60,403 nucleotides of DNA. It comes from a bacterium. Its GTDB lineage: Bacteria; Krumholzibacteriota; Krumholzibacteriia; LZORAL124-64-63. Both the position numbers and the translations under genes were made by a program. Location of the stretch: the NCBI GenBank assembly GCA_031441465.1, contig JANOEP010000036.1, positions 1 to 60,403 on the forward strand, given 5' to 3'. Below are positions 1-60,403 of the stretch, in pieces (positions within the stretch are counted from its first letter, which is position 1; every line of letters begins with the position of its first letter). Under the pieces are notes generated by a model, which saw only the letters and a list, made by a program, of their open reading frames with translations, was not told where the DNA came from and ran no database searches.

Positions 1-484
1 GATCGTCGGGCGTCGCGGCGAGGCGGGCCTGCAGGTCGGCCAGCGTGTTGCGGCCGGCGGCGTAGTCGACAACCGCCGCGAGGAACTCCGCAGCGGGGCG
101 GAAGCCCAGGAAGCGGTCGATTTCCGCGCCGTCGGGTTTGCATACGACCATCGTGGGCATCGCCTTGACGCCGAACTGCTTGGCGAGCGGCTTGAACTCT
201 TCCCGGTCGACGTCGACCTTGTAGGTGACGAGTTTGCTCAGCTCCGCGATGACCTCGGGCTGGTTGTAGACCTGGGCGTCGAGCATCTTGCAGGGCCCGC
301 ACCAGGTGGCGTAGAAGTCGATAAAGATCGGCTTGCCGGCGGCGGTCGCCTCGGCGACGACTTCGGTCCAGGGCCGGCCCTCGCGCCAGTCGAGCGGTGT
401 CCCGGGCGCCGCCGCGGGCGCGTCGGCGAAGGCGAGGGAGGCCAGGGCCGAGACGGCCAGGCCGGCGAGGGCGAGCGTACGCAT
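1..484 (-). CDS. Exported thioredoxin-family protein (runs off the window start)
   Basis: Manual translation from ATG 484: MRTLALAGLAVSALASLAFA...KPIFIDFYATWCGPCKMLD. It has a WCGPC active site, a signal peptide and a GAGGAG RBS. Confidence 0.85.
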   Translation of the reverse strand, partial: MRTLALAGLAVSALASLAFADAPAAAPGTPLDWREGRPWTEVVAEATAAGKPIFIDFYATWCGPCKMLDAQVYNQPEVIAELSKLVTYKVDVDREEFKPLAKQFGVKAMPTMVVCKPDGAEIDRFLGFRPAAEFLAAVVDYAAGRNTLADLQARLAATPDD

Positions 485-493
485 GGTTCTCCT

Positions 494-1981
494 CTACAGA
501 GCGGTGAAGTGCTGGATGGCCCGGTCGGCCAGGGCCTTGAAGCCGCCCCAATACAACCCCAGGAGCAGGGTCGGCGCGGCCAGCAGGACCATCGTGACGT
601 AGTGCAGGGGAGCGATCGGCACCGCGGGCGCGTCGGCGGGCGCCTTGGTGAAGTACATCGTGCGCGCGATCTTCATGTAGTAGAAGAGGCTCACCACGCT
701 GTTGAGCACGCCCACGATCGCCAGCCAGTACCAGCCCTCGTGCATGACCGCGGCGAAGAGGTAGAACTTCCCGATGAAGCCGGCGGTCGGCGGCAGGCCG
801 GTCAGCGAGAACAGGAACACGGTCATCATCGCGGCCGCCCAGGGCGAGCGGAAGCCCAGGCCGGCGTAGTCGTCGAGGTGCTCGCTCTTGAGCGAGTTGT
901 TGATGGCGACCACGAACAGGAAGGCGCCCAGGTTCATCAGCGCGTAGACGAGCAGGTAGAAGAGGATCGCCTGCAGGCCTTCCGCGGTCAGCATCAGGAA
1001 GCCCATCAGCAGGTAGCCCGCGTGGGCGATGCTGGAGTAGGCCAGCAGGCGCTTCACGTTGACCTGGCGCACGGCGACCAGGTTGGCGTAGGTCATCGTC
1101 GCGACCGACAGCACGGCGATCAGCAGGCGCCAGTCGACCCGGTCGATTGCCGGCTGCATGACGGTGTAGAAGAAGCGGACCATCAGGGCGAATCCGGCCG
1201 CCTTGGGGCCCACCGAGAAGAAGGCGGCGACCGGCGTGGGCGCGCCCTCGTAGACGTCGGGCGCCCAGAAGTGGAAGGGCACCATCGCGATCTTATAGCC
1301 CAGGCCCGCCAGCAGCAGCACGCAGATCGTCAGCAGGGACAGCGGGTCGCCGGCGCCGGCGGCCAGGGCGTCGCGGATGCCGAGGTAGGACAGCGAACCG
1401 GTCAGGCCGTACAGCAGCGACAGGCCGTAGAGCATGATGCCGGAGCTGACCGCCCCGAAGATCACGTACTTCAGCGAGGCCTCGGTCGCGCGCAGGCTGT
1501 TGCGCATGTAGCCGGCCATCACGTAGCTGCTCAGCGAGACCAGTTCCAGCGACAGGTAGAGCATCAGCAGGTCGCGGGCTTCGGCCATGACCATCATGCC
1601 GCCGGTCATCAGCGCGATCAGGGCGTAGTACTCGCCCTTGCTCTCGCGGGACCGGCCCATGATCTCTTCGCTCGCCCACGAGATCATCATCGTCACCACG
1701 GCGACCAGGGCGAACAGGAGGCGGAAGAAGGCCGCCATCCCGTCCACGGCCACCAGGCCGCCGAGGATCGTGCGCTCGGGCGCGTCCAGCCCGACGAACG
1801 CGAGCACCAGCGCCGTCAGGGCGCCGACCAGCGCGATGGCGAAGGGCACCACCGGCCGCTTCCGGGCGACCAGGTCGCCCAGCAACGCCAGCAGGAAGGC
1901 GCCGAACAGCACGACCTCGGGCAGGAAGCCGCCCAGGTCCGACCAGTCCGGGATCTGCAGCATGTCCATGCTCACGGGCAT
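494..1981 (-). CDS. nuoN: NADH-quinone oxidoreductase subunit N
   Basis: Hydrophobic antiporter-like subunit with EASLKY, PFHFWAPDVYEGAP and KRLLAYSSIAHAGY. Start may be GTG 1975. Confidence 0.95.
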   Translation of the reverse strand: MPVSMDMLQIPDWSDLGGFLPEVVLFGAFLLALLGDLVARKRPVVPFAIALVGALTALVLAFVGLDAPERTILGGLVAVDGMAAFFRLLFALVAVVTMMISWASEEIMGRSRESKGEYYALIALMTGGMMVMAEARDLLMLYLSLELVSLSSYVMAGYMRNSLRATEASLKYVIFGAVSSGIMLYGLSLLYGLTGSLSYLGIRDALAAGAGDPLSLLTICVLLLAGLGYKIAMVPFHFWAPDVYEGAPTPVAAFFSVGPKAAGFALMVRFFYTVMQPAIDRVDWRLLIAVLSVATMTYANLVAVRQVNVKRLLAYSSIAHAGYLLMGFLMLTAEGLQAILFYLLVYALMNLGAFLFVVAINNSLKSEHLDDYAGLGFRSPWAAAMMTVFLFSLTGLPPTAGFIGKFYLFAAVMHEGWYWLAIVGVLNSVVSLFYYMKIARTMYFTKAPADAPAVPIAPLHYVTMVLLAAPTLLLGLYWGGFKALADRAIQHFTAL

Positions 1982-2000
1982 CTCCCCGTCGCGGCCGCGG

Positions 2001-3497
2001 CTAGCCGGCCACGACCTTGATCAGATGGTTCAGCGACACCTTCATCAGGTCGAGCACGGGCATCGGGTAGACGCCCAGGACCAGCACGATGATGCCGATG
2101 GGCACCAGGGTGAACAGCTCGCGGGCGCTGATCTCGGGCAGCGAGTCGTACTTCGCGTTCTTCTCGCCCAGGAACACGCGCTGCAGCATCCACAGCACGT
2201 AGGCGGCGCCCACGACGATGCCCAGGGCGCTGACGATGGTGATCGTGCGGTGCGTCGGGAAGGCGCCGATGAAGACCATCGCCTCGCTGACGAAGCCGCT
2301 CAGCCCGGGCAGGCCCACCGCCGCGAACAGCGCGAACGAGAACACCGAGGTGTAGACGGGAAGCTGCAGGCCCAGGCCGCCGAAGCCGTTGATGTCGCGG
2401 TGGTGGGCGCGGTCGTAGATCACGCCCACGCAGAGGAACATCATGGCCGTGATCGTGCCGTGGTTGAACATCTGCAGCACGGCGCCGTTGATGCCGGCCT
2501 CGTTCATCGCCGACATGCCCAGCAGCACGTAGCCCATGTGGCTGACCGAGGAGTAGGCCACGAGCTTCTTCATGTCCGTCTGCGCCATGGCGCAGAAGGC
2601 GCCGTAGAGGATGTTGATCGCGCCCAGGATCGCCATCGGCACCATGAAGCCGACGGCCTGGTCGGGCAGCATCGGGTAGCTGATGCGCAGCAGGCCGTAG
2701 GTGCCCATCTTCAGCAGCACGCCGGCCAGGATGACCGAGACGGCCGTGGGCGCCTCGACGTGGGCGTCGGGCAACCAGGTGTGGAACGGGAACACGGGCA
2801 CCTTGATGGCGAAGCCGATGAACAGGCCCATCCAGATCACGAAGCGGACGTTGCTCAGGGCGAGGATGCCGCCGTGGTTGGCCTGGTCCATCATGTGCAG
2901 CATGTTGAAGGTGTGGCCGCCGGTGACCGGGTCCTTCACGTTGTAGTAGAAGGCGATCATCGCCAGCAGCATCAGCACCGAGCCGGCCAGCGTGTACAGG
3001 AAGAACTTGATGGCGGCGTACTCCTTGCGCGGGCCGCCCCAGATGCCGATCAGGAAGTACATCGGCAGCAGCATCACTTCCCAGAACACGTAGAACAGGA
3101 AGAAGTCCAGCGAGCAAAACACGCCCATCATCCCGGCCTCGAGCAGCAGGAAGAGGCTGAAGTAGCCCTTGACCGCCTTATCGATGCGCCAGGAGGCGAT
3201 GATGCACAGGAACGACAGCAGGGCCGTCAGCAGCACCATCGGCACGCTCAGGCCGTCGACGCCCAGGAAGTACTCGATGTTGAAGCTCTTGATCCAGGTG
3301 TAGTGCTCCGTGAACTGCATGTTCGCCGTGGTGCGGTCGAACTGCAGGAAGAGCTGCACCGCCAGCAGCAGCGGCACGGCGGTCGCGGCGGCGGCGATCC
3401 ACTTGGTGAGGTCCTTGTACCGGCCGGGCAGGCCGGTGATCACCGCCGCGCCGACGACCGGCGCGAAGGTCATCCAGGACAGGAGATGGTCAGCCAT
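2001..3497 (-). CDS. nuoM: NADH-quinone oxidoreductase subunit M
   Basis: FYVFWEVMLLPMY, PFHTWLPDAHVEAPT and KKLVAYSSVSHMG motifs. Confidence 0.95.
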   Translation of the reverse strand: MADHLLSWMTFAPVVGAAVITGLPGRYKDLTKWIAAAATAVPLLLAVQLFLQFDRTTANMQFTEHYTWIKSFNIEYFLGVDGLSVPMVLLTALLSFLCIIASWRIDKAVKGYFSLFLLLEAGMMGVFCSLDFFLFYVFWEVMLLPMYFLIGIWGGPRKEYAAIKFFLYTLAGSVLMLLAMIAFYYNVKDPVTGGHTFNMLHMMDQANHGGILALSNVRFVIWMGLFIGFAIKVPVFPFHTWLPDAHVEAPTAVSVILAGVLLKMGTYGLLRISYPMLPDQAVGFMVPMAILGAINILYGAFCAMAQTDMKKLVAYSSVSHMGYVLLGMSAMNEAGINGAVLQMFNHGTITAMMFLCVGVIYDRAHHRDINGFGGLGLQLPVYTSVFSFALFAAVGLPGLSGFVSEAMVFIGAFPTHRTITIVSALGIVVGAAYVLWMLQRVFLGEKNAKYDSLPEISARELFTLVPIGIIVLVLGVYPMPVLDLMKVSLNHLIKVVAG

Positions 3498-3524
3498 CGA
3501 GACGCTCCTCTCGGGGTAGCACCG

Positions 3525-5684
3525 CTACAGGGCGCGGAAAACGAACACGAGCAAGAGGACGGAGAAGCAGACGTACGCCAGGTACGACTGCACCCGCCCG
3601 GTCTGGACGCGCCGGAAGCCCTCGCCGGCTCCCTGGACGACCACGCCCACACCGTTGACCAGACCGTCCACGACGTACCTGTCCGCGAGGCCGGCGAACC
3701 AGCTCAGCGAGCGGGTCAGGTACCCCATGCCGTTGACGATGCCGTCGATCACCACGCGGTCGAAGGCGCCGTTGAGCCAGCTGAACCACAGCGTGAAGCG
3801 GTAGATCGTCGCCGCGTAGAACTCGTCGAAGAAGTACATGTTCTGCAGGACGTGGTGCACGCGCGGCAGCCGCGCCAGGACCGACGGCGCGCTGATGCGC
3901 CCGCGGATGTAGGTCAGCCACGAAACCAGGATCCCCAGGCCGGCGACCAGGATCGACAGGATCATGGCCGTGATGTGGGCCGTGTGGCGGACGTGGGTGT
4001 CGTGGGCATCGCCGTGGGCTGACGCTTCGCCGTGCGCGGGCGCCTCGCCGTGCGCGGGCGCCTCGTGCGTCGCTGCCGCGTGCGCGGGCTCGCCGTGCGG
4101 CTCCTGCGGCAGGACGGATTCGCCGTGCGCGGCGGCCGGGACCGCGTGAACCTCGCCGGCGTGCGCCGCACCGGACGCCTGCTCCACGATCCGCTCCATG
4201 TCGTACGGCGCGACGAAGCGCGAGAACCAGCCTTCCGACGGGCCGCGCCAGCCCGAGGAGACCACGGCCAGGACCGCGAGGGTCACCAGGGGCACCGTCA
4301 TCGTCCAGGGGGACTCGTGGGCGTGGTGGTGGCGCTCCTCGTCGCGGGGCTTGCCCATGAAGGTCAGGAACACCATGCGGAACATGTAGAAGGCCGTGAG
4401 CCCGGCCGCGATCAGGGCCAGCAGGAAGGGCACGTAGTGCGACTTCGTCATGCCGAAGGCCAGGGCGCCGGCCAGGATGGCGTCCTTGGAGTAGAAGCCC
4501 GAGAAGAACGGCACGCCCGAGATCGCCAGCGTCGCGATCAGGAAAGTCCAGAAGGTGATCGGCATCTTGTGGCGCAGGCCGCCCATCAGGGGCATCTCCT
4601 GCGTGTGGACGGCGTGGATCACCGAGCCGGAGCCGAGGAAGAGCAGGGCCGGGAAGAAGGCGTGCGTCCAGAGGTGGAACATGCCGGCCGACGCGGCGCC
4701 CACGCCCATCGCCATCACCATGTACCCGAGCTGGCTGATGGTGGAGTAGGCCAGGGACTTCTTGATGTCGGTCTTGACCACGGCGATGGTCGCGCCCAGG
4801 AAGGCCGTGATCGCGCCCACGTAGGCCACCACCAGCAGGGAGCCGGGATCGAACAGCGGCAGCAGGCGGGCGACCATGTAGACGCCGGCGGCGACCATCG
4901 TCGCGGCGTGGATCAGGGCGCTGACCGGGGTGGGGCCCTCCATGGCGTCGGGCAGCCAGATGTGCAGCGGGGCCTGCGCCGACTTGCCGACGCAGCCCAT
5001 GAACAGGCCGACGCCCGCCAGCGTCAGCAGGCCGCCCGACAGCGGGCTCAGGTGCGCGGCGGCGAACAGCTCGAAGTAGTTGAAGGTCCCGTAGGCCGTG
5101 AAGAAGATCAGGATGCCCGTGAAGAAGCCGAAGTCGCCGACGCGGTTGGTCAGGAACGCCTTCTTGTTGGCGGCGGCGGCGGACGGCTTGTCGAAGTAGA
5201 AGCCGATCAGCAGGTAGCTCGCCAGGCCCACCAGTTCCCAGAACACGTACAGGAACAGCAGGCTGTTGCTGAGCACGATGCCCAGCATCGAGAAGGTGAA
5301 GAAGCCCAGGAACGCGAAGAAGCGCTCGTAGCGCCGGTCCCCGTGCATGTAGCCGACCGAGAACAGGTGGACCAGGAGGCTGACGGTGGTCACGACCACC
5401 AGCATGATCGCGGTCATGCCGTCGACCAGGATGCCGGCGTCGGCGGTGAAGCGGCCCAGGTCGAGCCAGCGCACGCCGCCCTCGATCCGCAGGCCGGGAT
5501 CACCGACGGCCCAGAAGTGGGCGAAGATGCGCACGGCCAGCAGCCAGGTGACGCCGAGCAGCGACACCCCCAGCCAGTCGCCCTGCCGCGGCAGCTTCTT
5601 CCCGAAGAAGAAGAGGACCGCGTAGGACAGCAGCGGCAGCAGCAGGATGGCCAGCGCCGTCAACAGGATGGCATGTTCGCTCAT
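3525..5684 (-). CDS. nuoL: NADH-quinone oxidoreductase subunit L
   Basis: GKSAQAPLHIWLPDAMEGPTPVSALIHAATMV, LAYSTISQLGYM, SKDAIL and a C-terminal QTGRVQSY. Confidence 0.95.
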   Translation of the reverse strand: MSEHAILLTALAILLLPLLSYAVLFFFGKKLPRQGDWLGVSLLGVTWLLAVRIFAHFWAVGDPGLRIEGGVRWLDLGRFTADAGILVDGMTAIMLVVVTTVSLLVHLFSVGYMHGDRRYERFFAFLGFFTFSMLGIVLSNSLLFLYVFWELVGLASYLLIGFYFDKPSAAAANKKAFLTNRVGDFGFFTGILIFFTAYGTFNYFELFAAAHLSPLSGGLLTLAGVGLFMGCVGKSAQAPLHIWLPDAMEGPTPVSALIHAATMVAAGVYMVARLLPLFDPGSLLVVAYVGAITAFLGATIAVVKTDIKKSLAYSTISQLGYMVMAMGVGAASAGMFHLWTHAFFPALLFLGSGSVIHAVHTQEMPLMGGLRHKMPITFWTFLIATLAISGVPFFSGFYSKDAILAGALAFGMTKSHYVPFLLALIAAGLTAFYMFRMVFLTFMGKPRDEERHHHAHESPWTMTVPLVTLAVLAVVSSGWRGPSEGWFSRFVAPYDMERIVEQASGAAHAGEVHAVPAAAHGESVLPQEPHGEPAHAAATHEAPAHGEAPAHGEASAHGDAHDTHVRHTAHITAMILSILVAGLGILVSWLTYIRGRISAPSVLARLPRVHHVLQNMYFFDEFYAATIYRFTLWFSWLNGAFDRVVIDGIVNGMGYLTRSLSWFAGLADRYVVDGLVNGVGVVVQGAGEGFRRVQTGRVQSYLAYVCFSVLLLVFVFRAL
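4003..4070 (-). repeat. Imperfect 18-bp coding tandem repeat (HGEAPA-type) in the NuoL loop
   Basis: Repeated gccgtgcgcgggcgcctc; protein reads HEAPAHGEAPAHGEASAHGDAHDTH. Confidence 0.7.
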
Positions 5685-5699
5685 CGCGATGCTTCTCCC

Positions 5700-6008
5700 T
5701 TATCGCTTCAGCCGGTTGACGGTGTCCACGTTGACCGTCCCGAAGTTGCGGAACATGGCCAGCACGATCGCCAGGGCCACGGCGGCCTCGGCCGCCGCCA
5801 GCACGATGACGAAGGCGGCCACGATGTGCCCGTCGACGCCGCCGTCGACGTAGCGGGCGAAGGCCACGAAGTTCAGGTTGGCGGCGTTGAGGATCAGTTC
5901 CACGCCCATCAGCAGGGCGACGGCGTTGCGGCGCGTCAGCACCGCGTAGAGGCCGAGCCCGAAGAGCAGGGCGCTCACGGTCAGGTAGTGCTCCAGGCCG
6001 ACGGTCAT
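5700..6008 (-). CDS. nuoK: NADH-quinone oxidoreductase subunit K
   Basis: 102 aa, RRNAVALLMGVELILNAANLN and AAAEAAVALAI. Confidence 0.95.
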   Translation of the reverse strand: MTVGLEHYLTVSALLFGLGLYAVLTRRNAVALLMGVELILNAANLNFVAFARYVDGGVDGHIVAAFVIVLAAAEAAVALAIVLAMFRNFGTVNVDTVNRLKR

Positions 6009-6553
6009 GACCGCATCCCCCCATTCCCTGCCGCATCGTCGGCGCCGTCCGTGTCGTCCTCCGGCGCGCGCTCGCGGATCAGGACGGCCGCCCCGACCAT
6101 GGCCGCCAGCAGCACCAGCGAGACGTACTCGAAGGGGAAGACGAAGCGCGTCATCAGGCTCGTGCCGATCTCGGCCACGGTCGCTTCCGGCGCGCCGGTC
6201 TCCCGCACGGGCCAGCGGGTGCCCACGATCACCATGTAGACCAGGGCGAAGGACAGCAGGGCGAGGATCGCCGCGGGCACGGCCCGGTCCAGGCCGCGGC
6301 GCGGCGCGTCGCTGCGCGGGATGCGCGTCATCATCACCGCGAAGATCACCAGCACCAGGATGCCGCCGATGTAGACGACGGTCTGGGTCACGGCCAGGAA
6401 GTCCGCCCCCAGCTGGGCGTAGAGCCCGGCCACCCCGAACAGGGTGAACAGCAGGCTGAAGGCCGCGTGCACGACGTTGCGGCTGGCCACGACGAAGAAG
6501 CCGGACAGCACCGTCAGCAGCGCGAAACCGTAGAAGACGAGGTCTCCGCTCAC
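6005..6553 (-). CDS. nuoJ: NADH-quinone oxidoreductase subunit J
   Basis: GTG start at 6553 overlaps the nuoI stop; motifs ADFLAVTQTVVYIGGILVL and PFEYVSLVLLAAMVGA. Confidence 0.9.
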   Translation of the reverse strand: MSGDLVFYGFALLTVLSGFFVVASRNVVHAAFSLLFTLFGVAGLYAQLGADFLAVTQTVVYIGGILVLVIFAVMMTRIPRSDAPRRGLDRAVPAAILALLSFALVYMVIVGTRWPVRETGAPEATVAEIGTSLMTRFVFPFEYVSLVLLAAMVGAAVLIRERAPEDDTDGADDAAGNGGMRS

Positions 6554-7110
6554 GCTCCCCCTCCTTCCGCGCCGCCGGGCGCCGTCTCCGGCAGATCCGC
6601 CCGCCGGGGCGCCTTGGCGATCCGGTCGGGGTCCGGCGGCGCCGCCGCGACCTGTTCCACGAAGTAGCCCATCTGCTGGCGGCGCTCCTTGTGGCAGGGC
6701 ACCGGCCGCGCTGGGTCGACGAACTCGTAGACCAGGCGCCGGCGGTCGTACAGCGCGTGGTCGTAGTCGAGGCTGTGCTGGCAGGCGAAGGTCGGGCACT
6801 CCTCGGTGCAGAGGCCGCACCAGATGCACTTGTTGTAGTCCACCGCGTAGCGGTGCATGAAGCGGTCCTTGCCCTTGCCCATGGTCTCGATGTAGATGCA
6901 GTCCACGGGGCAGACCTTGGCGCAGCGCAGGCAGCCGTCGCAGAGGTTCACGTCGTTGATGATGAAGCCCTTGAACCGCGCGGGCAGCACCCAGCGTTCG
7001 TCGGGGAACTGCAGCGTGACGGGCTTGCGCACCACGTGCTTGCCGGTGATCCTCATGCCCTTCAGGGCGGAGGTCACCGCTTCGTAGATATCGCGCAGAT
7101 ACTGGGTCAT
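6550..7110 (-). CDS. nuoI: NADH-quinone oxidoreductase subunit I (2x[4Fe-4S])
   Basis: From ATG 7110 (MTQYLRDIY); CDGCLRCAKVCP and CIWCGLCTEECP ferredoxin motifs. Confidence 0.92.
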   Translation of the reverse strand: MTQYLRDIYEAVTSALKGMRITGKHVVRKPVTLQFPDERWVLPARFKGFIINDVNLCDGCLRCAKVCPVDCIYIETMGKGKDRFMHRYAVDYNKCIWCGLCTEECPTFACQHSLDYDHALYDRRRLVYEFVDPARPVPCHKERRQQMGYFVEQVAAAPPDPDRIAKAPRRADLPETAPGGAEGGGA

Positions 7111-7133
7111 GTTCCGCTCCGGTGACGCGACGG

Positions 7134-8183
7134 TCAGCCCGTCTGGCCCGTCGCCAACATCCAGATGCCGGCGCCCAGGACGCAGATCAGCGCCAGGGGC
7201 ACCATCACCTTCCAGCACACGTGCATCAGCTGGTCCACGCGCAGGCGGGGCAGCGTCCAGCGCAGCCACATCTGCAGCAGCACCAGCAGCACCGCCTTGA
7301 TCACGAACACCAGGCCCGGCAGGAACACCGGCCCGAAGAGCGGCTGCCAGCCGCCCAGGAACACCGCCGTGGCGACGCAGGAAACCAGGAACAGGTTCGC
7401 GTACTCGGCCAGGAAGAAGAACGCGAAGCGCATGCCGGTGTACTCGGTGTGGTAGCCGGCCACCAGTTCCGACTCGGTCTCCGGCATATCGAAGGGCCCG
7501 CGGTTCACCTCGGCGATCGAGGCCACGAAGTACAGCAGGAACGCCACGAACAGGAAGGGATCGTGCAGGAAGTGCCAGTGCCAGATCCCGCCCTGCTGGG
7601 CGATCACGATGTCGTTCATGTTCAGCGAACCGGTGATCATCACCACCGGGATGCAGGCCAGGGTCAGCGGGATCTCGTAGCTGACGGCCTGCGCGGCGCC
7701 GCGGGCGGCGCCGTAGAGGGACCACTTGTTGTTCGAGGCCCAGCCGGCCATCAGGATGCCGATGGTGGCGGCGCTGCTGACCGCGAAGATGTAGAACAGG
7801 CCCAGGTCCAGGTCGGCGGCGATGAAGCCGGGCGCGAAGGGGATCGCGGCCCAGGCCATCAGCGAGCCGATGAAGATCACGAACGGCGCCAACAGGAACA
7901 GCGGCTTGTCGGCGTCCTGCGGGACGATGTCCTCCTTGCCGAGGATCTTCACCATGTCCGCCACCGGCTGCAGCACGCCGTGCCAGCGGCCGACGCGCAT
8001 GGGGCCGTAGCGGCTCTGGATGAAGCCGGCCACCTTGCGCTCCGCCCAGGTGAAGACGATCGCGCACAGGGCCATCACCAGCGCCATGATCAGCGCCATG
8101 GTCAGCCCGCCGGCGACCAGCAGCCCGACCGGCGAGAGCCCGTCGCCGAAGATCCGCGCAAAGAGGTCCGTCATCACTTGCAT
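7134..8183 (-). CDS. nuoH: NADH-quinone oxidoreductase subunit H
   Basis: ERKVAGFIQSRYGP, NRGPFDMPETESELVAGYHTEY and PRLRVDQL. Confidence 0.95.
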   Translation of the reverse strand: MQVMTDLFARIFGDGLSPVGLLVAGGLTMALIMALVMALCAIVFTWAERKVAGFIQSRYGPMRVGRWHGVLQPVADMVKILGKEDIVPQDADKPLFLLAPFVIFIGSLMAWAAIPFAPGFIAADLDLGLFYIFAVSSAATIGILMAGWASNNKWSLYGAARGAAQAVSYEIPLTLACIPVVMITGSLNMNDIVIAQQGGIWHWHFLHDPFLFVAFLLYFVASIAEVNRGPFDMPETESELVAGYHTEYTGMRFAFFFLAEYANLFLVSCVATAVFLGGWQPLFGPVFLPGLVFVIKAVLLVLLQMWLRWTLPRLRVDQLMHVCWKVMVPLALICVLGAGIWMLATGQTG

Positions 8184-8187
8184 GGCG

Positions 8188-9354
8188 TCACCTGTCGATC
8201 TCCCCGAGGACGATGTCCAGCGACCCGATCGTCGCCACCAGGTCGGAGAGCATCATGCCCGGCCCGACCTTCTCGATCACGTGGAGGTTCGAGAACGACG
8301 GCGAGCGCACCTTCGTGCGGAACGGCTTGCTGCCGCCGTCGGCGAAGATGTGGTACCCGATCTCGCCCTTGCTGCTCTCGGTGCGCGTGTAGAGCGAGCC
8401 CTGGGGCACCTTGACGAGCTTCTTGAGTTCCTCCGCCTTGACCGGACCGCCGGGCAGCGCGTCGACCGCCTGGCGGATGATGCGGCACGATTCGTACATC
8501 TCGCGCATGCGCACCATGTACCGGTCCCAGCAGTCGCCGACGGTGCCCTGCTCGCCCTCCCCGTAGGGGATGTCGAACTCGAAGCGGTCGTAGATGGAGT
8601 AGGGGTCGTCCTTGCGGCAGTCGAAGGGGACGCCCGCGCCGCGCAGCACCGGCCCGGTGCAGCCGTAGGCGTGGCAGGTCGCCACGTCGATGACGCCCAC
8701 GTCGGCGGTGCGCTCGATGAAGATCTTGTTGTACGACAGCAGGGTGTCGTACTCGGGGATCTTCTGCTCCATGATGTTGACGAAGTCCAGGACGTCCCGC
8801 TCGAACCCCTCGTAGGCGTCGTAGCGCAGCCCGCCGATGTCGAAGTAGTTGTAGAGCATGCGGCCGCCGCTGATGCGCTCGAGGATGTTCAGGATCTCCT
8901 CGCGCTCGCGGAAGCAGTACAGCAGCGGCGTCCAGGCGCCCATGTCCAGGCCGAAGGTGCCGATGGCGATCAGGTGGCTGGCGATGCGCTGCAGTTCGGC
9001 GCAGATGACGCGGATGTGCTCGGCCCGCTCGGGGACCTTGACCCCCAGCATCCGCTCGACCGCCACCGCGTAGCCGAAGTTCATGTTGATCGGCGCCAGG
9101 TAGTCGAAACGGTCGGTGTAGACCATCCACTGCCGCCAGTCGCAGCCCTCGGCGATCTTCTCGGCGCAGCGGTGCAGGTAGCCGATGTGGGCGGTGACCC
9201 CTTGGACGATCTCGCCGTCGGTATGCACCAGCAGCCGCAGCACGCCGTGGGTGGCCGGGTGCTGCGGGCCCATGTTGATCTCGAGCAGCTCGGAGTGCAG
9301 CTCCCGCCGCACGTCCTGCGCGCCCCAGCCGCGGCCGGTCGCCGTCTCGCTCAT
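8188..9354 (-). CDS. nuoD: NADH-quinone oxidoreductase subunit D
   Basis: NMGPQHPATHGVLRL, GYLHR, DRFDY and C-terminal GEIDR. No Ni-binding CxxC. Alternative GTG start at 9360. Confidence 0.95.
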   Translation of the reverse strand: MSETATGRGWGAQDVRRELHSELLEINMGPQHPATHGVLRLLVHTDGEIVQGVTAHIGYLHRCAEKIAEGCDWRQWMVYTDRFDYLAPINMNFGYAVAVERMLGVKVPERAEHIRVICAELQRIASHLIAIGTFGLDMGAWTPLLYCFREREEILNILERISGGRMLYNYFDIGGLRYDAYEGFERDVLDFVNIMEQKIPEYDTLLSYNKIFIERTADVGVIDVATCHAYGCTGPVLRGAGVPFDCRKDDPYSIYDRFEFDIPYGEGEQGTVGDCWDRYMVRMREMYESCRIIRQAVDALPGGPVKAEELKKLVKVPQGSLYTRTESSKGEIGYHIFADGGSKPFRTKVRSPSFSNLHVIEKVGPGMMLSDLVATIGSLDIVLGEIDR

Positions 9355-9360
9355 GCCCAC

Positions 9361-10023
9361 CTACCCTTGGTTCCCGTTTCCGGGCTGCTGCGGATCATCG
9401 GGCTTCTTGACGTCGTCGGGCAGCGTCACGCCCGCCTCATCCCACTTGCAGGCCGCGTAGTCGCGGCCGTCCAGGGGCACGCCCTGCCAGCTGCCGGGCA
9501 TCACGTAGTCCTTGCGCAGCGGGTGGCCCACCCATTCCTCGTCCAGCAGGATGCGCTTCAGGTCGGGGTGGCCCGCGAAGCGGATCCCGACGAGGTCCCA
9601 CGCCTCGCGCTCGTGCCAGGCGGCCGTCGCCCACACCGCGGCCACCGACGCCACCTGGGGCGCGGCGCGGGGCACGCGCACGAAGAGCGTGTGCTTGTGG
9701 CCGTGGCGGTGGGAGTACAGGGCGTAGGCCACGCCCAGGTCGCCGTCGCCGACGCGGTCGGAGGCCTCGGGCCGGCCCAGCTCGTCGTAGCCCAGGATGT
9801 CGACGCTCTTGCCCTTGCCCGCGGTGTCGTAGCCGTCCCAGTCCAGGCCGGCCAGGCTCATCAGGGACTCGAAACCGAGCGCGGCGTCGTCCCGCAGGAA
9901 CGCCGCGATCTCGCCGACGCGGCCGGCCGCGACCAGCGAGCCCTTCTCGAAGCTGTCCACGTAGTCCAGCACGGCGTCGCCGAACCGGCTCTGCAGCAGC
10001 GCGTGGATGGCCGTCGCTTCCAT
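9361..10023 (-). CDS. nuoC: NADH-quinone oxidoreductase subunit C
   Basis: WHEREAWDLVGIRFAGHPDLKRILL...GHPLRKDY. Confidence 0.93.
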   Translation of the reverse strand: MEATAIHALLQSRFGDAVLDYVDSFEKGSLVAAGRVGEIAAFLRDDAALGFESLMSLAGLDWDGYDTAGKGKSVDILGYDELGRPEASDRVGDGDLGVAYALYSHRHGHKHTLFVRVPRAAPQVASVAAVWATAAWHEREAWDLVGIRFAGHPDLKRILLDEEWVGHPLRKDYVMPGSWQGVPLDGRDYAACKWDEAGVTLPDDVKKPDDPQQPGNGNQG

Positions 10024-10039
10024 GGTCGTCCCGTCCCGT

Positions 10040-10675
10040 TCAGCGTTTGACGTAGGGGATCTTGGACGCGTAGTCCGCGACCCACTTGGGGGGCTTGGTC
10101 CCGCCCCGGCGTCCCCGGATCTTGTCCTGCAGGCGCATCAGCCCGTCGAGCAGCACCTCGGGGCGCGGCGGGCAGCCGGGAATGTACACGTCCACCGGCA
10201 CGATCAGGTCCACGCCCTTGACCACGTGGTAGCCGTACTTGAAGTACGGGCCGCCGCCGATGGCGCAGGAGCCCATGGCCACCACCCACTTGGGCTCGGG
10301 CATCTGGTCGTAGATGCGCGTGAGGCGCGTGGCCATCTTCGCCGTCACGGTGCCCGAGACGATCATCAGGTCCGCCTGGCGGGGCGTGGCGCGGAAGGCG
10401 CCGGCGCCGAAGCGGTCGATGTCGTAGCGCGTGGCCGAGGCGGCCATCATCTCGATGGCGCAGCAGGCCAGGCCGAAGGTCACCGGCCAGACGCTCGACA
10501 GCCGCGCCCAGTCGAACAGGTTGTCGACGGTCGTCAGGATGAAGTTCTTGTCGTCGGACTCGGCCATGGCGGCCAGGTCCTCGGCGACGTGGAAGTCCAG
10601 GCACTGCTCGCGCCGCGGGTCGTAGCCCGCGGGCGGGGTGACGGACTCGACGTAGTCCTTCCGGTCCTGCGTCAT
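10040..10675 (-). CDS. nuoB: NADH-quinone oxidoreductase subunit B
   Basis: From ATG 10675; [19 protein letters not shown] and [10 protein letters not shown]. Confidence 0.95.
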
Positions 10676-11121
10676 TCCCCGCTCACCTCCGTGCCGCCGC
10701 GGCGCGCCAGGCTCTTGACCCAGTCCAGGTCGCCCTTGACCCAGATGTAGGCCAGGCCGATCGCCAGGATGCCCAGGAACATCGCCATCTCGACGAAGAT
10801 CAGCGAACCCGCCGCCGCGGACAGCGGCTTGAACACGACCGCCCACGGGTACAGGAAGATGACCTCGACGTCGAAGACGATGAAGAACAGCGCCACCAGG
10901 TAGAAGCGGATGTTGAAACGGACCCACGACGAGCCGATCGGCAGCTCGCCGCACTCGTAGGTCACCGCCTTCTCGCCGCCGGGCTTGTTCGGGCGCACCA
11001 GCCGGGCGATGCCCAGGGCCAGGTTCCCGAAGAAGATCCCGAACAGCAGGAAGAGCAGGACGGTCGTGTAGTCGGCGTGCAGCCCGGTCGCGACGGCGGC
11101 CAGGCAGGGCGTCTGTGTCAT
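10672..11121 (-). CDS. nuoA: NADH-quinone oxidoreductase subunit A
   Basis: [28 protein letters not shown] and KGDLDW. Confidence 0.93.
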
Positions 11122-11632
11122 CGGGCACCAACCCCCGTGCGTAGGGTGACGGATGGTCCCTGTCGCGGACGGTGCGGGGCGGAGCGGAGAGGCGGCCCGC
11201 CGAGCGACATATCGCTGTCAATACAGGTCGTTCCGGCGGGTACTGTCAAGGCGCGATCAAACAGGAATCCGCGAGTCGCGATTTGGCGCGGCCCCGACCA
11301 GGTGTTCAAAATGACAGCCAACGCGGCGATTGCGGCCGGTTCCCCGTCCGAGTAAACGCTCGCTCTTTGGTGGGCGATTCGCGTGAATCCCGAACAGGGC
11401 GAAGGTCGGGGCTTGCAGTCTGCCCAGGGAGCCGCTGCCAACCTGCACGATGCCGCGGGCGTCGTTGAAATTCGGACTCGGGCAATTGTGTTTCGCGCAA
11501 CGGGGCCGGACGGGTGGGCGCTCCGCGACGCGACGCATGGCTCCGCACGCGCCGGTGCGTCGGTGCCTGGACTCCCTTATGCAACCCGTCGGCGAACCCG
11601 CCATCGCCCACCTCCACCGACGGAGTGCACCC

Positions 11633-12715
11633 ATGCGACGCTTGATCACGCTGCTCGTGACGCTCGCCCTGGCCGCGACGGCCTCGACCACCGCCGCCGC
11701 GGAAGTCCTCACCAACCTGTTTTTCCTGCACCACTCGACCGGGCGCAACGTCATCGCCGAGGGCGACGTCCGCGACTGCATCGCGGCCCACAACGCCCAG
11801 CACGGCACCGCCTACGCGTTCTGGGACCACGACTACAACGCCCTGGGACTGACCGGCCCCGACGGCAGCCAGCCCGGCATCAGCTACCAGATCCCCGGCG
11901 ACAACACCGATCCCGACGGGCTGCTGACGTTGTGGACCACGTCCAACGGCGCCCGCAACCTCATCCTGCAGAACCACCAGGTCATCGCCTTCAAATCCTG
12001 CTACCCGGCCTCGAACATCGAGACCGACGCCGAACTCGCCGCGCGCAAGCAGTGGTACCTGCAGATGCGCGACGTGTTCGACCAGCACCCCGACCACGTG
12101 TTCGTCGTGATGAGCCAGCCGCCGCGGCACCGCCTGGCCACCAACACCGCCGAGGCGACGCGGGCCCGCGCCTTCGCCGCTTGGCTGTGCTCGGACACCT
12201 ACACGGTCGGCCACCCGAACGTCGTGGCCTTCGACCTGTTCGACCTGCTGGCCGCTCCTGACGACGGTTCCGCCGCGGCCAACCGCCTGCGGTACGCCTA
12301 CGAGCGCAGCCACAGCAGCAGCGACTCCCACCCCAACGCCGCAGCCAACGCCGCGACCGGCCCCGCGTTCGCCCAGGTGCTGATCGCGGCCTCGACGGCG
12401 CTGACGGGCACGACCAGCGCCGGAGACCTGCCGGCGGCGCCGGCGCTGCGGCTGGGCAGCTACCCCAACCCCTTCAACCCGCAGACGACGGTGACCTTCG
12501 CACTGGCGGCGCCGGCGCGGGCGCGCTTGGCGATCTACGACCTGGCCGGGGCGCTGGTGACCGTGCTGACGGACGGGACGTACGACGCCGGCGAACACGC
12601 CCTGCCCTGGGATGGCCGTCGGGCCGACGGGAGCGCCTCGCCGTCGGGCGTCTACCTCGCACGCCTGCAGACACCGGGGGCGACAGCGGCCGCCAAGCTG
12701 CAACTCGTGCGCTGA
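11633..12715 (+). CDS. Secreted protein of unknown function with C-terminal FlgD-Ig/T9SS-like domain
   Basis: GGAG RBS, signal peptide MRRLITLLVTLALAA, C-terminal YPNPFNP...WDGR...SGVYLARL...KLQLVR. Confidence 0.8.
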   Translation: MRRLITLLVTLALAATASTTAAAEVLTNLFFLHHSTGRNVIAEGDVRDCIAAHNAQHGTAYAFWDHDYNALGLTGPDGSQPGISYQIPGDNTDPDGLLTLWTTSNGARNLILQNHQVIAFKSCYPASNIETDAELAARKQWYLQMRDVFDQHPDHVFVVMSQPPRHRLATNTAEATRARAFAAWLCSDTYTVGHPNVVAFDLFDLLAAPDDGSAAANRLRYAYERSHSSSDSHPNAAANAATGPAFAQVLIAASTALTGTTSAGDLPAAPALRLGSYPNPFNPQTTVTFALAAPARARLAIYDLAGALVTVLTDGTYDAGEHALPWDGRRADGSASPSGVYLARLQTPGATAAAKLQLVR

Positions 12716-12735
12716 TCATTCGCAACAACAACTCC

Positions 12736-12769
12736 GACAGGGGCGGCATCGGCAGATGCGGCCCCTGTC
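12736..12769 (+). terminator. Putative terminator hairpin
   Basis: GACAGGGGC...GCCCCTGTC inverted repeat just after the stop codon; weak U tail. Confidence 0.5.
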
Positions 12770-12833
12770 TCGCAATCAGGCCGCAGCCAGGCTTCTGCCA
12801 CCAAACCCACCCTGCGAAGCTGATTTTGATGCT

Positions 12834-12869
12834 TATAGTTTCAACTAACAATATTTAGTATTGCCAAGA
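12834..12869. promoter_or_regulatory. Tandem DtxR/MntR-like operator boxes
   Basis: TATAG-TTTCAA-CTAAC and TTTAG-TATTGC-CAAGA, 20 bp apart in an AT-rich island; resemble TTTAG-N6-CTAAA. Confidence 0.5.
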
Positions 12870-12966
12870 ATTTTCTGGACAGGACCCCGCCCACCGCCTA
12901 GATCTGCCGGGAGAGCGTGAGAGCGATTCTCATGATCTTTCTCGACTTTTCCTGCGGAGGTTGCCG

Positions 12967-14127
12967 ATGTCCCACCTGAAAATCTACGCCGCCGCCCTGG
13001 GAGTCGGCTTCGTCATCAGCCTCGCCGCCACGGCCGGAGCCGGGGACCGCCGCCCCGCCTTGCCCGGCGGGATCGGCGACAAGCCCTACCTGTCGCGCGG
13101 CGGCGTCGACATCATGCTCGGCGGCTACATGGATCACGAGTTCGAGTGGGTCGAGGACGGCGGCAGCACCTTCGATCAGCACCGCTTCGTGCCCTTCATC
13201 ACCGCACGGGTGTCCGACCGCGTGACCGTGTCGAGCGAGATCGAGTTCGAGCACGGCGGCTTCGTCGGCGGCGACGGCGAGGGCGAGATCAAGCTGGAGT
13301 ACGCGGTCATGGACTACCGATTCCGCGAGGGCTTCCAGTTCCGCGGCGGCCTGATCCTGTCGCCCCTGGGTGCCTTCAACCTGCGCCACGACACGCCGCT
13401 GAACGACCTGACCGAGCGCCCGCTGGTGGACCGCCAGCTCGTCCCCTCGACGCTGAGCGAGGCGGGCATGGGCGTCTTCGGCACGCTCTACCCGAGCGAG
13501 GATCTCGTCCTGGGTTATGAAGCCTATCTGGTCAACGGCTTCGACGAAGGCGTGCTGTCCGGCGCCGCCGGCGACAAAAAGCTGCGAATCCGCTCGGGGC
13601 GCGGCAGCCAGGAGCAGGACAACAACCGGAACAAGGCCCTCGTCGCCCGCCTGGGCGCCAGCCCGCGCCCGGGCCTGAACCTCGGCGCCTCGATCCACAC
13701 CGGCAAGTACGACGACGCGGACGGAAAGCGCCTGACGATCGCCGCGCTCGACGGCCAGGCGGTCTTCGGCGCGCTGGAGCTGCTGGGCGAGCTGGCTTCC
13801 GCCGCGGCCGACGTCGACCGCATCGCCGAGCCGGGGCTCGCCGAAAGCCAGCACGGCGCCTACGGCCAGGTCAACTGGCACGTGCTGCACGACCGGCTGC
13901 TGCCGGGATCGGTGGTCACCCTGGTCGCACGCGCCGACGCGATGGACTACGACACCGATGTCGACGGTGACCAGGCGTCGGCGCTGACCCTGGGCGTGAA
14001 CTTCCGCCCGACCGAGGAGTCGGTCTTCAAGCTGGACTACGCCTGGTCCCGCACGACCGCGCGCGGCGCCGGCGACAGCGCGGACGCGCCCGGGCGCCTG
14101 TTCTTCTCCGTGGCCACGTACTTCTAG
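12967..14127 (+). CDS. Outer-membrane beta-barrel/porin (OprO/P-like), probable metal uptake
   Basis: Signal peptide, SEIEFEH and GEIKLEYA motifs, amphipathic strands, terminal Phe. Confidence 0.75.
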   Translation: MSHLKIYAAALGVGFVISLAATAGAGDRRPALPGGIGDKPYLSRGGVDIMLGGYMDHEFEWVEDGGSTFDQHRFVPFITARVSDRVTVSSEIEFEHGGFVGGDGEGEIKLEYAVMDYRFREGFQFRGGLILSPLGAFNLRHDTPLNDLTERPLVDRQLVPSTLSEAGMGVFGTLYPSEDLVLGYEAYLVNGFDEGVLSGAAGDKKLRIRSGRGSQEQDNNRNKALVARLGASPRPGLNLGASIHTGKYDDADGKRLTIAALDGQAVFGALELLGELASAAADVDRIAEPGLAESQHGAYGQVNWHVLHDRLLPGSVVTLVARADAMDYDTDVDGDQASALTLGVNFRPTEESVFKLDYAWSRTTARGAGDSADAPGRLFFSVATYF

Positions 14128-14131
14128 GGGG

Positions 14132-14722
14132 ATGACGCGCATGCGCACGCTGTGCACCTGCCTGCTGATCGCCGCGGCCGCGGGGGCCGGCCCGGCCCGC
14201 ACGGCGCCCGCGGCGCGGCCGGCGGCCGAGCACCACGTCTACCAGACACTCGACGAGGCCCTGGGCGAGGTGTTCGCCGGAGCCGACTCGACCTGGACGG
14301 AGACCTGGACTCCCAACGACGTCGCGCGGGCGGGGCTGGCCGCGGAGCTCGGCGCGCCGCAGCCCGCAGGCGAGATCGTGTTCCACCGCGCCCGCCGCGA
14401 CGGGCGCGACCTGGGTTGGGCCGTGACGACCGACGAGATCGGGCTGCACGAGCCAATCACGATGCTGGTGTCGGTCGACGCCGCGCGCGAGGTCGGTCCC
14501 GTGCGCGTGCTCGTCTTCCGCGAGTCGCGCGGCGGCGAGGTGCGCCGCAAGCGCTTCCTCGATCAGTTCCTGGGCAAGACGCGCGCCGACCCCCTGCGGA
14601 TCACGCGCGACGTCGACGCCGTCACCGGCGCCACCTACTCCTCGCGCGCGGTGACCGCCGGCGTCAAGCGGGTGTTGGCCCTGGTGGACGCCTGTTATCC
14701 CCCAGAACGGAGCGCCCCGTGA
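14132..14722 (+). CDS. FMN-binding domain protein (RnfG/NqrC-like flavinylation substrate)
   Basis: DVDAVTGATYSS flavinylation motif, RESRGGEV..RFLDQFLGK, signal peptide. Confidence 0.85.
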   Translation: MTRMRTLCTCLLIAAAAGAGPARTAPAARPAAEHHVYQTLDEALGEVFAGADSTWTETWTPNDVARAGLAAELGAPQPAGEIVFHRARRDGRDLGWAVTTDEIGLHEPITMLVSVDAAREVGPVRVLVFRESRGGEVRRKRFLDQFLGKTRADPLRITRDVDAVTGATYSSRAVTAGVKRVLALVDACYPPERSAP

Positions 14723-15357
14723 AGATGCCGGCGCGACACCTGCATCGCTGGCTGGGAGCGCTGCTGCTGCTGCCCCTGCTGACGATCACGGCGACCGGCC
14801 TGCTGCTGAGCAACCCGCGGTGGCTGGACCGCGACCGCGACCCCGTCCTGCGGGTCGTCGCCGATCCCGTCCGCCCGGACGTGCTGTGGCAGGGGCGCGC
14901 TTCGGGGCTGTGGCGCTCGGCGGACACCGGCGCGGCGTGGCGCGAGGTGCCGATGCTCTCGCCGCCGCTGAACGTCGCCGGGATCGCCGTGGCGGGCGGC
15001 ACGATCCTGGCCGCCGGCGAGGCGGGCGATCTCGTGCGCTCGAACGACGGCGGCACGGTGTGGGAAACGCTGCCCGGCGTGCCGCTCGACGGGGCCCGGC
15101 TGCACGACTTGTCCGTCGGTGCCGACGGCACGCTGTACGCGTGGACGTCGCGAGGGCTCTTCGTCGCGGCAAGCGGTGACGGGGCCTGGGAATCGCGCGG
15201 CGAGGCCCCGCGCTCGCGCGACCGGCTGCACGCGCTGCATACCGGTTGGTTGCTGGGCCCGCGCGGCAAGCTGCTCAACGACGTCGCGACCGTCGGGATG
15301 ATCCTACTCGCGGTCACGGGGCTGCTGGCCTGGCAACGCCGCTACGGGCGTCGCTAG
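14719..15357 (+). CDS. PepSY-associated TM helix protein with a periplasmic BNR/Asp-box region
   Basis: LHRWLG...TGLLL N-terminal helix, SxDxGxxW boxes, LHTG and C-terminal TM; GTG start overlaps the upstream stop. Confidence 0.75.
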   Translation: MKMPARHLHRWLGALLLLPLLTITATGLLLSNPRWLDRDRDPVLRVVADPVRPDVLWQGRASGLWRSADTGAAWREVPMLSPPLNVAGIAVAGGTILAAGEAGDLVRSNDGGTVWETLPGVPLDGARLHDLSVGADGTLYAWTSRGLFVAASGDGAWESRGEAPRSRDRLHALHTGWLLGPRGKLLNDVATVGMILLAVTGLLAWQRRYGRR

Positions 15358-15687
15358 CTGCGGCGGCAGCGGCGACGGCGAGGTCTCGCTGTCGTTCGCG
15401 CTGATGGAGTACCGCTTCCACGAAGAGGTGCCATTCCGCGGCGGGCGGGTCCAGTCGCCACTGGGCGGCGTCAACCTGCATCACGGTTCGCCGCTGAACC
15501 TGCTTCTAGTTCCCGATGAAGCGGACGATGAACGATCATCATGCACACCCCTGATTTCAGGGACGAGCAGCCAGATTCGTCAAATATCGGTCGCGGATCC
15601 GCGCCGCCGGATGGTCTTGCTTCGACACCGCAGACTGGGATATCCTGACACCCGAACGATCCTCCTCCACGATCAGGAGCCGTGCCC

Positions 15688-16368
15688 ATGCGCGCGAACC
15701 GTCGATCCATGTTCCTGCTGCTCTTGGCCCTGCTGGTCACTGCAGCCTGCGCCCCGGGATTCGGCCCCTGCACCTCCACGCCCGTCGTTACGGCACAAGT
15801 GCGCGGCCCCCTGCACCTGCTCGCCTTCGGTTGCGGGGTCGACCGGTACTACCTCGCGGATTACGAGCCCGGCTCCCCCACCGCGACCCTGCACGCACCC
15901 GACGGCGCGCACACGCTGACGCAGCAGATCGCCGCCTCCGGCGCGAAGTACGCCGGCGGCCGCTACCTGCTCTGGACCAAGGGGCAGGACGTCATGCTGG
16001 AGGTGGACGGGCAGCGCGTCGAGGATTGCACGGTCTCAGGGCAGCAGCAGGTGCTCGAGCGGTCCTGGGCGGCGGGCTACCATTTCCACGCGTTCGGCAA
16101 CGAGCCCGGCTGGATTCTGGATTCCGGGTCCCACGACACCCGCGTGACAGCCGACTACGGCGCGATCGAGCTGCAATTCCCGGGGATCCCCGTCGAGAGC
16201 CTACGCGACGGCGCGCCGATCCTGCGTGAGGCCGCGGGGCACGTCCTGCGCCTGCGCACTTCGGCGACGCCGTGCCAGGACGACATGATGGGCTATCCGG
16301 GAACCATGAGCGTCGAGTTGGAACTGGACGGCAGGAAGTTGAACGGCTGCGGCGTGCGGCTGCATTAG
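15688..16368 (+). CDS. Putative lipoprotein, MliC-like domain fused to a GNEPxW-type domain
   Basis: Lipobox-like VTAAC, ASGAKY...LWTKG (MliC), FHAFGNEPGW...CQDDM...LNGCG. Confidence 0.65.
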   Translation: MRANRRSMFLLLLALLVTAACAPGFGPCTSTPVVTAQVRGPLHLLAFGCGVDRYYLADYEPGSPTATLHAPDGAHTLTQQIAASGAKYAGGRYLLWTKGQDVMLEVDGQRVEDCTVSGQQQVLERSWAAGYHFHAFGNEPGWILDSGSHDTRVTADYGAIELQFPGIPVESLRDGAPILREAAGHVLRLRTSATPCQDDMMGYPGTMSVELELDGRKLNGCGVRLH

Positions 16369-16472
16369 GACCGCAGCAAGCCGGTGACCTCGTCCAATCG
16401 AATTTTTTTGATGCTTGAGTGCAGTTTCTACGGGACGTCCCGACCTGGGCGGTATCATTCTGCAAATTCCGC

Positions 16473-18122
16473 TCAGCGCACGCGCTCCCCGCCCACGTAC
16501 AGCGCGACCGGCTTCGCGGCAAGCCAGACGACGGGATCGCCGCCGCGCGGATCGCGGTCCAGCACCGTGCAGTCGAAGAACAGCCCCGGGTGCAGGGCGC
16601 CTAGGTCGCTCTCACGCCCCACGGCGTACGCCGCCTCGGTGGTGAAGCCGCGCAGAGTCTCGGCCAGCGTCAGACGCTGCTCGGGATGCCACCCGCCCAC
16701 GGGGTCGCCGTCCGGCTCCTGCCGCGTGATCGCCGCGTAGATCCCCGGCAGGGGGTTCCAGTCCTCGACCGGCGCGTCCGACCCCAGCGGCAAACGCACG
16801 CCGTGGTCCAGGAACGTGCGCCACGCGTAGGCGCCCTGGACGCGCTCGGGTCCGAGTCTCTGCTCGGCCCAGCGCAGGTCGCTCGTGCAGTGCGTGGGCT
16901 GCACGCTGGCGATCGCGCCCAGCGACGCGAAGCGCGCGAAGTCGTCGGGGTGGACGACCTGGGCGTGCTCCACGCGGTGGCGGTGCGACCGCGCGCCGGT
17001 CGCGTCCGGCGCCTGCGCGGCGGCGATGGCGTCCAGGGCCATGCGGTTGCCGCCGTCGCCGATGGCGTGGATGGCGCACTGGAAACCGCGGCGGTGCACC
17101 TCGCGCACCTGGTCGGCGAGTTCGGGGTCGCTGGTGACCGCGAGGCCGCGCCGCCCGGGCTCGTCGCTGTAATCCGCCAGCAGCAGCGCGCCGCGGCTGC
17201 CCAGAGCGCCGTCGGTGTAATATTTCATGCCCAGCACCGCGAAGCGGTTAGAAGCGCGATAGCGCTCGAGAGCCGCCATCGACCCGACTTCGGACCCCTC
17301 CAGGTAGACGAATAGCCTGATCGGCAACCGCCCCTCGTCCGCGAGCCTCTGCGCGATGTCGCACGTCTCCGGCGACTCCCCCATGTCGTGCACCGCCACG
17401 AGCCCCGCATCGGCGCAGGCCGCCAGCCCCGCCAACAGCCAGCGCTCCTGGTCGGCGGCGGTGGAGCGCGGCAGGAAAGGCGTCAGCAGATCGGCGGCGT
17501 TGTCGACCAGCACGCCGGTCGGCGCGCCCTGTTCATCGCGTAGGATGCGGCCGCCGTCGGGGTCCGGCGTGGCGGCCGTGATGCCCGCCAGGTCCAGCAT
17601 GGCCTTGTTCACCCAGGACGCGTGGCCGTCGACGCGGCGCAGCACCATCGGCCGCGCGCCCGCGCCCTCGAGGTCGCGCCAGGTGGGGAACGCGCCGCCG
17701 GGCCAGCGGCTCTGGTCCCAGCCGCGGCCGCGGACCACCGCGACGTCGGGGTTCGCCGCGGCCCAGGCGGCGGCCAGGTCGCGCGCTTCGAGCGCCGAGC
17801 GAGCCTCCTCCAGCCCCACCTGCTCGCACCGCTTGCCGATGCCCGAGACGTGCAGGTGCGCGTCGTGCAGGCCCGGCAGGGCCAGCACACCGGGCAGCTT
17901 CACGATCTCCCAGGGCGTGTCGTGCGGCACGACGCCGTAGGTCTCCAGGATGCGCCCGTCGGCGCGCACGGCCACGGCCGCGGCCTCGGGCAGCGCGGGG
18001 TCGCCGGTCCAGAAGACCGGGCCGGTGTAGATGCGGACCATGGTGTCGGTCTCCTCTGGCAAGCCGCCGCCGATCGCGGCGGCGGCCAGCAACATGACGG
18101 CGATCGCGACGAATCTCTTCAT
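16473..18122 (-). CDS. Amidohydrolase family 3 (YtcJ-like), exported
   Basis: PGLHDAHLH, KYYTDGALGSRGA, HAIGD, RVEHAQ and GSDAPV; start MKRFVAIAV. Confidence 0.88.
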   Translation of the reverse strand: MKRFVAIAVMLLAAAAIGGGLPEETDTMVRIYTGPVFWTGDPALPEAAAVAVRADGRILETYGVVPHDTPWEIVKLPGVLALPGLHDAHLHVSGIGKRCEQVGLEEARSALEARDLAAAWAAANPDVAVVRGRGWDQSRWPGGAFPTWRDLEGAGARPMVLRRVDGHASWVNKAMLDLAGITAATPDPDGGRILRDEQGAPTGVLVDNAADLLTPFLPRSTAADQERWLLAGLAACADAGLVAVHDMGESPETCDIAQRLADEGRLPIRLFVYLEGSEVGSMAALERYRASNRFAVLGMKYYTDGALGSRGALLLADYSDEPGRRGLAVTSDPELADQVREVHRRGFQCAIHAIGDGGNRMALDAIAAAQAPDATGARSHRHRVEHAQVVHPDDFARFASLGAIASVQPTHCTSDLRWAEQRLGPERVQGAYAWRTFLDHGVRLPLGSDAPVEDWNPLPGIYAAITRQEPDGDPVGGWHPEQRLTLAETLRGFTTEAAYAVGRESDLGALHPGLFFDCTVLDRDPRGGDPVVWLAAKPVALYVGGERVR

Positions 18123-18132
18123 CCCATCTCCC

Positions 18133-19758
18133 CTAGTACGGCAACGCCGTCGCCACCGAATCCGCCGCCGCCCGCGGCAGCCTGAACTGCTCCGGCCGCA
18201 ACCGCAGCACCGCGTCGCGCCACGCCTGCGGGTAGCCGACATCGCGCTCGCGCCCGTTCTCGATGACGTAGCCGTCGTTGTACTTCGCGATCAGCGCGCC
18301 GGCCAGCCCGCGCCAGCGTTCGGCGACGCGTTCGGCCTCGCCCACGCAGTACGTGGTCAAGTAGCGCGCGCACAGCGCGGGATCCTGCGCGTGCAGCCGA
18401 GCGGCTGTCGCCTCGACCGCCGGCTGCATCGCGATCAGCCCGCCCTCGAGTTCGCCCTGGACGGCCCGGATATCCTCGATCATGTACGAGTACTTCAGAC
18501 CGGCGTAGTTGGCCACGAGGTTGAACACCCACCACCCCGAGTCCCACGAGAACTCCTCGAGCCTGCCCCGCGTGAAGGACGGCGGAAGGTCGGTGATCCC
18601 GGCGTAGAGCGGGAACCAGACCGTCGTCGCGGTATTGTCGACGCCGTACCAGAGGCAGCCGCCGACGGGGTTGGGCAGCGCGCGGCGGCACTGCGCGATG
18701 TGGGAGAAGCCGGTCTGCTGCGTCGAGATGGGCCGCTCCCAGGTGTAGGTCTCGCCGCCCTGCTCCCAGGCCATCGGCCGCCAGCGGTCGGGGCAGCCGA
18801 AGGGCCCGGCGTCCACGCCCTGCGTCATGTCGTAGTCGGTGCCCTCGTAGTGGTCGCGCATCAAGGCCATGACGTCGCCCAGGGCCAGCTTGCGGTCGGG
18901 CTTCACCCACAGGGGATAGTCCACGGCGCCCGCGACGCCGCGGTGGAAGTCCGGGCTCAGATTCAGCGACGGCGCCGCCCGCCGCAGCAGGCTCCATACC
19001 CGCGTGGCGGTGTAGCGCTTCTTCTGCGGGGTGGCCGGATCGTACACGTCGCGAAAGTTGAAGGGGACGCCGGCGCGCGCATCGTACCAGCCGCGCGCCT
19101 CGGCCACGCTGAACACGTTGCGCGAGTAGAGGCAGTTCTGCGGGTCGTCGGTGGGGAACGTGCCGATGCGCGCCATGTTGGCGTGGGCCGACACGGTGCC
19201 GTCGGGCAGCCGGCGCGCGACCCAGACCGCGCCGTTGCTGCCGGGGCCCGCGCCGATCATCTCCAGCAGCCAGCACTCGCGCGGGTCGCAGAGCGAGAAC
19301 GACTCGCCGGTGCTGCGGTAGCCGAAGGTCTCGATCAGCGAGGTGATCACCTCGACCGCCTCGCGCGCGGTGCGCGCGCGCTGCAGGGCGAGGGTCATCA
19401 GGTTCCAGTAGTGCAGACCCCCGGTCTTGTCCATCAGCTCGGGCCGGCCGTCGAAGGTGGTCTCGCCGACGGCCACCTGGTGCTCGTTCATCAGGCCGAC
19501 GACCGCGTAGCTGTGGGCCGACCAGGGGATCGTCGCGGTCAGCGTGCCGTCCCAGTACCGCACCTCCTGCATCTCGCCGGGCGCGTGGTCGGCCGCCGGG
19601 GTGCTCTGCAGGATGGGGTGGAACTCCCCGTCGCAGGTGTAGGTGATGAAGGCGGACCCGTCCGCCGAGGCGCCGGGGGTGACCAGCAGGTTGGTGCACG
19701 CCGCCACGGGAGCGGCGGCCAGGGCGATCAGCAGTGCGAAGGCGAGGTACGGGCGCAT
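18133..19758 (-). CDS. Peptidase C69 (dipeptidase, Ntn hydrolase)
   Basis: Signal peptide followed by catalytic N-terminal CTNLLV; NEHQVAVGETTF and ERPIS. Confidence 0.88.
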   Translation of the reverse strand: MRPYLAFALLIALAAAPVAACTNLLVTPGASADGSAFITYTCDGEFHPILQSTPAADHAPGEMQEVRYWDGTLTATIPWSAHSYAVVGLMNEHQVAVGETTFDGRPELMDKTGGLHYWNLMTLALQRARTAREAVEVITSLIETFGYRSTGESFSLCDPRECWLLEMIGAGPGSNGAVWVARRLPDGTVSAHANMARIGTFPTDDPQNCLYSRNVFSVAEARGWYDARAGVPFNFRDVYDPATPQKKRYTATRVWSLLRRAAPSLNLSPDFHRGVAGAVDYPLWVKPDRKLALGDVMALMRDHYEGTDYDMTQGVDAGPFGCPDRWRPMAWEQGGETYTWERPISTQQTGFSHIAQCRRALPNPVGGCLWYGVDNTATTVWFPLYAGITDLPPSFTRGRLEEFSWDSGWWVFNLVANYAGLKYSYMIEDIRAVQGELEGGLIAMQPAVEATAARLHAQDPALCARYLTTYCVGEAERVAERWRGLAGALIAKYNDGYVIENGRERDVGYPQAWRDAVLRLRPEQFRLPRAAADSVATALPY

Positions 19759-19888
19759 GAGGTCCCTCCGGGTGTGGGGTCGCCGGGATCATAGCGGCTC
19801 ACGTCCGCCGGGGAAACCGCGGATGCGCAACGGGAAGAAGGCCCCGACCTGGGCCGGGGCATTCCTGCTACCCGGGGGACGGGTCGCG

Positions 19889-22534
19889 CTACTTCAGCAA
19901 GGTCATCTTGCGCAGCTCGCGCGCGTCGCTCGTGCGCAGCTCCGCCACGTAGACGCCCGAGGCCGCCGCGCGGCCGTCGCCGTCGCGTCCGTCCCAGGTC
20001 GCGACGTGCTCGCCGGCGGACAGCGGCTCGGCCAGCAGGTCGCGCACCAGGCGGCCCCGCTCGTCGAAGATCCGCAGGCTGACGTAGCCCTGCCGCGCCA
20101 CGGTGAACCGCAGCTCCGTCGAAGGGTTGAACGGGTTCGGCATCGCCGGCGCCAGGGCGGTCCGCCAGTTCGGCACCCCGCCCGCCCCGGTCGAGGCCAG
20201 GACGAGCTGCTCGGATCCCATGAGTACGGGCGAGGCGCGGCCCTGGGCGATCCAGGCGTCGTACAGGTCCTGACCAAGGGTGTTGGTCGTGTTCGCGTCG
20301 CGCAGGAACTCGATGTACTCCTTCGAGATGCTCTGGTAGTAGAGCTTCACCTCGACGATGCTCGCGCCCATGGGCAGGTCGTAGAGCGTGTCGTCCCAGA
20401 ACTGCCCGTCTGCGTACCCGTCGTAGCCGACGACCGGCGACTGCACGGTCTGCAGCTCGGCCAGCGTGACGCCGCGCGGCGGGATGCGGTTGTCCATGAA
20501 GACCGTGTCGTTGAGCACGAAGTGGAACGAGGGGCCCGCGCCGATGCCGAGGATCGCGCCGAGACGGTGCGAAGTGCCGGGCTCGGTGTGGTAGATCTTC
20601 ACGCCCGGGTCGTGGCCCAGCGTGCCGGTGGCCAGGTCGTAGGCGCCCGACTCGTAGATCAGAGCCGCCTGGTCGTCGAAGACCCGCACGTTGATCCAGA
20701 TGCGCCGGCCCTCGGGATACCCGCTGGGCAGCTTGTGGGCGGTCTCGTTGGTGACACGCACCGTCACGCCCGGCCCGCCGCCGACGGACGTCTCGAAGAC
20801 CTCGAGCGTGGCCGCCATCTGCAGCATCGCCGTGACCCGCGCTTTGCCCGCGTTGAGGGCCGTCTGGTCGAACTCGCCCGGGAACCACGCGGGGATGAGG
20901 TCGGGCACGAAGTGGTTGCCGCCGGTGAGGTCGTGCACGCCGAGGTCGGTGCGGATCGGTCCCGTGGCGGCGCCGCGCCCGGTCGCGTCGGCCATGTGGC
21001 AGTCCTGGCAGGTGGCGACGACGCCGCCCGGCTTGACGCCGGCGAACTGCGGCGCGTAGACGCCGCCCTCGGCGTAGGCGCTGACCGACCACTCGCTGAA
21101 GGTGCGCTCCACCGGGAACATGTCGCGCTTGTTCCCGTCGGGATGCGGCGCGTCCAATTCCTGCACGACGTACTCGCCGGGCGCCGTGCCGGCGACGAAG
21201 GCGGGGTTGCTCACATCGTGGCAGGTGCCGCACAGGTTGGCGGTGCGGTGGAAGGCCGAGTCCAGGAACTGGTGCGAGGCCTGCGCGTCGGCGTAGGGGC
21301 CGCGGCGGATCGGGTCGGGATCGGTCACGGTCTGGCCGTTGCCATAGCCGAGCACCGGCGCCGCGAGCCGGGCGAGGATGCTCTCGTCGACGGCGGGGCT
21401 GACGCCAGGCTGATAGATCGGGTCGACCGCGCGGTGGCAGTAGTCGCACTGCACGCCCTGGCGGTCCGTGGCCGTGACCATGCCGCCCGAGGTGTCGGCC
21501 GAGCGCCCCTCCTGCCAGCCCCCCGGGGTGTGGCAGCGCAGGCAGAGGTCGCCGGAGGCGGGCGCGTCCTGCTCGGCGATGACCATCGTCGCGGAGAAGA
21601 CGGGGTCGCGCATGGCGTTGCCCATCATGCTGCCGCGCCAGTTCGCCCAGGGCTCCACGGCCGCGCTGTAGCCGCCGTGGCAGGTCGAGCAGGTGCCGTC
21701 GGGGTTGTCGAGCACGCCCGCGCCGAAGGGCTGCGTGCCGGGCAGGCGGAAGTCGCGCAGCGTGGTGGGCGCGACGCCGCCGACGTGCGGCTCGATCGTG
21801 AAGTCGGCGGGGCTGTCGCCGTGACCGGCGTTGCCGGCCGCGTCGCGGGCCTGGATCCGGATCCGCGACGTCGCGCCCGGCAGGTTGGGCACGAACCAGG
21901 CGTAGCTGCTCGACGCCGGCAGGTTGCGGGCCACGGTCTCCCAGTGGACGCCGCCGTCCTCGCTCAGGGAGATGTCGATCGCGGCGATGCCGCTCGGGTC
22001 GGTCGCGGTCCAGGTCAGCGTCTCGGTGGTGTTCGGCACGACGCTCTCGCCGCCCGACGGCCGGGTCACCGTGACCAGCGGCGGATCGACGTCCGCCCCG
22101 CCGGACGGCGTCAGGTGGTCGATCAAGTCGGCCTGGTTCACGTTCAGCGCGGAGCCCACGTTGGAGGCCTTGAGCCCGGGGAAGGTGGGCGTGTTCGAGA
22201 AGTTCACCGTGTCGGTGACCTCGATCAGCGCGGAGAAGCCGTCGTTGTCCGCGTCCTGCGGCTCGGCGGCCGCGACCGCCGCGGCGTTGGAGAGGCCGTT
22301 GTTCACGCCGACCTCCACGGAGAGGCCGAAGGGATTGCGCGGGCCGCCGCCGCTGAAGTCGAAGTGGCACACGCCGCAGTGGTTGGCGTGGGACGGCAGC
22401 TCGTCCAGCACGCTGTTCACCGCAGCGGGGTACCTGTTGAAGAAGGCGGTGCGGATCGGGTTGCGGGCCTGGGCCGCGCCGGCGGCGACGAGGCACAGCG
22501 CGAGCAGGCAGAACCGGACGCGTGTGCAGCGCAT
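19889..22534 (-). CDS. Secreted hexaheme cytochrome c with Ig-like region and FlgD-Ig/T9SS-like C-terminus
   Basis: Six CxxCH motifs (CGVCH, CSTCH, CLRCH, CDYCH, CGTCH, CQDCH), AHKLPSGYPEGRRIW, C-terminal PNPFNP...WDGR...SGVY; AGGAG RBS. Confidence 0.85.
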   Translation of the reverse strand: MRCTRVRFCLLALCLVAAGAAQARNPIRTAFFNRYPAAVNSVLDELPSHANHCGVCHFDFSGGGPRNPFGLSVEVGVNNGLSNAAAVAAAEPQDADNDGFSALIEVTDTVNFSNTPTFPGLKASNVGSALNVNQADLIDHLTPSGGADVDPPLVTVTRPSGGESVVPNTTETLTWTATDPSGIAAIDISLSEDGGVHWETVARNLPASSSYAWFVPNLPGATSRIRIQARDAAGNAGHGDSPADFTIEPHVGGVAPTTLRDFRLPGTQPFGAGVLDNPDGTCSTCHGGYSAAVEPWANWRGSMMGNAMRDPVFSATMVIAEQDAPASGDLCLRCHTPGGWQEGRSADTSGGMVTATDRQGVQCDYCHRAVDPIYQPGVSPAVDESILARLAAPVLGYGNGQTVTDPDPIRRGPYADAQASHQFLDSAFHRTANLCGTCHDVSNPAFVAGTAPGEYVVQELDAPHPDGNKRDMFPVERTFSEWSVSAYAEGGVYAPQFAGVKPGGVVATCQDCHMADATGRGAATGPIRTDLGVHDLTGGNHFVPDLIPAWFPGEFDQTALNAGKARVTAMLQMAATLEVFETSVGGGPGVTVRVTNETAHKLPSGYPEGRRIWINVRVFDDQAALIYESGAYDLATGTLGHDPGVKIYHTEPGTSHRLGAILGIGAGPSFHFVLNDTVFMDNRIPPRGVTLAELQTVQSPVVGYDGYADGQFWDDTLYDLPMGASIVEVKLYYQSISKEYIEFLRDANTTNTLGQDLYDAWIAQGRASPVLMGSEQLVLASTGAGGVPNWRTALAPAMPNPFNPSTELRFTVARQGYVSLRIFDERGRLVRDLLAEPLSAGEHVATWDGRDGDGRAAASGVYVAELRTSDARELRKMTLLK

Positions 22535-22811
22535 GTCAGTCTCCTTCGGAGATTGGCTGCGGGACACTCCGGGGCGGCAGAGATCCCGGGCGAGAGCGGG
22601 TCTTCGAGAACCAACCAGCGGCAATTGTAACGAAAGTGTCACGAAATTTCCAGATAATGATATGATGACATCAATATCCAGTATCTAAACGCAAGCTCAT
22701 GGCGATGATCGCAATGACGGTTGATCCAGCCAGGGTCCTGTGACAGATTTCGGCCGTGCGGGCCCCATCACGGCCGTCGTCCTTCCACCACCGCGAACCC
22801 ACGGAACCGAC

Positions 22812-24485
22812 GTGACCAACCCGTCGAAGCTGGCCGACCGCCCCCGGACCGCCGCCGCGCTCGTCGCGCTGGCGGCCGTCCTGGTCCACGCGGGCGCGCT
22901 GGGACACGCCCTGGTCTGGGACGACGCCAACGTCCTGGCCGGCATGCGGGACGCCGCCGCGCGCGGCTGGAGCGCCCTGCTCGGCGCGGAGTTCCTCGCC
23001 GACACCGGTTACCACCGTCCCGTCGTGCTGCTGAGCCTGCGCAGCGACGACCTGCTGGGCGGCGGCGCGGCCTTCATGTTCCACCTGACCAACGTGCTGC
23101 TGCACCTCGCCGCGTCCGTGCTGACGCTGCTGCTGCTGCGCGCCTGGCTGCGCCACGGCGCGGCCGCCCTGGCCGGCGCCCTGCTCTTCGCGGTGCACCC
23201 CGCGCACGTGGAGTCGGTGGCCTTCGTGTCGGGCCGCACCGATCTCTGGGTCGCGGCGCTCGGGCTCGCGGCGGCGCTGGCCTGGACCCGTTGGCGGCGG
23301 GGCGAGCGGCGCGCCGGCCCGGTGGCCGCCCTGCTGTTCCTGCTCGCGCTGTTCGCCAAGGAGTCCGCCTACCTGCTGCCCGCGGCTCTGCTGGCGGTCT
23401 CGGCCCTGCTCCCGCCGGACGCGCGCGATCCGCGCCCCTGGTGGCGGCGCCAAGCCAGCTGGCTCGCCGTGGCCGTCCTGACGATGGCCGTCGCCGCGGC
23501 GCTGCGCGTCGGCGTCGCCCACCTGGGTTTCGGCGAGGCCGCCGCGACGGCCGGCAGTCGCCTCGGCGCCGACCTCGCCACGCGCCTGGGACACCTGCCC
23601 GCGCTCGTGGCCTGGTACCTGCGGTTGCTGCTGATCCCCTGGCCGTTGAACGCCTACTGGTCGGCGCACCACCTCTCGCCGGACGCCCTGACCTGGGCGG
23701 CGGCGGTCGCGGCGGTCGGCGTCGTGGCGCTCGCGCGACGCCATGGCGCGGCCGGCCTGGCCTGGACTCTCGTGTTCCTGCTGCCGGTGCTGGGGTTCGC
23801 GCCCCTGCAGGGCGCGCCCTTCGCGGAGCGCTTCCTCTACCTGCCGTCGTTCGGCTGGTGCCTGATCGCGGGCGCTCTGTTCGCGCGCACGGACGCGGCC
23901 GGTCGGCGCGGGATCGCGATCGCGGCGACGGCGGCCCTGGTGCTGGCGATGTCCGCCGCGACGTTGGCGCGCGTCCCGGTGTGGAAGGACGACGCCACGC
24001 TGTTCACCGACATGGCGCGCCGCTCCCCCGACGAGTACGTCGTGCAGCACGACCTCGGCGCCGCCCTGCACCGCGCCGGCGACGGGGCCGGTTCGCTGGC
24101 CGCCTACCGCCGGGCGGTCGCCCTGGCGCCGACCCACGAGCCGTCGCTGCGCGCGCTCGGCGTGGCCGAAGGCGCCGCCGGCAACCTCGAGGCGTCGTAC
24201 GACCTGCTGCACCGCGCCGTGACGGCCGATCCGCGACGCCCCGAAGCCCACTGCAACTTCGCCGTGATCGCCGCGCACCGCGGCCAGGTCGAACTCGCCG
24301 AGACCCACTTCCGCCGCGCCCTCGAACTGCGCCCGGACTACGCCCTGGCGGTGGCGGGCCTGTGCGAGACGCTCGCCGCCCGCGGCGATGGCGACGGCGC
24401 GCGCCGCCAGCTCGCGACCCTCCAGCGCCTGGACCCGCGCCTGGCCGCCGAGACGCAGCGCCGCCTCGCGGGATCGTCGCCGTGA
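22812..24485 (+). CDS. TMTC-like membrane glycosyltransferase with TPR repeats
   Basis: VWDD, YHRP, HPAHVESVAFVSGR, KE and AERFLYLP motifs; C-terminal TPRs; start uncertain. Confidence 0.75.
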   Translation: MTNPSKLADRPRTAAALVALAAVLVHAGALGHALVWDDANVLAGMRDAAARGWSALLGAEFLADTGYHRPVVLLSLRSDDLLGGGAAFMFHLTNVLLHLAASVLTLLLLRAWLRHGAAALAGALLFAVHPAHVESVAFVSGRTDLWVAALGLAAALAWTRWRRGERRAGPVAALLFLLALFAKESAYLLPAALLAVSALLPPDARDPRPWWRRQASWLAVAVLTMAVAAALRVGVAHLGFGEAAATAGSRLGADLATRLGHLPALVAWYLRLLLIPWPLNAYWSAHHLSPDALTWAAAVAAVGVVALARRHGAAGLAWTLVFLLPVLGFAPLQGAPFAERFLYLPSFGWCLIAGALFARTDAAGRRGIAIAATAALVLAMSAATLARVPVWKDDATLFTDMARRSPDEYVVQHDLGAALHRAGDGAGSLAAYRRAVALAPTHEPSLRALGVAEGAAGNLEASYDLLHRAVTADPRRPEAHCNFAVIAAHRGQVELAETHFRRALELRPDYALAVAGLCETLAARGDGDGARRQLATLQRLDPRLAAETQRRLAGSSP

Positions 24486-24916
24486 TCCGCATCCTGGCCG
24501 TCGGCAAACTCAAGGACGCCCGGCTGGCCGAGCTCGCGGACGACTTCGCGCGGCGGATCCGCCCCTGGTCCGACCTCGAGATCATCGAGCTGAAGGACCA
24601 GGGTCCCGAGCGCGAGGCCGCGGCCATGCTGGCGCGGCTCGGCCCGGCTTCGGGCCACGGCCTGACCATCGCCCTGGACGAACACGGCACGCCCGCCTCC
24701 TCGCGCGAATTGTCCGCCCTGCTCGGCGCACACGGGTCCCTCACCTTCCTGATCGGCGGGCCGGACGGTCTGGGCGCGACGGCCCGCACGCGCGCCGACC
24801 GCGTCCTGTCCCTGTCGCCGCTGACTTTCACCCACGAGACCGCCCGCTTCCTGCTGCTCGAGCAGATCTACCGCGGTCTGGCCATCCTGCGCGGCCATCC
24901 CTACCACCGCGACTGA
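24482..24916 (+). CDS. rlmH: 23S rRNA (pseudouridine1915-N3)-methyltransferase
   Basis: IRILAVGKLK, FLIGGPDG, LSLSPLTFTH, LLEQIYR and HPYHR. Confidence 0.93.
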   Translation: MIRILAVGKLKDARLAELADDFARRIRPWSDLEIIELKDQGPEREAAAMLARLGPASGHGLTIALDEHGTPASSRELSALLGAHGSLTFLIGGPDGLGATARTRADRVLSLSPLTFTHETARFLLLEQIYRGLAILRGHPYHRD

Positions 24917-25060
24917 CGGCGTCGGGGGATGGACAAAGCCCTTTCCGCGCCGGGGGGGGTTCTCTATACTGGGAACCCGTCGTGCAGGCGGGACGTTGAT
25001 ACCATCTTCCCGCAGGCATTCCCCGGAGGCGTCGTGCACCACCGAAGGCGAGCGTCAGTC

Positions 25061-25789
25061 ATGATCCCAGCCCTGCGCCGTGTTCTCGCGCCGGCCGCCC
25101 TGGCGCTGACGTTGGCGGGCCCCGCCGCCGGCGCCACCCTGCTGCTGACGGGCACGCCCGGCGCCGCCGTCCGGCTCGACGGGCGCGAACTCGGCACCCT
25201 GCCGCTGGACGCCCAGGACGTGGCCGCGGGCGCCCACACGCTCTCGGCCACGCTGAAGGGGATGCTCCCCCTGGACCTCGAGATGCGGATCGACGCCGAA
25301 GACGCGGTGGTCCGCCACCACCTGCGCCTGCAGCCCATGAGCCGCCGCGACGCGGTGAGCTACAGCCTGTTGCTGGCCGGCTTGGGCCAGCGCTACGAAG
25401 GCCGGCCCACGCTGGGCTGGATCCTGACCGCGACGGAGGTCGGCGGGTTGCTGACGGCGCTGGCGGGGGAACTGGCCGTGCAGAACCATCGCGACGACTA
25501 CGACCTCGCCATGGCGAACTACCGCGAAGCCCTGCTGCCGGACGAGGTCGCCTTCTACCGTGATCAGGCCGACGACGCGTGGACCGCGGCCGACGACGCC
25601 GGCCGGCTGCGGGACACCGCGGCGGCCGTGGCCGTCGGAGCCGTCGTCGTCAGCGTGATCGACGCCTGGCTACGCTTCCCGTCGCTCGAGGCAGGAGCCG
25701 GGCCGGCGCCCGCGCCGCCGCCGGAGTTCGCGGCCGGCGCCGCGACGGCGGGTTCCGGCTTCCACGTGGGCTGGAGCCTGCGGTGGTGA
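25061..25789 (+). CDS. PEGA domain membrane protein
   Basis: Signal peptide, PGAAVRLDGRELGTLP PEGA motif, SLLLAGLGQRY segment. Confidence 0.65.
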   Translation: MIPALRRVLAPAALALTLAGPAAGATLLLTGTPGAAVRLDGRELGTLPLDAQDVAAGAHTLSATLKGMLPLDLEMRIDAEDAVVRHHLRLQPMSRRDAVSYSLLLAGLGQRYEGRPTLGWILTATEVGGLLTALAGELAVQNHRDDYDLAMANYREALLPDEVAFYRDQADDAWTAADDAGRLRDTAAAVAVGAVVVSVIDAWLRFPSLEAGAGPAPAPPPEFAAGAATAGSGFHVGWSLRW

Positions 25790-25803
25790 CGAAAGGACGG
25801 ACG

Positions 25804-27294
25804 ATGACCGAACGCCTGCACTCGCGCCTGCCGCTGCTCGCCCTGCTGGCCGCGATCAGCCTGGCTCTGGGCTGCACCCAGGTTCCCGACTCGCCGAACT
25901 TCGACAACCCTCTGGACCCCGACGGGACGGGCGGCGATCCCTTCAACGTCTCGGCGTTCTATGGAGTCGGCGGCGTCGTCGTGTCCTGGACCTCCCTCGA
26001 ACTGCCCGGCGTGGCGGGCTACGAGATCCTGCGTTCCGGCGGCGAGGACGGCCCCTACGACGTCATCGGTTCCGTCGAGCACCCGACGGTCCTGTACATC
26101 GACCGCGACTTCGCGCCGAACCTGCCCAACTTCTACAAGGTCCGCGCCACCGACGCCTTGGGCAACAGCACGCTCATCTCCGTCGTGACGGCCGCCCGCA
26201 TCGCGGCCCCGCCCCGCCTGGTGATCGCCGACACCACCACGTCCGCCACACGCTCGCTCACCCTGTCGCTCGAGGTCGCGCTGGGCGACAGCGCCGCCGT
26301 CGATTCCCTGCGGAGCTTCGCCACCGCCGTCACCGCCGTCTTCGACGACGAGGGCCTGGCCTCCCTGCCCTGGGACCTCGGCGCCGCCCCCGCCTCCCTC
26401 GTCTGGAAGCACGTCTACGTGCGCGTCTACTCGGCCGGCATCGCCGGGGCCGTGTTCCACGATTCGATCAAGGTCCGCTTCGCCCCCGACCTCAAGCTCG
26501 AGGGCAACCCGGCCTCGCTCGCCGACCGCACCCCGGCGCTGAGGATCATCGGCGCCGGCGTGACCCAGATGCGCTTCGCCCCGGACCGCTCCTCGCTGTC
26601 GTCGGCGGCCTGGTTGCCCGGCGCCAACGTGCACGAGGACTACCTCCTGGGCGCGGAGCTGACCACCCAGACGATCTTCGGCGAGTTCGCCTGCGACTTC
26701 GGCTTCACCGTGATCGACAGCGTGCCGGCGGTGCCGGATGACCTGCAACCCCTGACGCTGACGGTCAACGGGGGCGCGGCGGCCACGAGCGCGCTGCTGG
26801 TCCCGCTGTCGGCCGACGCGCGCGCCACCCACATGCGCTTCGCCGAGACGCTCGCGGAGCTGGGTGAGGCGACCTGGCAGGCCTACGCCGCCCAGACGAC
26901 CTTCGCCCACAGCGCCTGCGCGGGCGACCCGGCCAAGACCGTGTGGGCCCAGTACAAGAACGACTGGGTCGTCGCCAACCCCGTGAGCGGCGGCTTCCAG
27001 TGGCTGCCGCCCGAAGCGCTGAGCGTGACGATCGCCGCACCGGACACCGTGACGTCGGGCGACATCGTGATGATCGCCGGCACGGCCGTCGCCGGGACCT
27101 GCGGCGATCCGTTGGATCTGGTCGAGGTGGATGCGGGTGCGGGCTGGCAGGCGGCGACGGGGCTCGCGACGTGGGCGTTCGCCTGGACCGCGCCCGCGGT
27201 CGGCGACACCACGACCGTCACCGTGTCGGCGCGGGTCTCTGCCGGCGCCGACACGGCGACGGACACGCACGACATCGTCGTGCTGCCCGAGTAG
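25804..27294 (+). CDS. Lipoprotein with fibronectin III/Ig-like domains
   Basis: Lipobox LALGC, DNPLDP, VSW...GYEILR...YKVRATD (FN3). Confidence 0.7.
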   Translation: MTERLHSRLPLLALLAAISLALGCTQVPDSPNFDNPLDPDGTGGDPFNVSAFYGVGGVVVSWTSLELPGVAGYEILRSGGEDGPYDVIGSVEHPTVLYIDRDFAPNLPNFYKVRATDALGNSTLISVVTAARIAAPPRLVIADTTTSATRSLTLSLEVALGDSAAVDSLRSFATAVTAVFDDEGLASLPWDLGAAPASLVWKHVYVRVYSAGIAGAVFHDSIKVRFAPDLKLEGNPASLADRTPALRIIGAGVTQMRFAPDRSSLSSAAWLPGANVHEDYLLGAELTTQTIFGEFACDFGFTVIDSVPAVPDDLQPLTLTVNGGAAATSALLVPLSADARATHMRFAETLAELGEATWQAYAAQTTFAHSACAGDPAKTVWAQYKNDWVVANPVSGGFQWLPPEALSVTIAAPDTVTSGDIVMIAGTAVAGTCGDPLDLVEVDAGAGWQAATGLATWAFAWTAPAVGDTTTVTVSARVSAGADTATDTHDIVVLPE

Positions 27295-27303
27295 GCCGCG
27301 CCG

Positions 27304-27645
27304 CTACAGTCGGATGACGCGCGCGGCCTCGTTCTGCAGGCCGAGGATCTCGACCATGGTCGAGACCCGGCCGACGGCGAGTTTCTCCCTCAGCTCGAAC
27401 CAGTCGAGGCAGGTGCCGCAGCAGAGCAGATCCGCGCCGGCGTCCCGGAGCGCCTGCAGTTCAGGCAGGCACCCCGACCCCTCGCAGCACAGCTTCACGC
27501 CGGCGTTCAGGAACAACAGATGGGACGGCAGTGCGCCCGCGGCCTGCGGCAGGCTCCGCAGCGCGGACAGCAGCAGCGCCTCGCCCAGCTCGTCGTCGCC
27601 GCGGCCCAGCGCGTCGCCGGCGATGAGGATCACGCTCTTGGACAT
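27304..27645 (-). CDS. DsrE-fold YedF-like sulfur/selenium carrier protein
   Basis: LGRGDDELG, FLNAGVKL, CGTCLDWF and VGRVSTM. Confidence 0.8.
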   Translation of the reverse strand: MSKSVILIAGDALGRGDDELGEALLLSALRSLPQAAGALPSHLLFLNAGVKLCCEGSGCLPELQALRDAGADLLCCGTCLDWFELREKLAVGRVSTMVEILGLQNEAARVIRL

Positions 27646-27669
27646 CGATGCACCTGAATCCCTCGAGTG

Positions 27670-30048
27670 CTACTTGAGCAACGCCAACTTCTCCACGAAC
27701 GACACCTCGTCCGCCGCGAACCGCACGAAGTAGACGCCGCTCGGCCGCGCGCGCCCCGCGTCGTCGCGCCCATCCCAGACGCTCTCGTGCCAGCCCGCCG
27801 CGTCCTGCGCGTCCAGGGTGCGCACCAGGCGCCCCCTCTGGTCGAAGACAGCCAGTCGGACCTCGCGCGCGCCGGCCGGCACGCAGTACTTCAGCACGGT
27901 CGCGGGGTTGAAGGGGTTCGGCGACGCCGGCAGCAGGCGCGCGGCCAGACCGGCGCCCGGCGTCTCCCCGGCCCCGGTGGCGAACTCGCCGTCGAGGATC
28001 ACTTCGTCCACCCACCAGCCGAAACCGCAGAAGTTGCCGTCCTCGGCGGACCAACCGCCGTCGCTGTCGAGGCGCAGCCGCAGGTCCACGACCGCGAAGC
28101 CGAAGTCGTTGTCGCAGGCGCCGATCAGCGACGACGGGATCTCCCAGGAATCGGTGACGCAGGAACTCGCGCCGGTCAGGACGGCGATCTGCACCCAGGG
28201 CGAGCCCGGATCGCCGGCGCAGCGGCCTTCGACGTAGGCGAAGTCGTAGTCGGGTTCGATGTCGTAGCGGTGCCGCAGGGTGATCGTGGCCCCCTCGGAG
28301 ACGCCCACCGTGGTCCAGGTGAAATCGAACCAGTTGTTGCCGTAGCCGGGGCCGCACTCGAACTCGGGGGCGTCGACGCCGAACCAGAGCCCGCCGTCTC
28401 CGGAACAGGACCCCGCCATGATCCCGTCGTGATGGACGAAGCTGCGGCAGAAGAGCCAACCCTCGGTGCCGGTCTCGAAGGTCCAAGCGAGCGACTTGTC
28501 GGCCGCGACCCGGGGCGCGCGTTTCGCGCTCATCACGAAGTCGAGCGACACGTCCTGCCCCGACAGCGCGATGTTCTCCAGGGCGATCCCGGTCGGGTCG
28601 CAGACGTTGTCGGACGCCGGCGGGATCGTGTCGTCGGCGAAACGGTTGCGGTCGCGCGGGCCGTACCAGTCGGTCGTGTCGACGTTGGCGGCCGACCAGC
28701 CCGGCCAGGCGTCGCCGTCGTCGCCGCGGTTGAAGTTGTCCAGCCGCAGCTGCATCGCATAATCGCGCGGGCCGTCCAGGTGCTCGAACCAGTCGCCGGG
28801 CGCGCGGAACCAGGGGCTCGCCTCGACCACGTCCACCAGGCGGTGCTTCTCGTTGGCGTTGCCGGAGACCGCTTCGTCGACGTGGTAGACGACCAGTCCG
28901 GAGGCCGGAGGCAGCCCGAAGTCCACCTGCCGCCGGGTGAGCGAGGCGTCGAAGCCCAGGGGTTGACGGTTCTCGACCAGGAAGTACTCGTCCCCGGTCG
29001 CGACGCCGTCGCGGAAGATGCGGTAGGCCGTCGGGTCGGTCTCGGCCGGCGGGACGGTCACACCGGGCTGGCTGGAGGTGATGGCGACGGGGACGACCCA
29101 GCCCAGCTGGGCCTTGCACCAGGCGGACATGTGCGAGGGGCTGCTGCCGGCGGGATCGCCGAGACGGCGCCCCCAGGAGCCGCCGCCCATCAGGCACCAC
29201 TCGCCGACGCCGCTGCTGCTGTAATCGGTGTCGTAGAGATCGGGCAGACCCAGCGCGTGCCCGTACTCGTGGGCGAACACGCCCATGGTGATCTGCGAGC
29301 CGTCCATCATCTCTTCCGGCTCCACGGTGTAGCGCTTCAGCGCCACGCCGTCGGCCGTCGCCTGGGGCGTATTGAAGGACCAGGCGTGCGACCAGATGTC
29401 GCTGTTGCTGCCGGTCTGCTCGCGCCCGGGACCGGCGTGCACGAAGAACAGGGCGTCGACGAGACCGTCGTCGTCGTACGAGTGCGGCACGCCGTCCGGC
29501 CCGTCGTTGTCGAACTGGGCGTAGTCGATGACCGGGTCGAGCTGGGTCATCACCGCCGAGATCATCGACCTCACCTCGAGGTAGTTGGTGGGGTCGATGT
29601 TCGCGTACGGCGCTGCGGCGGTGTGCCAGCCCGAGACCTGGCCCTGCACCTGGTAGAGGCCGTGGCTGTTCTCGAGGTAGAAGTCGCTCAGGCTGCCGGT
29701 GGGATGGATCCCGACGCTGAACAGCATCTGCTGGTAGGCCGCGTTCGGGTGGGCCGTCGTGTCGGCGGGGTGATCGTTCCAGGTGACGAGCACGACCAGG
29801 CAGGAACCGGTGCCGGTCGTCTGGAGGCGATGGCCCGACTTGCGCGCATCCCGGGATTCCCGGTACAGTTCGGCCTCCGGCAGAGCGTCGCCGGCCGAGC
29901 GGGCGGTCGCCTCGGCGCCGAGACGGGCCAGGAGGGCCGGATCGGCGGCCACGGCGCGGGGACCGGCGGCGGACGGCGGGTCGACGGCAGTGGCGACGCC
30001 AACCGGCAAGAAGGCCAGGAAACACAGCGAGACCAGGCACAACCGCAT
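27670..30048 (-). CDS. M6-family (immune inhibitor A-like) metalloprotease with FlgD-Ig C-terminus
   Basis: HEYGHALGLPDLYD, EYFLVENRQ, IEPDYDFAYVE, C-terminal PNPFNP...WDGR...SGVY. Confidence 0.88.
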   Translation of the reverse strand: MRLCLVSLCFLAFLPVGVATAVDPPSAAGPRAVAADPALLARLGAEATARSAGDALPEAELYRESRDARKSGHRLQTTGTGSCLVVLVTWNDHPADTTAHPNAAYQQMLFSVGIHPTGSLSDFYLENSHGLYQVQGQVSGWHTAAAPYANIDPTNYLEVRSMISAVMTQLDPVIDYAQFDNDGPDGVPHSYDDDGLVDALFFVHAGPGREQTGSNSDIWSHAWSFNTPQATADGVALKRYTVEPEEMMDGSQITMGVFAHEYGHALGLPDLYDTDYSSSGVGEWCLMGGGSWGRRLGDPAGSSPSHMSAWCKAQLGWVVPVAITSSQPGVTVPPAETDPTAYRIFRDGVATGDEYFLVENRQPLGFDASLTRRQVDFGLPPASGLVVYHVDEAVSGNANEKHRLVDVVEASPWFRAPGDWFEHLDGPRDYAMQLRLDNFNRGDDGDAWPGWSAANVDTTDWYGPRDRNRFADDTIPPASDNVCDPTGIALENIALSGQDVSLDFVMSAKRAPRVAADKSLAWTFETGTEGWLFCRSFVHHDGIMAGSCSGDGGLWFGVDAPEFECGPGYGNNWFDFTWTTVGVSEGATITLRHRYDIEPDYDFAYVEGRCAGDPGSPWVQIAVLTGASSCVTDSWEIPSSLIGACDNDFGFAVVDLRLRLDSDGGWSAEDGNFCGFGWWVDEVILDGEFATGAGETPGAGLAARLLPASPNPFNPATVLKYCVPAGAREVRLAVFDQRGRLVRTLDAQDAAGWHESVWDGRDDAGRARPSGVYFVRFAADEVSFVEKLALLK

Positions 30049-30195
30049 CGGAGCCTCCTTGCACAGGTTCAGCCAGATTGGCCGAATCCGCTTGTTCCCT
30101 CATGATAAGGCCATCCTGCGCCGTCCGTCATCCCCTGTTCGGATTCGCACTCGGACCCTGAACTCATAGTTTAATTATATGAATTGCGAAATTTA

Positions 30196-30246
30196 TTGAC
30201 TTTGAAACCGATCCCGGCCTATCTAGGGTGTTGAAATATTCACACC
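30196..30246 (+). promoter_or_regulatory. Putative promoter with downstream imperfect palindrome (possible repressor site)
   Basis: TTGACT/TTGAAA -35 candidates in an AT-rich island; GGTG-T-TGAA-ATA-TTCA-CACC dyad. Confidence 0.35.
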
Positions 30247-30302
30247 AGGGGGCGTTCCGTCTTCTTTCACGCCCGCCCCTGCACCGCGAGAAGGAGATCG
30301 CC

Positions 30303-30665
30303 ATGCGCAAGTACCTGATCGTGCCGGGGTTGCTGTCCCTGGCGCTGCTGCTCGCCGCGGCGGCTTTCGCCGGCGACGAGGGCGGCGACAAGAAGCTCGA
30401 CGGCAAGAAGCTCTTCAAGGAACGCTGCAAGACCTGCCACAGCGCCGAGGCTCCGGCCGGCGAGTACACGCCCATGTTCCTGATCCAGGAGCAGTGGACG
30501 AAGTTCTTCGCCGAGGACTACACGACCGCGCACCAGGGTCTGACCGTGTCCGGGTCGGACACCACCAAGGTCCTGGACGCCATCACCCCGGAGATGCTCG
30601 AAGCCATCCGCGCCTTCTGCCACGAGGGCGCCGCCGACTCCGAGCACCCCATGACCTGCGGCTAG
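30303..30665 (+). CDS. Periplasmic monoheme cytochrome c
   Basis: AAGGAG RBS, signal peptide, GKKLFKERCKTCH, C-terminal HPMTCG. Confidence 0.85.
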   Translation: MRKYLIVPGLLSLALLLAAAAFAGDEGGDKKLDGKKLFKERCKTCHSAEAPAGEYTPMFLIQEQWTKFFAEDYTTAHQGLTVSGSDTTKVLDAITPEMLEAIRAFCHEGAADSEHPMTCG

Positions 30666-30693
30666 ACCGCGACCAACCGGAGGAGAACGAACG

Positions 30694-32352
30694 ATGAAGA
30701 AGATCCTGGCCCTGCTCATCCTGGCCTGCGTCGCCGTGGCCGGCGTCGCCGCCGCCGCCGACGACGACATGGCCGCCCTCGAGAAGCGGATCAAGGAGCT
30801 GGAGAAGCGCCTGCGCCCGCTCGAGGTCCGCGCGGCCACCGACCGCGTCGACTTCAGCGGCGACCTGCGCTTCGAGCTGCACAACATCGACGCCGAGGTG
30901 GCCGCCCACTACGACGGCATGGAGTTCCAGAAGAACTTCGTGAACACGATGTTCTACATGAACCCCGGCTTCGCCAACCCGATGCCGACCTCGGTCGACG
31001 TCATCGACGCCTTCGCCGCCAACCCGAACAATTACGGCGCGTACCACTCGTTCCTCGACAACCTGCAGTTCTCCGACCTGCAGGCCGCCTACGCGCAGTT
31101 CGCGTCGAACCCCGTCCTGTTCCAGCAGATCATGGGCCTGCTCATGCAGGACCCCGACGTGCCGGTGCAGGGCTACGACTGGAAGAACGACATCTTCTAC
31201 ACGACCCGGCTGCGCCTGAACATGCAGGCCAAGATGGGCGACGACGTCAGCTTCGCCGGCCGCCTGTCGATGTACAAGCCCTGGGGCGACAGCTCCGGCG
31301 TCCAGGTCTTCAACGGCGCCGCCTCGAGCATGAACATCGACGGCGCCACGACGCGCGTCCCCAACAGCGACCTGCTGCGCGTCGAGCGGGCCTACTTCAA
31401 CTGGAACAACATCGCCGACTCGTCGCTCTACCTGAGCATCGGCCGGCGCCCGAGCACCGGCGGCCCCCCGCTGCACCTGCGCGACGACGAGATGCGCGCC
31501 GGCACGCCGCTGGCCACCCTGATCGATTTCCAGTTCGACGGCATCACCGCCGGCTACAGCCTGGCCGACTACTCGCACCTGCGCCTGTGCTACGGCCTGG
31601 GCTACGAGTCGGGCTTCGGCAGCGCCGAGAACCTGAAGTCCCCCGCCGACCGCATGAAGGACGTGCACTTCCTGGGTGTGAACTGGGACCTGTACGACAA
31701 GGGCGACACCTTCGTGCAGGGCACCGTGGCCCGCGCCTTCGACGTGACCGACGGCTTCAACGGCCTGGTCGTGATGCCCGTCAACCCGCTGACCGGCATG
31801 GCCGTGCCCGCGGGCATCGTCATGCGCTACAGCCCGTCGGCCAACCTGGGCGACATCGACCTGGCCAGCCTGATGGCGATGCAGCAGTGGCGCGGTTTCG
31901 ACTTCTTCGCCAGCTACAGCCTCATGAAGTCGCACCCCGACGCGGCCACCACGCCCTTCGGCGGCCTGTTCTGCGACCCGTTCGACACGCCCCAGGAGCA
32001 GGACGGCCACATGTTCTTCGCCGGCGCCCGCTACGGCTTCGCCGACGAGAAGACCAACGTCGGCATCGAGTTCAACCAAGGCAGCCAGTACTGGTTCAAC
32101 TTCTCCCAGGGCGCCGACGACGTCTTCGCGCCCAAGACCGCGACCCGCGGCGAGGTGTGGGAACTCTACGTCACCCACCGCATCACGCCGAAGTTCGTCG
32201 CCAAGCTGGACTTCATGGACTACCAGTACGACTACAGCGGCTCCGGCTGGCACCTGGGCGCGCCGAAGGACCTGGACCAGATGCAGATGCTGGGCTTCCC
32301 GTCCTACAAGAACGCCACGAAGATGGCCCTGAGCCTGACGGCCCGCTTCTAG
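30694..32352 (+). CDS. DUF3373-like outer-membrane beta-barrel protein
   Basis: Signal peptide, coiled coil, FSGDLRF, TRLRLNM, VERAYF, SIGRRPST and terminal Phe. Confidence 0.75.
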   Translation: MKKILALLILACVAVAGVAAAADDDMAALEKRIKELEKRLRPLEVRAATDRVDFSGDLRFELHNIDAEVAAHYDGMEFQKNFVNTMFYMNPGFANPMPTSVDVIDAFAANPNNYGAYHSFLDNLQFSDLQAAYAQFASNPVLFQQIMGLLMQDPDVPVQGYDWKNDIFYTTRLRLNMQAKMGDDVSFAGRLSMYKPWGDSSGVQVFNGAASSMNIDGATTRVPNSDLLRVERAYFNWNNIADSSLYLSIGRRPSTGGPPLHLRDDEMRAGTPLATLIDFQFDGITAGYSLADYSHLRLCYGLGYESGFGSAENLKSPADRMKDVHFLGVNWDLYDKGDTFVQGTVARAFDVTDGFNGLVVMPVNPLTGMAVPAGIVMRYSPSANLGDIDLASLMAMQQWRGFDFFASYSLMKSHPDAATTPFGGLFCDPFDTPQEQDGHMFFAGARYGFADEKTNVGIEFNQGSQYWFNFSQGADDVFAPKTATRGEVWELYVTHRITPKFVAKLDFMDYQYDYSGSGWHLGAPKDLDQMQMLGFPSYKNATKMALSLTARF

Positions 32353-32389
32353 CGGGCACGGTGTCAATGCGATGAACACGGGAGGCGCG

Positions 32390-33784
32390 ATGAAGCACGC
32401 GATCATCCTCCTGGCGGTCCTGGCGGTCGCCGGCCCCTCGCGGGCCGGCGACGCGCCGGTCTCGACGCACCAGGAGTACTTCGAGCATTACGAGGGCACC
32501 GCCACCTGCCTGGGGTGCCACCAGGAGGAGGCCGAGTCCTTCTTCCACTCCCAGCACTACCAGTGGCGAGGCGAGACGCCGGACCTCGTCAACGGCGAGG
32601 GCCGGCGGCTCGGCAAGCTGAACACCATGAACGACTTCTGCACCAGCCCCGGCGCCAACTGGATCGGCAACGTCACCAACAGCGACGGCGCGGTGCTGGC
32701 CCAGGGCTGCTCGAAGTGCCACGCCGGCCTGGGTAAGCGGCCCGAGCCGGTGATGAGCCGCGAGCAGCTCGAGAACATCGACTGCCTGATCTGCCACGCC
32801 TCGGGCTACCGGCGCGACCTGTACCAGGACGCGGCCGGCGCCCCCGTCTGGAAGCCGATCCTCTGGCGCAACCAACCCGGCCTCGACTCGGTGGCCAAGC
32901 GGATCTCCCTGCCCAAGCGCGAGATGTGCCTGCGCTGCCACGCCGGCGCCGGCGGCGGCCAGAACTACAAGCGCGGCGACATCGAGTACGCGCTGGCCAC
33001 CTGCGACCGCGACTACGACGTGCACATGGGTTCGGACGGCCAGGACATGGCCTGCACCGAATGCCACACCGGCGCCGACCACCGCGTGCGCGGCCGCGGC
33101 GCCGACCTCTCCGGCACCGACGTCTCCGGCCCGCGGCTCACCTGCGCCGAGTGCCACGACGAGGCGCCGCACGCCGAGCCGGTCCTGGACGCCCACGTCC
33201 GCCGCATCGCCTGCGAGACCTGCCACATCCCCACCTTCGCCCGAACCGACGCCACCGACATGGTTCGCGACTGGTCGACGCCCCAGCGGCACGAGGCGGC
33301 GAACAAGTTCTCCGCGACCATCACCCTGGAGAAGGACGTGGTCCCCGCCTACGCCTGGTGGAACGGCAAGTCCCGCCTGCAGCCCCTCGGCGAGCCGGTC
33401 CGCACCGAGAAGGACGGGACGGTGGGGATCATGCTGCCGCAGGGCTCGCGCAAGGATCGCGGCGCCAGGATCTACCCCTTCAAGCTGCACCGCGGCCGGC
33501 TGCCGGTGCTGTCCGACGAGCGCTGGCTCGTGCCCATCGCGGTCGAGGAGTTCTTCGCCGACGGCGACATCGACAAGGCCGTGCGCGAGGGCGGACACGA
33601 CGCCTACGGGCGCGAGGACGCCGACTACGAATGGGTCGACGTGAAGCGCTACATGGGCATCTACCACGGCGTGCGCCCCGTCGAGCACGCCCTGCAGTGC
33701 CTGGACTGCCACGGCCAGAGCGGACGCCTCGACTGGGCCGCCCTGGGCTACGGCGAGGATCCGGTGTTGAAGCGTCTCAAGTAG
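32390..33784 (+). CDS. Octaheme cytochrome c, tetrathionate reductase (OTR)-like
   Basis: Eight CxxCH motifs; GKLNTMNDFC, CSKCHAGLG, ENIDCLICH, KRGD, DVHM and ARIYPFK. Confidence 0.82.
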   Translation: MKHAIILLAVLAVAGPSRAGDAPVSTHQEYFEHYEGTATCLGCHQEEAESFFHSQHYQWRGETPDLVNGEGRRLGKLNTMNDFCTSPGANWIGNVTNSDGAVLAQGCSKCHAGLGKRPEPVMSREQLENIDCLICHASGYRRDLYQDAAGAPVWKPILWRNQPGLDSVAKRISLPKREMCLRCHAGAGGGQNYKRGDIEYALATCDRDYDVHMGSDGQDMACTECHTGADHRVRGRGADLSGTDVSGPRLTCAECHDEAPHAEPVLDAHVRRIACETCHIPTFARTDATDMVRDWSTPQRHEAANKFSATITLEKDVVPAYAWWNGKSRLQPLGEPVRTEKDGTVGIMLPQGSRKDRGARIYPFKLHRGRLPVLSDERWLVPIAVEEFFADGDIDKAVREGGHDAYGREDADYEWVDVKRYMGIYHGVRPVEHALQCLDCHGQSGRLDWAALGYGEDPVLKRLK

Positions 33785-33813
33785 CGACGATCGAACCACG
33801 GTCGCGAGCGATG

Positions 33814-33842
33814 AGCGGGATCTCCACGGAGGTCCCGCTTTC
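33814..33842 (+). terminator. Rho-independent terminator
   Basis: AGCGGGATCTC-cacg-GAGGTCCCGCT hairpin followed by a short T run. Confidence 0.6.
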
Positions 33843-33931
33843 CGTTGTCGGCCGGGGGTCGGGGGGCGGCGACAATACGGCGCCCCGTCCCGATGGACGC
33901 GGCGCCGCCGTGCATGGGCGCTGATCAGGGG

Positions 33932-36646
33932 TCAGTCGGCGTCCGCGTCCACCACTTCGATGTCCCCCAGGCCCAGCTCGCGCAGCCCGGGCTCGATCAC
34001 CGCGCGGTCGCCCACGATCACCAGCCTCATCGCCTCGGGGTCGATGTGCTCGCGGGCCATGCGCGCGGCCTCGTCGGCGCCGACCGCCTCCACGCGCAGC
34101 CGGTAGGTCGCCCAGTCGTCCAGCGGCAGGCCGTAGAGCACCAGTTCGTTCAGCTGGCCGGCGATACCCTGGATCGTCTGGAATCTCAGGGGGAAGGACT
34201 TGATCAGCTGGTTCTTGCCGGCCGCCAGTTCGGCGTCGGCCAGCGGCCGCTCGCCGCGCACCTCGCGCAGCTCCTTCAGCAGCTCGACCACGGATTCCTT
34301 GGTGTACTGCGTCTGGACCGGGGCGTTGGCCAGGAACAGTCCCCCGCCGGCCATGGTGAGGCTCGTGGTGCGCGCGCCGTAGGTGTAGCCCTTGTCCTCA
34401 CGCAGGTTCATGTTGATGCGCGACATGAACTGGCCGCCCAGCGGCATGTTGAACACATTCAGGGAGAGCACGTCGGGGTCGCGGCGATCCAGGCCGGGCT
34501 GGCCGAGCAGGATCACGCTCTGCTGGGCGCCGGGACGGTCGACGAGGCAGATGCGCGCGCCGGCCCGCGGCCGGGCCGGCGGCACGACCACGGCGGGCGC
34601 CGATTTCGGCTCCCAGCCGCGCATCGCGCGGGAAACGGCGGCGACCGCCTCGTCCAGCGTGATGTCGCCCACGACGACGACGGAGGCGTTGTTCGGGCGG
34701 TAGTACGTCTCGTGAAGCCGCACGAGGTCCTCGCGCGTGATCGCCGTCACCGACGCGCGCGTGCCCGTGCCGCTGAGCGGCTGGGCGTAGGGGTGGCCCT
34801 CGCCGAACATCAGCTTCTGGAAGACCGTGGCGGCGGTCTGCTCCGGCTCGACCGACTCCTGGCGGATGCGGCCGAGGTACTGGCTGCGGATGCGCTCCAG
34901 TTCTGCCGCCGGGAACGAGGGGTGCATCGCGACGTCGCCCATCAGCGCCAGCCCCGCGTCGAGGTTCCGCTTCAGGACGCCGAGGCTGACGTAGGAGCCG
35001 TCGAAATTGCTGCTGGAACCCAGTTGGGCGCCGAGGTCGCGGGCGAGGTCCGAGATCGCCAGCGCGTCGCGACCGCGGGTGCCCTCGTCCAGCATGTCGG
35101 CGGTCATCGCCGCCGCGCCCGGCCGATCGGGCGGGTCCGCGGCCCAGCCGCAGCGCACCACGAGGTTGACCTGCACCAGCGGCAGTTCGTGCTTCTCGAC
35201 CAGGTAGAGCTGCAGGCCGCCGGGCAGCTCCGCCGTGAGGATCGGCGGCGGCGCGAAGGCGCGCTCGCGCCCCGCCGCGGGCATCGTCTCGCGGTCGACC
35301 GCGAGGTCAGACGCCGCGGGCTTGCCGTGCGGCACGACGTGCAGCACGGCGCGCCGCCCGAGGTCCAGGTGCCGGCGGGCGGCGGACGTCACGTCCGCGG
35401 GCGAGGCGTCGCGGTAGCGGCCGAGGTCCCGCGCGAGGAACCCGGGATCGCCGGTGCGCACGTTGTAGCCGTTGAGCAGGTCGGCGCGGCCGCCGAAGCC
35501 GCCCACGCTCTCCAGACGGCGGAGGAAGCGGACCTCGAAGCCGGTCTGGGCGCGGGCGAGTTCGTCCTGCGCCACGCCCTTGTCGAACAGGCGCCGCAGC
35601 TCCGCGTCGACCGCTTGCTCCAGCCGCGCGAGGTCGACGCCCGGCTTGGCCGTGGCTTCCACCTGGAAGACGCTGCCGATCTCGCGGGAGCCCTGCCACG
35701 CCGAGACGTCCTGGGCGATCTGCTGCTCGTAGACCAGCGCCTGGTACAGGCGCGACGTCTTGCCGCCGGTCAGGACCGACGCCAGCAGGCCCAGCTCGGC
35801 GTCGCCCGGCGCGTACAGCGCCGGCGTGTGCCACGCCATAAGGAGCCGGGGCAGCTCGACATCGTCTTCTGCCGTCGCCCGCCGCTCACCCTCCATCACG
35901 GGCAGCCACTGCTGAATCCGCTGCACGGGCCGGCCGGGGGGGATCGTGCCGAAATACTTCGCGATGAGCGCCTTCGCTTCGGCAGGATCGAAATCGCCGG
36001 CCACGCACAGGCTGGCGTTGTTCGGCGTGTAATACAGCGCGAAGAAGTCCGCGATGTCCTGCTTCGTGGCCGCGGACAGGTCGTCCATGCTGCCGATGAC
36101 GGTGTGGCTGTAGGGATGGTCGGAGGGGAAGAGCAGCTTCGTCATCAACTCGTCGGCCACGGCGTAGGGCTCGTTCTCGCCCTCGCGCTTCTCGTTCTGG
36201 ACGACGCCCTTCTGGTTGGCGAGGCGCTCCTCGGTCATGGCCGGCACCAGGAAGCCCATGCGGTCGGACTCGAGCCACAGGGCCAGTTCCAGCTGCTCGC
36301 TCGGCACGTTCTCCCAGTAGTTGGTGCGGTCCACGTTGGTCGAGCCGTTCACCTGGCCGCCGACGCGCTGCAGCGGCGCGAAGTAGTCGTCGTCGTGGTG
36401 CTGCGAACCCTGGAACATCATGTGTTCGAAGAGGTGCGCGAAGCCGGTGCGGCCGGGCTTCTCGTTCTTCGAGCCCACGTGGTACCAGACGTTGACCGCC
36501 ACGGAGGGGATCGTGTGATCCTCGTGCAGGATCACTTCGAGCCCGTTCTCCAGGACGTATTTTTCGAAAGGGATCTCGGGCAGGTCCGCGGCCACGGCGG
36601 CCGCGGCCGCCGCCAGGCTCGTCAGCAGGAACAACAGTCGGCGCAT
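33932..36646 (-). CDS. M16 zinc protease (insulinase/PqqL-like, four-domain)
   Basis: GFAHLFEHMMFQGS (HxxEH), NLREDKGYTYG, signal peptide; AGGAG RBS. Confidence 0.9.
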   Translation of the reverse strand: MRRLLFLLTSLAAAAAAVAADLPEIPFEKYVLENGLEVILHEDHTIPSVAVNVWYHVGSKNEKPGRTGFAHLFEHMMFQGSQHHDDDYFAPLQRVGGQVNGSTNVDRTNYWENVPSEQLELALWLESDRMGFLVPAMTEERLANQKGVVQNEKREGENEPYAVADELMTKLLFPSDHPYSHTVIGSMDDLSAATKQDIADFFALYYTPNNASLCVAGDFDPAEAKALIAKYFGTIPPGRPVQRIQQWLPVMEGERRATAEDDVELPRLLMAWHTPALYAPGDAELGLLASVLTGGKTSRLYQALVYEQQIAQDVSAWQGSREIGSVFQVEATAKPGVDLARLEQAVDAELRRLFDKGVAQDELARAQTGFEVRFLRRLESVGGFGGRADLLNGYNVRTGDPGFLARDLGRYRDASPADVTSAARRHLDLGRRAVLHVVPHGKPAASDLAVDRETMPAAGRERAFAPPPILTAELPGGLQLYLVEKHELPLVQVNLVVRCGWAADPPDRPGAAAMTADMLDEGTRGRDALAISDLARDLGAQLGSSSNFDGSYVSLGVLKRNLDAGLALMGDVAMHPSFPAAELERIRSQYLGRIRQESVEPEQTAATVFQKLMFGEGHPYAQPLSGTGTRASVTAITREDLVRLHETYYRPNNASVVVVGDITLDEAVAAVSRAMRGWEPKSAPAVVVPPARPRAGARICLVDRPGAQQSVILLGQPGLDRRDPDVLSLNVFNMPLGGQFMSRINMNLREDKGYTYGARTTSLTMAGGGLFLANAPVQTQYTKESVVELLKELREVRGERPLADAELAAGKNQLIKSFPLRFQTIQGIAGQLNELVLYGLPLDDWATYRLRVEAVGADEAARMAREHIDPEAMRLVIVGDRAVIEPGLRELGLGDIEVVDADAD

Positions 36647-36733
36647 CGCGACCACTCCTCGCATCTCGGGTGAAGGCGGGCAGGTCCCTACGGAGTATCG
36701 ATCCTCCGGTTTCATCCGTCTGCCGGTCAATTC

Positions 36734-36766
36734 GCGACATCGTCTAGACAAACTCTGGACAAATCC
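36734..36766 (+). promoter_or_regulatory. CarH/LitR-type operator (three 11-bp direct repeats) at the regulator's promoter
   Basis: GCGACAtcgtc TAGACAaactc TGGACAaatcc at an exact 11-bp period; matches the TnnACA repeat pattern. Confidence 0.7.
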
Positions 36767-36823
36767 ACCATTTGATCCCATCCTGGTCGGGTCCGCGCCA
36801 GCAATCCAGAACGGGGAGCACTC

Positions 36824-37771
36824 ATGACCAGCCCGAACGGCCAACACGGACCGGACATCCCGCGCCACGCCATCGCCTTGGTGTCGCGCCGCACCGGCAT
36901 CAACCAGCTGCTGCTGCGCGCCTGGGAGCGCCGATACGAGGTGACCGCCCCGGGCCGGACCGCGACCGGTCGCCGGCTGTACTCCGACGCGGACATCGAG
37001 AAGCTGCTGCTGCTGCGTCAGCTGACCGATGTCGGCCACCGCATCGGGGATGTGGCGCACCTGCCCGTCGCCGATTTGAGGACACTGGCCGCCGAGAATG
37101 CGGGCACGCCGGCAACGGCGCCGCCGGGCGCCGCCGACGCGGTCGACGTCGGCCGGCTGCTCGACCAGGCGATCGAAGCCGTCCGCTCCCTGGACCACCT
37201 CGCCCTCGAACAGCTGTTCGACCGCGCTTCCGTGGCTCTGAGCCGGCCGCTGCTGCGGCGCGACCTGATCGTGCCGCTCATGGTGCGCATCGGCGAACTC
37301 TGGCGTTGCGGCGAGCTGCGCGTGGCCCAGGAACACATGGCCTCCGCCATCGTGCGCAGCTTCCTGACCACGCTGAATTCCCGTCACCTGATCCCGGAGG
37401 GCGCACCCACCCTGATCGTCGCCACGCCCGTCGGGCAGTGGCACGAGCTGGGTGCCCTGATGGCCGTTTCGCACGCGCTGGAAGCCGGGTGGGACGTGCT
37501 CTATCTGGGACCCAACCTGCCGGCTGAGGAAATCGCCGGCGCCGCCGCCAGCCGTCGGGCTCGCGCCGTCCTGTTGAACCTCGTCTACCCCGCCGCCGAC
37601 CCGGCCGTGGATTCCGAACTGCGCCAGCTGCGGCGGCTGCTCGACCCCGACACGCTCCTGCTGGTGAGCGGGCAGGCCGCGACCAGCCACGGACCTCTGC
37701 TCGCCGAACTGGGAGCGAGGATGATCCGGGACCCGGATTCCTTCGATCTCGCACTTAACTCAATACAATAA
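36824..37771 (+). CDS. carH: MerR-family adenosylcobalamin-binding photoreceptor repressor (CarH/LitR-like)
   Basis: LRAWERRY and GRRLYS HTH, W-x9-EH (WRCGELRVAQEH), GQWHELG and YLGPNLP B12 Rossmann domain. Confidence 0.85.
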   Translation: MTSPNGQHGPDIPRHAIALVSRRTGINQLLLRAWERRYEVTAPGRTATGRRLYSDADIEKLLLLRQLTDVGHRIGDVAHLPVADLRTLAAENAGTPATAPPGAADAVDVGRLLDQAIEAVRSLDHLALEQLFDRASVALSRPLLRRDLIVPLMVRIGELWRCGELRVAQEHMASAIVRSFLTTLNSRHLIPEGAPTLIVATPVGQWHELGALMAVSHALEAGWDVLYLGPNLPAEEIAGAAASRRARAVLLNLVYPAADPAVDSELRQLRRLLDPDTLLLVSGQAATSHGPLLAELGARMIRDPDSFDLALNSIQ

Positions 37772-37842
37772 ATACAGTTATAATGATCTAACTGTTCGCG
37801 GTTGGCGCGCGCGGCTGCGGATGTTCTGCCGACAAGTCGTTA

Positions 37843-37885
37843 TGTATATATTTTGTGTAGATTAATGCTTGACAAAATCAATACA
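37843..37885 (+). promoter_or_regulatory. Promoter with CarH-like 11-bp repeats upstream of the fasciclin gene
   Basis: TATATT/TAGATT/TTGACA/AATACA at 11-bp spacing including a perfect -35; TATACA/TACACA 11 bp apart on the minus strand. Confidence 0.55.
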
Positions 37886-37964
37886 GTAGCCGATCATGTC
37901 TTTGCGGGTGGGAAGCAACCGCCCGCAGGACCATCAACACGATCAATTCAAGGGAGAAATAGAC

Positions 37965-38492
37965 ATGAAGCACCACAACCACCTGCTGACCTGCGCCCTG
38001 GGCGTGATCCTGGCCGCCTCGGCCGCTCCGGCTCTTGCCGATTCCTGCAACGGCGAAGCCAAGGCGACCCATGCGTCCGCCACGGCGACCACGACGATCT
38101 TCAAGACGGCCGAGCAGGCCGGCTTCACCACGCTCGTCGCGGCCGTGAAGGCCGCCGGTCTTGAAGGCGTCCTGAACGGTAAGGGCCCGTTCACGGTCTT
38201 CGCGCCGACGGACGAGGCCTTCGCCAAGCTGCCCGCCGGCACGGTCGAGTCGCTTCTGGCCGATCCCGCGACCCTCAAGAGCATCCTGCTGTACCACGTC
38301 GTGTCCGGCGAGGTCATGGCCGCCGACGTGGTGAAGCTGAGCGAGGCCGCGACGGTCAACGGCCAGAAGGTCGCCATCGATGCGACCAAGGGCGTCCGGG
38401 TCAACGGCGCCAACGTCGTCAAGGCGGACATCAGGGCCAGCAACGGCGTCATCCACGTGATCGACACCGTGCTGCTGCCCAAGTCGAAGTAG
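37965..38492 (+). CDS. Fasciclin (FAS1) domain protein
   Basis: [17 protein letters not shown] and [15 protein letters not shown]; signal peptide. Confidence 0.92.
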
Positions 38493-38539
38493 TTCATTCC
38501 ACCGACGCCCACGCGGCGTTTTATACGAGGGAGAGAGAC

Positions 38540-39967
38540 ATGAAGAAGACGAAGAACATCAAGAACCTGTTGGCGGTGACAGCGATCCTGGCGATGGGCC
38601 TGAGCCTGATCGGCTGCAGCGACGACGACAGCCCGATGGATCCCGGCCTGGGCGACGGTGCCAAGCTGCGCGTCGTGCACGCCTCGCCCGACGCCCCGGC
38701 GGTGGACGTCTACGCCGAAGGCGTGGCGTCGCCGCTGATCACCGACCTGGAGTACACCGAGACCAGCGCGTACCTGGACCTGGATCCGGGCACCTACAAC
38801 ATCCAGCTGCGGGCCGCGGGCGCTTCGCCCATTTCCGCGCCCGCCTACGAAACCGGCTCGCTGACGGTTCCCGCGGATGCGGTCATCACGGCCGTGGCCG
38901 TGGGACTGCTGGGCAGCTCGGCCGGAGCCGATGCCTTCCGCGTGCTGGCGCTCGTGGAGGACTTCGCGACGCCCGGCGCGGGGCAGGCGGCCGTGCGCAT
39001 CGTGCACGGTTCGGCCGACGCTCCTGCCGTGGCGATCGACGTCGGCAACGACGGCACCCCCGAGATCACCGGTTTCGCGCGTTTCGCCGAGACTGGTCCG
39101 GCGGGTGTCGCGTTGCCCGCGGGCGCACCGCTCGCGGTGGGCATCTGGGCCGGCTCCCCCCTGGCCCGGGTGACCGCGTTCGCGACCCCGTCCCTGCCCG
39201 AGGCCGAGATCTTCCTGATCGCCACCGGCCTGCTGGGCTCCGATCCAGCCGCACAAGACGGGTTCGGCCTGCTGGCCGTCGGCCCGGCGGGCACCGTCGG
39301 CCTGATCCGTCAGAACCCGGTCGTGTTCGTGCTGCACGCCTCGCCTGACGCCCCGGCGGTCGACGTCTTCGTCGGGGGCACCGAAACCGAGCTGGTGGAC
39401 GACCTGTCCTTCGGCGAGCTCTCTCCCCCGGTCCAGGTGCCCCCGGCGTCGTATTCCCTCGATGTCAGGGTCGTCGCCGGCGGCGCCGTGGCGGCCACCG
39501 TCGCGACGCCCGTCCTCGCGGCCGGCGGACGTTACCTGGCGATCGCCTCGGGCTTCGTGGCCTCGTCGGGCATCGAGTTCACCCTGCTGCCCTACGCCGC
39601 GGCTTTCGGCGGCGCGGACGATCCGCTGGTGCGCGTGGTCCACGCCTCGCCCGACGCGCCGGCCGTCGATGTGGGTGTCTGGGACGGCACGACCCTGACT
39701 CCCGTCGGCGCCTTCACCAACCTGGAGTTCGGTGAGGCTTCGTTGGCGGCGGGCACGGCCCTGCCGGCCGCGGCCTTCACCGTCGGCATCGCCGCGACGG
39801 GCACCGTCATGCCCGCGGCCACCTTCGACCTGGCTCCGACGGCCGGCCTGCGGGCCTTCGCCGTGGCCGGCGGGTCGCTCGCCGGGTCGGGCGAACCGTT
39901 CCGCCTGATGCTGGTGGTGGCCTCGACCTATCCGTGGCAGGTCGTCGAGGTGCTGCCCAACCCGTAG
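38540..39967 (+). CDS. DUF4397 repeat lipoprotein
   Basis: Lipobox LIGC; four (R)VVHASPDAPAVDV-type repeats. Confidence 0.85.
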   Translation: MKKTKNIKNLLAVTAILAMGLSLIGCSDDDSPMDPGLGDGAKLRVVHASPDAPAVDVYAEGVASPLITDLEYTETSAYLDLDPGTYNIQLRAAGASPISAPAYETGSLTVPADAVITAVAVGLLGSSAGADAFRVLALVEDFATPGAGQAAVRIVHGSADAPAVAIDVGNDGTPEITGFARFAETGPAGVALPAGAPLAVGIWAGSPLARVTAFATPSLPEAEIFLIATGLLGSDPAAQDGFGLLAVGPAGTVGLIRQNPVVFVLHASPDAPAVDVFVGGTETELVDDLSFGELSPPVQVPPASYSLDVRVVAGGAVAATVATPVLAAGGRYLAIASGFVASSGIEFTLLPYAAAFGGADDPLVRVVHASPDAPAVDVGVWDGTTLTPVGAFTNLEFGEASLAAGTALPAAAFTVGIAATGTVMPAATFDLAPTAGLRAFAVAGGSLAGSGEPFRLMLVVASTYPWQVVEVLPNP

Positions 39968-39984
39968 CACTGCGAATCCGTGAT

Positions 39985-40017
39985 CAGGGGGCCGGATCCT
40001 CATGGGTCCGGCCCCTG
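39985..40017 (+). terminator. Terminator-like hairpin
   Basis: CAGGGGGCCGGATCC-tcat-GGGTCCGGCCCCTG. Confidence 0.55.
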
Positions 40018-40143
40018 CCGTCTCCCCTGGAGCCCCTGCCTCCCGCCATGCGCACTTGCCGGAAATCGCCGCCGTGATAAGCTCCCTTCGCTCCCGAACC
40101 GCACCACGAGCGCGTCCACGGTGACGCCGAAGAAAGGCCTGCC

Positions 40144-41208
40144 ATGTCCCGCCTCACCCAGCGCCGCCCGACGAAGGCCGCCCGATCCCCCGGCACGGTC
40201 GAGTACGCCGGAGATCGCAAGGGCGAGAAGATCGGCATCACGGTCCTCGACTACGGCCCCGAGAGCTGCCAGGAACACCACCCCGCCCAACTCGCGGAAC
40301 TCCTGGCCCACCGCGACAGTCCCACCGTCACCTGGATCGACATCGACGGGCTGCACGACATCGAGCTGCTGCAGGGTCTGGGCGCGCACTTCGGCTTCCA
40401 CCCGCTGGTTCTCGAGGATGTGGTCAACACCCACCAACGACCCAAGCTGGAGGACTACGGCGGCTACCTGTACATCGTGGTGCGGATGCTGAGCTACGAC
40501 GCCGAACAGCGCCAGCTGAGCAGCGACCAGGTCAGCCTGCTGCTCGGTCCCAACTACGTGTTCTCGCTGCAGGAGGGCTGGGGCGACGTCTTCGATCCCG
40601 TGCGCGTGCGGATCCGCGACGGCAAGGGCCGCATCCGCAGCCACGGGCCGGACTACCTGGCCTACGCCCTGCTGGACGCGGTGGTCGACAACTACTTCGT
40701 GATCCTCGAGCAGCTGGGCGAGGAGATCGAGGAACTCGAGGTCCGCCTCATCGAGGACCCGCAACCGGAACAGCGGCAGGCCGTCCACCAGCTGAAGCGC
40801 GAGATGATCCTGCTGCGCAAGAGCGTGTGGCCGCTGCGCGAGGTCCTCTCGGGGATGGAGCGCACGGAATCGGAACTGTTGCAGACCGAGACCCGCGTCT
40901 TCGTCCGCGACGTCTACGACCACGCGGTCCAGGTCATCGACGTGGTCGAGTCGTTCCGCGACATGCTGTCGGGCCTGCAGGACCTCTACCTGTCGAGCAT
41001 CAGCAACAAGATGAACGAGATCATGAAGGTGCTGACGATCATCGGCACGATCTTCATCCCGATCACCTTCCTGGCGGGCGTCTACGGCATGAACTTCACG
41101 CATTTCCCGGAGCTGGCCTGGAAGTGGGGCTACGCCGCCTTCTGGGCGGTCTCCTTGGCCGTCGGCGGCGTCATGCTCGCCTTCTTCCGGCGGCGCCGGT
41201 GGCTGTGA
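40144..41208 (+). CDS. corA: Magnesium/cobalt transporter CorA
   Basis: HQRPKLEDY, NEIMKVLT, GVYGMNF and PEL. Confidence 0.95.
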   Translation: MSRLTQRRPTKAARSPGTVEYAGDRKGEKIGITVLDYGPESCQEHHPAQLAELLAHRDSPTVTWIDIDGLHDIELLQGLGAHFGFHPLVLEDVVNTHQRPKLEDYGGYLYIVVRMLSYDAEQRQLSSDQVSLLLGPNYVFSLQEGWGDVFDPVRVRIRDGKGRIRSHGPDYLAYALLDAVVDNYFVILEQLGEEIEELEVRLIEDPQPEQRQAVHQLKREMILLRKSVWPLREVLSGMERTESELLQTETRVFVRDVYDHAVQVIDVVESFRDMLSGLQDLYLSSISNKMNEIMKVLTIIGTIFIPITFLAGVYGMNFTHFPELAWKWGYAAFWAVSLAVGGVMLAFFRRRRWL

Positions 41209-41305
41209 TGCGCGACGAGAGGCAACCTCGCGTCGCCGCCTGCGTTGTAGGCGCCGAACGACCCCGTCCGCAAACCCGGACCACCCTTTCTCGGGAGAAC
41301 ACACG

Positions 41306-41989
41306 ATGCGACGCCTGTTGCTGTTTTTAACGCTGATCACCGTTCCCTACACCGCCTTCGCCGGCCAGGAAGCGGGAATCCGCTTCGACGTGGGCATCCC
41401 CAAAGGCGACTTTGCCGACAACCTGGAGGACCCCGGCTTCGGCCTGGTGGGCCACTACGCCTGGAGCCCCGCGCCCGCGTTCGCCGTGGGCGCCGGCCTG
41501 GGCTACATGATCTACGGCAGCGAGACGCGCGTCATCGAACTGCCGCTGGTCGAGGACGTGGACCTGACCACGACCAACAACCTGGCGGCCTTCCACCTGC
41601 TGATGCAGTTACGGGCGCCGCGCGGGCCCGTCCGCCCCTACCTCGAGGGACGCTTCGGCGGCCAGTACCTCTGGACGGAGTCGAAGCTCGAGGACCAGGA
41701 TTTCTGGGACGACGACGAGGTCGGCAAGGAAGTGAACTACGACGACTTCGCCCTGGTCTACGGCGGCGGCGGCGGCCTGCTGATCTGCGTGCGGTCGCCG
41801 AGACCCGCCGACAAGAAACCCTGGGGGCTCGACCTGGACTTCAAAGCGATGTGGCTGTCCGGCGGCGAGGCCCGCTACCTGACCCAAGGCGGGATCGAAC
41901 TCGACAACGACGACCGGCCCGTCTTCCGTCCCTCGGAGTCGGAGACCGACCTGCTTCACGTCGAGGTCGGCGTGAACGTGCGCTTCTGA
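41306..41989 (+). CDS. Small outer-membrane beta-barrel protein
   Basis: Signal peptide, RPYLEG strand, terminal VNVRF. Confidence 0.65.
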   Translation: MRRLLLFLTLITVPYTAFAGQEAGIRFDVGIPKGDFADNLEDPGFGLVGHYAWSPAPAFAVGAGLGYMIYGSETRVIELPLVEDVDLTTTNNLAAFHLLMQLRAPRGPVRPYLEGRFGGQYLWTESKLEDQDFWDDDEVGKEVNYDDFALVYGGGGGLLICVRSPRPADKKPWGLDLDFKAMWLSGGEARYLTQGGIELDNDDRPVFRPSESETDLLHVEVGVNVRF

Positions 41990-42006
41990 ACGGAACCGAG
42001 TAACCG

Positions 42007-42942
42007 ATGACGATCAGGTCCATCACGGTGACGGCAGCGCTGGCCCTGACGCTGGCGCTGGCGCTGGCGCTGACGGCGGGAGGCTGCGGCCGGCGGGAAG
42101 CGGCGGTCGATCCCACCTACCTCGCCGAGGTCGAGGCCCGGCACGCCGAGCGCATCGAGCGTCTGCGCGACGAGACGGGCTGGCTGACCCTGGTCGGCCT
42201 GCACCCCCTGCGCGTCGGCACGACCGCGGTGGGCTCGGCCGAGGAAGCCGGCGCGCGGTTGCCCGCGGCGGCCCCGGCGCGCCTGGGAGTCATCACCGCG
42301 GACACGGCGGGGTTCATCTTCGAAGCCGACGCCGGCGCTCACGTATTCCAGATCGTCGAGGGTGATACCGCCGCGGTGACGCGCGCGGAGATGGCCCCGG
42401 ACGTCCCGGGCCCGCCGACCGTGCTGCGCTCGGGTGCGCTGCTCCTGCACGTCATCGTGCGCGGCGGCCGCGGCTTCCTGCGGGTGAAGGACCGCGAGAG
42501 CGACGTCCGGCGCGGGTTCACGGGGATCGACCGCTACCCGGTCGACGGTCGCTGGCGCGTGACGGCCCGGCTCGAACCCCACGAACCGCCGCACGGGGTG
42601 ATGGTGCCGGACGTGCTGGGCAACCTCGAGGAATCGCCGAGCCCGGGCACGCTGGTGTTCCAGCTGGCGGGCCGCGAGTGCCGGCTCACGCCGATCGGCG
42701 GGCCGGGCGAAGAGTTGTTCATCGTCTTCGCCGACGCGACCAGCGGCGGGGAGACCTACGGCGGCGGCCGCTTCCTGTCGGCCGACCCGCCGCGGCCCGA
42801 CGGGGCCGTCGTGCTGGACTTCAACCTGGCGACCAACCCGCCCTGCGCCTTCACGCCGTACGCCACCTGCCCCCTGCCCCCGCCGGGCAACGTGCTGCCG
42901 GTGGCCGTGCGCGCCGGCGAGAGGACCTGGGGGCGCCACTGA
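42007..42942 (+). CDS. DUF1684 family lipoprotein
   Basis: Lipobox AGGC; GWLTLVGL, FADATSGGETYGGGRFL and LDFNLATNPPCAFTPYATCPLPP. Confidence 0.85.
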   Translation: MTIRSITVTAALALTLALALALTAGGCGRREAAVDPTYLAEVEARHAERIERLRDETGWLTLVGLHPLRVGTTAVGSAEEAGARLPAAAPARLGVITADTAGFIFEADAGAHVFQIVEGDTAAVTRAEMAPDVPGPPTVLRSGALLLHVIVRGGRGFLRVKDRESDVRRGFTGIDRYPVDGRWRVTARLEPHEPPHGVMVPDVLGNLEESPSPGTLVFQLAGRECRLTPIGGPGEELFIVFADATSGGETYGGGRFLSADPPRPDGAVVLDFNLATNPPCAFTPYATCPLPPPGNVLPVAVRAGERTWGRH

Positions 42943-43051
42943 ACCGGCCGCCGTAGCCCGGTTGCGCGCTGAACTCCCGGCTTTATCTTGCAATGAGGCC
43001 ACGACATCCGCGACGGCCGGCGCGACGCCCCGTGCAGCGAACGGAACATGC

Positions 43052-43771
43052 ATGATCATCGCCATCCTCAGCGACATCCACGCCAATCTGGAGGCGCTCC
43101 AGGCCGTCGTGGACGACGCGTGCCGCGAGGGCGCCGGCCGCTTCGCCTGCCTCGGCGACGTCGTCGGTTACAACGCCGACCCTGTCGCCTGCGTCGATCT
43201 CGTGCGCGGGTTGCCCTGCCTGCCCTGCATCCGCGGCAACCACGACGAGATGGCCGCCGGCGACCGGACCCTGCTGGGCATCAACACCATGGCCTTCGCC
43301 GCGATGACCTGGACCCGCCTCCAGCTCGACGAGGAGCGCCGCGCCTGGCTCGGCGGCCTGCCGCTGCTCCACGAGGAGCCCGACGCCGTCTACGTCCACG
43401 CTTCCCTCGACGAACCGGGCGACTGGCATTACGTGCACGACGCCCGGGAAGCCGCGGCGAGCTTCGTCCGCCAGTCGCAGCGCGTCTGCTTCATCGGCCA
43501 CTCCCACCAGCCCGGCGGTTGGCGCGACGACGGCCACAGCGTGAGGAAGAGTCAGGGGGAGTTGTTCGAACTCGCCGCGGACGAGCGCTGGCTGGTGAAC
43601 GTCGGCAGCGTCGGCCAGCCGCGCGACCACGACCCGCGCGCCTCGTACGCCCTCTACGACATCGCGGCCGGCAAGGTGCAATTGCGGCGCGTCGCCTACG
43701 ACGTGGCCGCCGCGCAGGCCAAGATCATCGATGCGGGCCTGCCCGAATCGCTCGCCCGACGGCTCGGCTGA
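43052..43771 (+). CDS. Metallophosphoesterase (calcineurin-like)
   Basis: SDIHAN, LGDVVGY, RGNHD, HAS, GHSH and NVGSVGQPRD. Confidence 0.9.
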   Translation: MIIAILSDIHANLEALQAVVDDACREGAGRFACLGDVVGYNADPVACVDLVRGLPCLPCIRGNHDEMAAGDRTLLGINTMAFAAMTWTRLQLDEERRAWLGGLPLLHEEPDAVYVHASLDEPGDWHYVHDAREAAASFVRQSQRVCFIGHSHQPGGWRDDGHSVRKSQGELFELAADERWLVNVGSVGQPRDHDPRASYALYDIAAGKVQLRRVAYDVAAAQAKIIDAGLPESLARRLG

Positions 43772-43801
43772 CGCCGCTGCCTCAACCCCGTCTCCGGGGC
43801 A

Positions 43802-44431
43802 TCAGCGTCGGAGCCGGTCGCGGTACTGCTCACGGAATTTCTTGAGCTTGGGGTCGATGACGGCGCGGCAGTAGGGCTGCGCCTTGTTGTTGGCGTAATA
43901 GTCCTGGTGCCCCGTCTCGGCGGCGATGAAGGCGTCCAGCATCCCGATGCGCGTCACGGGCGGGTTCGGGTAGAGGCCCGCCGCCGCGACATCGGCCATG
44001 ACCCGCTGCGCCGAGCGGAGCTGCGCCTCGTCGTGGGCGAAGATCGCCGAGCGGTACTGCGGGCCCGCGTCGGCGCCCTGGCGGTCGCGTGTCGTGGGGT
44101 CGTGGATGGTGAAGAAGACGGCCAGCAGTTCGGCGTAGGAGATGACCGCCGGATCGAAGGTCACCTGGACGACCTCGGCGTGCCCGGTGGTCCCGGTACA
44201 GACTTCCTCGTAGGTGACGCGACCCGGGCCGCCGCCGGCATAGCCGGACACGACACGGCTCACGCCCTCCAGTTCCTGGAACACGGCCTCGAGGCACCAG
44301 AAGCAGCCGCCGGCGAGGGTGGCGGTTTCGGTTCGCGGCGGGGGTGCGGCGTCGTTCACGGCGGGGCTCCTTGCAGGGACGAGGATCAGCGCGGACGCGA
44401 GGGCGACGGCGACGGTGGATCGAGTTAGCAT
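43802..44431 (-). CDS. msrA: Peptide methionine sulfoxide reductase A (with signal peptide)
   Basis: GGCFWCLE, GHAEVVQ, QYRSAIF and HQDYY. Confidence 0.93.
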   Translation of the reverse strand: MLTRSTVAVALASALILVPARSPAVNDAAPPPRTETATLAGGCFWCLEAVFQELEGVSRVVSGYAGGGPGRVTYEEVCTGTTGHAEVVQVTFDPAVISYAELLAVFFTIHDPTTRDRQGADAGPQYRSAIFAHDEAQLRSAQRVMADVAAAGLYPNPPVTRIGMLDAFIAAETGHQDYYANNKAQPYCRAVIDPKLKKFREQYRDRLRR

Positions 44432-44549
44432 GTCTTCTCCCGGAGGCGAGGGTGACGGACAAGATAATCACGGGAGTGGTGGATCCGCGACTGGCCCGCC
44501 CCTTGCAAAACCGCCAAGGCACCCCTCCCCTAGCCCGGAGCGACCGGAA

Positions 44550-46667
44550 ATGACGCAGGAGACCGGCGAGTTCACGACCGCCAGGGATCTGTACCTGAAC
44601 CGCGAGTTGAGCCTGCTGGAGTTCCAGCAGCGGGTGCTCGAGGAGGCCCGCGACCCGTCCAACCCCCTGCTGGAGCGTGTCAAGTTCCTGGCCATCCTGG
44701 GATCGAATCTCGACGAGTTCTTCATGGTCCGAGCGGGCGGGCTGAGCATGCAGCAGCAGTCCGGGGTCGTGGAGTTGTCGCTCGACGGGCTGACCCCCGC
44801 CGCCCAGCTGGCGGCCATCCGCAAGCGGGCCTTCCAGCTGATGTCCGAAGCCTCCCGCTGCCTCCACGAGGAATTGCTCCCCGAACTGAAGCAGGCCGGC
44901 GTCCACATCCTCGATCACGCCGATCTCAACGAGAAGCAGCGCGGCCAGGTCGAGAGCTACTTCCAGCAGGTCGTCTTCCCGGTGCTCACGCCCCTGGCCC
45001 ACGATCCCGGCCACCCCTTCCCCCACATCTCCAACCTCAGCCTGAACATGGCCGTCCTGGTGCGCAACACCGAGGGCGAAACCCGCTTCGCCCGGGTGAA
45101 GGTGCCGGCCACCCTGCCGCGGCTGGTGCCCATCAAGCGGTCGTCGGGGAGCGTGAAGCGGGACGGGACGGTGCCGCGCAACCATTACTTCGTCTGGCTC
45201 GAGCAGGTCATCGCCGCCCACCTGGGCGAACTCTTCCACGGCATGGAACTGCTGGAAGCCCACCCTTTCCGGGTGATCCGCAACGCGGACTTCGAGATCC
45301 AGGAACTGGAGGCCAGCGACCTGCTGGAGACGATGGCCGCGAGCGTCAAGGAACGGCAGTTCGGCGACACGGTGCACCTGGGCGTCTCGCCGGAGATGCC
45401 GGCCGCGATCCGCGACATCCTGACGCGCAACCTCGGTCTGGTCGAACGCGACGTCTACGTCCTGCCGCGGCCCCTCGGCCTGGCCGGGCTGGCGCAGGTC
45501 TACGAGGTGGACCGCTACGACCTCAAGTTCCCCCCCTTCACGCCCAACGTGCCGGCGCCGCTGCGCGCCGAGACGCGCGAGGGCGACATCTTCGCCGCGA
45601 TCCGGCAGGGCGACCTGATGGTCCACCACCCCTACGACTCGTTCGATCCGGTGGTGGAGTTCCTGCAGGCGGCCGCCCGCGATCCCCAGGTCCTGGCCAT
45701 CAAGCAGACGCTCTACCGCGTGGGGCGCGACTCGCCGGTGGTCCGGGCCCTGCTGCGGGCCAGGCGCGACTACCACAAGCAGGTGGCGGTGCTGGTGGAA
45801 CTGAAGGCCCGCTTCGACGAGGACAGCAACATCGGCTGGGCGCGCATGCTCGAAAACGAGGGCGTCCACGTGACCTACGGCCTGCTGGGGCTCAAGACGC
45901 ACTGCAAGGTGCTGCTGGTCGTGCGGCAGGAGGGCGAAGAGATCCGGCGCTACGTCCACCTCGGCACCGGCAACTACAACCACGGGACGGCCCGCGCCTA
46001 CGAGGACCTCGGGATGTTCACCTGCGATCCCGACATCGGCGCCGACGCCACCGACCTCTTCAACTACCTCACCGGCTATTCGGCCCAGAAGGAATACCGC
46101 CGGCTGATCGTGGCGCCGGTCAACATGCGCGAGCGCCTCGACGGCCTGCTGCGGCGCGAGATCGCCCACGCCCGCGCCGGGACGAAAGCCCGGCTGGTGC
46201 TGAAGATGAACGCGCTGGTGGACCGCCGGATCATCCATCTGCTGTACGAGGCTTCACAGCAGGGCGTGCAGGTCGACTTGATCGTGCGCGGCGTCTGCAG
46301 CCTGCGGCCGGGCGTCGCCGGATTGAGCGAGAACATCCGCGTCACGAGCGTCGTCGGGCGTTTCCTTGAGCACAGCCGCATCTACTACTTCCGCAACGGC
46401 GGCGACGAGGAAATCTACGCGGGCAGCGCCGACCTCATGACCCGCAACATCGACCGGCGCGTGGAGGTGCTGTTCCCGGTGACCAACCCGTCCCTGCGGC
46501 GCTACCTGCGGGACGACGTGCTCGGCTCCTACCTCGCGGACAACACCTCGGGGCGCGCCATGCAGCCCGGCGGCGGCTACGTGCGCAAACGGCCCGCGGA
46601 AGGCGAGGACCCCGTGCAGGTCCAGCGCCGCCTGCTGGAGAGCCGCGGCGGCGTCTGGCGCCGCTGA
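44550..46667 (+). CDS. ppk1: Polyphosphate kinase 1
   Basis: NRELSLLEF, NLDEFFMVR, HHPYDSF, ELKARFDE and GRFLEHSR. Confidence 0.95.
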   Translation: MTQETGEFTTARDLYLNRELSLLEFQQRVLEEARDPSNPLLERVKFLAILGSNLDEFFMVRAGGLSMQQQSGVVELSLDGLTPAAQLAAIRKRAFQLMSEASRCLHEELLPELKQAGVHILDHADLNEKQRGQVESYFQQVVFPVLTPLAHDPGHPFPHISNLSLNMAVLVRNTEGETRFARVKVPATLPRLVPIKRSSGSVKRDGTVPRNHYFVWLEQVIAAHLGELFHGMELLEAHPFRVIRNADFEIQELEASDLLETMAASVKERQFGDTVHLGVSPEMPAAIRDILTRNLGLVERDVYVLPRPLGLAGLAQVYEVDRYDLKFPPFTPNVPAPLRAETREGDIFAAIRQGDLMVHHPYDSFDPVVEFLQAAARDPQVLAIKQTLYRVGRDSPVVRALLRARRDYHKQVAVLVELKARFDEDSNIGWARMLENEGVHVTYGLLGLKTHCKVLLVVRQEGEEIRRYVHLGTGNYNHGTARAYEDLGMFTCDPDIGADATDLFNYLTGYSAQKEYRRLIVAPVNMRERLDGLLRREIAHARAGTKARLVLKMNALVDRRIIHLLYEASQQGVQVDLIVRGVCSLRPGVAGLSENIRVTSVVGRFLEHSRIYYFRNGGDEEIYAGSADLMTRNIDRRVEVLFPVTNPSLRRYLRDDVLGSYLADNTSGRAMQPGGGYVRKRPAEGEDPVQVQRRLLESRGGVWRR

Positions 46668-46673
46668 GGCCGC

Positions 46674-47834
46674 TCAGGGCAGCAGGTCCCGGTCCGGTAC
46701 GCCCAGGCAGGTTCCCAACGATCGCGCCGCGTGGAGCCAGGGGTGGTCGATCGGCACGGTCTGCTTGCGGCCGGCGACCTGGTCCAGGGGCACCGGCACG
46801 ATCTCGCTCCCCCGCACCGCCGTCATCACGTTGACGACCCCCTCGGCCAGCAGGTCCGCCGCCTTCACGCCCAGGCGCGTGCACAGCAGGCGGTCGGTCG
46901 GGGTCGGCCCTCCGCCGCGCTGGACGTGGCCCAGGGCGGTGACGCGCGCGTCGGTCCCGGTCAGCATCTGGAGCTTGCGGGCGAGGCTGGAGGCGAGGGA
47001 CTCGTGCACCAGCCGCCGGCTGTGCAGGTCCTCGCCCTTCCCGGGCGAGGCTTCGACCTTCGGCGCCGCGTTTTTGCGGCCCGGCCGGACCGCGGCGGCC
47101 TGCTCGCGCGTGAGCGCCCCTTCGGCCACGACGATGATCGAGAACCGTTTGCCGAAGCGGCGCTGCCGCTCCAGCAGGTAGTCCTTCACCACGTGCAGGT
47201 CGTAGGGGATCTCCGGGATCAGGATGACGTCGGCGCCGGCGGCCAGCCCCGCGCCGAGCGCCAGCCAGCCGGCGCTGTTGCCCATGACTTCCACCACGAT
47301 GATGCGATCGTGGCTGGTCGCCGTGGTGTGCAGGCGGTCGATGGCCTCGGCGGCGATGCTCATGGCCGTGTCGAAGCCGAAGCTGACGTCGGTGCCGGCC
47401 ACGTCGTTGTCGATGGTCTTGGGCAGCGTCAACACGTCCAGGCCGCCCGCGCGCTGCAACTGATGGGCGTTCTTCTGGGTGCCGTTGCCTCCCAGGCAGA
47501 CCAGGCACTCGATGCCGTGGCTGCGGGCATTGGCCACCGCGACGGCGGTCATGTCCAGGACCTGGTCGCCCATCAGCATCTTGTTGGGCTTGTCGCGGCT
47601 GGTGCCGAGGATCGTGCCGCCGAGGGTCAGGACGTTGCTCAGGATCTGGGTGTCCAGGCGCAGCACCCGGTTTTCGACGAGACCCCGGAAGCCGTCCCGG
47701 ATCCCGATCACCTCCATGCCGTGGCGCTGGATGGCGGCCTTGGCGATGCCGCGGATGGCGGCGTTGAGTCCGGGGCAGTCCCCGCCGGCGGTGAGGATGC
47801 CGATGCAGCGGATCTGCGATGATCTTCCGTTCAT
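46674..47834 (-). CDS. pfkA: 6-phosphofructokinase (group III-like)
   Basis: GGDCPGLN, GGTILGTSR, GGNGT, PKTIDND, EVMG and GHVQRGG. Confidence 0.92.
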   Translation of the reverse strand: MNGRSSQIRCIGILTAGGDCPGLNAAIRGIAKAAIQRHGMEVIGIRDGFRGLVENRVLRLDTQILSNVLTLGGTILGTSRDKPNKMLMGDQVLDMTAVAVANARSHGIECLVCLGGNGTQKNAHQLQRAGGLDVLTLPKTIDNDVAGTDVSFGFDTAMSIAAEAIDRLHTTATSHDRIIVVEVMGNSAGWLALGAGLAAGADVILIPEIPYDLHVVKDYLLERQRRFGKRFSIIVVAEGALTREQAAAVRPGRKNAAPKVEASPGKGEDLHSRRLVHESLASSLARKLQMLTGTDARVTALGHVQRGGGPTPTDRLLCTRLGVKAADLLAEGVVNVMTAVRGSEIVPVPLDQVAGRKQTVPIDHPWLHAARSLGTCLGVPDRDLLP

Positions 47835-47957
47835 GTCACGTCCCGTTCCGGAGGAGGCGAAGGCGGCCGCCACCGTTCGTGGCCGCCGCCGGCGGTATCA
47901 TAGTGAGGCCGGATGCGCGCCCGCAAGCGCTGCCTGCGGGGGAGCGGGCACGAGCGG

Positions 47958-49325
47958 CTAGCGCGCCGTTCGTTCCGCCCGGGCCAATCCTTCCTGCACC
48001 GTCGAGATCTTGCCCTCGAGCTGGGCCTCGTAGCAGTCGTCGAGGATCGCCTTGAAACCGGGGCCGGGCGTCAGCCCGATGTCGATCAGGTGGCGGCCCT
48101 GGACCAGCGGCCGCGGCGGCGCGGTGCGGACGTCCAGCGCCGCGGCGCGTTCCAGCAGCCAGTCCCCGGCGGGAAACCCGGGACCGGCGCCATCGCCGCG
48201 CCCGAGGCGGTCGGCCCGGGCAACGCGCACCAGACGGTCGATCCGGCCCACTCGGTGTGCGAGGCGGCGGATCGCGGCGTCGCCCGCGGCGGCGCGGTGC
48301 AGCTCGTAGGGCCGGGAATGTTCGCGCACCAACGGGATGACCTGTTCGACGAGGTCGCGCTGCGGTGTCAGCCGCGCCAGCAGCTCGCGGGCCGGCGCCT
48401 CGCCGGCTTCGAGGTGGCCCGGCGAACGCAGCCGCCCGTCCTCCAGCCTGGTCGTGGCCGGCTTGCCCAGGTCGTGGCAGAGCACGGCCAGCCCGACGAT
48501 CAGGTCCTCGCGCTCGTCGCCGACGCGTTCGGCGGCGAACACGTCCAGGCAGAGGCCGGTGTGGGTCCAGACGTCCCCCTCGGGGTGCCACGCAGGATCC
48601 TGCCCGCACCCGGCGAGGGCCGCGAGTTCCGGGAAGAAGCGCAGCCAGCCGGTCTCCTGCAGGAACGCGAGGCCCAGGGAAGGCCGGACCCCCAACAACA
48701 AGAGCTTGCGCCACTCCTCGAAGATCCGCTCGCGCGCCAGCCCTTCGAGATCCAGGCCGCGGCAAGCCGCCACGGTCGGCGGGTCGGCGGCGAGTTCGAA
48801 GCGCGCGACCAGCTGCATGCCGCGCAGGACGCGCAGCGGATCCTCCGCGAAGTGCTCCGAGACCCGGCGCAGGACGCGCCGCTCCAGATCCTCGCGGCCG
48901 CCCACGGGATCGACGACCTCGTCGGCGAGCGGGTCGTAGGCGATGGCGTTGAGCGTGAAGTCGCGCCGCAGCGCGGCCTCCCGCTGCGACAACGCAGGGT
49001 CGGATTGCACAAGGAAACCGCGGTGGCCCAGGCCGGCCTTCGATTCGCGCCGCGGCAGCGAGACGTCGACCGGCGCGCCGCGCAGCTTCAGCACGCCGAA
49101 GGCCCGGCCCGTCCGGTCCAGGGCGTGGCGCGCCGACAGCAGCGCTTCGAGGCGCTCCGGCTCGACGCCGTACACTTCGAGGTCGTGATCCACGGGCGCG
49201 CGGCCCAGCAGCGCGTCGCGGACGCAGCCGCCGACCAGCAGGGCGCGACCGCCTTCGTCGCGCACGGCGCGGCAGACGTCCAGCACGACGTCGCGCACTC
49301 CATCATCGACCGGCTGCCAGCGCAT
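47958..49325 (-). CDS. cca: tRNA nucleotidyltransferase (CCA-adding) with HD domain
   Basis: VGGCVRD, RRDFTLNA, EDPLRVLR, HPEGDVWTHT and HDLGK. Confidence 0.85.
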   Translation of the reverse strand: MRWQPVDDGVRDVVLDVCRAVRDEGGRALLVGGCVRDALLGRAPVDHDLEVYGVEPERLEALLSARHALDRTGRAFGVLKLRGAPVDVSLPRRESKAGLGHRGFLVQSDPALSQREAALRRDFTLNAIAYDPLADEVVDPVGGREDLERRVLRRVSEHFAEDPLRVLRGMQLVARFELAADPPTVAACRGLDLEGLARERIFEEWRKLLLLGVRPSLGLAFLQETGWLRFFPELAALAGCGQDPAWHPEGDVWTHTGLCLDVFAAERVGDEREDLIVGLAVLCHDLGKPATTRLEDGRLRSPGHLEAGEAPARELLARLTPQRDLVEQVIPLVREHSRPYELHRAAAGDAAIRRLAHRVGRIDRLVRVARADRLGRGDGAGPGFPAGDWLLERAAALDVRTAPPRPLVQGRHLIDIGLTPGPGFKAILDDCYEAQLEGKISTVQEGLARAERTAR

Positions 49326-49399
49326 GGTCCCGCTCCTTCCCCGCGCCATCATCGCCGCAACGGCGGCCGCTGGCAACAGCGCGCCGCCGTGAATAAGAG

Positions 49400-49425
49400 C
49401 GGGGGCGGCCGAGCGGCCGCCCCCG
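49400..49425 (-). terminator. Terminator hairpin
   Basis: Perfect CGGGGGCGGCC-gagc-GGCCGCCCCCG followed by CTCTTATT on the minus strand. Confidence 0.65.
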
Positions 49426-49451
49426 TCCTGGAAACCCGCGGCCGGTCGCGG

Positions 49452-49931
49452 CTAGTACATCGCCTTGACGCTGCCCCAGGCCGCGCTCGTCGTGGGCACG
49501 GCGCCGCAGTTCTGAATGATCGTCGCGGTGCCGCGTTCGGACGCGACGTACCAGTCGCCGTCGCCGGCGAACTGGTAGCGGTAGGTGTAGTGGTAGGTGC
49601 CGGCGGGCAGGTAGGTGGTCATCCACACCACGTACTCGTCGTTGTTGCCCACATCCACGTTGAAGGCGGCGGGCAGCCACAGCCAGCTGGCGTCCGGGGT
49701 CGAACCGACGGGACCGAAGCCCAGCTCGGCGGTGATGCCCGCGCCCTGGCCCGGGGAATCGGTCACGCCGGACTTCCAGACCTGGCCGAAGAACCCGGTG
49801 CCGGTGCAGGCCGGGTCGGTCGCCGTGAACGGCCACTGCAGATTGCCCCAACCGATCGACGTGGCGGCAGCGCCGCCGGCCGCCGCGACGAGCGCCAGCA
49901 CCATCAAGCTCAACATTAACTTTTTGAACAT
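49452..49931 (-). CDS. Small secreted protein, amylopullulanase-associated-like domain plus WGxVKAxY tail
   Basis: Signal peptide; IGWGNLQWP...GQVW..GVTD..GQG...NNDEY; ends WGSVKAMY. Confidence 0.7.
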   Translation of the reverse strand: MFKKLMLSLMVLALVAAAGGAAATSIGWGNLQWPFTATDPACTGTGFFGQVWKSGVTDSPGQGAGITAELGFGPVGSTPDASWLWLPAAFNVDVGNNDEYVVWMTTYLPAGTYHYTYRYQFAGDGDWYVASERGTATIIQNCGAVPTTSAAWGSVKAMY

Positions 49932-50010
49932 CGTGTCCCCCTATCGGAACGGGTTGTGTCGCGAGTGTCCCAGGCTCGTCTCTAGACTTGAAGTCCAACC
50001 TCTGGCATCA

Positions 50011-50039
50011 ATTACAACATATTTTCATGAAACAGTCAA
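50011..50039 (-). promoter_or_regulatory. Sigma70 promoter for the 49931 gene
   Basis: TTGACT-17 bp-TGTAAT; TTTCATGAAA palindrome in the spacer. Confidence 0.6.
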
Positions 50040-50149
50040 GAAACAAGCGTTTGGTGCGATAATTTGCCGATTTGGCGGCCAGGTGACGGTTGGGGGTGCG
50101 ACCGACCATGGCCTATAATGACAACCACTACTTCCCCGGGAGGAACCCC

Positions 50150-52336
50150 GTGCCCGCTTGCCGACACCCGCTGCGCCCCCGACTGTGGCTCCTGCGCCCC
50201 GCCTGCTGCCTGCTGGCGATCCTGTGGGCGGCCCCGCTCGTCGCCCAACCGGCCGCCGGCCCCCTCGCGGAAGCGCTCGGAACGGGCATCGTCCGTTTCC
50301 ACGCCGATGCGGAGGCGCGCGCCGCAGCCGCCCCTTCGTTGGCCATGCTCACGACCTTGCCGGCCCCGGTCCCCGCGCCGGCGGCGCCGACGGTGCGTCC
50401 CGAGTTCTACCGGGTCGAGGGCCGCGCCGCCGCGCGCATCGCGATCCCCGAGGGCACCGACCTCTACGGCACCGGCGAGGTCTTCGGCCCCCTGCGCCGC
50501 AACGGCACCCGCACGGTCTGCTGGAACCACGACGCCTACGCCTACGACGGCGACACGCCGCACCTCTACCAGTCGCACCCCTGGGTGCTGGCGGTGCGGC
50601 CGGACGGCACCGCCTTCGGCGTGCTGGCCGACACGAGCTGGCGCACGCTCATCGACCTGACGTCCGGCATCCTGTTCGTGGCCAACGGCCCGCGCTTCCC
50701 CGTGGTGGTCGTGGACCGCGAGTCGCCGCAGGCGGTGCTGCGCGGCCTGGCCGAACTGTGCGGGACCATGGACCTGCCGCCCCTGTGGTCCCTGGGCTAC
50801 CACCAGTGCCGCTACTCGTACACGCCGGACGACCGCGTGCGCGAGATCGCCCGCGAGTTCCGCGCGCGCGACCTCCCCTGCGACGTCGTCTGGCTGGACA
50901 TCGACTACCTGGACGGCAACCGGTCCTTCACCTTCGATCCCGTCGCGTTCCCCGACCCCGCCCGGCTCGACGCCGACCTCGCCGCGCAGGGCTTCCACAC
51001 CATCGCGATCATCGACCCGGGCATCAAGCGGGAGGACGGGTACGCCGTCTACGACAGCGGCGAGTCGGTGGACGCCTGGGTCCGCACCTACGACGGCGCG
51101 CCGTACGTCGGCCGCGTGTGGCCCGGCGACTGCGTCTGGCCGGACTTCACCAACCGCCGCGTGCGCGCGTGGTGGGGCGGCCTGTACGCGGACTTCCTCG
51201 CGACGGGGATCGACGGCGTCTGGAACGACATGAACGAGCCCGCGGTCTTCAACGTCGACAGCAAGACCATGCCCGAGGACAACCTCCACCGCGCCGACGC
51301 GGACCTCGGCGGGACCGGCCCGCACGCCCGCTACCACAACGTCTACGGCATGCTCATGGCCCGCGCCACGCGCGAGGGGATGCTGGCCGCGCGCCCGCAG
51401 CGGCGGCCCTTCGTGCTGACGCGCGCCAACTTCCTGGGCGGGCACCGCTACGCCGCCACCTGGACCGGCGACAACGTGGCGTCGTGGCGGCACCTCGACG
51501 CTTCGCTCGCCATGGTCCTGAACCTCGGCCTGTCGGGGCAGCCCTTCGCCGGTCCCGACATCGGCGGCTTCGAAGGCCAGGGGAACGGCGCGCTGTACGC
51601 GCGCTGGATGGGCTTCGGCGCGCTGCTGCCCTTCGCCCGCGGCCACACCGGCAAGGGGAACATCGACAAGGAGCCCTGGGCCTTCGGGCCGGAGGTCGAG
51701 GCCACCTGCCGCCGCGCCCTGCAGGGCCGGATGCGACTGCTGCCCCACCTCTACACCCTCATGCGCGAGGCGGCGACGACGGGCCTGCCGGCGTGGCGGC
51801 CGCTCTTCTTCGCCGACCCCGCCGACCCGCGCCTGCGCGACGTCGACGACGCGGCCCTGATCGGCGACGACCTGATGATCGTCGTGAACACGTCCCCCGG
51901 AGCGGGCGAACCCGCGCCGGCGCTGCCGGCGGGCGACTGGCGCGAGGTGACCCGGCACGTCTTCGGCGAAGCCGGCGACCACGACCTGCCCCGCCTTTAC
52001 CTGCGCGACGGCGCCGTCCTGGCGCTCTCCGCGCCGGCGCCGCACACGGGCGCCGCGACGGGCCCCGTCACGCTGCTGGTCAACCCCGACCGGCAGGGCC
52101 GGGCCTCCTGCGTCGTGTACCGCGACGAGGGTGAGGGCTTCGCCTACCGGGACGGCCAGTACGGGCTCTCCCGCATCACGGCGGTCGTGCGCGGCCCTCA
52201 CGTCGACCTGTCGTGCCGCTCGCTCGAGGGGACGTGGCCGGCGCTGTCCGGCGCGGGAGCGGTCGTCTTGCTCGCGGGCGATGCAGAGGCTACCGTCGCC
52301 GCATCTTGGCCGGGATCCTTCGACCTGCAGCCGTAG
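50150..52336 (+). CDS. Glycoside hydrolase family 31 alpha-glucosidase
   Basis: LYQSHPW, WLDIDYLD, WNDMNEP nucleophile, WTGDN and GPDIGGF. Confidence 0.92.
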   Translation: MPACRHPLRPRLWLLRPACCLLAILWAAPLVAQPAAGPLAEALGTGIVRFHADAEARAAAAPSLAMLTTLPAPVPAPAAPTVRPEFYRVEGRAAARIAIPEGTDLYGTGEVFGPLRRNGTRTVCWNHDAYAYDGDTPHLYQSHPWVLAVRPDGTAFGVLADTSWRTLIDLTSGILFVANGPRFPVVVVDRESPQAVLRGLAELCGTMDLPPLWSLGYHQCRYSYTPDDRVREIAREFRARDLPCDVVWLDIDYLDGNRSFTFDPVAFPDPARLDADLAAQGFHTIAIIDPGIKREDGYAVYDSGESVDAWVRTYDGAPYVGRVWPGDCVWPDFTNRRVRAWWGGLYADFLATGIDGVWNDMNEPAVFNVDSKTMPEDNLHRADADLGGTGPHARYHNVYGMLMARATREGMLAARPQRRPFVLTRANFLGGHRYAATWTGDNVASWRHLDASLAMVLNLGLSGQPFAGPDIGGFEGQGNGALYARWMGFGALLPFARGHTGKGNIDKEPWAFGPEVEATCRRALQGRMRLLPHLYTLMREAATTGLPAWRPLFFADPADPRLRDVDDAALIGDDLMIVVNTSPGAGEPAPALPAGDWREVTRHVFGEAGDHDLPRLYLRDGAVLALSAPAPHTGAATGPVTLLVNPDRQGRASCVVYRDEGEGFAYRDGQYGLSRITAVVRGPHVDLSCRSLEGTWPALSGAGAVVLLAGDAEATVAASWPGSFDLQP

Positions 52337-52347
52337 GCGATGAAACC

Positions 52348-53271
52348 ATGACCGTCCTGAACATCGTCCTGCCCATCTTCCTGGTCATCGGCCTGGGCTA
52401 CGCCCTGCGCCGCCTGCGCTTCGTCACGACCGAGGGCAACGCCGTCCTGACGCGGCTGGTCTTCTACGTGGCGGCGCCGGTGCTGCTGGTGCGCGGCGCC
52501 GCCGGCACGTCGCTGCGCAGCAGCCTCGACCCGCGCGTCCTGGGCGTCTTCATCGTCGTGAGCGTGCTGGTCGCGGCCGTGACGTACGCGCTGGCGTTCC
52601 GGTCCCCCGCAGCGCGGCGCGGCGTCTTCGCGCAGGGATCGCACCGCAGCAACATGGTCTTCGTGGGCCTGCCGCTGGTCATGAACGCCTTCGGCGAGGA
52701 GGCCGTCGGGCAGATCTCGGTGCTGGTGGGCGCGATGGTCGTGGTCTACAACGTGCTGTCGATCGTGGTGCTGACCCTCCCCCACCACGGCGGGGGGCCG
52801 GGGCGGCGGGTGGATCTGGCGGGCATGCTGAAGCGCATCGCGGTCAACCCGCTGGCGCTCGGCAGCGCGGGCGGCATCGTCCTGTCGGCGACCGGCATCG
52901 CCATCCCGGCGACCCTCGGCAGCGCCATGGACCTCGTGGGCGGCACCGCCCTGCCCTTGGCCCTGGTGTCGGTCGGCGCGGGCCTGGACCTGGCTCGCCT
53001 TCGCCGCGAACTGAGGGGCGCCGCGACGACCTGCGTCCTGAAACTCGGCCTCTACCCCGCACTCGTCTACGTCGGGCTGCGCGCGCTCGGCCTCGACGGT
53101 GTCGCCCTGCAGGCGCCGGTGCTGCTGGCCGCCACGCCCACCGCCGTGGTCAGCTACGTCATGGCGCAGGAGATGCAGGGCGACGAGCAGCTCGCCGGCG
53201 CCATGGTCATCGGCACCACGCTGCTCTCGCTGCCGACGAGCATCCTCTGGCTGCTGCTGCTCGGCGTCTGA
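52348..53271 (+). CDS. AEC (auxin efflux carrier) family transporter
   Basis: LPIFLVIGLGY, SNMVFVGLP, PLALVSVG and PTA. Confidence 0.85.
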   Translation: MTVLNIVLPIFLVIGLGYALRRLRFVTTEGNAVLTRLVFYVAAPVLLVRGAAGTSLRSSLDPRVLGVFIVVSVLVAAVTYALAFRSPAARRGVFAQGSHRSNMVFVGLPLVMNAFGEEAVGQISVLVGAMVVVYNVLSIVVLTLPHHGGGPGRRVDLAGMLKRIAVNPLALGSAGGIVLSATGIAIPATLGSAMDLVGGTALPLALVSVGAGLDLARLRRELRGAATTCVLKLGLYPALVYVGLRALGLDGVALQAPVLLAATPTAVVSYVMAQEMQGDEQLAGAMVIGTTLLSLPTSILWLLLLGV

Positions 53272-53291
53272 CACCCGCGGCCTCCGGGAGG

Positions 53292-54704
53292 ATGCGCATG
53301 GGAACCGACCGACGCGACTTCCTCAAGCTGATCGTCGCTGCCACGGCCGCCTCCGCCCTGCCGGCGTGGTCCGGTTCGCCGGCGCCCGCTCCCGAGCCCA
53401 GGCCCGCGACCGCGCTCCCGCGCCGTCCCGACATTCTGGTCGTGCTGGCCGACGACCACCGCCACGACGCCCTCGGCTGCGCCGGCCACCCCTACGTGCA
53501 GACGCCCGCCCTGGACCGCGTCGCGGCCGGAGGCGTCCGCTTCACGAACGCCTGCGTGACGACCTCGCTTTGCAGCCCGTCGCGCGCCAGCTACCTGACG
53601 GGCTGCTACCCGCACCGGCACGGCCTCTGCACCAACGCCAACCGCTCCCTGAGGTCGGACCTGCCCACCTACCCGGCGCTGTTGCAGGCGGCCGGCTACG
53701 AGACGGCCTTCCTGGGCAAGTGGCACCTCGGCGAACAGACCGCCCGCCAGCCCGGCTTCGACCACTGGGCCGTGCTGCGCGGCCAGGGCGCCTACGCGCC
53801 CAACGACCTCGTGGTCGACGACCAACCCGTCCGCGAGGAACGCTACATCACCGACGCGCTCACCGAGCGCGCCGTGGAGATCATGACGCGGCCCCGCGAC
53901 AAGCCGTTGCTGCTGGTGCTGAGCCACAAGGCGGCGCACGGCCCCTTCGTACCGGCGGAACGCCATGCCCGGCTCTACGCCGACGAGGATCCGGATCTTT
54001 ACTGGGCCCCGGACGAAGACGTCTCCCGCAAGCCGTCCCGGCCGGATCGCACGACCTACGAGTCCCAGCGCGGTTCGGTCCTGGATTATTACCGCTGCCT
54101 GGCCGCCGTCGACGAGAGCATGGCCGCCCTGGACGCCGAGCTGGAGAAGACGGGCCGGCGCGACGACACGCTTCTGGTCTACACCAGCGACAACGGTTTC
54201 CTGCTCGGCGAGCACGGCGGGCTGTGGGACAAGCGCTGCGCCTACGAGCCGGCCATCCGGGTGCCGCTGCTCGTGCGCTGGCCGCGCACCCTGCCCGGCG
54301 GCGCCGTCAGCGGGGAACTGGCCCTGAACCTCGACCTGCTGCCGTCGCTGCTCGAGGCCGCGGGCGTGAAGGTCCCGCCTGGCGTCCAGGGCCGCTCCTG
54401 GCTGCCGCTCGCCCGCGGCGGGACCGGTCGCGACGAGTTCCTCTACGAGTATTTCCAGGACGAGGGCCCGGTCGGCTCGCTGGTCGCCGTGCGCACGCGC
54501 CGCTGGAAGTACGTGGCGCCCCTGGACCACCACGGCGGCCGCAACGCGCGACAGCCGGTGGAGATGTACGACCTCGCCGCCGATCCCGGCGAGCTGCGCA
54601 ACCTCGCGGGCGACCCGGCATTCGCGGCCGAACGGGAAGAACTGGAAAGAACCCTCGTGCGGCTGATGGACGAGACGGGCTACGTCTTCTGCGGGTCGCG
54701 ATGA
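53292..54704 (+). CDS. Tat-exported Cys-type sulfatase
   Basis: DRRDFLK Tat motif, ADDH, CSPSRASYLTG, GKWHLG and SDNG. Confidence 0.92.
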   Translation: MRMGTDRRDFLKLIVAATAASALPAWSGSPAPAPEPRPATALPRRPDILVVLADDHRHDALGCAGHPYVQTPALDRVAAGGVRFTNACVTTSLCSPSRASYLTGCYPHRHGLCTNANRSLRSDLPTYPALLQAAGYETAFLGKWHLGEQTARQPGFDHWAVLRGQGAYAPNDLVVDDQPVREERYITDALTERAVEIMTRPRDKPLLLVLSHKAAHGPFVPAERHARLYADEDPDLYWAPDEDVSRKPSRPDRTTYESQRGSVLDYYRCLAAVDESMAALDAELEKTGRRDDTLLVYTSDNGFLLGEHGGLWDKRCAYEPAIRVPLLVRWPRTLPGGAVSGELALNLDLLPSLLEAAGVKVPPGVQGRSWLPLARGGTGRDEFLYEYFQDEGPVGSLVAVRTRRWKYVAPLDHHGGRNARQPVEMYDLAADPGELRNLAGDPAFAAEREELERTLVRLMDETGYVFCGSR

Positions 54705-55828
54705 CGGCCGCCCCGCGCGGGCCGTCCCTGCTGCTGGTCAAGCCTGCCGGCGCCGACTGCAACTTCCGCTGCGACTACTGTTTCTACCTCGACGCCGACG
54801 CCCGCCGCGGCGCGTCCCGCCGCCGCATGAGCGACGAGGTCCTCGAACGGATGATCGCCTCCTACCTCGCGCTCGACCTGCCGGTCCACGCCTTCTGCTG
54901 GCAGGGTGGCGAACCGACGCTGATGGGTCTCGACTTTTACCGCAGGGTGACGGAACTGCAGGAGCGGCACGGCCGGCCCGGCACGGTCATCGCCAACAGC
55001 CTGCAGACCAACGCCGCGCTGATCGACGACGCGTTCGCCGATCACCTGGCCGAGTACCGCTTCCTGGTGGGGTGCAGCCTCGACGGGCCGCCGCGCCTGC
55101 ACGACCGGCGGCGGCGCGGCGCGCAGGGAGGCGCAACCCACGAACACACCGTGACCGGGTTGCGCCGGCTGCAAGCGCGGGACGTGGCGGTCAACGCCCT
55201 CTGCGTGGTCCACGACGTCAACGTCGGCCACGCACGCGAGGTGTTCGGCCATCTCGCCGGACTGGGCTTCGACCACCTGCAGTTCCTGCCCTGCGTCGAG
55301 TTCGGGCCCGATGGCGCGCCGCGGCCCTGGACGATCGACGGGCGGGGGTGGGGAGAGTTCCTGATCGGGATCTTCGAGGCGTGGCGGGACACGGGGATGA
55401 CGGTCTCGGTGCGGAACCTCGACGCCGTCCTGCAGCGATTGGTCGACGATCGGCCAGGGGACTGCACGATGGATGACAGTTGCCGGCAGTACTTGGTCGT
55501 CGAGCACGACGGGGGGTACTATCCCTGCGATTTCAACGTCTCGCCGGACCGTCGCCTGGGCAACGTCATGGACATGACGCCCGCCGCCGCGATGGCCGCG
55601 ACGGGCATGGTCGAATTCGGTGCAGGCAAGGCGCCTGCGTCGACCTCCTGTCCGGCGTGCCGGCACTTCGACATCTGCCGCGGCGGCTGCCCTGCCAGGC
55701 GCGATCCGCGCGAAGCCGCGGGCAGGGAGTGGCTGTGCGAGGGGACGCTCGCCCACCTGGACCATGCGCGAGGATATCTGGAGTTCCTGGCGGACGGGAT
55801 CCGCAGGGCGCAGCGGGAAGGCGCCTGA
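54701..55828 (+). CDS. Anaerobic sulfatase maturase (radical SAM/SPASM)
   Basis: KPAGADCNFRCDYCFY, WQGGEPTL, LQTN, YPCD and CxxC-x5-C-x3-C SPASM; ATGA overlap with the sulfatase. Confidence 0.9.
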   Translation: MTAAPRGPSLLLVKPAGADCNFRCDYCFYLDADARRGASRRRMSDEVLERMIASYLALDLPVHAFCWQGGEPTLMGLDFYRRVTELQERHGRPGTVIANSLQTNAALIDDAFADHLAEYRFLVGCSLDGPPRLHDRRRRGAQGGATHEHTVTGLRRLQARDVAVNALCVVHDVNVGHAREVFGHLAGLGFDHLQFLPCVEFGPDGAPRPWTIDGRGWGEFLIGIFEAWRDTGMTVSVRNLDAVLQRLVDDRPGDCTMDDSCRQYLVVEHDGGYYPCDFNVSPDRRLGNVMDMTPAAAMAATGMVEFGAGKAPASTSCPACRHFDICRGGCPARRDPREAAGREWLCEGTLAHLDHARGYLEFLADGIRRAQREGA

Positions 55829-55847
55829 AGATCCGCTTCGCGGCCGT

Positions 55848-56930
55848 TCAGGACCCGCCCCCGTTCCACGGCAGTCCGGGATCGAAGAAGTGCAGCCCCT
55901 GTCCCAGCTTCACCCCGATCACCGCTGCCGGGTAGCGCGCCACCAGCTCCGGATGCGCGAAAAACCCGGCCGCCTGCCTTTCCCCCCGCCCGACCATCTC
56001 AAAGCTGACATCCAGCGGTCGCTCGATGTTGGGGGCATAAGCCACCCGCACCAAGCACTCCGAAGCGCCCGTCTGCACAGCCCTGACCGCCGCCTCGCGC
56101 GCCCCGTACGACCCGATCCGGTCGATGTGCGAGAGGTGCTTGCCCGACAGCGCCCCGCCGCCGATCGGGATGCGCGGGCCGTAGAAGTCCATGACGAGCT
56201 TGCGGCCGGTCTGGCCGTTGTCGCCGTTGCTGCCGGCCTGCACCAGCGGGCCGTTCGGGTTGATCATCAGCCCGATCTCGTCCCAGCGGGCGCGCCAGCG
56301 CGGGTCGCGCTCCCTCGCTTCGGAGTAAGCGCGCGCGAGCACCAGCACGACCGCCTCGCAAACATCCATGAACGCGGCGTCGGCATGCTGCTGGAGCGTG
56401 ACCAGTAAATGTTCCACGATCCAGCGCCCGCCCTCCTCGCGCATACGCAGCAGCAACTTGCCGTCCGGCCCCTGCCCGGCCAGCGGTCCTTCAGCGCAGG
56501 CAGAGGCCAGCGCCTCGCGGAACACGTGGCAAAGGTAGTGTTCCGGCGGCAGGTAGCGCGTGTTCGCGTCGTAACCTGCCCAGCCCAGCACCACGCTCTG
56601 GTCGTTGACCTTCCCCGTGAACCGCGCGGGATCGTCCAGCACTTCGCACACGGCGCTGTGCACCGTGTAGCGGTTGGCGTCGACGTGGTTGCCGGGGACG
56701 TAGCCGATGTCCAGCCCCGTTTGAACCACGATGTCCCGCAGCGTGCGCGCCAGGGGCCGGCGGGTGCAGACGCCGCCCGTCAGCCAGAGTTGGCAGGACC
56801 AGACGGCGGCCTCGATCTGCGCGTAGGCGTCCGCATCGACGCCGACGCATTCGGCGACGATGGCGTCGGCGACCTGGTCGCAGAACTTGTCGGGGTGGCC
56901 GGACAGGACGATTTCGCTGATGCGGATCAT
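55848..56930 (-). CDS. Divergent methionine adenosyltransferase (MetK)-like protein
   Basis: SEIVLSGHPDKFCDQVAD, NDQS, PDGK, NPNG...GDNGQTGRKLVMDFYG and GGGALSGK...DR; 360 aa. Confidence 0.85.
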   Translation of the reverse strand: MIRISEIVLSGHPDKFCDQVADAIVAECVGVDADAYAQIEAAVWSCQLWLTGGVCTRRPLARTLRDIVVQTGLDIGYVPGNHVDANRYTVHSAVCEVLDDPARFTGKVNDQSVVLGWAGYDANTRYLPPEHYLCHVFREALASACAEGPLAGQGPDGKLLLRMREEGGRWIVEHLLVTLQQHADAAFMDVCEAVVLVLARAYSEARERDPRWRARWDEIGLMINPNGPLVQAGSNGDNGQTGRKLVMDFYGPRIPIGGGALSGKHLSHIDRIGSYGAREAAVRAVQTGASECLVRVAYAPNIERPLDVSFEMVGRGERQAAGFFAHPELVARYPAAVIGVKLGQGLHFFDPGLPWNGGGS

Positions 56931-58309
56931 GTGCGGTTTCCTTTCAGTTCCGGGAGCTGGGTGTAGGCGAGGCCGGCGCGCTCCAGCGCGGCGGGATTGC
57001 CGTCGCGGCTGACCAGCACGTGCAGCTTCGTGCCGGACGCCCTCGCCACGAGCTGCGGGTCCAGGGCCTCGATGTAGCCGTCGGTGACCACCACGGCGGA
57101 GGCCGGGCGCGTCCTGATCACGTGTTCCAGCACGCAGGACAGGCTGGTGCCGCCCGTGGTCTGAGCCTTCAGGACGCCGCGCTCGATGACGGCGGGCGCG
57201 ACGACGTCGCTGAAGGCCCAGAACGGCCGGCGGATCAGGCCGGAGAGCTGGCCGAGCAGGTTCACGATCTGCGGCATCTCGGCGTGCATGGATCCCGACA
57301 CGTCCAGGTAGACCTGGGCCGTGCCGGCGCGGCGCGGCGCGGACCCCTCCCAGGCCGCTTCCGGCAGGAAGGGCGTCCACTGCGCGCGCAGGAAGGCGCG
57401 GCGGTCTCCCGACGACAGCACCGGCAGCCGGTAGTCGCACGGGGAGTCGACGCGGCGCCGTGAGCGGCGATCGGGCGAGAGATGGCGGCGGAGGATCGCG
57501 AGCGTCGTCGCCCGCCAGCGCCGCAACGGCGCGTCGTCCGCCCTGATGAGCGCCTCGTAGGGGTTGGCGCCGACGCCGCGGCTGCCGGGTGAACGCCAGA
57601 TGCCGTGGCCGTTCATCTCCTTCATCGCCCGCTCCAGGGCGTCGCGCAGGGGACCCACCAGTTCTTGGTCGAACTCGTCGTGGTTGCCCAGCAGGTCGCC
57701 GGGCTCGTCGGACCCGTCGTCCCCGAACGTGAAGGGCCCCGGGCCCTGCACCTCCGTCGACGGATTCTCGAGCTGCTCCGCCAGGGCTTCGATGTCGTCG
57801 GCGATCAGTCCGCCCCGGTACAGCGACTCCCAGGCCAGAACCCAGGACGGCAACCGGCTCCGCTCCTCGCAACTGCGGACGGTCTTCAAACAGTCGGACT
57901 CCTGCGCGCCCATCGGTCGCAGCAGCTTGCGGCGGCCGGCCGCCTTCGCGTAGTAGCGCGCGAAGATCGAGGAGTACCCCGGCCCGTGCTGACGGTGGAT
58001 GATGGCGTTGATCACGGCGTCGACGGCCAGATGACGGGCCGGCGTCACCGGCCGCCTCTGCTCGGTGTGGCGCAGGATCACGTGCAGGAACTCGTGACAG
58101 ACGACCGCCTTCACCTCGTCGTCGTTCGCGCAATGCCCGCCGATGAAGTCGAGGTTGACCAGCAGCCGCGGACGGTCCGTGCAGGTCACGGCCAAGGTCA
58201 GCACCGCCGTGGTGAATTCGATCTCCAGGATCTGCAGCGCGGCTCGGATGGCGAAGGGGTTCTCGTCGATCAGCTCCAGCAGGATCGAGCGGAAGCGTCG
58301 TTCGTTCAT
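56927..58309 (-). CDS. HExxH putative metallopeptidase plus vWA domain protein (DUF2201-like MoxR partner)
   Basis: HEFLHVILRH...AVDAVIN; MIDAS DVSGS, GGTS and VVTDG. Confidence 0.85.
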   Translation of the reverse strand: MNERRFRSILLELIDENPFAIRAALQILEIEFTTAVLTLAVTCTDRPRLLVNLDFIGGHCANDDEVKAVVCHEFLHVILRHTEQRRPVTPARHLAVDAVINAIIHRQHGPGYSSIFARYYAKAAGRRKLLRPMGAQESDCLKTVRSCEERSRLPSWVLAWESLYRGGLIADDIEALAEQLENPSTEVQGPGPFTFGDDGSDEPGDLLGNHDEFDQELVGPLRDALERAMKEMNGHGIWRSPGSRGVGANPYEALIRADDAPLRRWRATTLAILRRHLSPDRRSRRRVDSPCDYRLPVLSSGDRRAFLRAQWTPFLPEAAWEGSAPRRAGTAQVYLDVSGSMHAEMPQIVNLLGQLSGLIRRPFWAFSDVVAPAVIERGVLKAQTTGGTSLSCVLEHVIRTRPASAVVVTDGYIEALDPQLVARASGTKLHVLVSRDGNPAALERAGLAYTQLPELKGNRT

Positions 58310-58773
58310 GAGTAGAATCCATCCAGGTCGAAGAGTTCGAGACCGCGTCCGAGGCTGGCCTCGGTCCAGAGCACCGGCCGCGCCGGGTCGTAGATCTGCG
58401 CCGTGCAGAGGCCCAGCATCAGCGCCTGGCGCAGCACCGCAGTGCGTTGGCCGCTTGCCGCGGACAGCCGCGGGGCATCGGGAGGCAGCGACCGGCAGAC
58501 CAGTCGCCTCTCCGGCAACTGGAACACGCCCCGCAGGTCTTCGGGATCGGCGTAGCCGGCTTCGGCCAGCAGGTTCTCCAGCGCCTCGACACGCGTCGGT
58601 GCGGCGAAATGGAGGCCCAAGCGGATCACGCACGGGCAGCGGATCTCGCCGTCGTCCTTGCCGAGCAGCGAGGAAGCGACCGTCTCGGTGCGGGTGCGGC
58701 TCATGGGGCCGCCCATGTTGGCGCGCAGGACGGGCCGCCGCTCCGTCTGCGCACACCATCCCGAGGCGATCAT
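58306..58773 (-). CDS. Hypothetical protein (155 aa; alternative start 58704)
   Basis: Fills the gap exactly, with ATGA overlaps to both neighbours; no recognisable motif. Confidence 0.55.
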   Translation of the reverse strand: MIASGWCAQTERRPVLRANMGGPMSRTRTETVASSLLGKDDGEIRCPCVIRLGLHFAAPTRVEALENLLAEAGYADPEDLRGVFQLPERRLVCRSLPPDAPRLSAASGQRTAVLRQALMLGLCTAQIYDPARPVLWTEASLGRGLELFDLDGFYS

Positions 58774-60170
58774 CGTTGCCACCATTCCGCGAGGTACCTG
58801 GCGCAGTCCTCGATCTCCTGCTCCAGCGCGGCCGGGTCCTCGGGACTGACCCGCTCGACCAGGCACCAGTTGAAGTACTGGCGCGCCCGCTCGTAGCGCC
58901 CGCTGTCGGCCTCCAAATCGGCGAGCACACGCGCGAAACGGTCGCAGTCGGGATGGACCGTGCCCTGCTCGGCGATGCGTTCCTGCCAGGAGATCTCGCC
59001 CGCCACCGACAAGATGGGAGCGGCCGCCTTGGCGAGGTCGTTGACCCCCTCCGCCCCGATGAAGAGAAAGCCCTTCGCCGCGGCCGCGTACGTGGCGAAG
59101 GCGAAGGCCGCGGCCCGTTCCTTGGATTCCGAAGCCAGCAGCTGGGCCACGGCCTGGGAGCACAGGTCCGGAGTCCGGCCGTGCTCGCCCAGGATCTTCA
59201 CCTTCCGCACCAGGGGATTCTCGACCAGGAATCGGTGGATCCAGCCGTCCTCGAACGGCGAGATGCAATCCAGCGCGTAGCGGTGAGCCGCCGCGACGGC
59301 TTCCTCCCTGACTTTCACCCCCCAGGTCCGCTGCGGCAGGCTGGCCTGGAGCACGCACAGGCACATCTGGTCGGTCGTCTCACCCGCGACGATCGTTGCT
59401 GCCAGCAGGCTGCGCACCATCAACCGCACGCGGCGCGGCGACACGCGGATGCCCGCGCTGTTGAGCGCCGAGACCGCGTGGACCATGTAGACCAGGATGC
59501 GTTCGGGGCAATCCTCGACCTGCTCGCGGAAGGTCTGTCGCCACGTTTCGACCAGCCCCTTGAGCCGCCCCGCGTCGTCCGCGATCCTCCCTTCTCCGCT
59601 CGGGTCGGCGATGAGCCGCCGCGCCTCATCGTCCAGACCTCTCCAGTCCGACGCTTCCACGAACAGCGCAAACCGATCGGCCAGTGCCTGATCCAGCGGC
59701 TCCGACCCCGCGTAGTCCTCGGCCCCCCCCCGGTCGGCCGAGCACGGGTTCATCGCCGCCCACCGGTAACGCAGCCTGGGCAGCGCGATCCCCTGGATCC
59801 GGCGCTCGTGCACGAGCGCGAACAGGCGGTTCTGGTGCTCGGGCTTGCAGCGGCTGATCTCGTCGATCAGCACCGACTCGGCGCCCCAGACCGTGGCCGG
59901 TGTTTCGAGAAATTTCACGGCGCCGCGCTCCTGGTCCGGATACGGGAACCCGACCAGGTCGTCGAACGAGATCAGGCTGGCGTTGTAGTGGCGGTGTTCG
60001 AGGCCCAGGGCTTCGGAGAGGGAATTGAGCAGGAAGGTCTTGCCGGTGCCCGAGGCCCCGATCAGCAGCAACGGGTCCTCGGTGACCAGCGCGGCCAGGA
60101 TCACTGGCTCGAGCCGGTCGAATCCGTAGACGCCGAGATCGCACAGGTGGGAATGCGCACGGGTAGGCAC
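58770..60170 (-). CDS. MoxR-like AAA+ ATPase
   Basis: Walker A GASGTGKT, Walker B VLIDE, AAMNP sensor, LDQALADRF Arg finger; AGGAGG RBS before GTG. Confidence 0.9.
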   Translation of the reverse strand: MPTRAHSHLCDLGVYGFDRLEPVILAALVTEDPLLLIGASGTGKTFLLNSLSEALGLEHRHYNASLISFDDLVGFPYPDQERGAVKFLETPATVWGAESVLIDEISRCKPEHQNRLFALVHERRIQGIALPRLRYRWAAMNPCSADRGGAEDYAGSEPLDQALADRFALFVEASDWRGLDDEARRLIADPSGEGRIADDAGRLKGLVETWRQTFREQVEDCPERILVYMVHAVSALNSAGIRVSPRRVRLMVRSLLAATIVAGETTDQMCLCVLQASLPQRTWGVKVREEAVAAAHRYALDCISPFEDGWIHRFLVENPLVRKVKILGEHGRTPDLCSQAVAQLLASESKERAAAFAFATYAAAAKGFLFIGAEGVNDLAKAAAPILSVAGEISWQERIAEQGTVHPDCDRFARVLADLEADSGRYERARQYFNWCLVERVSPEDPAALEQEIEDCARYLAEWWQR

Positions 60171-60175
60171 GTCGT

Positions 60176-60233
60176 CCTCCTTTTAGCGGGTTTGCCGGTA
60201 TGGCGGGGCCGCAAGCTGGATTCAAATCCCCCG
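60176..60233 (-). ncRNA. SAM-II (SAM-alpha)-like riboswitch
   Basis: Minus strand reads CGGGG-GATTTG-AATCCA-GCTTGC-GG-CCCCG-17 nt-GCTAAAAGGAGG. It shows a P1 stem, the GAUUU/UUGC/GCUAAA hallmarks and a pseudoknot pairing into the SD sequence. Confidence 0.75.
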
Positions 60234-60257
60234 GCCCGTCAGGTGGGCCAGCCCTCG

Positions 60258-60289
60258 GTCGGCGCCGCCGCGTTGCGGCGGTCGCCGAC
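60258..60289 (-). other. GC-rich hairpin after the metK stop (terminator-like or RNA-processing element)
   Basis: GTCGGCG(A)CCGCCGC-aac-GCGGCGGCGCCGAC; no U tract. Confidence 0.5.
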
Positions 60290-60308
60290 ATCCTTCACTC
60301 CTTCGTCG

Positions 60309-60403
60309 TCACGTGGCGACGTGTTCCCACAGGAAGTCCGGCTCCTCGCGCCCGAAGTGCCCGTAGGCCGCCGTGTCGTAGTAGATGGGCCGCAGCAGTC
60401 GCA
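60309..60403 (-). CDS. metK: 3' end of S-adenosylmethionine synthetase (partial)
   Basis: Manual translation [30 protein letters not shown] matches the canonical MetK C-terminus. Confidence 0.8.

Follow-up and report, generated by a model that had tools for sequence, protein, structure and literature searches.

Here, we describe a four-gene cassette that is widespread among bacteria and apparently undescribed. It is best explained as a horizontally mobile, SAM-repressed module, in which a trio made up of an AAA+ protein, a zincin/VWA protein and a small protein (UNK) would serve an altered adenosyltransferase, MKL; we put the probability of this reading at roughly 45%. SAM synthesis is not known to need any helper besides the enzyme MetK. 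The cassette joins what its residues suggest is a re-tooled MetK paralogue to an AAA+/VWA/protease trio and a protein without known fold, and does so in more than ten phyla.

The window, i.e., the whole stretch of DNA analyzed here (60,403 nucleotides), corresponds to an entire contig. The features of interest are as follows:

55848..56930, minus strand: MKL (MetK-like) gene, encoding a divergent MetK paralogue of 360 aa
56927..58309, minus strand: HExxH zincin/VWA gene, 460 aa
58306..58773, minus strand: UNK gene, encoding a small protein of 155 aa
58770..60170, minus strand: AAA+ gene (MoxR-like), 466 aa, with a GTG start and the RBS AAGGAGG at 60182-60176
60176..60249, minus strand: predicted SAM-II-type riboswitch variant, heading the four-gene operon and abutting the RBS
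about 60249-60233, minus strand: P0 hairpin of the leader RNA
60233-60229 with 60208-60204, minus strand: P1 stem of the leader RNA
60212-60209 (GCGG) with 60189-60186 (CCGC), minus strand: pseudoknot P2a of the leader RNA
60309..60403, minus strand: 3' end of metK2, a second metK of canonical type, 31 codons plus stop (60311-60309), truncated by the contig end

A preliminary description of this DNA had reported that the four genes are chained by three ATGA stop-start overlaps; these are exact, at 58773-58770, 58309-58306 and 56930-56927 (minus-strand reading of the window). It had also placed the operon downstream of another metK. The 31 terminal codons present in the window indeed translate into a MetK C-terminus, and in the same-genus loci L014-L016 a full metK of 391-392 aa, with all three Pfam S-AdoMet_synt domains, occupies this position.

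Gene-neighbourhood comparison was based on 58 informative loci, i.e., those with at least 3.4 kb of sequence upstream of the MKL gene. The order AAA-UNK-VWA-MKL was kept in 57 of these, a recurrence that far exceeds chance. It was seen in more than ten phyla, including Latescibacterota, Elusimicrobia, Proteobacteria, Acidobacteria, Chloroflexi, Verrucomicrobia, Armatimonadetes, Gemmatimonadetes, Spirochaetes and Bacteroidetes. The proposal that the four genes form a unit conserved across phyla therefore holds, and the MKL gene does stay beside the MoxR/vWA genes in other genomes, its absence there having been named as the finding that would speak against the system. In one reduced copy (G038, locus L186), AAA-UNK-VWA lies behind a 66-bit SAM-I/IV riboswitch and is followed by two unrelated ORFs rather than by MKL, indicating that the AAA+/UNK/VWA trio can work without MKL.

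The operon had further been described as headed by a SAM-II-like RNA. No Rfam model reached its gathering score in the window, and SAM_alpha (RF00521) matched positions 60163-60242 of the minus strand with 14.5 bits (E=1), below the gathering score of 36. On comparative evidence, and not on the Rfam score, the label is nevertheless right. Our own covariance model, R1, scored 78.7 bits on the window's RNA and gave 47 matches in 85 sources, three of the 47 aligned rows being probably false matches. In the R1 alignment, which was fitted to P1 and not to the pseudoknot, 92.5% of cells were paired and both-sided changes occurred in 9 of 10 pairs; the covariation score was 0.350, as compared with 0.086 for shuffled and at most 0.079 for slid alignments, and none of 500 shuffles reached it. 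MAFFT alignments of the leaders misplaced divergent members, so a manual parse and covariance-model alignment were used instead. The manual parse showed P1 and P2a to be paired in all 13 cases, and both P1 and the pseudoknot, the latter lying outside the R1 model, covary. The loop of the window's RNA bears AUUUG...CUUG, and its tail CUAAAA enters the RBS AAGGAGG, 5 nt ahead of the AAA+ GTG start. The window's leader would thereby define a SAM-II variant that is missed by the Rfam model.

Using Rfam, nhmmer profiles or model R1, a riboswitch of the SAM-I, SAM-I/IV or SAM-II type was detected in 42 of 58 leaders, while these methods found none in 11 of the 58. In 14 of the 38 loci searched, the AAA+ gene is directly preceded by a gathering-level SAM-I or SAM-I/IV element (Rfam), and in four more, SAM-II or SAM-I/IV elements stand ahead of a leading metK2. 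Canonical SAM-II copies in related loci scored 37.3-43.6 bits, and sub-threshold SAM_alpha matches of 30.4-34.2 bits were present in L029, L024 and L184. That SAM-I or SAM-I/IV elements above the Rfam cut-offs replace the window's RNA in other phyla agrees with the earlier suggestion of a SAM-sensing leader. Such convergent control by three unrelated types of SAM riboswitch suggests that the unit answers SAM shortage, the riboswitches apparently turning the cassette on when SAM is low, as predicted from their sequences. Elsewhere in the host genome, neither SAM-I or SAM-I/IV elements nor gathering-level SAM-II elements are present, and the SAM sensor therefore seems to travel with the module.

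The metK2 gene is distinct from the housekeeping metK, which sits on another contig (C54) and whose product is 72% identical to the window's metK2 fragment over residues 342-366 (tblastn). Ten of 80 loci carry, along with the cassette, a metK2 gene of a distinct subfamily; metK2 copies are 57-77% identical to one another across phyla, as compared with 54-56% to the host genome's own MetK. In same-genus loci, a TTGACA-type promoter, a SAM-II element and a terminator all precede metK2, and no promoter- or terminator-like site was found between metK2 and the AAA+ gene.

MKL has the bacterial MAT fold and the domain order of MetK, and is approximately 31% identical to the host genome's own MetK. 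By Pfam, the S-AdoMet_synt_N (48.6 bits) and _C (70 bits) domains scored above cut-off and the _M domain (18 bits) below it; against the TIGR01034 equivalog, MKL reached 136.6 bits, as compared with a cut-off of 309.4. We compared 86 MKL sequences with E. coli MetK, for which residue roles, including methionine contacts by Glu55, Gln98, Ile102 and Lys269, are given in the available part of PMC3853416. Equivalents of His14, Asp16, Lys17, Glu42, Asp118, Asp163, Lys165, Asp238, Arg244, Lys245, Lys265 and Asp271 are kept, and with them the MetK ligands for ATP, ribose, Mg/K and triphosphate. A reading of MKL as a catalytically dead decoy is unlikely, since none of the ATP and triphosphate ligands varies. 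The methionine contacts, on the other hand, have changed: Glu55 is replaced by Gly, Ile or Val (Glu in 0/86), the Gln98 position is variable, Ile102 has become Pro in 81/86 and Lys269 is His in all 86. Phe230 is Leu in 71/86. MKL also carries an inserted D-x-R-W motif, as well as several family-specific Cys and His residues (C17, 97%; C95, 95%; H268, 100%; H131, 86%), with C55, C145 and H265 being partly conserved. Equivalents of C17 and C95 are retained in a divergent type-2 cassette. As judged from these residues, MKL is a re-tooled MetK with an altered methionine pocket, which argues against plain SAM synthesis. The change from Lys269 to His does not by itself speak against methionine, however, since in archaeal MATs the carboxylate of methionine is held by His and Asn, according to the same part of PMC3853416.

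The AAA+ protein matched Pfam AAA_5 (33.7 bits, cut-off 22) and AAA_3 (28.8 bits, cut-off 27), has intact Walker A (GASGTGKT) and Walker B (VLIDE(IS)) motifs and a C-terminal extension of approximately 220 aa, and is 34-79% identical across related loci. The Pfam model bpMoxR gave 17.3 bits on the window's proteins (cut-off 27). As is expected of a MoxR-class ATPase, it has a VWA partner, encoded two genes further along the overlapping operon. The zincin/VWA protein scored below threshold against DUF2201 (23.6 bits, cut-off 26.4) and DUF2201_N (18.9 bits, cut-off 23.2) and is, judging by these scores, at most distantly related to these families. In 46 sequences, H72-E73-x-x-H76 and H81 were invariant, as were the MIDAS residues D336-x-S338-x-S340, T388 and D410. 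The structural model (pLDDT 83.8) has a C-terminal domain of VWA fold, for which Foldseek returned 19 matches at E≤0.001, including the ANTXR2 VWA domain (E=2.9e-5) and NorD of a NorQD complex (9qhd_G, E=6.2e-5).

UNK gave no Pfam, NCBIfam or PADLOC match. A 48-sequence alignment revealed a conserved, disordered N-terminal motif, NxGGPMSRTRxExIxSSLLG, and an alpha/beta domain at about residues 45-150 that ends in ...ELFDxxGFY. The AlphaFold2 model had a pLDDT of 84.7, rising to at least 96 across residues 50-150; it matched no PDB entry by Foldseek at E≤0.001, reached a best Z of 2.5 in a wide VIA-align search and gave no usable match in the ESM Atlas. On the evidence of this model, UNK is without a nameable family, although this falls short of establishing a new fold. 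Searching 1.84 billion representatives yielded 355 relatives at E≤0.001; a Rosetta-stone search found no fused domains among the 150 of these that were listed (51-277 aa). The Met of GGPMSR is not conserved (S, Q, R, C, T), leaving unsupported the idea that MKL acts on UNK as a RiPP-like or methionine-bearing substrate. A complex prediction for VWA, MKL and UNK, with UNK as the partner, scored 0.18, as compared with a mark of 0.32, a value that speaks neither for nor against binding.

Loci of this genus comprise a promoter, a SAM-II riboswitch with terminator, metK2, a presumably RBS-masking SAM-II-type riboswitch and then AAA+, UNK, zincin-VWA and MKL. On the preferred reading, ample SAM would keep the 3' tail (CCGCUAAAA) within the pseudoknot and conceal the AAGGAGG beside it, leaving the four genes untranslated; when SAM falls, all four proteins would be made. 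MKL is predicted to bind ATP and handle triphosphate as MetK does, with a rebuilt acceptor pocket, and is most likely an adenosyltransferase backing up or extending the SAM supply, its acceptor being either methionine, held in a novel manner, or a related thioether. A dedicated machine for its assembly, activation or turnover would be formed by the AAA+ ring together with the MIDAS/zincin protein and UNK, as in NorQ-NorD and CbbQ-CbbO. It is from gene linkage and analogy with these two systems that we infer that the AAA+/vWA pair activates or matures a MAT-fold enzyme, and MKL's role as client, its activity and its product are likewise presumed. Several observations count against this explanation. 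The reduced copy keeps its trio under SAM-I/IV without MKL, which speaks against a strict equation of MKL with the client; 11 of 58 leaders show no riboswitch; the Lys-to-His change is compatible with methionine; and the genome already has a housekeeping metK. Patchy distribution and nearby defence genes, moreover, would fit a role in conflict equally well.

The cassette is present in 5 of 7 genomes of the genus, as compared with 11 of 208 of the phylum, and copies in other phyla are 50-67% identical; integrases adjoin two copies (L018 and L038). This distribution is patchy and resembles that of horizontally transferred genes, the module being, on sequence grounds, most likely mobile. Strong, near full-length PADLOC matches were found within 3.5 kb of the cassette, i.e., PLD_Helicase (L077, 719 bits), Hhe (L042, 950 bits), mREase_IV (L074, 774 bits) and SoFic (L053, 377 bits), together with DruM2 and DruF2 near L034 (478 and 401 bits) and weaker matches near L040, L062, L024, L047, L072, L085 and L028; these flank matches are uncorrected for background defence-gene density, and the second batch of ORFs was picked because it was Pfam-flagged. 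As several copies adjoin defence genes, a defence-linked role stays a candidate. Its riboswitches would sense a phage-induced collapse of SAM, caused for instance by phage SAM lyases, and SAM would be restored for defences such as R-M, BREX or Druantia methylases, or else a MAT-derived ATP-cleaving effector, gated by MoxR/VWA/protease, would be released. The travelling sensor is in keeping with this, as are the tandem riboswitches, which, going by the available part of PMC9481103, suggest expression only at severe SAM loss. We nonetheless regard such a module as unlikely: the four proteins found no convincing PADLOC model (best, mad8 with 22.7 bits, over the P-loop); the neighbours in the window are a sulfatase, a radical-SAM maturase and a transporter; neither 72,556 plasmids nor 50,697 phage records yielded a homologue of the VWA protein (tblastn, E≤1e-10), and IMG/VR held only MAT genes of 23-28% identity; and an effector triggered by ordinary methionine starvation would be costly. 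Quite improbable, in our estimate, is the sharper version in which the riboswitch is an immune sensor of phage SAM destruction and switches on a MetK-derived enzyme, gated by MoxR/VWA/zincin, that either resupplies SAM by a form or route that phage could not block or burns ATP to abort infection.

The trio might instead serve another client (the housekeeping MetK, metK2 or a further SAM-dependent protein), with MKL a co-regulated spare SAM-making isozyme. The copy without MKL, still behind its riboswitch, would suit this, as would the metK2 subfamily found with the cassette and the complete set of triphosphate and ribose ligands in MKL. It is made doubtful by the change in all four known methionine contacts and by the linkage of MKL, whose 4-nt overlap with the VWA gene and presence in 57 of 58 informative loci are tighter than expected for a passenger. 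Known MoxR-VWA pairs, e.g., NorQD and CoxDE, serve metal-cofactor insertion for their clients. MoxR/VWA might accordingly insert a metal into MKL, with C17, C95, H268 and H131 forming a new site in the former methionine pocket and allowing new adenosylation chemistry. The Cys/His gains over canonical MetK, the retention of C17 and C95 equivalents in the type-2 cassette and the place of NorD among the top fold matches of the VWA domain point this way, but the partial conservation of C55, C145 and H265 and a zincin domain without counterpart in NorD or CoxE make it a very unlikely account.

The cassette could reveal a new adenosylation reaction or a route of SAM salvage, could be the first case of a MoxR/VWA client in cofactor supply, and could link phage SAM depletion to host defence. 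Were the immune-sensor reading true, a metabolite-sensing RNA would, for the first time, be the trigger of a defence or counter-counter-defence system.

The preliminary description knew of no MoxR-vWA system tied to SAM metabolism. Nor did the literature searched, including searches for SAM riboswitch with MoxR, DUF2201 and COG3864, and with subscription journals and supplements outside its scope, describe this operon. The cassette shares with the MoxR-vWA ternary conflict systems (Kaur et al., 2020; PMC7159879, available part) a MoxR and vWA core and a third conserved component, and resembles them in its patchiness and in the location of some copies in defence islands. By Pfam, however, UNK and MKL are not VMAP, iSTAND, FtsH or beta-propeller proteins, riboswitch control is a feature of the cassette and not of those systems, and the term "SAM synth" is absent from the available text of that paper. 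Tandem arrangements, in which a first SAM-II carries a terminator and a second lies at the RBS, have been described in 44 doublets, along with seven SAM-II + SAM-I/IV tandems (Sherlock et al., 2022; PMC9481103, available part); the text does not contain the word "ATPase". Relatives of the cassette carry the same succession, but the two riboswitches are separated by an entire metK2 gene in this genus. With SAM-II (RF00521), the window's RNA has in common the AUUUG / CUUG / CUAAA core, P1, an H-type pseudoknot and an RBS-adjoining tail, whereas its G-rich P1, extra 5' hairpin and small loop-3 hairpin set it apart (14.5 bits vs. 36). MKL likewise matches MetK in fold, domain order and ATP, ribose, Mg/K and triphosphate ligands, and differs in its methionine contacts, D-x-R-W insertion and family-specific Cys/His residues. 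Finally, the cassette resembles NorQ-NorD and CbbQ-CbbO in combining a MoxR-class AAA+ gene, a VWA gene with complete MIDAS and a putative client enzyme in one operon, and its VWA domain finds some of its best fold matches in the NorD chains of NorQD complexes. It departs from both in the N-terminal HExxH zincin domain of its VWA protein, in an obligatory third small protein without known fold, in a presumed client of MAT fold and in its control by SAM riboswitches.

The four genes proposed in the preliminary description to form a SAM-riboswitch-controlled MoxR/unknown/peptidase-vWA/MetK-like operon were read on the minus strand, which confirmed the three ATGA overlaps by which they had been said to be chained:

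60170..58770, minus strand, AAA+ gene (GTG start, AAGGAGG five bases upstream)
58773..58306, minus strand, gene for UNK, a small protein without family (155 aa)
58309..56927, minus strand, zincin/VWA gene (460 aa)
56930..55848, minus strand, gene for MKL, a divergent MetK paralogue (360 aa)

The presence of another metK upstream of these genes was also verified. The window spans an entire contig (G000:C36), the end of which cuts this gene (metK2); its last 31 codons encode a MetK C-terminus; the housekeeping metK is complete on contig C54 and is a different gene. The remainder of the second copy was not found in the assembly, nor were promoter-like or terminator-like sites found between the upstream metK and the AAA+ gene. 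Just 3' of the metK2 stop (60258-60288, minus strand) lies a long GC-rich hairpin without a U-tract (GTCGGCG...CGCCGAC around CCGCCGC/GCGGCGG). In the window, the genes neighbouring the cassette encode a sulfatase, a radical-SAM maturase and a transporter. Two plus-strand genes (53292-55828), one for a sulfatase and one for a radical-SAM protein (anaerobic sulfatase-maturase-like, CxxxCxxC), converge on the MKL gene, with the facing stop codons approximately 20 bases apart.

With one genome scanned per species, 246 relatives of MKL were confirmed, and the best 80 were kept; 58 of these 80 loci had at least 3.4 kb of upstream sequence and were considered informative. The four genes proved to be conserved neighbours across phyla, with the order AAA-UNK-VWA-MKL found in 57 of the 58 informative loci, i.e., 56 by tblastn and one more (L084) in which UNK was detected by profile. 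The sole exception, L037, is a fragment. In the 22 shorter loci, the VWA gene was in place in 19, together with further genes where the flank permits; two loci begin within MKL, and in L045, whose upstream flank is 1.8 kb, no VWA match was obtained. Cassette hosts among the best 80 of the 246 relatives represent more than 10 phyla, yet the VWA protein is present in only 5/7 genomes of the genus and 11/208 genomes of the phylum. The operon and its conservation are established.

A canonical-type metK precedes the cassette in 10 of the 80 loci. Seven of these metK2 genes (L014-L016, about 5360-6630; L047, L030, L028, L087) form a subfamily with 57-77% mutual identity across phyla and 54-56% identity to the MetK of the host genome. 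Since its members are closer to each other across phyla than to the host's own MetK, this argues that metK2 travels with the cassette. The subfamily carries the signature ACETLLADQ... in place of ACETLVTTG..., and every member has its own SAM riboswitch. In a deltaproteobacterial locus (L042), a PNP_UDP_1 gene of the MTA/SAH-nucleosidase type (3861-4574) separates the leading metK from the AAA+ gene, and a SAM-II riboswitch (43.6 bits) heads the cluster.

The SAM-II-like RNA reported ahead of the operon stood as an element shared with related leaders and showing covariation there, although its Rfam score is below the gathering level: no gathering-level match was obtained in the window, and SAM_alpha scored 14.5 bits over 60163-60242. 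The same element is present in leaders of Betaproteobacteria, Gemmatimonadetes, Acidobacteria, Lysobacterales and others. By manual parsing, the P1 stem and the pseudoknot helix P2a were paired in all 13 leaders, with compensatory changes in P2a (e.g., GCGG/CCGC to GUGC/GCAC and GCAG/CUGC). A covariance model (R1) built from eight related leaders gave 47 matches among 85 sources. In its alignment, which was fitted to P1 rather than P2a and includes non-independent kin and three rows that look false, 92.5% of cells were paired and 9/10 pairs varied on both sides, with a covariation score unapproached by 500 shuffles or any slid control.

Of the 38 related loci subjected to Rfam searches, 14 have a gathering-level SAM-I or SAM-I/IV element immediately before the AAA+ gene, and four more have SAM-II or SAM-I/IV in front of a leading metK2; sub-threshold SAM or SAM_alpha matches of 28-35 bits were seen in L039, L029 (two), L024 and L057. 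Combining Rfam, R1 and nhmmer profiles seeded with Rfam-validated matches (many nhmmer matches being the seeds themselves), a SAM element was found in 42/58 leaders. Among the other 16, four have a SAM element ahead of metK2, one (L077) has an element recognized by eye only, and 11 yielded none by these three methods. Tandem leaders are common, i.e., SAM-II and a terminator followed by SAM-II at the RBS, or SAM-II followed by SAM-I/IV. This tandem architecture was catalogued by Sherlock et al. (2022; PMC9481103), in the relevant passages of which the cassette genes are unnamed. Within the window's genus, a promoter and a terminator with a first SAM-II lie ahead of metK2, and a second SAM-II lies ahead of the AAA+ gene. 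Three SAM-I/IV aptamers stand in a row ahead of the AAA+ gene in a Caulobacteraceae locus (L034, 5472-6774) and two in a Sphingomonadaceae locus (L070, 5993-6710), in both cases with short ORFs of no assigned role between them. Control of the cassette by SAM riboswitches, via three aptamer types, is predicted from sequence. Apart from the window's element, the host genome (completeness 96.8%) contains no SAM-II above cut-off and, at E<=0.01, neither SAM-I nor SAM-I/IV, so the riboswitch seems to have been brought in with the module.

MKL has a bacterial MAT fold by Pfam, with a score far below the metK equivalog cut-off. Its residues were mapped to E. coli MetK by HMMER alignment to 1fug, and 86 family members were compared with 10 canonical MetKs. 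The ATP, ribose, Mg/K and triphosphate ligands are all retained, and all four methionine contacts are replaced. In MetK, Glu55 binds the amino group of methionine, Gln98 and Lys269 the carboxylate, and Ile102 the side chain (PMC3853416). In the MKL family, the Glu55 position is G, I or V, that of Gln98 is variable, Ile102 is Pro in 81/86 members and Lys269 is His in 86/86. Adenine-stacking Phe230 is Leu in 71/86, and Cys17 (97%) and Cys95 (95%) are family-specific. The methionine pocket has been rebuilt, beyond simple drift. Methionine may still be the substrate, since archaeal MATs bind its carboxylate with His and Asn (PMC3853416).

The AAA+ protein exceeds the Pfam cut-offs for AAA_5 and AAA_3, and its translation has intact Walker A and Walker B motifs. 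The 460-aa protein matches DUF2201 and DUF2201_N at sub-threshold level only; across 46 orthologues, HExxH plus H81 and a complete MIDAS (D336-x-S-x-S, T388, D410) are invariant, and its predicted structure (pLDDT 83.8) resembles VWA domains. UNK had no match in Pfam, NCBIfam or PADLOC, and comparison of its structure by Foldseek and VIA-align returned nothing usable. Its model is confident over residues ~45-150; residues 1-44, including the conserved motif NxGGPMSRTRxExIxSSLLG, are modelled as disordered. When 1.84 billion representatives were searched with a profile, 355 relatives were recovered, and the 150 listed range from 51 to 277 aa with no visible fusion to another domain.

We tentatively propose, as a joint reading with a probability of about 0.45, that MKL functions as an active adenosyltransferase when SAM is low and that the AAA+/UNK/VWA trio serves it. 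Alternatively, the trio could work on a different client and MKL could be a spare isozyme, which we consider unlikely. A genome of the same class (G038, family f5) carries AAA-UNK-VWA without MKL (L186, G038:C5 217-4936, minus strand), headed by a SAM-I/IV riboswitch of 66.2 bits; two chained ORFs (281 and 128 aa) stand where MKL would follow, and the N-terminal GGPMSRTR motif of its UNK is degraded. A more distant cassette occurs in a neighbouring genus (L184, G013:C4:219000-229500, 4631-9572; L185, G007:C386), with identities of 41% for AAA, about 30% for VWA (a long ORF) and 34% for the MAT-like protein, no detectable UNK homologue, and a SAM_alpha match of 30.4 bits upstream. In this MAT-like protein, Arg replaces Glu55, and Lys269 and both family cysteines are kept. 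Maturation of a metal centre that enables new chemistry is the least probable of the readings considered.

Some of the surroundings bear on a further reading, i.e., a defence-linked response to SAM collapse, which we regard as improbable next to service of MKL by the trio. A Pfam survey of 258 flanking ORFs from 37 loci found no fifth conserved gene near the cassette; mobile or defence-type genes were numerous by raw count. PADLOC was run on 150 of the 258 ORFs (the first batch minus metK2 ORFs and four long L016 frames, plus 14 Pfam-flagged ORFs), a sample biased by the choice of those 14. Near full-length matches in it were PLD_Helicase (L077), DruM2 and DruF2 (L034), Hhe (L042), mREase_IV (L074) and SoFic (L053), and seven further loci of this biased sample gave weaker matches. 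Immediately after the cassette, L018 (12159-13900) has an excisionase-like HTH, a phage-type integrase and a tRNA gene, and an integrase follows the cassette in L038 (7156-8250), which suggests carriage on integrative elements.

The preliminary description knew of no described MoxR-vWA system tied to SAM metabolism, and our literature searches found no paper on the AAA-UNK-VWA-MKL operon. Kaur et al. (2020; PMC7159879) describe four other MoxR-vWA ternary systems, in passages that do not mention a SAM synthetase. Among known proteins, NorD, from the recently solved NorQD complexes, is one of the VWA-domain structural matches to the model of the 460-aa protein.

Follow-up and report, generated by a model that had tools for sequence, protein, structure and literature searches.

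A divergent paralog of the SAM synthetase MetK is encoded on the minus strand, at positions 55848-56930, of the window (the whole stretch of bacterial DNA analysed, 60,403 nt). It is the fourth of four genes, which encode, in order, a MoxR-type AAA+ ATPase, a 155-aa protein, a protein combining an HExxH motif with a VWA domain, and the MetK-like protein. In this protein the residues that cleave ATP and handle the triphosphate are retained and are invariant in relatives, the residues that in MetK hold methionine are replaced by others that are likewise fixed, and in many lineages the cassette lies behind a SAM riboswitch. The explanation we prefer, tentatively and at a little under an even chance, is that the protein is an adenosyl-transfer enzyme with a rebuilt acceptor site, induced by SAM starvation and activated by the MoxR/VWA pair. 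SAM synthetase is among the most conserved enzymes and is treated as a family with one function; a fixed and widespread paralog that keeps the ATP-cleaving half and rebuilds the acceptor half points to as yet undescribed chemistry or regulation in methyl-group metabolism.

The MetK-like gene has an intact frame of 360 aa, an ATG start and a coding-type GC3 of 0.89. Its product matches all three MetK Pfam domains (C-terminal, 70 bits; N-terminal, 48.6 bits; central M domain, 18 bits, which is below the cut-off of that model) and, by phmmer, 45 distinct PDB sequences, all of them SAM synthetases; the match to E. coli MetK (1fug) has an E-value of 6.5e-27. Identity to E. coli MetK in a MAFFT alignment is 28%, as against 49-69% among the canonical MetKs compared here across phyla. 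An AF2 model has a pLDDT of 87.8, low only at residues 227-252, and its top Foldseek matches are all MetK/MAT structures (MetK/MAT2A; TM 0.77-0.83), so that the protein is modelled with confidence as having the three-domain MetK fold. On the NCBIfam metK equivalog, TIGR01034, it scores 136.6 bits (E 1e-39) and does not reach the cut-off of 309.4, whereas a metK on another contig of the same genome scores 578.4 bits and is the canonical housekeeping gene. These results bear out the proposal, made in a preliminary description of this gene, that the product is not an ordinary SAM synthetase. A few named relatives carry the NCBI name 'methionine adenosyltransferase domain-containing protein'.

Active-site residues, in E. 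coli numbering, were called from two alignments, one by HMMER to E. coli MetK and one by MAFFT that included E. coli MetK and the genome's own MetK. Both alignments reproduce the residues first described as retained, namely E8, H14, D16, K17, E42, D118 (within NDQS in place of GDQG), D163, K165, D238, R244, K245, K265 and D271, and both reproduce the changes first described, namely E55 (within GGVCT), the absence of QSPDI, K269 to H and F230 to L; two further changes relative to E. coli MetK are D266 to H and R229 to P. On the minus strand, the retained GHPDK motif, which holds H14, D16 and K17, lies at 56886-56900; the GGVCT that replaces GGEIT, with loss of E55, lies at 56763-56777; and the GKHLSHIDR that replaces GKDPSKVDR, keeping K265 and D271 and carrying K269H and D266H, lies at 56118-56144. 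At E55 the registers of the two aligners are one residue apart, the residue being V by HMMER and G by MAFFT, and thus acidic in neither. The loop at the QSPDI region, where the alignment is ambiguous, is 7 residues shorter than that of E. coli MetK and only 2 residues shorter than that of the genome's own MetK; given the latter difference, 'shortened gating loop' would be a weak description of it.

The functions of these positions are given in excerpts of PMC3853416, and are partly matched in excerpts of PMC1282579: His14 serves as the catalytic acid, Phe230 stacks on the adenine ring, and Ile102 touches the side chain of methionine; the ribose is held by Asp163 and Asp238, the methionine amino group by Asp238 and Glu55, and the methionine carboxylate by Gln98 and Lys269. 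In archaeal MATs, according to the same excerpts of PMC3853416, the carboxylate is held by His and Asn, which replace Gln and Lys. The earlier claim that the methionine ligands are lost therefore stands in part. E55, the Q98 motif and K269 are indeed replaced; loss of methionine binding does not follow, because what takes their place is a set of invariant polar residues (His269, Asn239 and Gln241) and because archaeal MATs manage with His and Asn. The accompanying suggestion of NTP-dependent chemistry is plausible from the sequence, because the triphosphate and catalytic residues are invariant; the acceptor suggested with it, a peptide or protein Met set free by the HExxH protein, is speculative.

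The same pattern is found in relatives. A word-indexed search gave at least 120 relatives among the matches listed, at 58-91% identity and 349-402 aa, and 50%-identity representatives, searched exhaustively, yielded 98 proteins at E<=1e-30. Among 121 near relatives, a set that comprises the 120 listed matches and the window and is biased to the window's nearest kin, H14, D16, K17, E42, D118, D163, K165, D238, R244, K245, K265 and D271 are each kept in 120-121, the first three in 120, and K269H, G117N, C239N, L241Q and R229P are each present in all 121. A wider set consists of 76 cassette-linked proteins, from 75 of 80 loci in species-representative genomes (five loci with a cut match being left out) and the window. 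Here H14, D16, K17, E42, K165, R244, K245, K265 and D271 are each retained by 75-76 of the 76, and D238, the ligand of both the methionine amino group and the ribose, in 76 of 76; K269H, C239N and L241Q are each present in 76 of 76, G96C is present in 73, the E55 position is non-acidic in 75, and the Q98 column is variable. At position 230, 57 of the 76 have Leu, as the window does, and 9 have Phe. A putative HxxH metal site in the old methionine pocket (H265, H268 and the Cys of GGxCT) was considered and dropped as a general feature, because D266H is present in only 32, and the Cys of GGxCT in only 20, of the 76 proteins.

The substitutions define a clade, as alignment and phylogeny both indicate. 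A tree of 93 rows (IQ-TREE in quick mode, LG+G4) was built from 86 of 150 listed representatives (300-560 aa), 12 clade members, 7 canonical MetKs and the window, after removal of 13 truncated or frameshifted rows (P0126, P0129, P0131, P0138, P0145, P0153, P0159, P0165, P0183, P0196, P0207, P0238 and P0267). The tree separates canonical MetKs (38 rows, SH-aLRT 98), the window's His269 clade (21 rows, SH-aLRT 97) and a third, unexpected MetK family (34 rows, SH-aLRT 96). We conclude that the changes are not decay unique to this copy, because they are fixed across a separate clade. Two removed rows, P0159 and P0196, had appeared to be VWA-MetK-like fusions; their patchy, frame-hopping similarity looks like assembly frameshifts, and they were rejected as fusions.

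The other three genes of the cassette lie on the same strand, and the three junctions between the four genes are all ATGA overlaps. Directly before the MetK-like gene, at 56927-58309, with its stop overlapping the MetK-like start, is the gene for a 460-aa protein with a zincin-like HExxH domain and a VWA/MIDAS domain, of DUF2201 type; its matches to Pfam DUF2201 (23.6 bits, cut-off 26.4) and DUF2201_N (18.9 bits) are both sub-threshold. Its HEFLH (58082-58096) and the DVSGS (57290-57304), GGTS and TDG of its MIDAS show at least 95% conservation across 64 orthologues. Before it, at 58306-58773, with ATGA overlaps at both ends and a position conserved in 62 of 80 loci, is the gene for the 155-aa protein, which has no Pfam family, no Atlas match and no Foldseek PDB match at E<=0.001 (best VIA Z 2.7). 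An AF2 model of this protein (pLDDT 85) predicts 45 disordered N-terminal residues followed by a confident alpha/beta domain, with the conserved NxGGPxSRxR motif in the disordered tail; a predicted complex of two MetK-like copies with the 155-aa protein scored 0.01, against a mark of 0.32, which speaks neither for nor against an association. The first gene, at 58770-60170, with a GTG start behind an AGGAGG Shine-Dalgarno sequence, encodes a 466-aa AAA+ ATPase of the MoxR/midasin clade. It matches Pfam AAA_5 (33.7 bits) and AAA_3 (28.8 bits), both above cut-off; its only PDB sequence matches are midasin and MoxR 2r44; and its Walker A (GASGTGKT, 60036-60059), Walker B and sensor are conserved in 54 orthologues. 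Upstream, at 60309-60401 on the minus strand, lie the last 30 codons and stop of a second, canonical-type MetK, MetK2, which is cut by the contig end at 60403. In two related loci, L004 and L005, a MetK directly precedes the cassette, and by tblastn the fragment shares 87-90% identity with the C-terminus of that MetK, as against 72% with the genome's housekeeping MetK on the other contig.

The cassette is widespread and sparse. A scan of 185,579 species genomes, one genome per species, gave 364 loci, of which 80, spanning 16 named phyla, were kept. All four genes are present and colinear, by blastp, in 62 of the 80; the other 18 mostly have cut contigs or a small ORF too diverged for blastp. 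Among the 80 loci no other neighbour gene is conserved, clusters beyond the cassette and its shadow ORFs reaching at most 8 loci. In 8 of the 80 loci the cassette is preceded, on its own strand, by a canonical-type MetK. The upstream MetKs of L004, L005, L014 and L036 form one subclade inside the canonical MetKs (SH-aLRT 99). These loci belong to different phyla (Latescibacterota, Burkholderiales, Chromatiaceae), and the grouping suggests that these MetKs travel with the cassette. In all six cassette-bearing genomes checked, the window's and five others, a canonical metK is also present elsewhere, so the MetK-like paralog does not stand in for it. Within the window's genus the paralog was detected in 5 of 7 genomes, G000 included, and elsewhere in the family and class in 0 of 34. 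A plasmid search returned only canonical metK, at <33% identity; a protein of the third MetK family, searched against phages, returned two weak matches; and a metagenome scan with the deep-branching relative P0155 returned one match, at 29% identity.

SAM riboswitches are found directly upstream of the cassette in many of these loci. A scan at Rfam gathering scores covered 54 of the 80 loci, the other 26 having no AAA+ start or no upstream DNA. A SAM riboswitch (RF00162, RF01725 or RF00521) lies upstream on the cassette strand in 25 of the 54, and 29 of the 54 have none at these scores. The 25 comprise 3 loci with SAM-I, 5 with SAM-II (one of which, L041, additionally has SAM-I/IV) and 17 with SAM-I/IV. 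The aptamer ends no more than 170 nt from the AAA+ start in 19 of the 25 and abuts the start in L037 and L063; L027 has three riboswitches in tandem, and L066 has a remnant of a MetK N-domain between two riboswitches. Riboswitches of these classes are established OFF switches, and those at the cassette presumably act likewise; metK and methionine genes are classically controlled by a SAM riboswitch placed ahead of the operon. Since the riboswitch lies directly before the AAA+ gene, the cassette should be made when SAM runs low in many other lineages. The window's own leader lies past the contig end (60403), so the riboswitch evidence comes from relatives; in the nearest of these, L004, L005 and L006, a SAM-II match of ~30 bits (cut-off 36) lies ~25 nt before MetK2, a lead only, from three close relatives that are not independent.

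From these observations we infer the following chemistry and mode of activation. The MetK-like enzyme would be the catalytic end-piece of a translationally coupled four-gene cassette. It most likely still binds Mg2-NTP and K+, and it most likely keeps the MetK half-reactions, that is, C5'-O cleavage, with the His14 equivalent as acid, and the handling of tripolyphosphate. Its acceptor sub-site appears to have been rebuilt, by K269H, C239N and L241Q and by loss of E55 and the QSPDI loop, which argues for a different acceptor mode, in which the nucleosyl group would be transferred to something other than canonically bound L-methionine. By analogy with MoxR-VWA pairs and their neighbouring clients, the AAA+/VWA pair would act on the MetK-like enzyme or on the 155-aa protein: the MIDAS would capture a peptide, ATP would drive remodelling, zincin cleavage may follow, and the enzyme would be switched on. 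Excerpts of PMC7159879 describe capture of a peptide by the vWA domain, followed by ATP-driven remodelling, as the common mechanism of MoxR-vWA systems.

Each part of this explanation has its own support. The invariance of the catalytic half argues for an active enzyme that uses NTP; the acceptor half, both fixed and rebuilt, and the constant presence of a canonical metK speak for a new role; control by riboswitches links that role to SAM shortage; and strict, coupled synteny with the MoxR/VWA pair, together with the analogy to such pairs elsewhere, suggests that the pair serves the MetK-like protein as activase to client. Together with the riboswitches in relatives, the neighbouring AAA+ and small genes and the second MetK shift the interpretation towards SAM homeostasis. 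A bolder form of it, possible and on balance doubtful, is that the MetK fold, associated until now with one reaction, here supports a second enzyme class, which uses the C5' of ATP to adenosylate an acceptor other than methionine, has a dedicated MoxR/VWA/zincin activase and is under SAM riboswitches. If so, the product would replace SAM as a surrogate or would lead into methionine salvage, and the cassette would form a so far unrecognised branch of SAM homeostasis, perhaps employed against SAM-degrading phages as well.

Two other functional explanations have to be weighed against a new adenosyl-transfer enzyme. The protein might still be a methionine adenosyltransferase, that is, a starvation-induced SAM synthetase isozyme that needs the MoxR/VWA pair for assembly or activation, with the methionine amino and carboxylate groups held by His269, Asn239, Gln241, Asp/Asn236 and Asp238. 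A riboswitch before the operon in 25 of 54 loci is just the regulation expected of a metK, the catalytic and triphosphate residues are all kept, D238 is present in 76 of 76, and the carboxylate could still be bound by the invariant His, Asn and Gln, by analogy with the His and Asn of archaeal MATs (excerpts of PMC3853416). We nevertheless regard an isozyme as rather unlikely: it would be redundant beside an operon-mate of canonical type (8 of 80 loci, and the window's lineage), a canonical metK co-exists in 6 of 6 genomes, its 28% identity to E. coli MetK is below the 49-69% among canonical MetKs across phyla, and it lacks E55, F230 and the QSPDI loop that contains I102. The cassette might instead be a conflict, anti-phage module, in which SAM-degrading enzymes of a phage lower SAM, the riboswitch de-represses the cassette, the MetK-like protein is an effector (consuming ATP and releasing tripolyphosphate) or a decoy for phage proteins that target MetK, and the MoxR/VWA/zincin part is the switch, as in MoxR-vWA ternary conflict systems. 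Such a module would fit so patchy a distribution (364 of the 185,579 species genomes scanned; the 80 loci kept fall in 16 named phyla; 5 of 7 genomes of the window's genus against 0 of 34 others of its family and class), the Pfam neighbours at some loci (integrase, HNH, PD-(D/E)XK and WYL), and the binding of phage T3 SAM lyase to MetK, known from the titles of PDB entries 8bb1 and 7ock. It would also fit PADLOC matches at E<=1e-8 within ~2.7 kb in 14 of 25 loci (99 of 137 neighbour proteins searched), among them matches to Druantia DruM and DruF (L027), cytosine methylases (L082) and NERD-UvrD (L061). However, most of these neighbour matches are to generic domains (HTH, HNH, WYL, CSD, ankyrin), other loci lie among housekeeping genes (eut, ABC transporters, sulfatase, NorB), and the four cassette proteins match no PADLOC model except for a weak AAA one (22.7 bits). 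Moreover, the riboswitch would fire at plain nutritional SAM shortage too, which is awkward for a toxic effector, and a pure decoy is disfavoured by the invariant catalytic residues. We judge an anti-phage function distinctly unlikely.

Loss of activity altogether fits the data poorly. A non-catalytic pseudoenzyme that senses ATP or SAM and regulates the AAA+, VWA and zincin proteins would account for the changed substrate ligands and for the stoichiometric coupling to other proteins through ATGA overlaps, but pseudoenzymes usually lose residues such as H14, K165, R244, K245, K265, D16 and D271, which here are kept in 75-76 of 76, making this very improbable. That the gene is a decaying copy of metK, as its low score on the metK model might suggest, is refuted by conservation: the frame is intact with a GC3 of 0.89, at least 120 listed relatives of similar length are 58-91% identical, and the substitutions are fixed across phyla.

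Comparison with known systems places the cassette among familiar kinds of component. With MetK/MAT2A (TIGR01034; PDB 1fug, 1rg9) the MetK-like protein shares the three-domain fold, the catalytic His and the tripolyphosphate, Mg and K ligands; it differs in the replacement of E55, the Q98/I102 loop, K269 and F230, in forming a separate clade, and in being an extra copy beside canonical metK (6 of 6 genomes) inside a MoxR/VWA cassette. Archaeal MAT, for example that of Thermococcus kodakarensis, offers a precedent for His where bacteria have Lys at the acceptor site (excerpts of PMC3853416), but is a very divergent, separate sequence family without MoxR/VWA linkage. Precomputed matches to its Pfam model, PF01941, occur on only a few members of the MetK-like clade. 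The enzyme-serving pairs CbbQ-CbbO, NorQ-NorD, CoxD-CoxE and Mg-chelatase BchI-BchD likewise set a MoxR-clade ATPase and a MIDAS-intact VWA protein beside one enzyme; here, by comparison, the VWA protein has an N-terminal zincin-like HExxH domain, the set includes an obligatory small fourth protein, a MetK-fold enzyme would be the client, and many loci appear to be under SAM-riboswitch control. The MoxR-vWA ternary conflict systems (Kaur et al., 2020, PMC7159879, in excerpts) share the MoxR and vWA core, a patchy spread and, sometimes, a place in defence islands. Their third components (VMAP, iSTAND, FtsH, beta-propeller) are absent by Pfam from the four cassette proteins, with bpMoxR at 17.3 bits (cut-off 27).

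The only other enzymes that, to our knowledge, displace tripolyphosphate from the C5' of ATP with a nucleophile other than methionine are the ATP:cob(I)alamin adenosyltransferases CobA, PduO and EutT, which show that such chemistry with other acceptors exists, and whose folds are unrelated to that of the MetK-like protein. Full-text literature searches, covering sources other than subscription journals and supplements, returned nothing that links a SAM synthetase or SAM riboswitch to MoxR, vWA or DUF2201; articles on DUF2201 looked unrelated by title and the start of the abstract, and a term search of the main text of PMC7159879 gave no 'MetK' or 'SAM synth'. The cassette is thus undescribed in the literature searched, and it is built of known kinds of part, the MetK fold and MoxR-VWA modules. 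Through it, three riboswitch classes would gain a target of a new kind and MoxR-VWA chaperones a new client, in a compact system of four or five genes. A radical SAM gene at 54701-55828, on the plus strand, was considered as a further cassette partner and rejected: it is convergent on the MetK-like gene and, as that of an anaerobic sulfatase maturase (anSME), shares an operon with the gene for a TAT-signal sulfatase (53292-54704).

The contig end holds, on the minus strand (window positions 60309-60401), the final 30 codons of a second MetK, one of canonical type. The nearest kin of this fragment are the cassette-linked MetK proteins of two related loci, L004 and L005, and we therefore conclude that the genome from which the window derives carries three MetK-family genes. 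In a further related locus, L066, positions 4222-4617 retain part of a MetK N-terminal domain (131 aa; domain match, 102.6 bits). This remnant is flanked on both sides by SAM-I/IV riboswitches, and looks like a decayed cassette-linked MetK.

SAM-I/IV riboswitches also are present at other related loci. Positions 3472-4774 of L027 contain a tandem array of three, of which riboswitches 1 and 2 each lie upstream of a small ORF that matches no Pfam family, whereas riboswitch 3 directly adjoins the AAA gene of the cassette; just downstream of this cassette are the Druantia genes DruM and DruF. At L014 (positions 14334-14458, minus strand) and L077 (positions 2047-2147, minus strand), the riboswitch is near the cassette, on the opposite strand, and would control genes other than the cassette.

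The tree of MetK-family proteins contains a third large MetK-like family, comprising P0179, P0190, and 32 other rows. According to the motif table, this family exhibits the changes E55 to R, G117 to D, and R244 to K and absence of the QSPDI loop, with retention of K269 and F230. A search of a phage collection with a member of this family yielded only two matches, both weak.

An accessory ORF of ~220-270 aa without a Pfam match recurs in four loci (L014, 3379-4035; L036, 1575-2387; L009, 3429-4124; L069, 9482-10177), upstream or downstream of the cassette. Genes of the nucleoside phosphorylase/nucleosidase superfamily (PNP_UDP_1) lie upstream of the cassette in L030 (1861-2577) and L080 (2719-3459), an HD_4 gene lies directly upstream in L014, and a calcineurin-like phosphoesterase gene lies directly upstream in L018.

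In the window itself, positions 53292-55828 (plus strand) encode a TAT-signal sulfatase followed by a radical SAM/SPASM protein of anaerobic sulfatase-maturase type, the gene for which is convergent with the MetK-like gene across a 19-nt gap; upstream of this pair are GH31 and Mem_trans transporter genes. Other window genes encode a polyphosphate kinase (44244-46667, plus strand), a phosphofructokinase (46674-47897, minus strand), and an HD-domain-containing nucleotidyltransferase of the poly(A)/CCA type (47958-49376, minus strand).

Follow-up and report, generated by a model that had tools for sequence, protein, structure and literature searches.

On the minus strand of a 60,403-nucleotide contig from a Krumholzibacteriota bacterium (GCA_031441465.1, JANOEP010000036.1; this whole stretch is the window referred to below), the Shine-Dalgarno (SD) sequence of a gene for an AAA+ ATPase is preceded by motifs that recall the SAM-II class of riboswitches. 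The locus therefore raises the question of whether a riboswitch stands ahead of this gene and, if so, to which class it belongs, which metabolite it senses and which genes it would control.

Position and parts of the RNA element

Direct reading of the sequence placed the motif string on the minus strand at 60176–60233, exactly where an earlier note on this DNA had put it. These coordinates hold for the core and are too short for the element, as they leave out a 5′ hairpin at 60233–60249. The full conserved RNA covers approximately 60168–60251 of the minus strand and comprises five helices, designated P0, P1, P2a, P2b and P3. The 5′ hairpin, P0, pairs GGCCC (60249–60245) with GGGCC (60237–60233) around the loop ACCUGAC, abuts P1 and covaries. 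P1 reads as had been proposed, with CGGGG (60233–60229) facing CCCCG (60208–60204) on the minus strand; its strands proper are GGGG (60229–60232) and CCCC (60205–60208), by sequence reading and covariation, with a fifth pair possible between C60233 and G60204. In relatives the helix takes the forms GGGAG/CUCCC, CGGU/ACCG and CCGGG/CCCGG.

The motifs GAUUUG, AAUCCA and GCUUGC were all found in the loop, again as the earlier note had it. Within it, GAUUUGAA (L1, 60221–60228) matches the GAUUUGa of the SAM_alpha consensus and has a run of U that is nearly invariant in an alignment of 15 sequences. By analogy with the structures of SAM-V and of SAM-II, as excerpted from PMC6061858, L1 may act as the third strand of a triplex. 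The 5′ strand of P2a, UCC (60218–60220), is invariant in the same 15 sequences and pairs with a GGA of the SD. The register of this short helix is ambiguous in the window, where the partner may be GGA 60180–60178 or 60177–60175, and it is off by one base relative to the family alignment, which gives a C-A cell. The 5′ strand of P2b, CUUGCGG (60209–60215), combines a UUG that is invariant in the 15 sequences with a GCGG that pairs, with compensatory changes, with CCGC at 60189–60186. Both of the pairings drawn earlier, UUGC with GC(U)AA and UCC with the GGA of the SD, can be written.

The linker begins directly after P1 with P3, a covarying 3-bp hairpin (60194–60204; GCC/GGC, loop AUACC), and continues with AAA (60191–60193; mostly AA(A/U) in the family), which may make A-minor contacts with P1 as in the SAM-V structure (PMC6061858, in excerpt). 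Next comes CCGC-U-AAAA (60181–60189), the 3′ strand of P2b and presumed ligand site, in which CUAAA is invariant (15/15) and matches the CGCUAAA of SAM_alpha. By the same excerpted structure (PMC6061858), U60185 would be the counterpart of the U forming a pair with the SAM adenine, with corresponding contacts. All of the presumed SAM-contacting motifs (AUUU, UUG and CUAAA) are kept. The SD, AAGGAGG (60176–60182), is covered by P2a and P2b in the model and also in the nested minimum free energy (MFE) fold, and its spacing to the start codon is as first described: GCUAAAAGGAGG ends at 60176 and is followed by five bases and then by GUG at 60170–60168. Further upstream, directly after the metK stop codon, the MFE fold contains a GC-rich hairpin without a U-tract (60258–60289, minus strand); relatives also have a hairpin after the metK stop, of different sequence.

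Rfam searches and predicted folding

No Rfam family reached its gathering score anywhere in the window, which makes Rfam useless as a sole test. SAM_alpha (RF00521) aligned over its full length to 60163–60242 (minus strand), scoring 14.5 bits (cut-off 36) at a local E of 0.63. Genome-wide, the E for this model was 1.75 and the element ranked second of eight sub-threshold matches. Neither the SAM-II long-loop model (RF01726; cut-off 44 bits) nor SAM_V (RF01826; cut-off 41 bits) matched anything in the genome at E up to 10, and the SAM-I and SAM-I/IV models gave no match there at E up to 0.01. The expectation that covariance models would recognize the element was borne out weakly by SAM_alpha and, in this genome, not at all by SAM_V. 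Taken alone, the Rfam evidence for the motif is no better than chance. When SAM_V was run on five other genomes, variant copies scored 29, 24.4 and 20.1 bits in three of them and were missed in two. By five Rfam models and a model of our own, the element is the sole SAM-class aptamer in the assembled genome, which is 96.8% complete.

The MFE fold of 60150–60310 pairs the SD without forming P1, and its stability is not unusual (z = −1.09). Since the SD is paired in any case and the stability is ordinary, folding energy is uninformative on switching, and a nested fold of this kind tells little about a pseudoknot. A scan of the region between metK and the ATPase gene found neither a terminator-like site nor a promoter, and transcription attenuation was therefore dropped as a mechanism for the window copy.

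Conservation and covariation

Four genomes of the same genus share 96% identity over the 84 nt that precede the start codon, compared with 75–77% over the adjacent intergenic stretch and 80–92% over the ATPase coding sequence. In the alignment of 15 sequences, 94.5% of the cells pair, as against at most 64.7% with slid partners, and compensatory changes occur in 8 of 22 pairs, including three of the five in P0; P2a cells are 95.6% paired. RNAalifold, unaided, picks P0, P3 and both P2 helices. With 88 distinct sequences, in an alignment that was fitted to the model, P0, P1 and P3 are 97.6% paired and show compensatory changes in 11 of 13 pairs (five of five in P0), while P1 by itself is 98.9% paired. 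The middle pair of P3 takes three forms among these 88 sequences, A-U in 41, C-G in 30 and G-C in 13.

An independent test used a search pattern limited to the 5′ half of the element, with one loop base, belonging to P2b, left free. This pattern retrieved at least 124 metagenome stretches and three viral-contig stretches. There were 79 distinct copies, 75 of them with at least 55 nt of downstream sequence, and the 3′ half in its strict form, in which CUAA(A/G) leads on to GGAG and a start codon, followed in 71 of the 75, with a close variant of it in the other four. In all 71 copies the free base, at the third position of P2b, pairs with its predicted partner, as C-G in 39, G-C in 21, U-A in 4, U-G in 3, A-U in 3 and G-U in 1. 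Conservation within the genus together with covariation of all helices clearly marks the predicted element as more than chance. A search across the class with our own model, under stricter filters, found it in 2 of 151 genomes, including this one; the variant is rare in this lineage.

Relationship to SAM-II and SAM-V

The earlier proposal of an H-type pseudoknot of the SAM-II kind over the ATPase SD is upheld by the covariation of P1 and of the pseudoknot and by the retention of the SAM-II/SAM-V core motifs. As a label, SAM-II-like fits that pseudoknot and those motifs, but the architecture is nearer to SAM-V than to classical SAM-II. The likeness to SAM-II (RF00521; metA/metX; PMC1273637 and PMC3326309, both in excerpt) comprises one stem together with a pseudoknot, both covarying, and the core motifs GAUUUG, GCUUGC and CGCUAAA, aligned over the full SAM_alpha model. 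SD sequestration is shared with the metX representative, and the OFF switch predicted here with SAM-II. Unlike SAM-II, the element stays at 14.5 bits against the cut-off of 36 and has the covarying P3 hairpin at 60194–60204 as well as a P2a of only 3 bp; SAM-II is described in the excerpted text of PMC6061858 as being without P3 and as usually having a stable P2a of about 5 bp. Moreover, most SAM-II riboswitches are transcriptional and possess a terminator (PMC1273637, in excerpt), whereas the variant, having no terminator and an SD 5 nt from the start codon, is predicted to be translational.

SAM-V was identified in an analysis of marine alpha-proteobacteria and Bacteroidetes and is represented by metY of ‘Candidatus Pelagibacter ubique’, in the structure of which a stack of A residues after a 3-bp P3 makes A-minor contacts with P1; the SAM-V consensus used here was taken solely from the excerpted text of that report (PMC6061858). 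The variant shares with it the H-type pseudoknot, the 4-bp P1 (here GGGG/CCCC), the U-rich third strand and a descending P2 strand that runs straight into P1. It also shares a 3-bp P3 abutting P1 (GCC/GGC), followed by AAA (60193–60191) and then by the ascending P2 strand CCGCUAAAA with its CUAAA, although the three-dimensional features are presumed for the variant. Finally, P2a is short in both and contains the SD (UCC with the GGA of AAGGAGG), which predicts translational OFF control. Unlike SAM-V, the variant is GC-rich, has the extra covarying 5′ hairpin P0 abutting P1 and a P2b lengthened by the covarying GCGG/CCGC, and in no copy reaches the 41-bit cut-off, the best scoring 29 bits. Its loci are spread over many phyla, going by the labels of the submitters, and over varied metagenome contigs, with other target genes. 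No description of a 5′ hairpin P0 was found in the excerpted SAM-II and SAM-V literature that was searched. Judged from its sequence, the element very probably represents a novel SAM-II/SAM-V variant and a sensor of SAM.

A transcriptional SAM-II-type aptamer and a translational SAM-V-type aptamer are known to share one mRNA, and a like pairing is seen with the variant. In loci L087 and L073, the ATPase gene is preceded by SAM-II-type and variant aptamers in direct tandem, and in the window's genus the two aptamers are separated by metK. Classical SAM-II-like copies with a terminator, located before metK in the same loci, score 14–19 bits on the variant model. In contrast to the known pairing, the operon can carry its second aptamer internally, so that metK and the genes behind it would be controlled differently, and the downstream genes here lie outside the methionine pathway.

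The controlled operon

The element is operon-internal: it follows a second metK and does not stand at the 5′ end. This cassette-linked metK (60309–60403) is cut by the contig end, leaving its 3′ end with a MetK C-terminal motif and the stop codon TGA at 60311–60309; over 30 aa the piece shares 87% identity with a full metK from a locus of the same genus, and the genome holds another full metK, on contig C54. The four genes that follow, all on the minus strand like metK, begin with the MoxR-like AAA+ ATPase gene (58770–60170; 466 aa, GUG start), whose product matches AAA_5 (33.7 bits, cut-off 22) and AAA_3 (28.8 bits, cut-off 27). Next are a gene for a 155-aa protein (58306–58773), the orthologue of which belongs to no Pfam or NCBIfam family; a gene for a 460-aa HExxH and VWA-like protein (56927–58309), with HEFLH and DVSGSM motifs and a weak DUF2201 match; and a divergent MetK-like gene (55848–56930; 360 aa), the orthologue of which reaches 163.7 bits with TIGR01034, where the cut-off is 309.4. 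All three junctions are ATGA overlaps, the ATG of the 155-aa gene overlapping the ATPase stop. Open reading frames of 824 and 667 aa were considered as fusion proteins and rejected, as homology with a lower-GC locus gives four separate genes; the long frames are artefacts of high GC content.

PADLOC, run on the four cassette proteins, returned only a 22.7-bit P-loop match and hence no defence-system assignment. Pairs of MoxR AAA+ and VWA proteins that serve one client enzyme include CbbQ-CbbO and NorQ-NorD. The cassette is like them in that an AAA_5/AAA_3 ATPase is encoded beside a VWA/MIDAS protein and a candidate client, the MetK-like protein. It is unlike them in having the extra 155-aa protein, an HExxH in the VWA protein and a divergent SAM synthetase as the candidate client, and in being, as a set, under predicted SAM riboswitch control. 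In the literature searched, no report was found of a SAM riboswitch of this kind before this ATPase gene, which agrees with the earlier view that control of a MoxR gene would be a new association. A single metatranscriptome contig, about 91% identical, spans the ATPase gene and the element and runs into metK, a weak sign of transcription, though it is without strand information and possibly stems from DNA in the library. The RNA libraries gave small shares of the sampled words, and contigs from relatives only, so that gaps in cover carry no meaning.

SAM riboswitches at orthologous loci

The element had also been said to tie the operon to SAM, and this connection was supported from another side: homologous ATPase genes in other lineages lie behind Rfam-grade SAM-I, SAM-I/IV and SAM-II riboswitches. 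Such a riboswitch occurs upstream on the same strand in 42 of 80 loci with an ATPase orthologue, within 500 nt in 37 of these. Counting the variant as well, 52 of the 80 loci are covered, and a more sensitive scan added one. The remaining 28 carry neither an Rfam-grade riboswitch nor a variant copy, some having sub-threshold matches only; upstream DNA is shorter than 200 nt in six of the 80 loci, five of which are among the 28. On the ATPase tree the riboswitch class changes at least nine times, and in three loci (L029, L049 and L087) the variant is in tandem with an Rfam-grade SAM aptamer. With Rfam-grade SAM riboswitches standing before ATPase orthologues of other phyla, SAM is the likely ligand of the variant.

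Alternative explanations

Variant aptamers of known classes sometimes switch ligand. The pseudoknot fold could conceivably have been kept here while the ligand drifted to SAH or decarboxylated SAM, to a SAM-derived compound made by the MetK-like enzyme, or to an unrelated molecule. The element does fall below every Rfam SAM threshold, most metagenome targets are unknown small proteins and not methionine genes, and there is a precedent in rare SAM-I variants that sense spermidine (PMC10853860, in excerpt). However, the motifs that surround SAM in the excerpted structure (PMC6061858), namely the U-rich third strand, UUG and CUAAA, show little or no variation, and metK is the commonest identifiable target of the variant. 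Orthologues of the ATPase carry Rfam-grade SAM-I, SAM-I/IV and SAM-II aptamers, and the tandem arrangements at L029, L049 and L087 join such aptamers to the variant itself. A drifted ligand thus appears improbable.

A structured leader that senses no metabolite would be a protein site, a constitutive mask over the SD that keeps translation low or, between metK and the ATPase gene, an element for the processing or stability of the mRNA. Such a role would suit the nested MFE fold, which pairs the SD without ligand, and the operon-internal position directly after a strong hairpin, but we regard it as very improbable: the pseudoknot, the single-stranded U run and the invariant CUAAA make up the SAM-II/SAM-V ligand pocket, beyond what masking an SD would need, and the presence of three other SAM aptamer classes at the same place in orthologous loci would be hard to explain otherwise. 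As for chance resemblance, or a functional RNA that is really an sRNA of the opposite strand, the genome-wide SAM_alpha E of 1.75 could be quoted in favour, as could a plus-strand match to Bp2_287 (RF02424) with 9.7 bits here and 24–33 bits in relatives. These matches, however, are far below the 70-bit cut-off, and the portion that aligns reads as the SAM-II core in reverse complement. With covariation in five minus-strand helices, and with SD and start codon in the sense orientation in 71 of 75 independent copies, this explanation is close to negligible.

Proposed mechanism

The reading preferred here is that the minus-strand RNA at approximately 60168–60251 is, in all likelihood, a translational OFF riboswitch with a SAM-II/SAM-V pseudoknot fold, most likely sensing SAM. 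With SAM bound, the U-rich strand after P1 would sit in the groove of P2b (UUGCGG with CCGC-U-AA), and P2a, a short helix of UCC with GGA, would close. This would bury the SD, AAGGAGG, and leave the ATPase gene, which starts 5 nt downstream of it, untranslated. The genes for the 155-aa, HExxH-VWA and MetK-like proteins would be silenced together with it, as their starts in ATGA overlaps suggest that they are probably translationally coupled. At low SAM, the 3′ tail would be free and all four proteins could be made. The identity of the ligand as SAM, the triplex, the switching itself and the translational coupling are what we infer. In same-genus relatives, a classical SAM-II riboswitch with terminator and antiterminator stands before the upstream metK, a position that in the window lies beyond the contig end. 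This suggests that control of the cassette probably acts at two levels, at transcription and subsequently at translation.

Wider occurrence and implications

Among 86 metagenome elements, the gene that follows is metK in 16, which makes it the commonest identifiable target, and neither metK nor the ATPase gene in 55. When 33 of the 62 distinct products of the other first genes were scanned against Pfam, 31 had no family. Elsewhere, the variant stands mostly before small genes of no known function, often in series. With most metagenome targets being neither metK nor the ATPase gene, the regulon is odd for a SAM sensor. A phage origin of the variant was not supported, there being three viral-contig matches and few PHROG hits, all functionless.

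A more speculative reading, which we put forward as doubtful, is that the variant represents an undescribed and widespread SAM-II/SAM-V subclass, distinguished by P0, P3 and an extended P2b, whose regulon consists of transferable modules and not of methionine biosynthesis, and that these modules form a SAM-starvation response. Alongside the extra metK and the MoxR-VWA-MetK-like cassette, the modules in question comprise at least five families of small, uncharacterised proteins. Often, several riboswitch-gene units follow one another, and every gene would have a translational switch to itself. If this reading were true, the modules could possibly protect against SAM-destroying or MetK-inactivating phage enzymes, and the ATPase and VWA proteins might rescue or activate the MetK-like enzyme.

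For the riboswitch family, an entire GC-rich branch of the SAM-II/SAM-V fold falls below the Rfam thresholds; in metagenomes this branch is common, with at least 124 stretches matching the half-site pattern. Operon-internal riboswitches, repeated before successive small genes, would be an unusual route to a translational SAM threshold for each gene. Finally, four kinds of SAM aptamer (SAM-I, SAM-I/IV, SAM-II and the variant) converge on one ATPase gene in many phyla, and this convergence would place an uncharacterised four-gene cassette firmly in the SAM-starvation regulon and offers a direct handle on its function.

A SAM-II-like pseudoknot over the ribosome-binding site

The minus-strand sequence quoted in the earlier note, where it was taken for a SAM-II-like riboswitch sequestering the ribosome-binding site of an ATPase gene, agrees exactly with the window on direct reading. 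Helix P1 is formed by CGGGG (60233–60229) and CCCCG (60208–60204), with the motifs GAUUUG, AAUCCA and GCUUGC between its strands, and the 3′ tail GCUAAAAGGAGG finishes at 60176, all on the minus strand. A GUG (60170–60168) lies 5 nt further on and opens an ORF of 466 aa with AAA_5 and AAA_3 domains.

None of the Rfam families reached its gathering score anywhere in the window. In a permissive scan of 60100–60403, the suggested covariance-model check gave a mixed outcome: SAM_alpha (SAM-II) aligned over its full length at 60163–60242 on the minus strand, but at 14.5 bits (E 0.63) against a cut-off of 36, and SAM_V did not match. In the genome-wide search, the SAM_alpha match at the element (E 1.75) was among eight sub-threshold matches; SAM-II long-loop (RF01726) and SAM_V (RF01826) gave none in the window's genome at E values up to 10, and SAM-I/IV and SAM-I none at up to 0.01. 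The assembled genome thus yielded no detectable SAM-I, SAM-I/IV, SAM-II long-loop or SAM-V riboswitch and no SAM_alpha match at or above cut-off. Since no Rfam model reaches its cut-off, the riboswitch call would fail on database score alone.

A Burkholderia sRNA candidate, Bp2_287 (RF02424), also aligned weakly (9.7–33 bits against a cut-off of 70) to the opposite strand of SAM-II-like elements, at 60145–60228 (+) in the window and in three of the compared loci (L011, 64–192 on the minus strand; L016; L017). What aligns is the SAM-II core in reverse complement, so this family might include a SAM-II riboswitch read antisense.

Architecture and covariation of type B

The window's element belongs to a distinct type, here named type B. 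Five helices are common to an alignment of fifteen copies, which were picked by a loose motif search and are therefore subject to selection bias: P0, a hairpin immediately 5′ of P1 and abutting it; P1; P2a, in which UCC pairs with GGA of the Shine-Dalgarno (SD) sequence; P2b, UU plus GCGG with CCGC-U-AA; and P3, a hairpin of 3 bp that comes straight after P1 and leads into AA(A/U). RNAalifold, a program unable to represent pseudoknots, predicts P0, P3 and the two P2 helices. When the pseudoknot was written in, 94.5% of cells were paired, versus at most 64.7% with the partners slid; compensatory changes occur in 8 of 22 pairs, and any of the measures was reached by at most 1 of 500 shuffles.

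A covariance model, R1, was built from P0, P1 and P3. Its score on the window's element (88.3 bits) is circular because the window is in the seed. R1 also finds non-seed copies, at 74.9 bits in L058, 43.2 bits for a second copy in L086, 45.2 bits for a truncated one in L037, and 97.3 bits in another genome of the class, directly 5′ of an ATPase orthologue; classical SAM-II-like copies score only 14–19 bits. With stricter filters, a sample of 151 genomes of the class yielded type B in two, one of them the window's own genome. That genome has one copy, and five genomes that carry the cassette have one to four each.

An independent test of the pseudoknot came from a metagenome-contig pattern that fixes parts of the 5′ half only (the P1 end, AUUU, UCC, UUGC, one free base and GCCCC). 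At least 124 metagenome stretches matched, from which 80 loci were taken, along with three matches in viral contigs. Among the matches listed there were 79 distinct copies, 75 of them with at least 55 nt downstream, and 71 of these 75 match a strict pattern for the 3′ half that reads C, N′, G, either C or U, UAA(A/G), at most 3 nt, GGAG and then a start codon. The other four have close variants. In all 71 copies among the matches listed, N, the loop base left free, can pair with N′ (C-G 39, G-C 21, U-A 4, U-G 3, A-U 3, G-U 1). R1 found 91 copies in these loci; over 88 distinct rows, pairing in P0, P1 and P3 reaches 97.6% and 11 of the 13 pairs show compensatory changes, although this alignment leans towards the model because it was fitted to R1.

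Relation to SAM-II and SAM-V

SAM-II has been outlined as a single stem with a pseudoknot, after which a terminator usually comes (PMC1273637), and a second paper places SAM in P2b and notes that the SD can be sequestered (PMC3326309). In the description of SAM-V by Huang and Lilley (PMC6061858), a 4-bp P1 is combined with a third strand that occupies the groove of P2 and a descending P2 strand that runs into P1; after P1 come a 3-bp P3 stem-loop, stacked A residues and the ascending P2 strand, and a short P2a holds the SD. The SAM adenine pairs with a U and the sulfonium faces a U:A.U triple. According to the same authors, P3 is absent from SAM-II, and most SAM-II riboswitches are transcriptional. 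Type B matches their description of SAM-V point for point, and a comparable triplex would be expected. It is set apart from both classes, as they are described in the texts consulted, by P0 and by the extended GCGG/CCGC part of P2b. Five other genomes were searched with the SAM_V model, and in three of them it scored exactly on type B copies, at 29, 24.4 and 20.1 bits, each short of the 41-bit cut-off. We consider the element, judged from its sequence, a new variant of the SAM-II/SAM-V fold that current Rfam models do not accept. The helices of the claimed SAM-II-kind pseudoknot over the ATPase SD covary, and AUUU, UUG and CUAAA are kept in type B; the observation in the earlier note is confirmed, and its interpretation as a riboswitch is supported.

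The operon and its two metK genes

Long ORFs in the operon are misleading products of high GC content, and four genes were instead defined by homology to a lower-GC locus, all on the minus strand: the ATPase (60170–58770), a 155-aa protein (58773–58306), a protein with HExxH and VWA-like features (58309–56927; motifs HEFLH and DVSGSM) and a MetK-like protein (56930–55848). All three junctions of this cassette are ATGA overlaps. The MetK-like protein keeps GHPDK and a GGGALSGK motif without GAGDQG, and its orthologue scores 163.7 bits against a metK cut-off of 309.4. A radical SAM domain gene (53099–55828, plus strand) is convergent with the MetK-like gene, and the two stop codons lie about 20 nt apart.

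Upstream of the element, the contig ends inside a gene with a MetK C-terminal motif (stop 60311–60309). This metK is a second copy: the genome also has a full-length metK on another contig (C54, 69752–70837, minus strand), which shares 57% identity with the metK that accompanies the cassette in a relative. A second SAM synthetase therefore comes with the cassette. Between metK and the ATPase gene, the window shows neither a promoter-like nor a terminator-like site. The region 5′ of this metK falls beyond the contig end; in a same-genus locus it holds, in order, a promoter-like site, a SAM-II-like pseudoknot, an antiterminator whose pairing uses the GCUAAAGCG tail, and a hairpin with a U-rich run, an order that indicates transcriptional control there. 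A strong GC-rich hairpin lacking a U-tract (60258–60289, minus strand) stands right after the window's metK stop, and same-genus relatives have a hairpin of different sequence at the same place. The window's hairpin, placed between metK and the riboswitch, may act in processing or stability, or as a site of pausing.

Recurrent SAM control of ATPase orthologues

ATPase relatives occur in 9 of 61 related genomes, the window's own counted. Four same-genus loci have this element at the corresponding position and, ahead of the upstream metK, also match SAM_alpha at about 30 bits. In three loci whose ATPases are 43% identical, two SAM_alpha-like elements (24–30 bits) stand in tandem, and in one locus from another family a SAM-I/IV riboswitch (66.2 bits, cut-off 41.1) lies directly 5′ of the ATPase gene. 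Among the same-genus genomes, identity to the window is 96% over the 84 nt ahead of the start codon, 75–77% over the adjoining intergenic stretch and 80–92% over the ATPase coding sequence.

A wider ATPase-alignment scan, one genome per species, gave 406 relatives, of which the best 80 loci were kept, from many phyla by the submitters' labels. Upstream on the ATPase strand, Rfam at gathering thresholds returned many SAM-I/IV and SAM-I matches and some of SAM_alpha. An Rfam-grade SAM riboswitch lies upstream of the ATPase gene in 42 of these 80 best loci (37 within 500 nt), type B occurs in 16, and one or the other in 52, six of the 80 having under 200 nt of upstream DNA. An E-value-mode rescan of 10 of the 28 loci with no match added one SAM-I/IV riboswitch (48.5 bits) and four SAM-I-like matches just 5′ of the gene (27.9–40.8 bits), with nothing in five. 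A FastTree phylogeny had 79 rows (the window and 78 loci, two with translations under 330 aa being left out). Of these rows, 57 were labelled by nearest riboswitch class, the four sub-threshold SAM-I-like matches being assigned to SAM-I and three elements identified by regex to a SAM-II-like class; on this tree, at least nine changes of class occur. The same gene has therefore repeatedly been put under SAM control by different aptamers.

Short SAM-I-like elements of about 86 nt (28–41 bits, SAM-I cut-off 44.4) lie just 5′ of ATPase orthologues, mostly in loci labelled Acidobacteriota (L048, 2892–2977; L052, 2892–2977; L055, 2877–2962 and 2664–2749; L067, 2183–2289), and may be another under-recognised SAM-I variant. 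Elsewhere, two aptamer classes stand in direct tandem 5′ of the ATPase gene, either SAM_alpha with SAM-I/IV, both above cut-off, or SAM-I/IV with type B (L091, 2388–2465 and 2505–2612; L092, 2298–2375 and 2415–2522; L029, 2620–2726 and 2748–2851).

Proposed mechanism and regulated genes

The element is very probably a SAM-responsive translational OFF switch. Binding of SAM, the presumed ligand, would fix the pseudoknot, whereupon P2a and P2b would bury the SD AAGGAGG and prevent translation of the ATPase gene; the three overlapping downstream genes would also fall silent through translational coupling. At the level of comparative genomics, riboswitch control of the ATPase cassette appears real. 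A 795-nt metatranscriptome contig from a random-primed library, about 91% identical, spans 59842–60403 across the element; it carries no strand information and may derive from DNA, and so hints at expression only weakly.

A full-text search of the literature returned no report linking a SAM riboswitch to MoxR, or to von Willebrand and AAA proteins, and the titles and abstracts searched included no paper on a MoxR/MetK/riboswitch association. In a comparative study of Proteobacteria methionine regulons (PMC4239095), the SAM_alpha targets are given as metY, metA, metX, hom, metC and metW, and the word ATPase is absent.

Type B also precedes other genes. For 86 half-site matches among those listed, a number in which overlapping loci count twice, the first gene that could be recognised within 1.3 kb was metK in 16, the ATPase in 8 and another gene in 55, with too little downstream DNA in 7. 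The first ORFs among the matches listed comprise 62 distinct products, which cluster into S1 (about 95 aa, 12 members), S2 (about 100–117 aa, 9 members, weak phrog_2529 match), S3 (about 70 aa, 8 members), metK (7 members), S4 (about 120–229 aa, 6 members, RGLVRCxVCH motif), S5 (about 140–210 aa, 3 members), the ATPase (2 members), a further pair of 62–68 aa and 13 singletons, one a SNF2 helicase. At least five small-protein families that lack a Pfam family recur after type B in the metagenome loci (L104–L182), and none of the small families is encoded in the window. No Pfam family was found for 31 of 33 scanned first products; PHROG matches were few, with a function attached only to the helicase. 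The 70-aa family has the ATPase gene within a few hundred bases 3′ in four loci, and the 120-aa family is followed by metK.

On several contigs, two to four type B copies stand in series, one ahead of each gene. L155 has four in 2.9 kb (1–95, 341–446, 1568–1673 and 2817–2924), and series also occur on L113, L123, L157, L105, L132 and L128. Such gene-by-gene translational control by SAM inside one cluster would be unusual.
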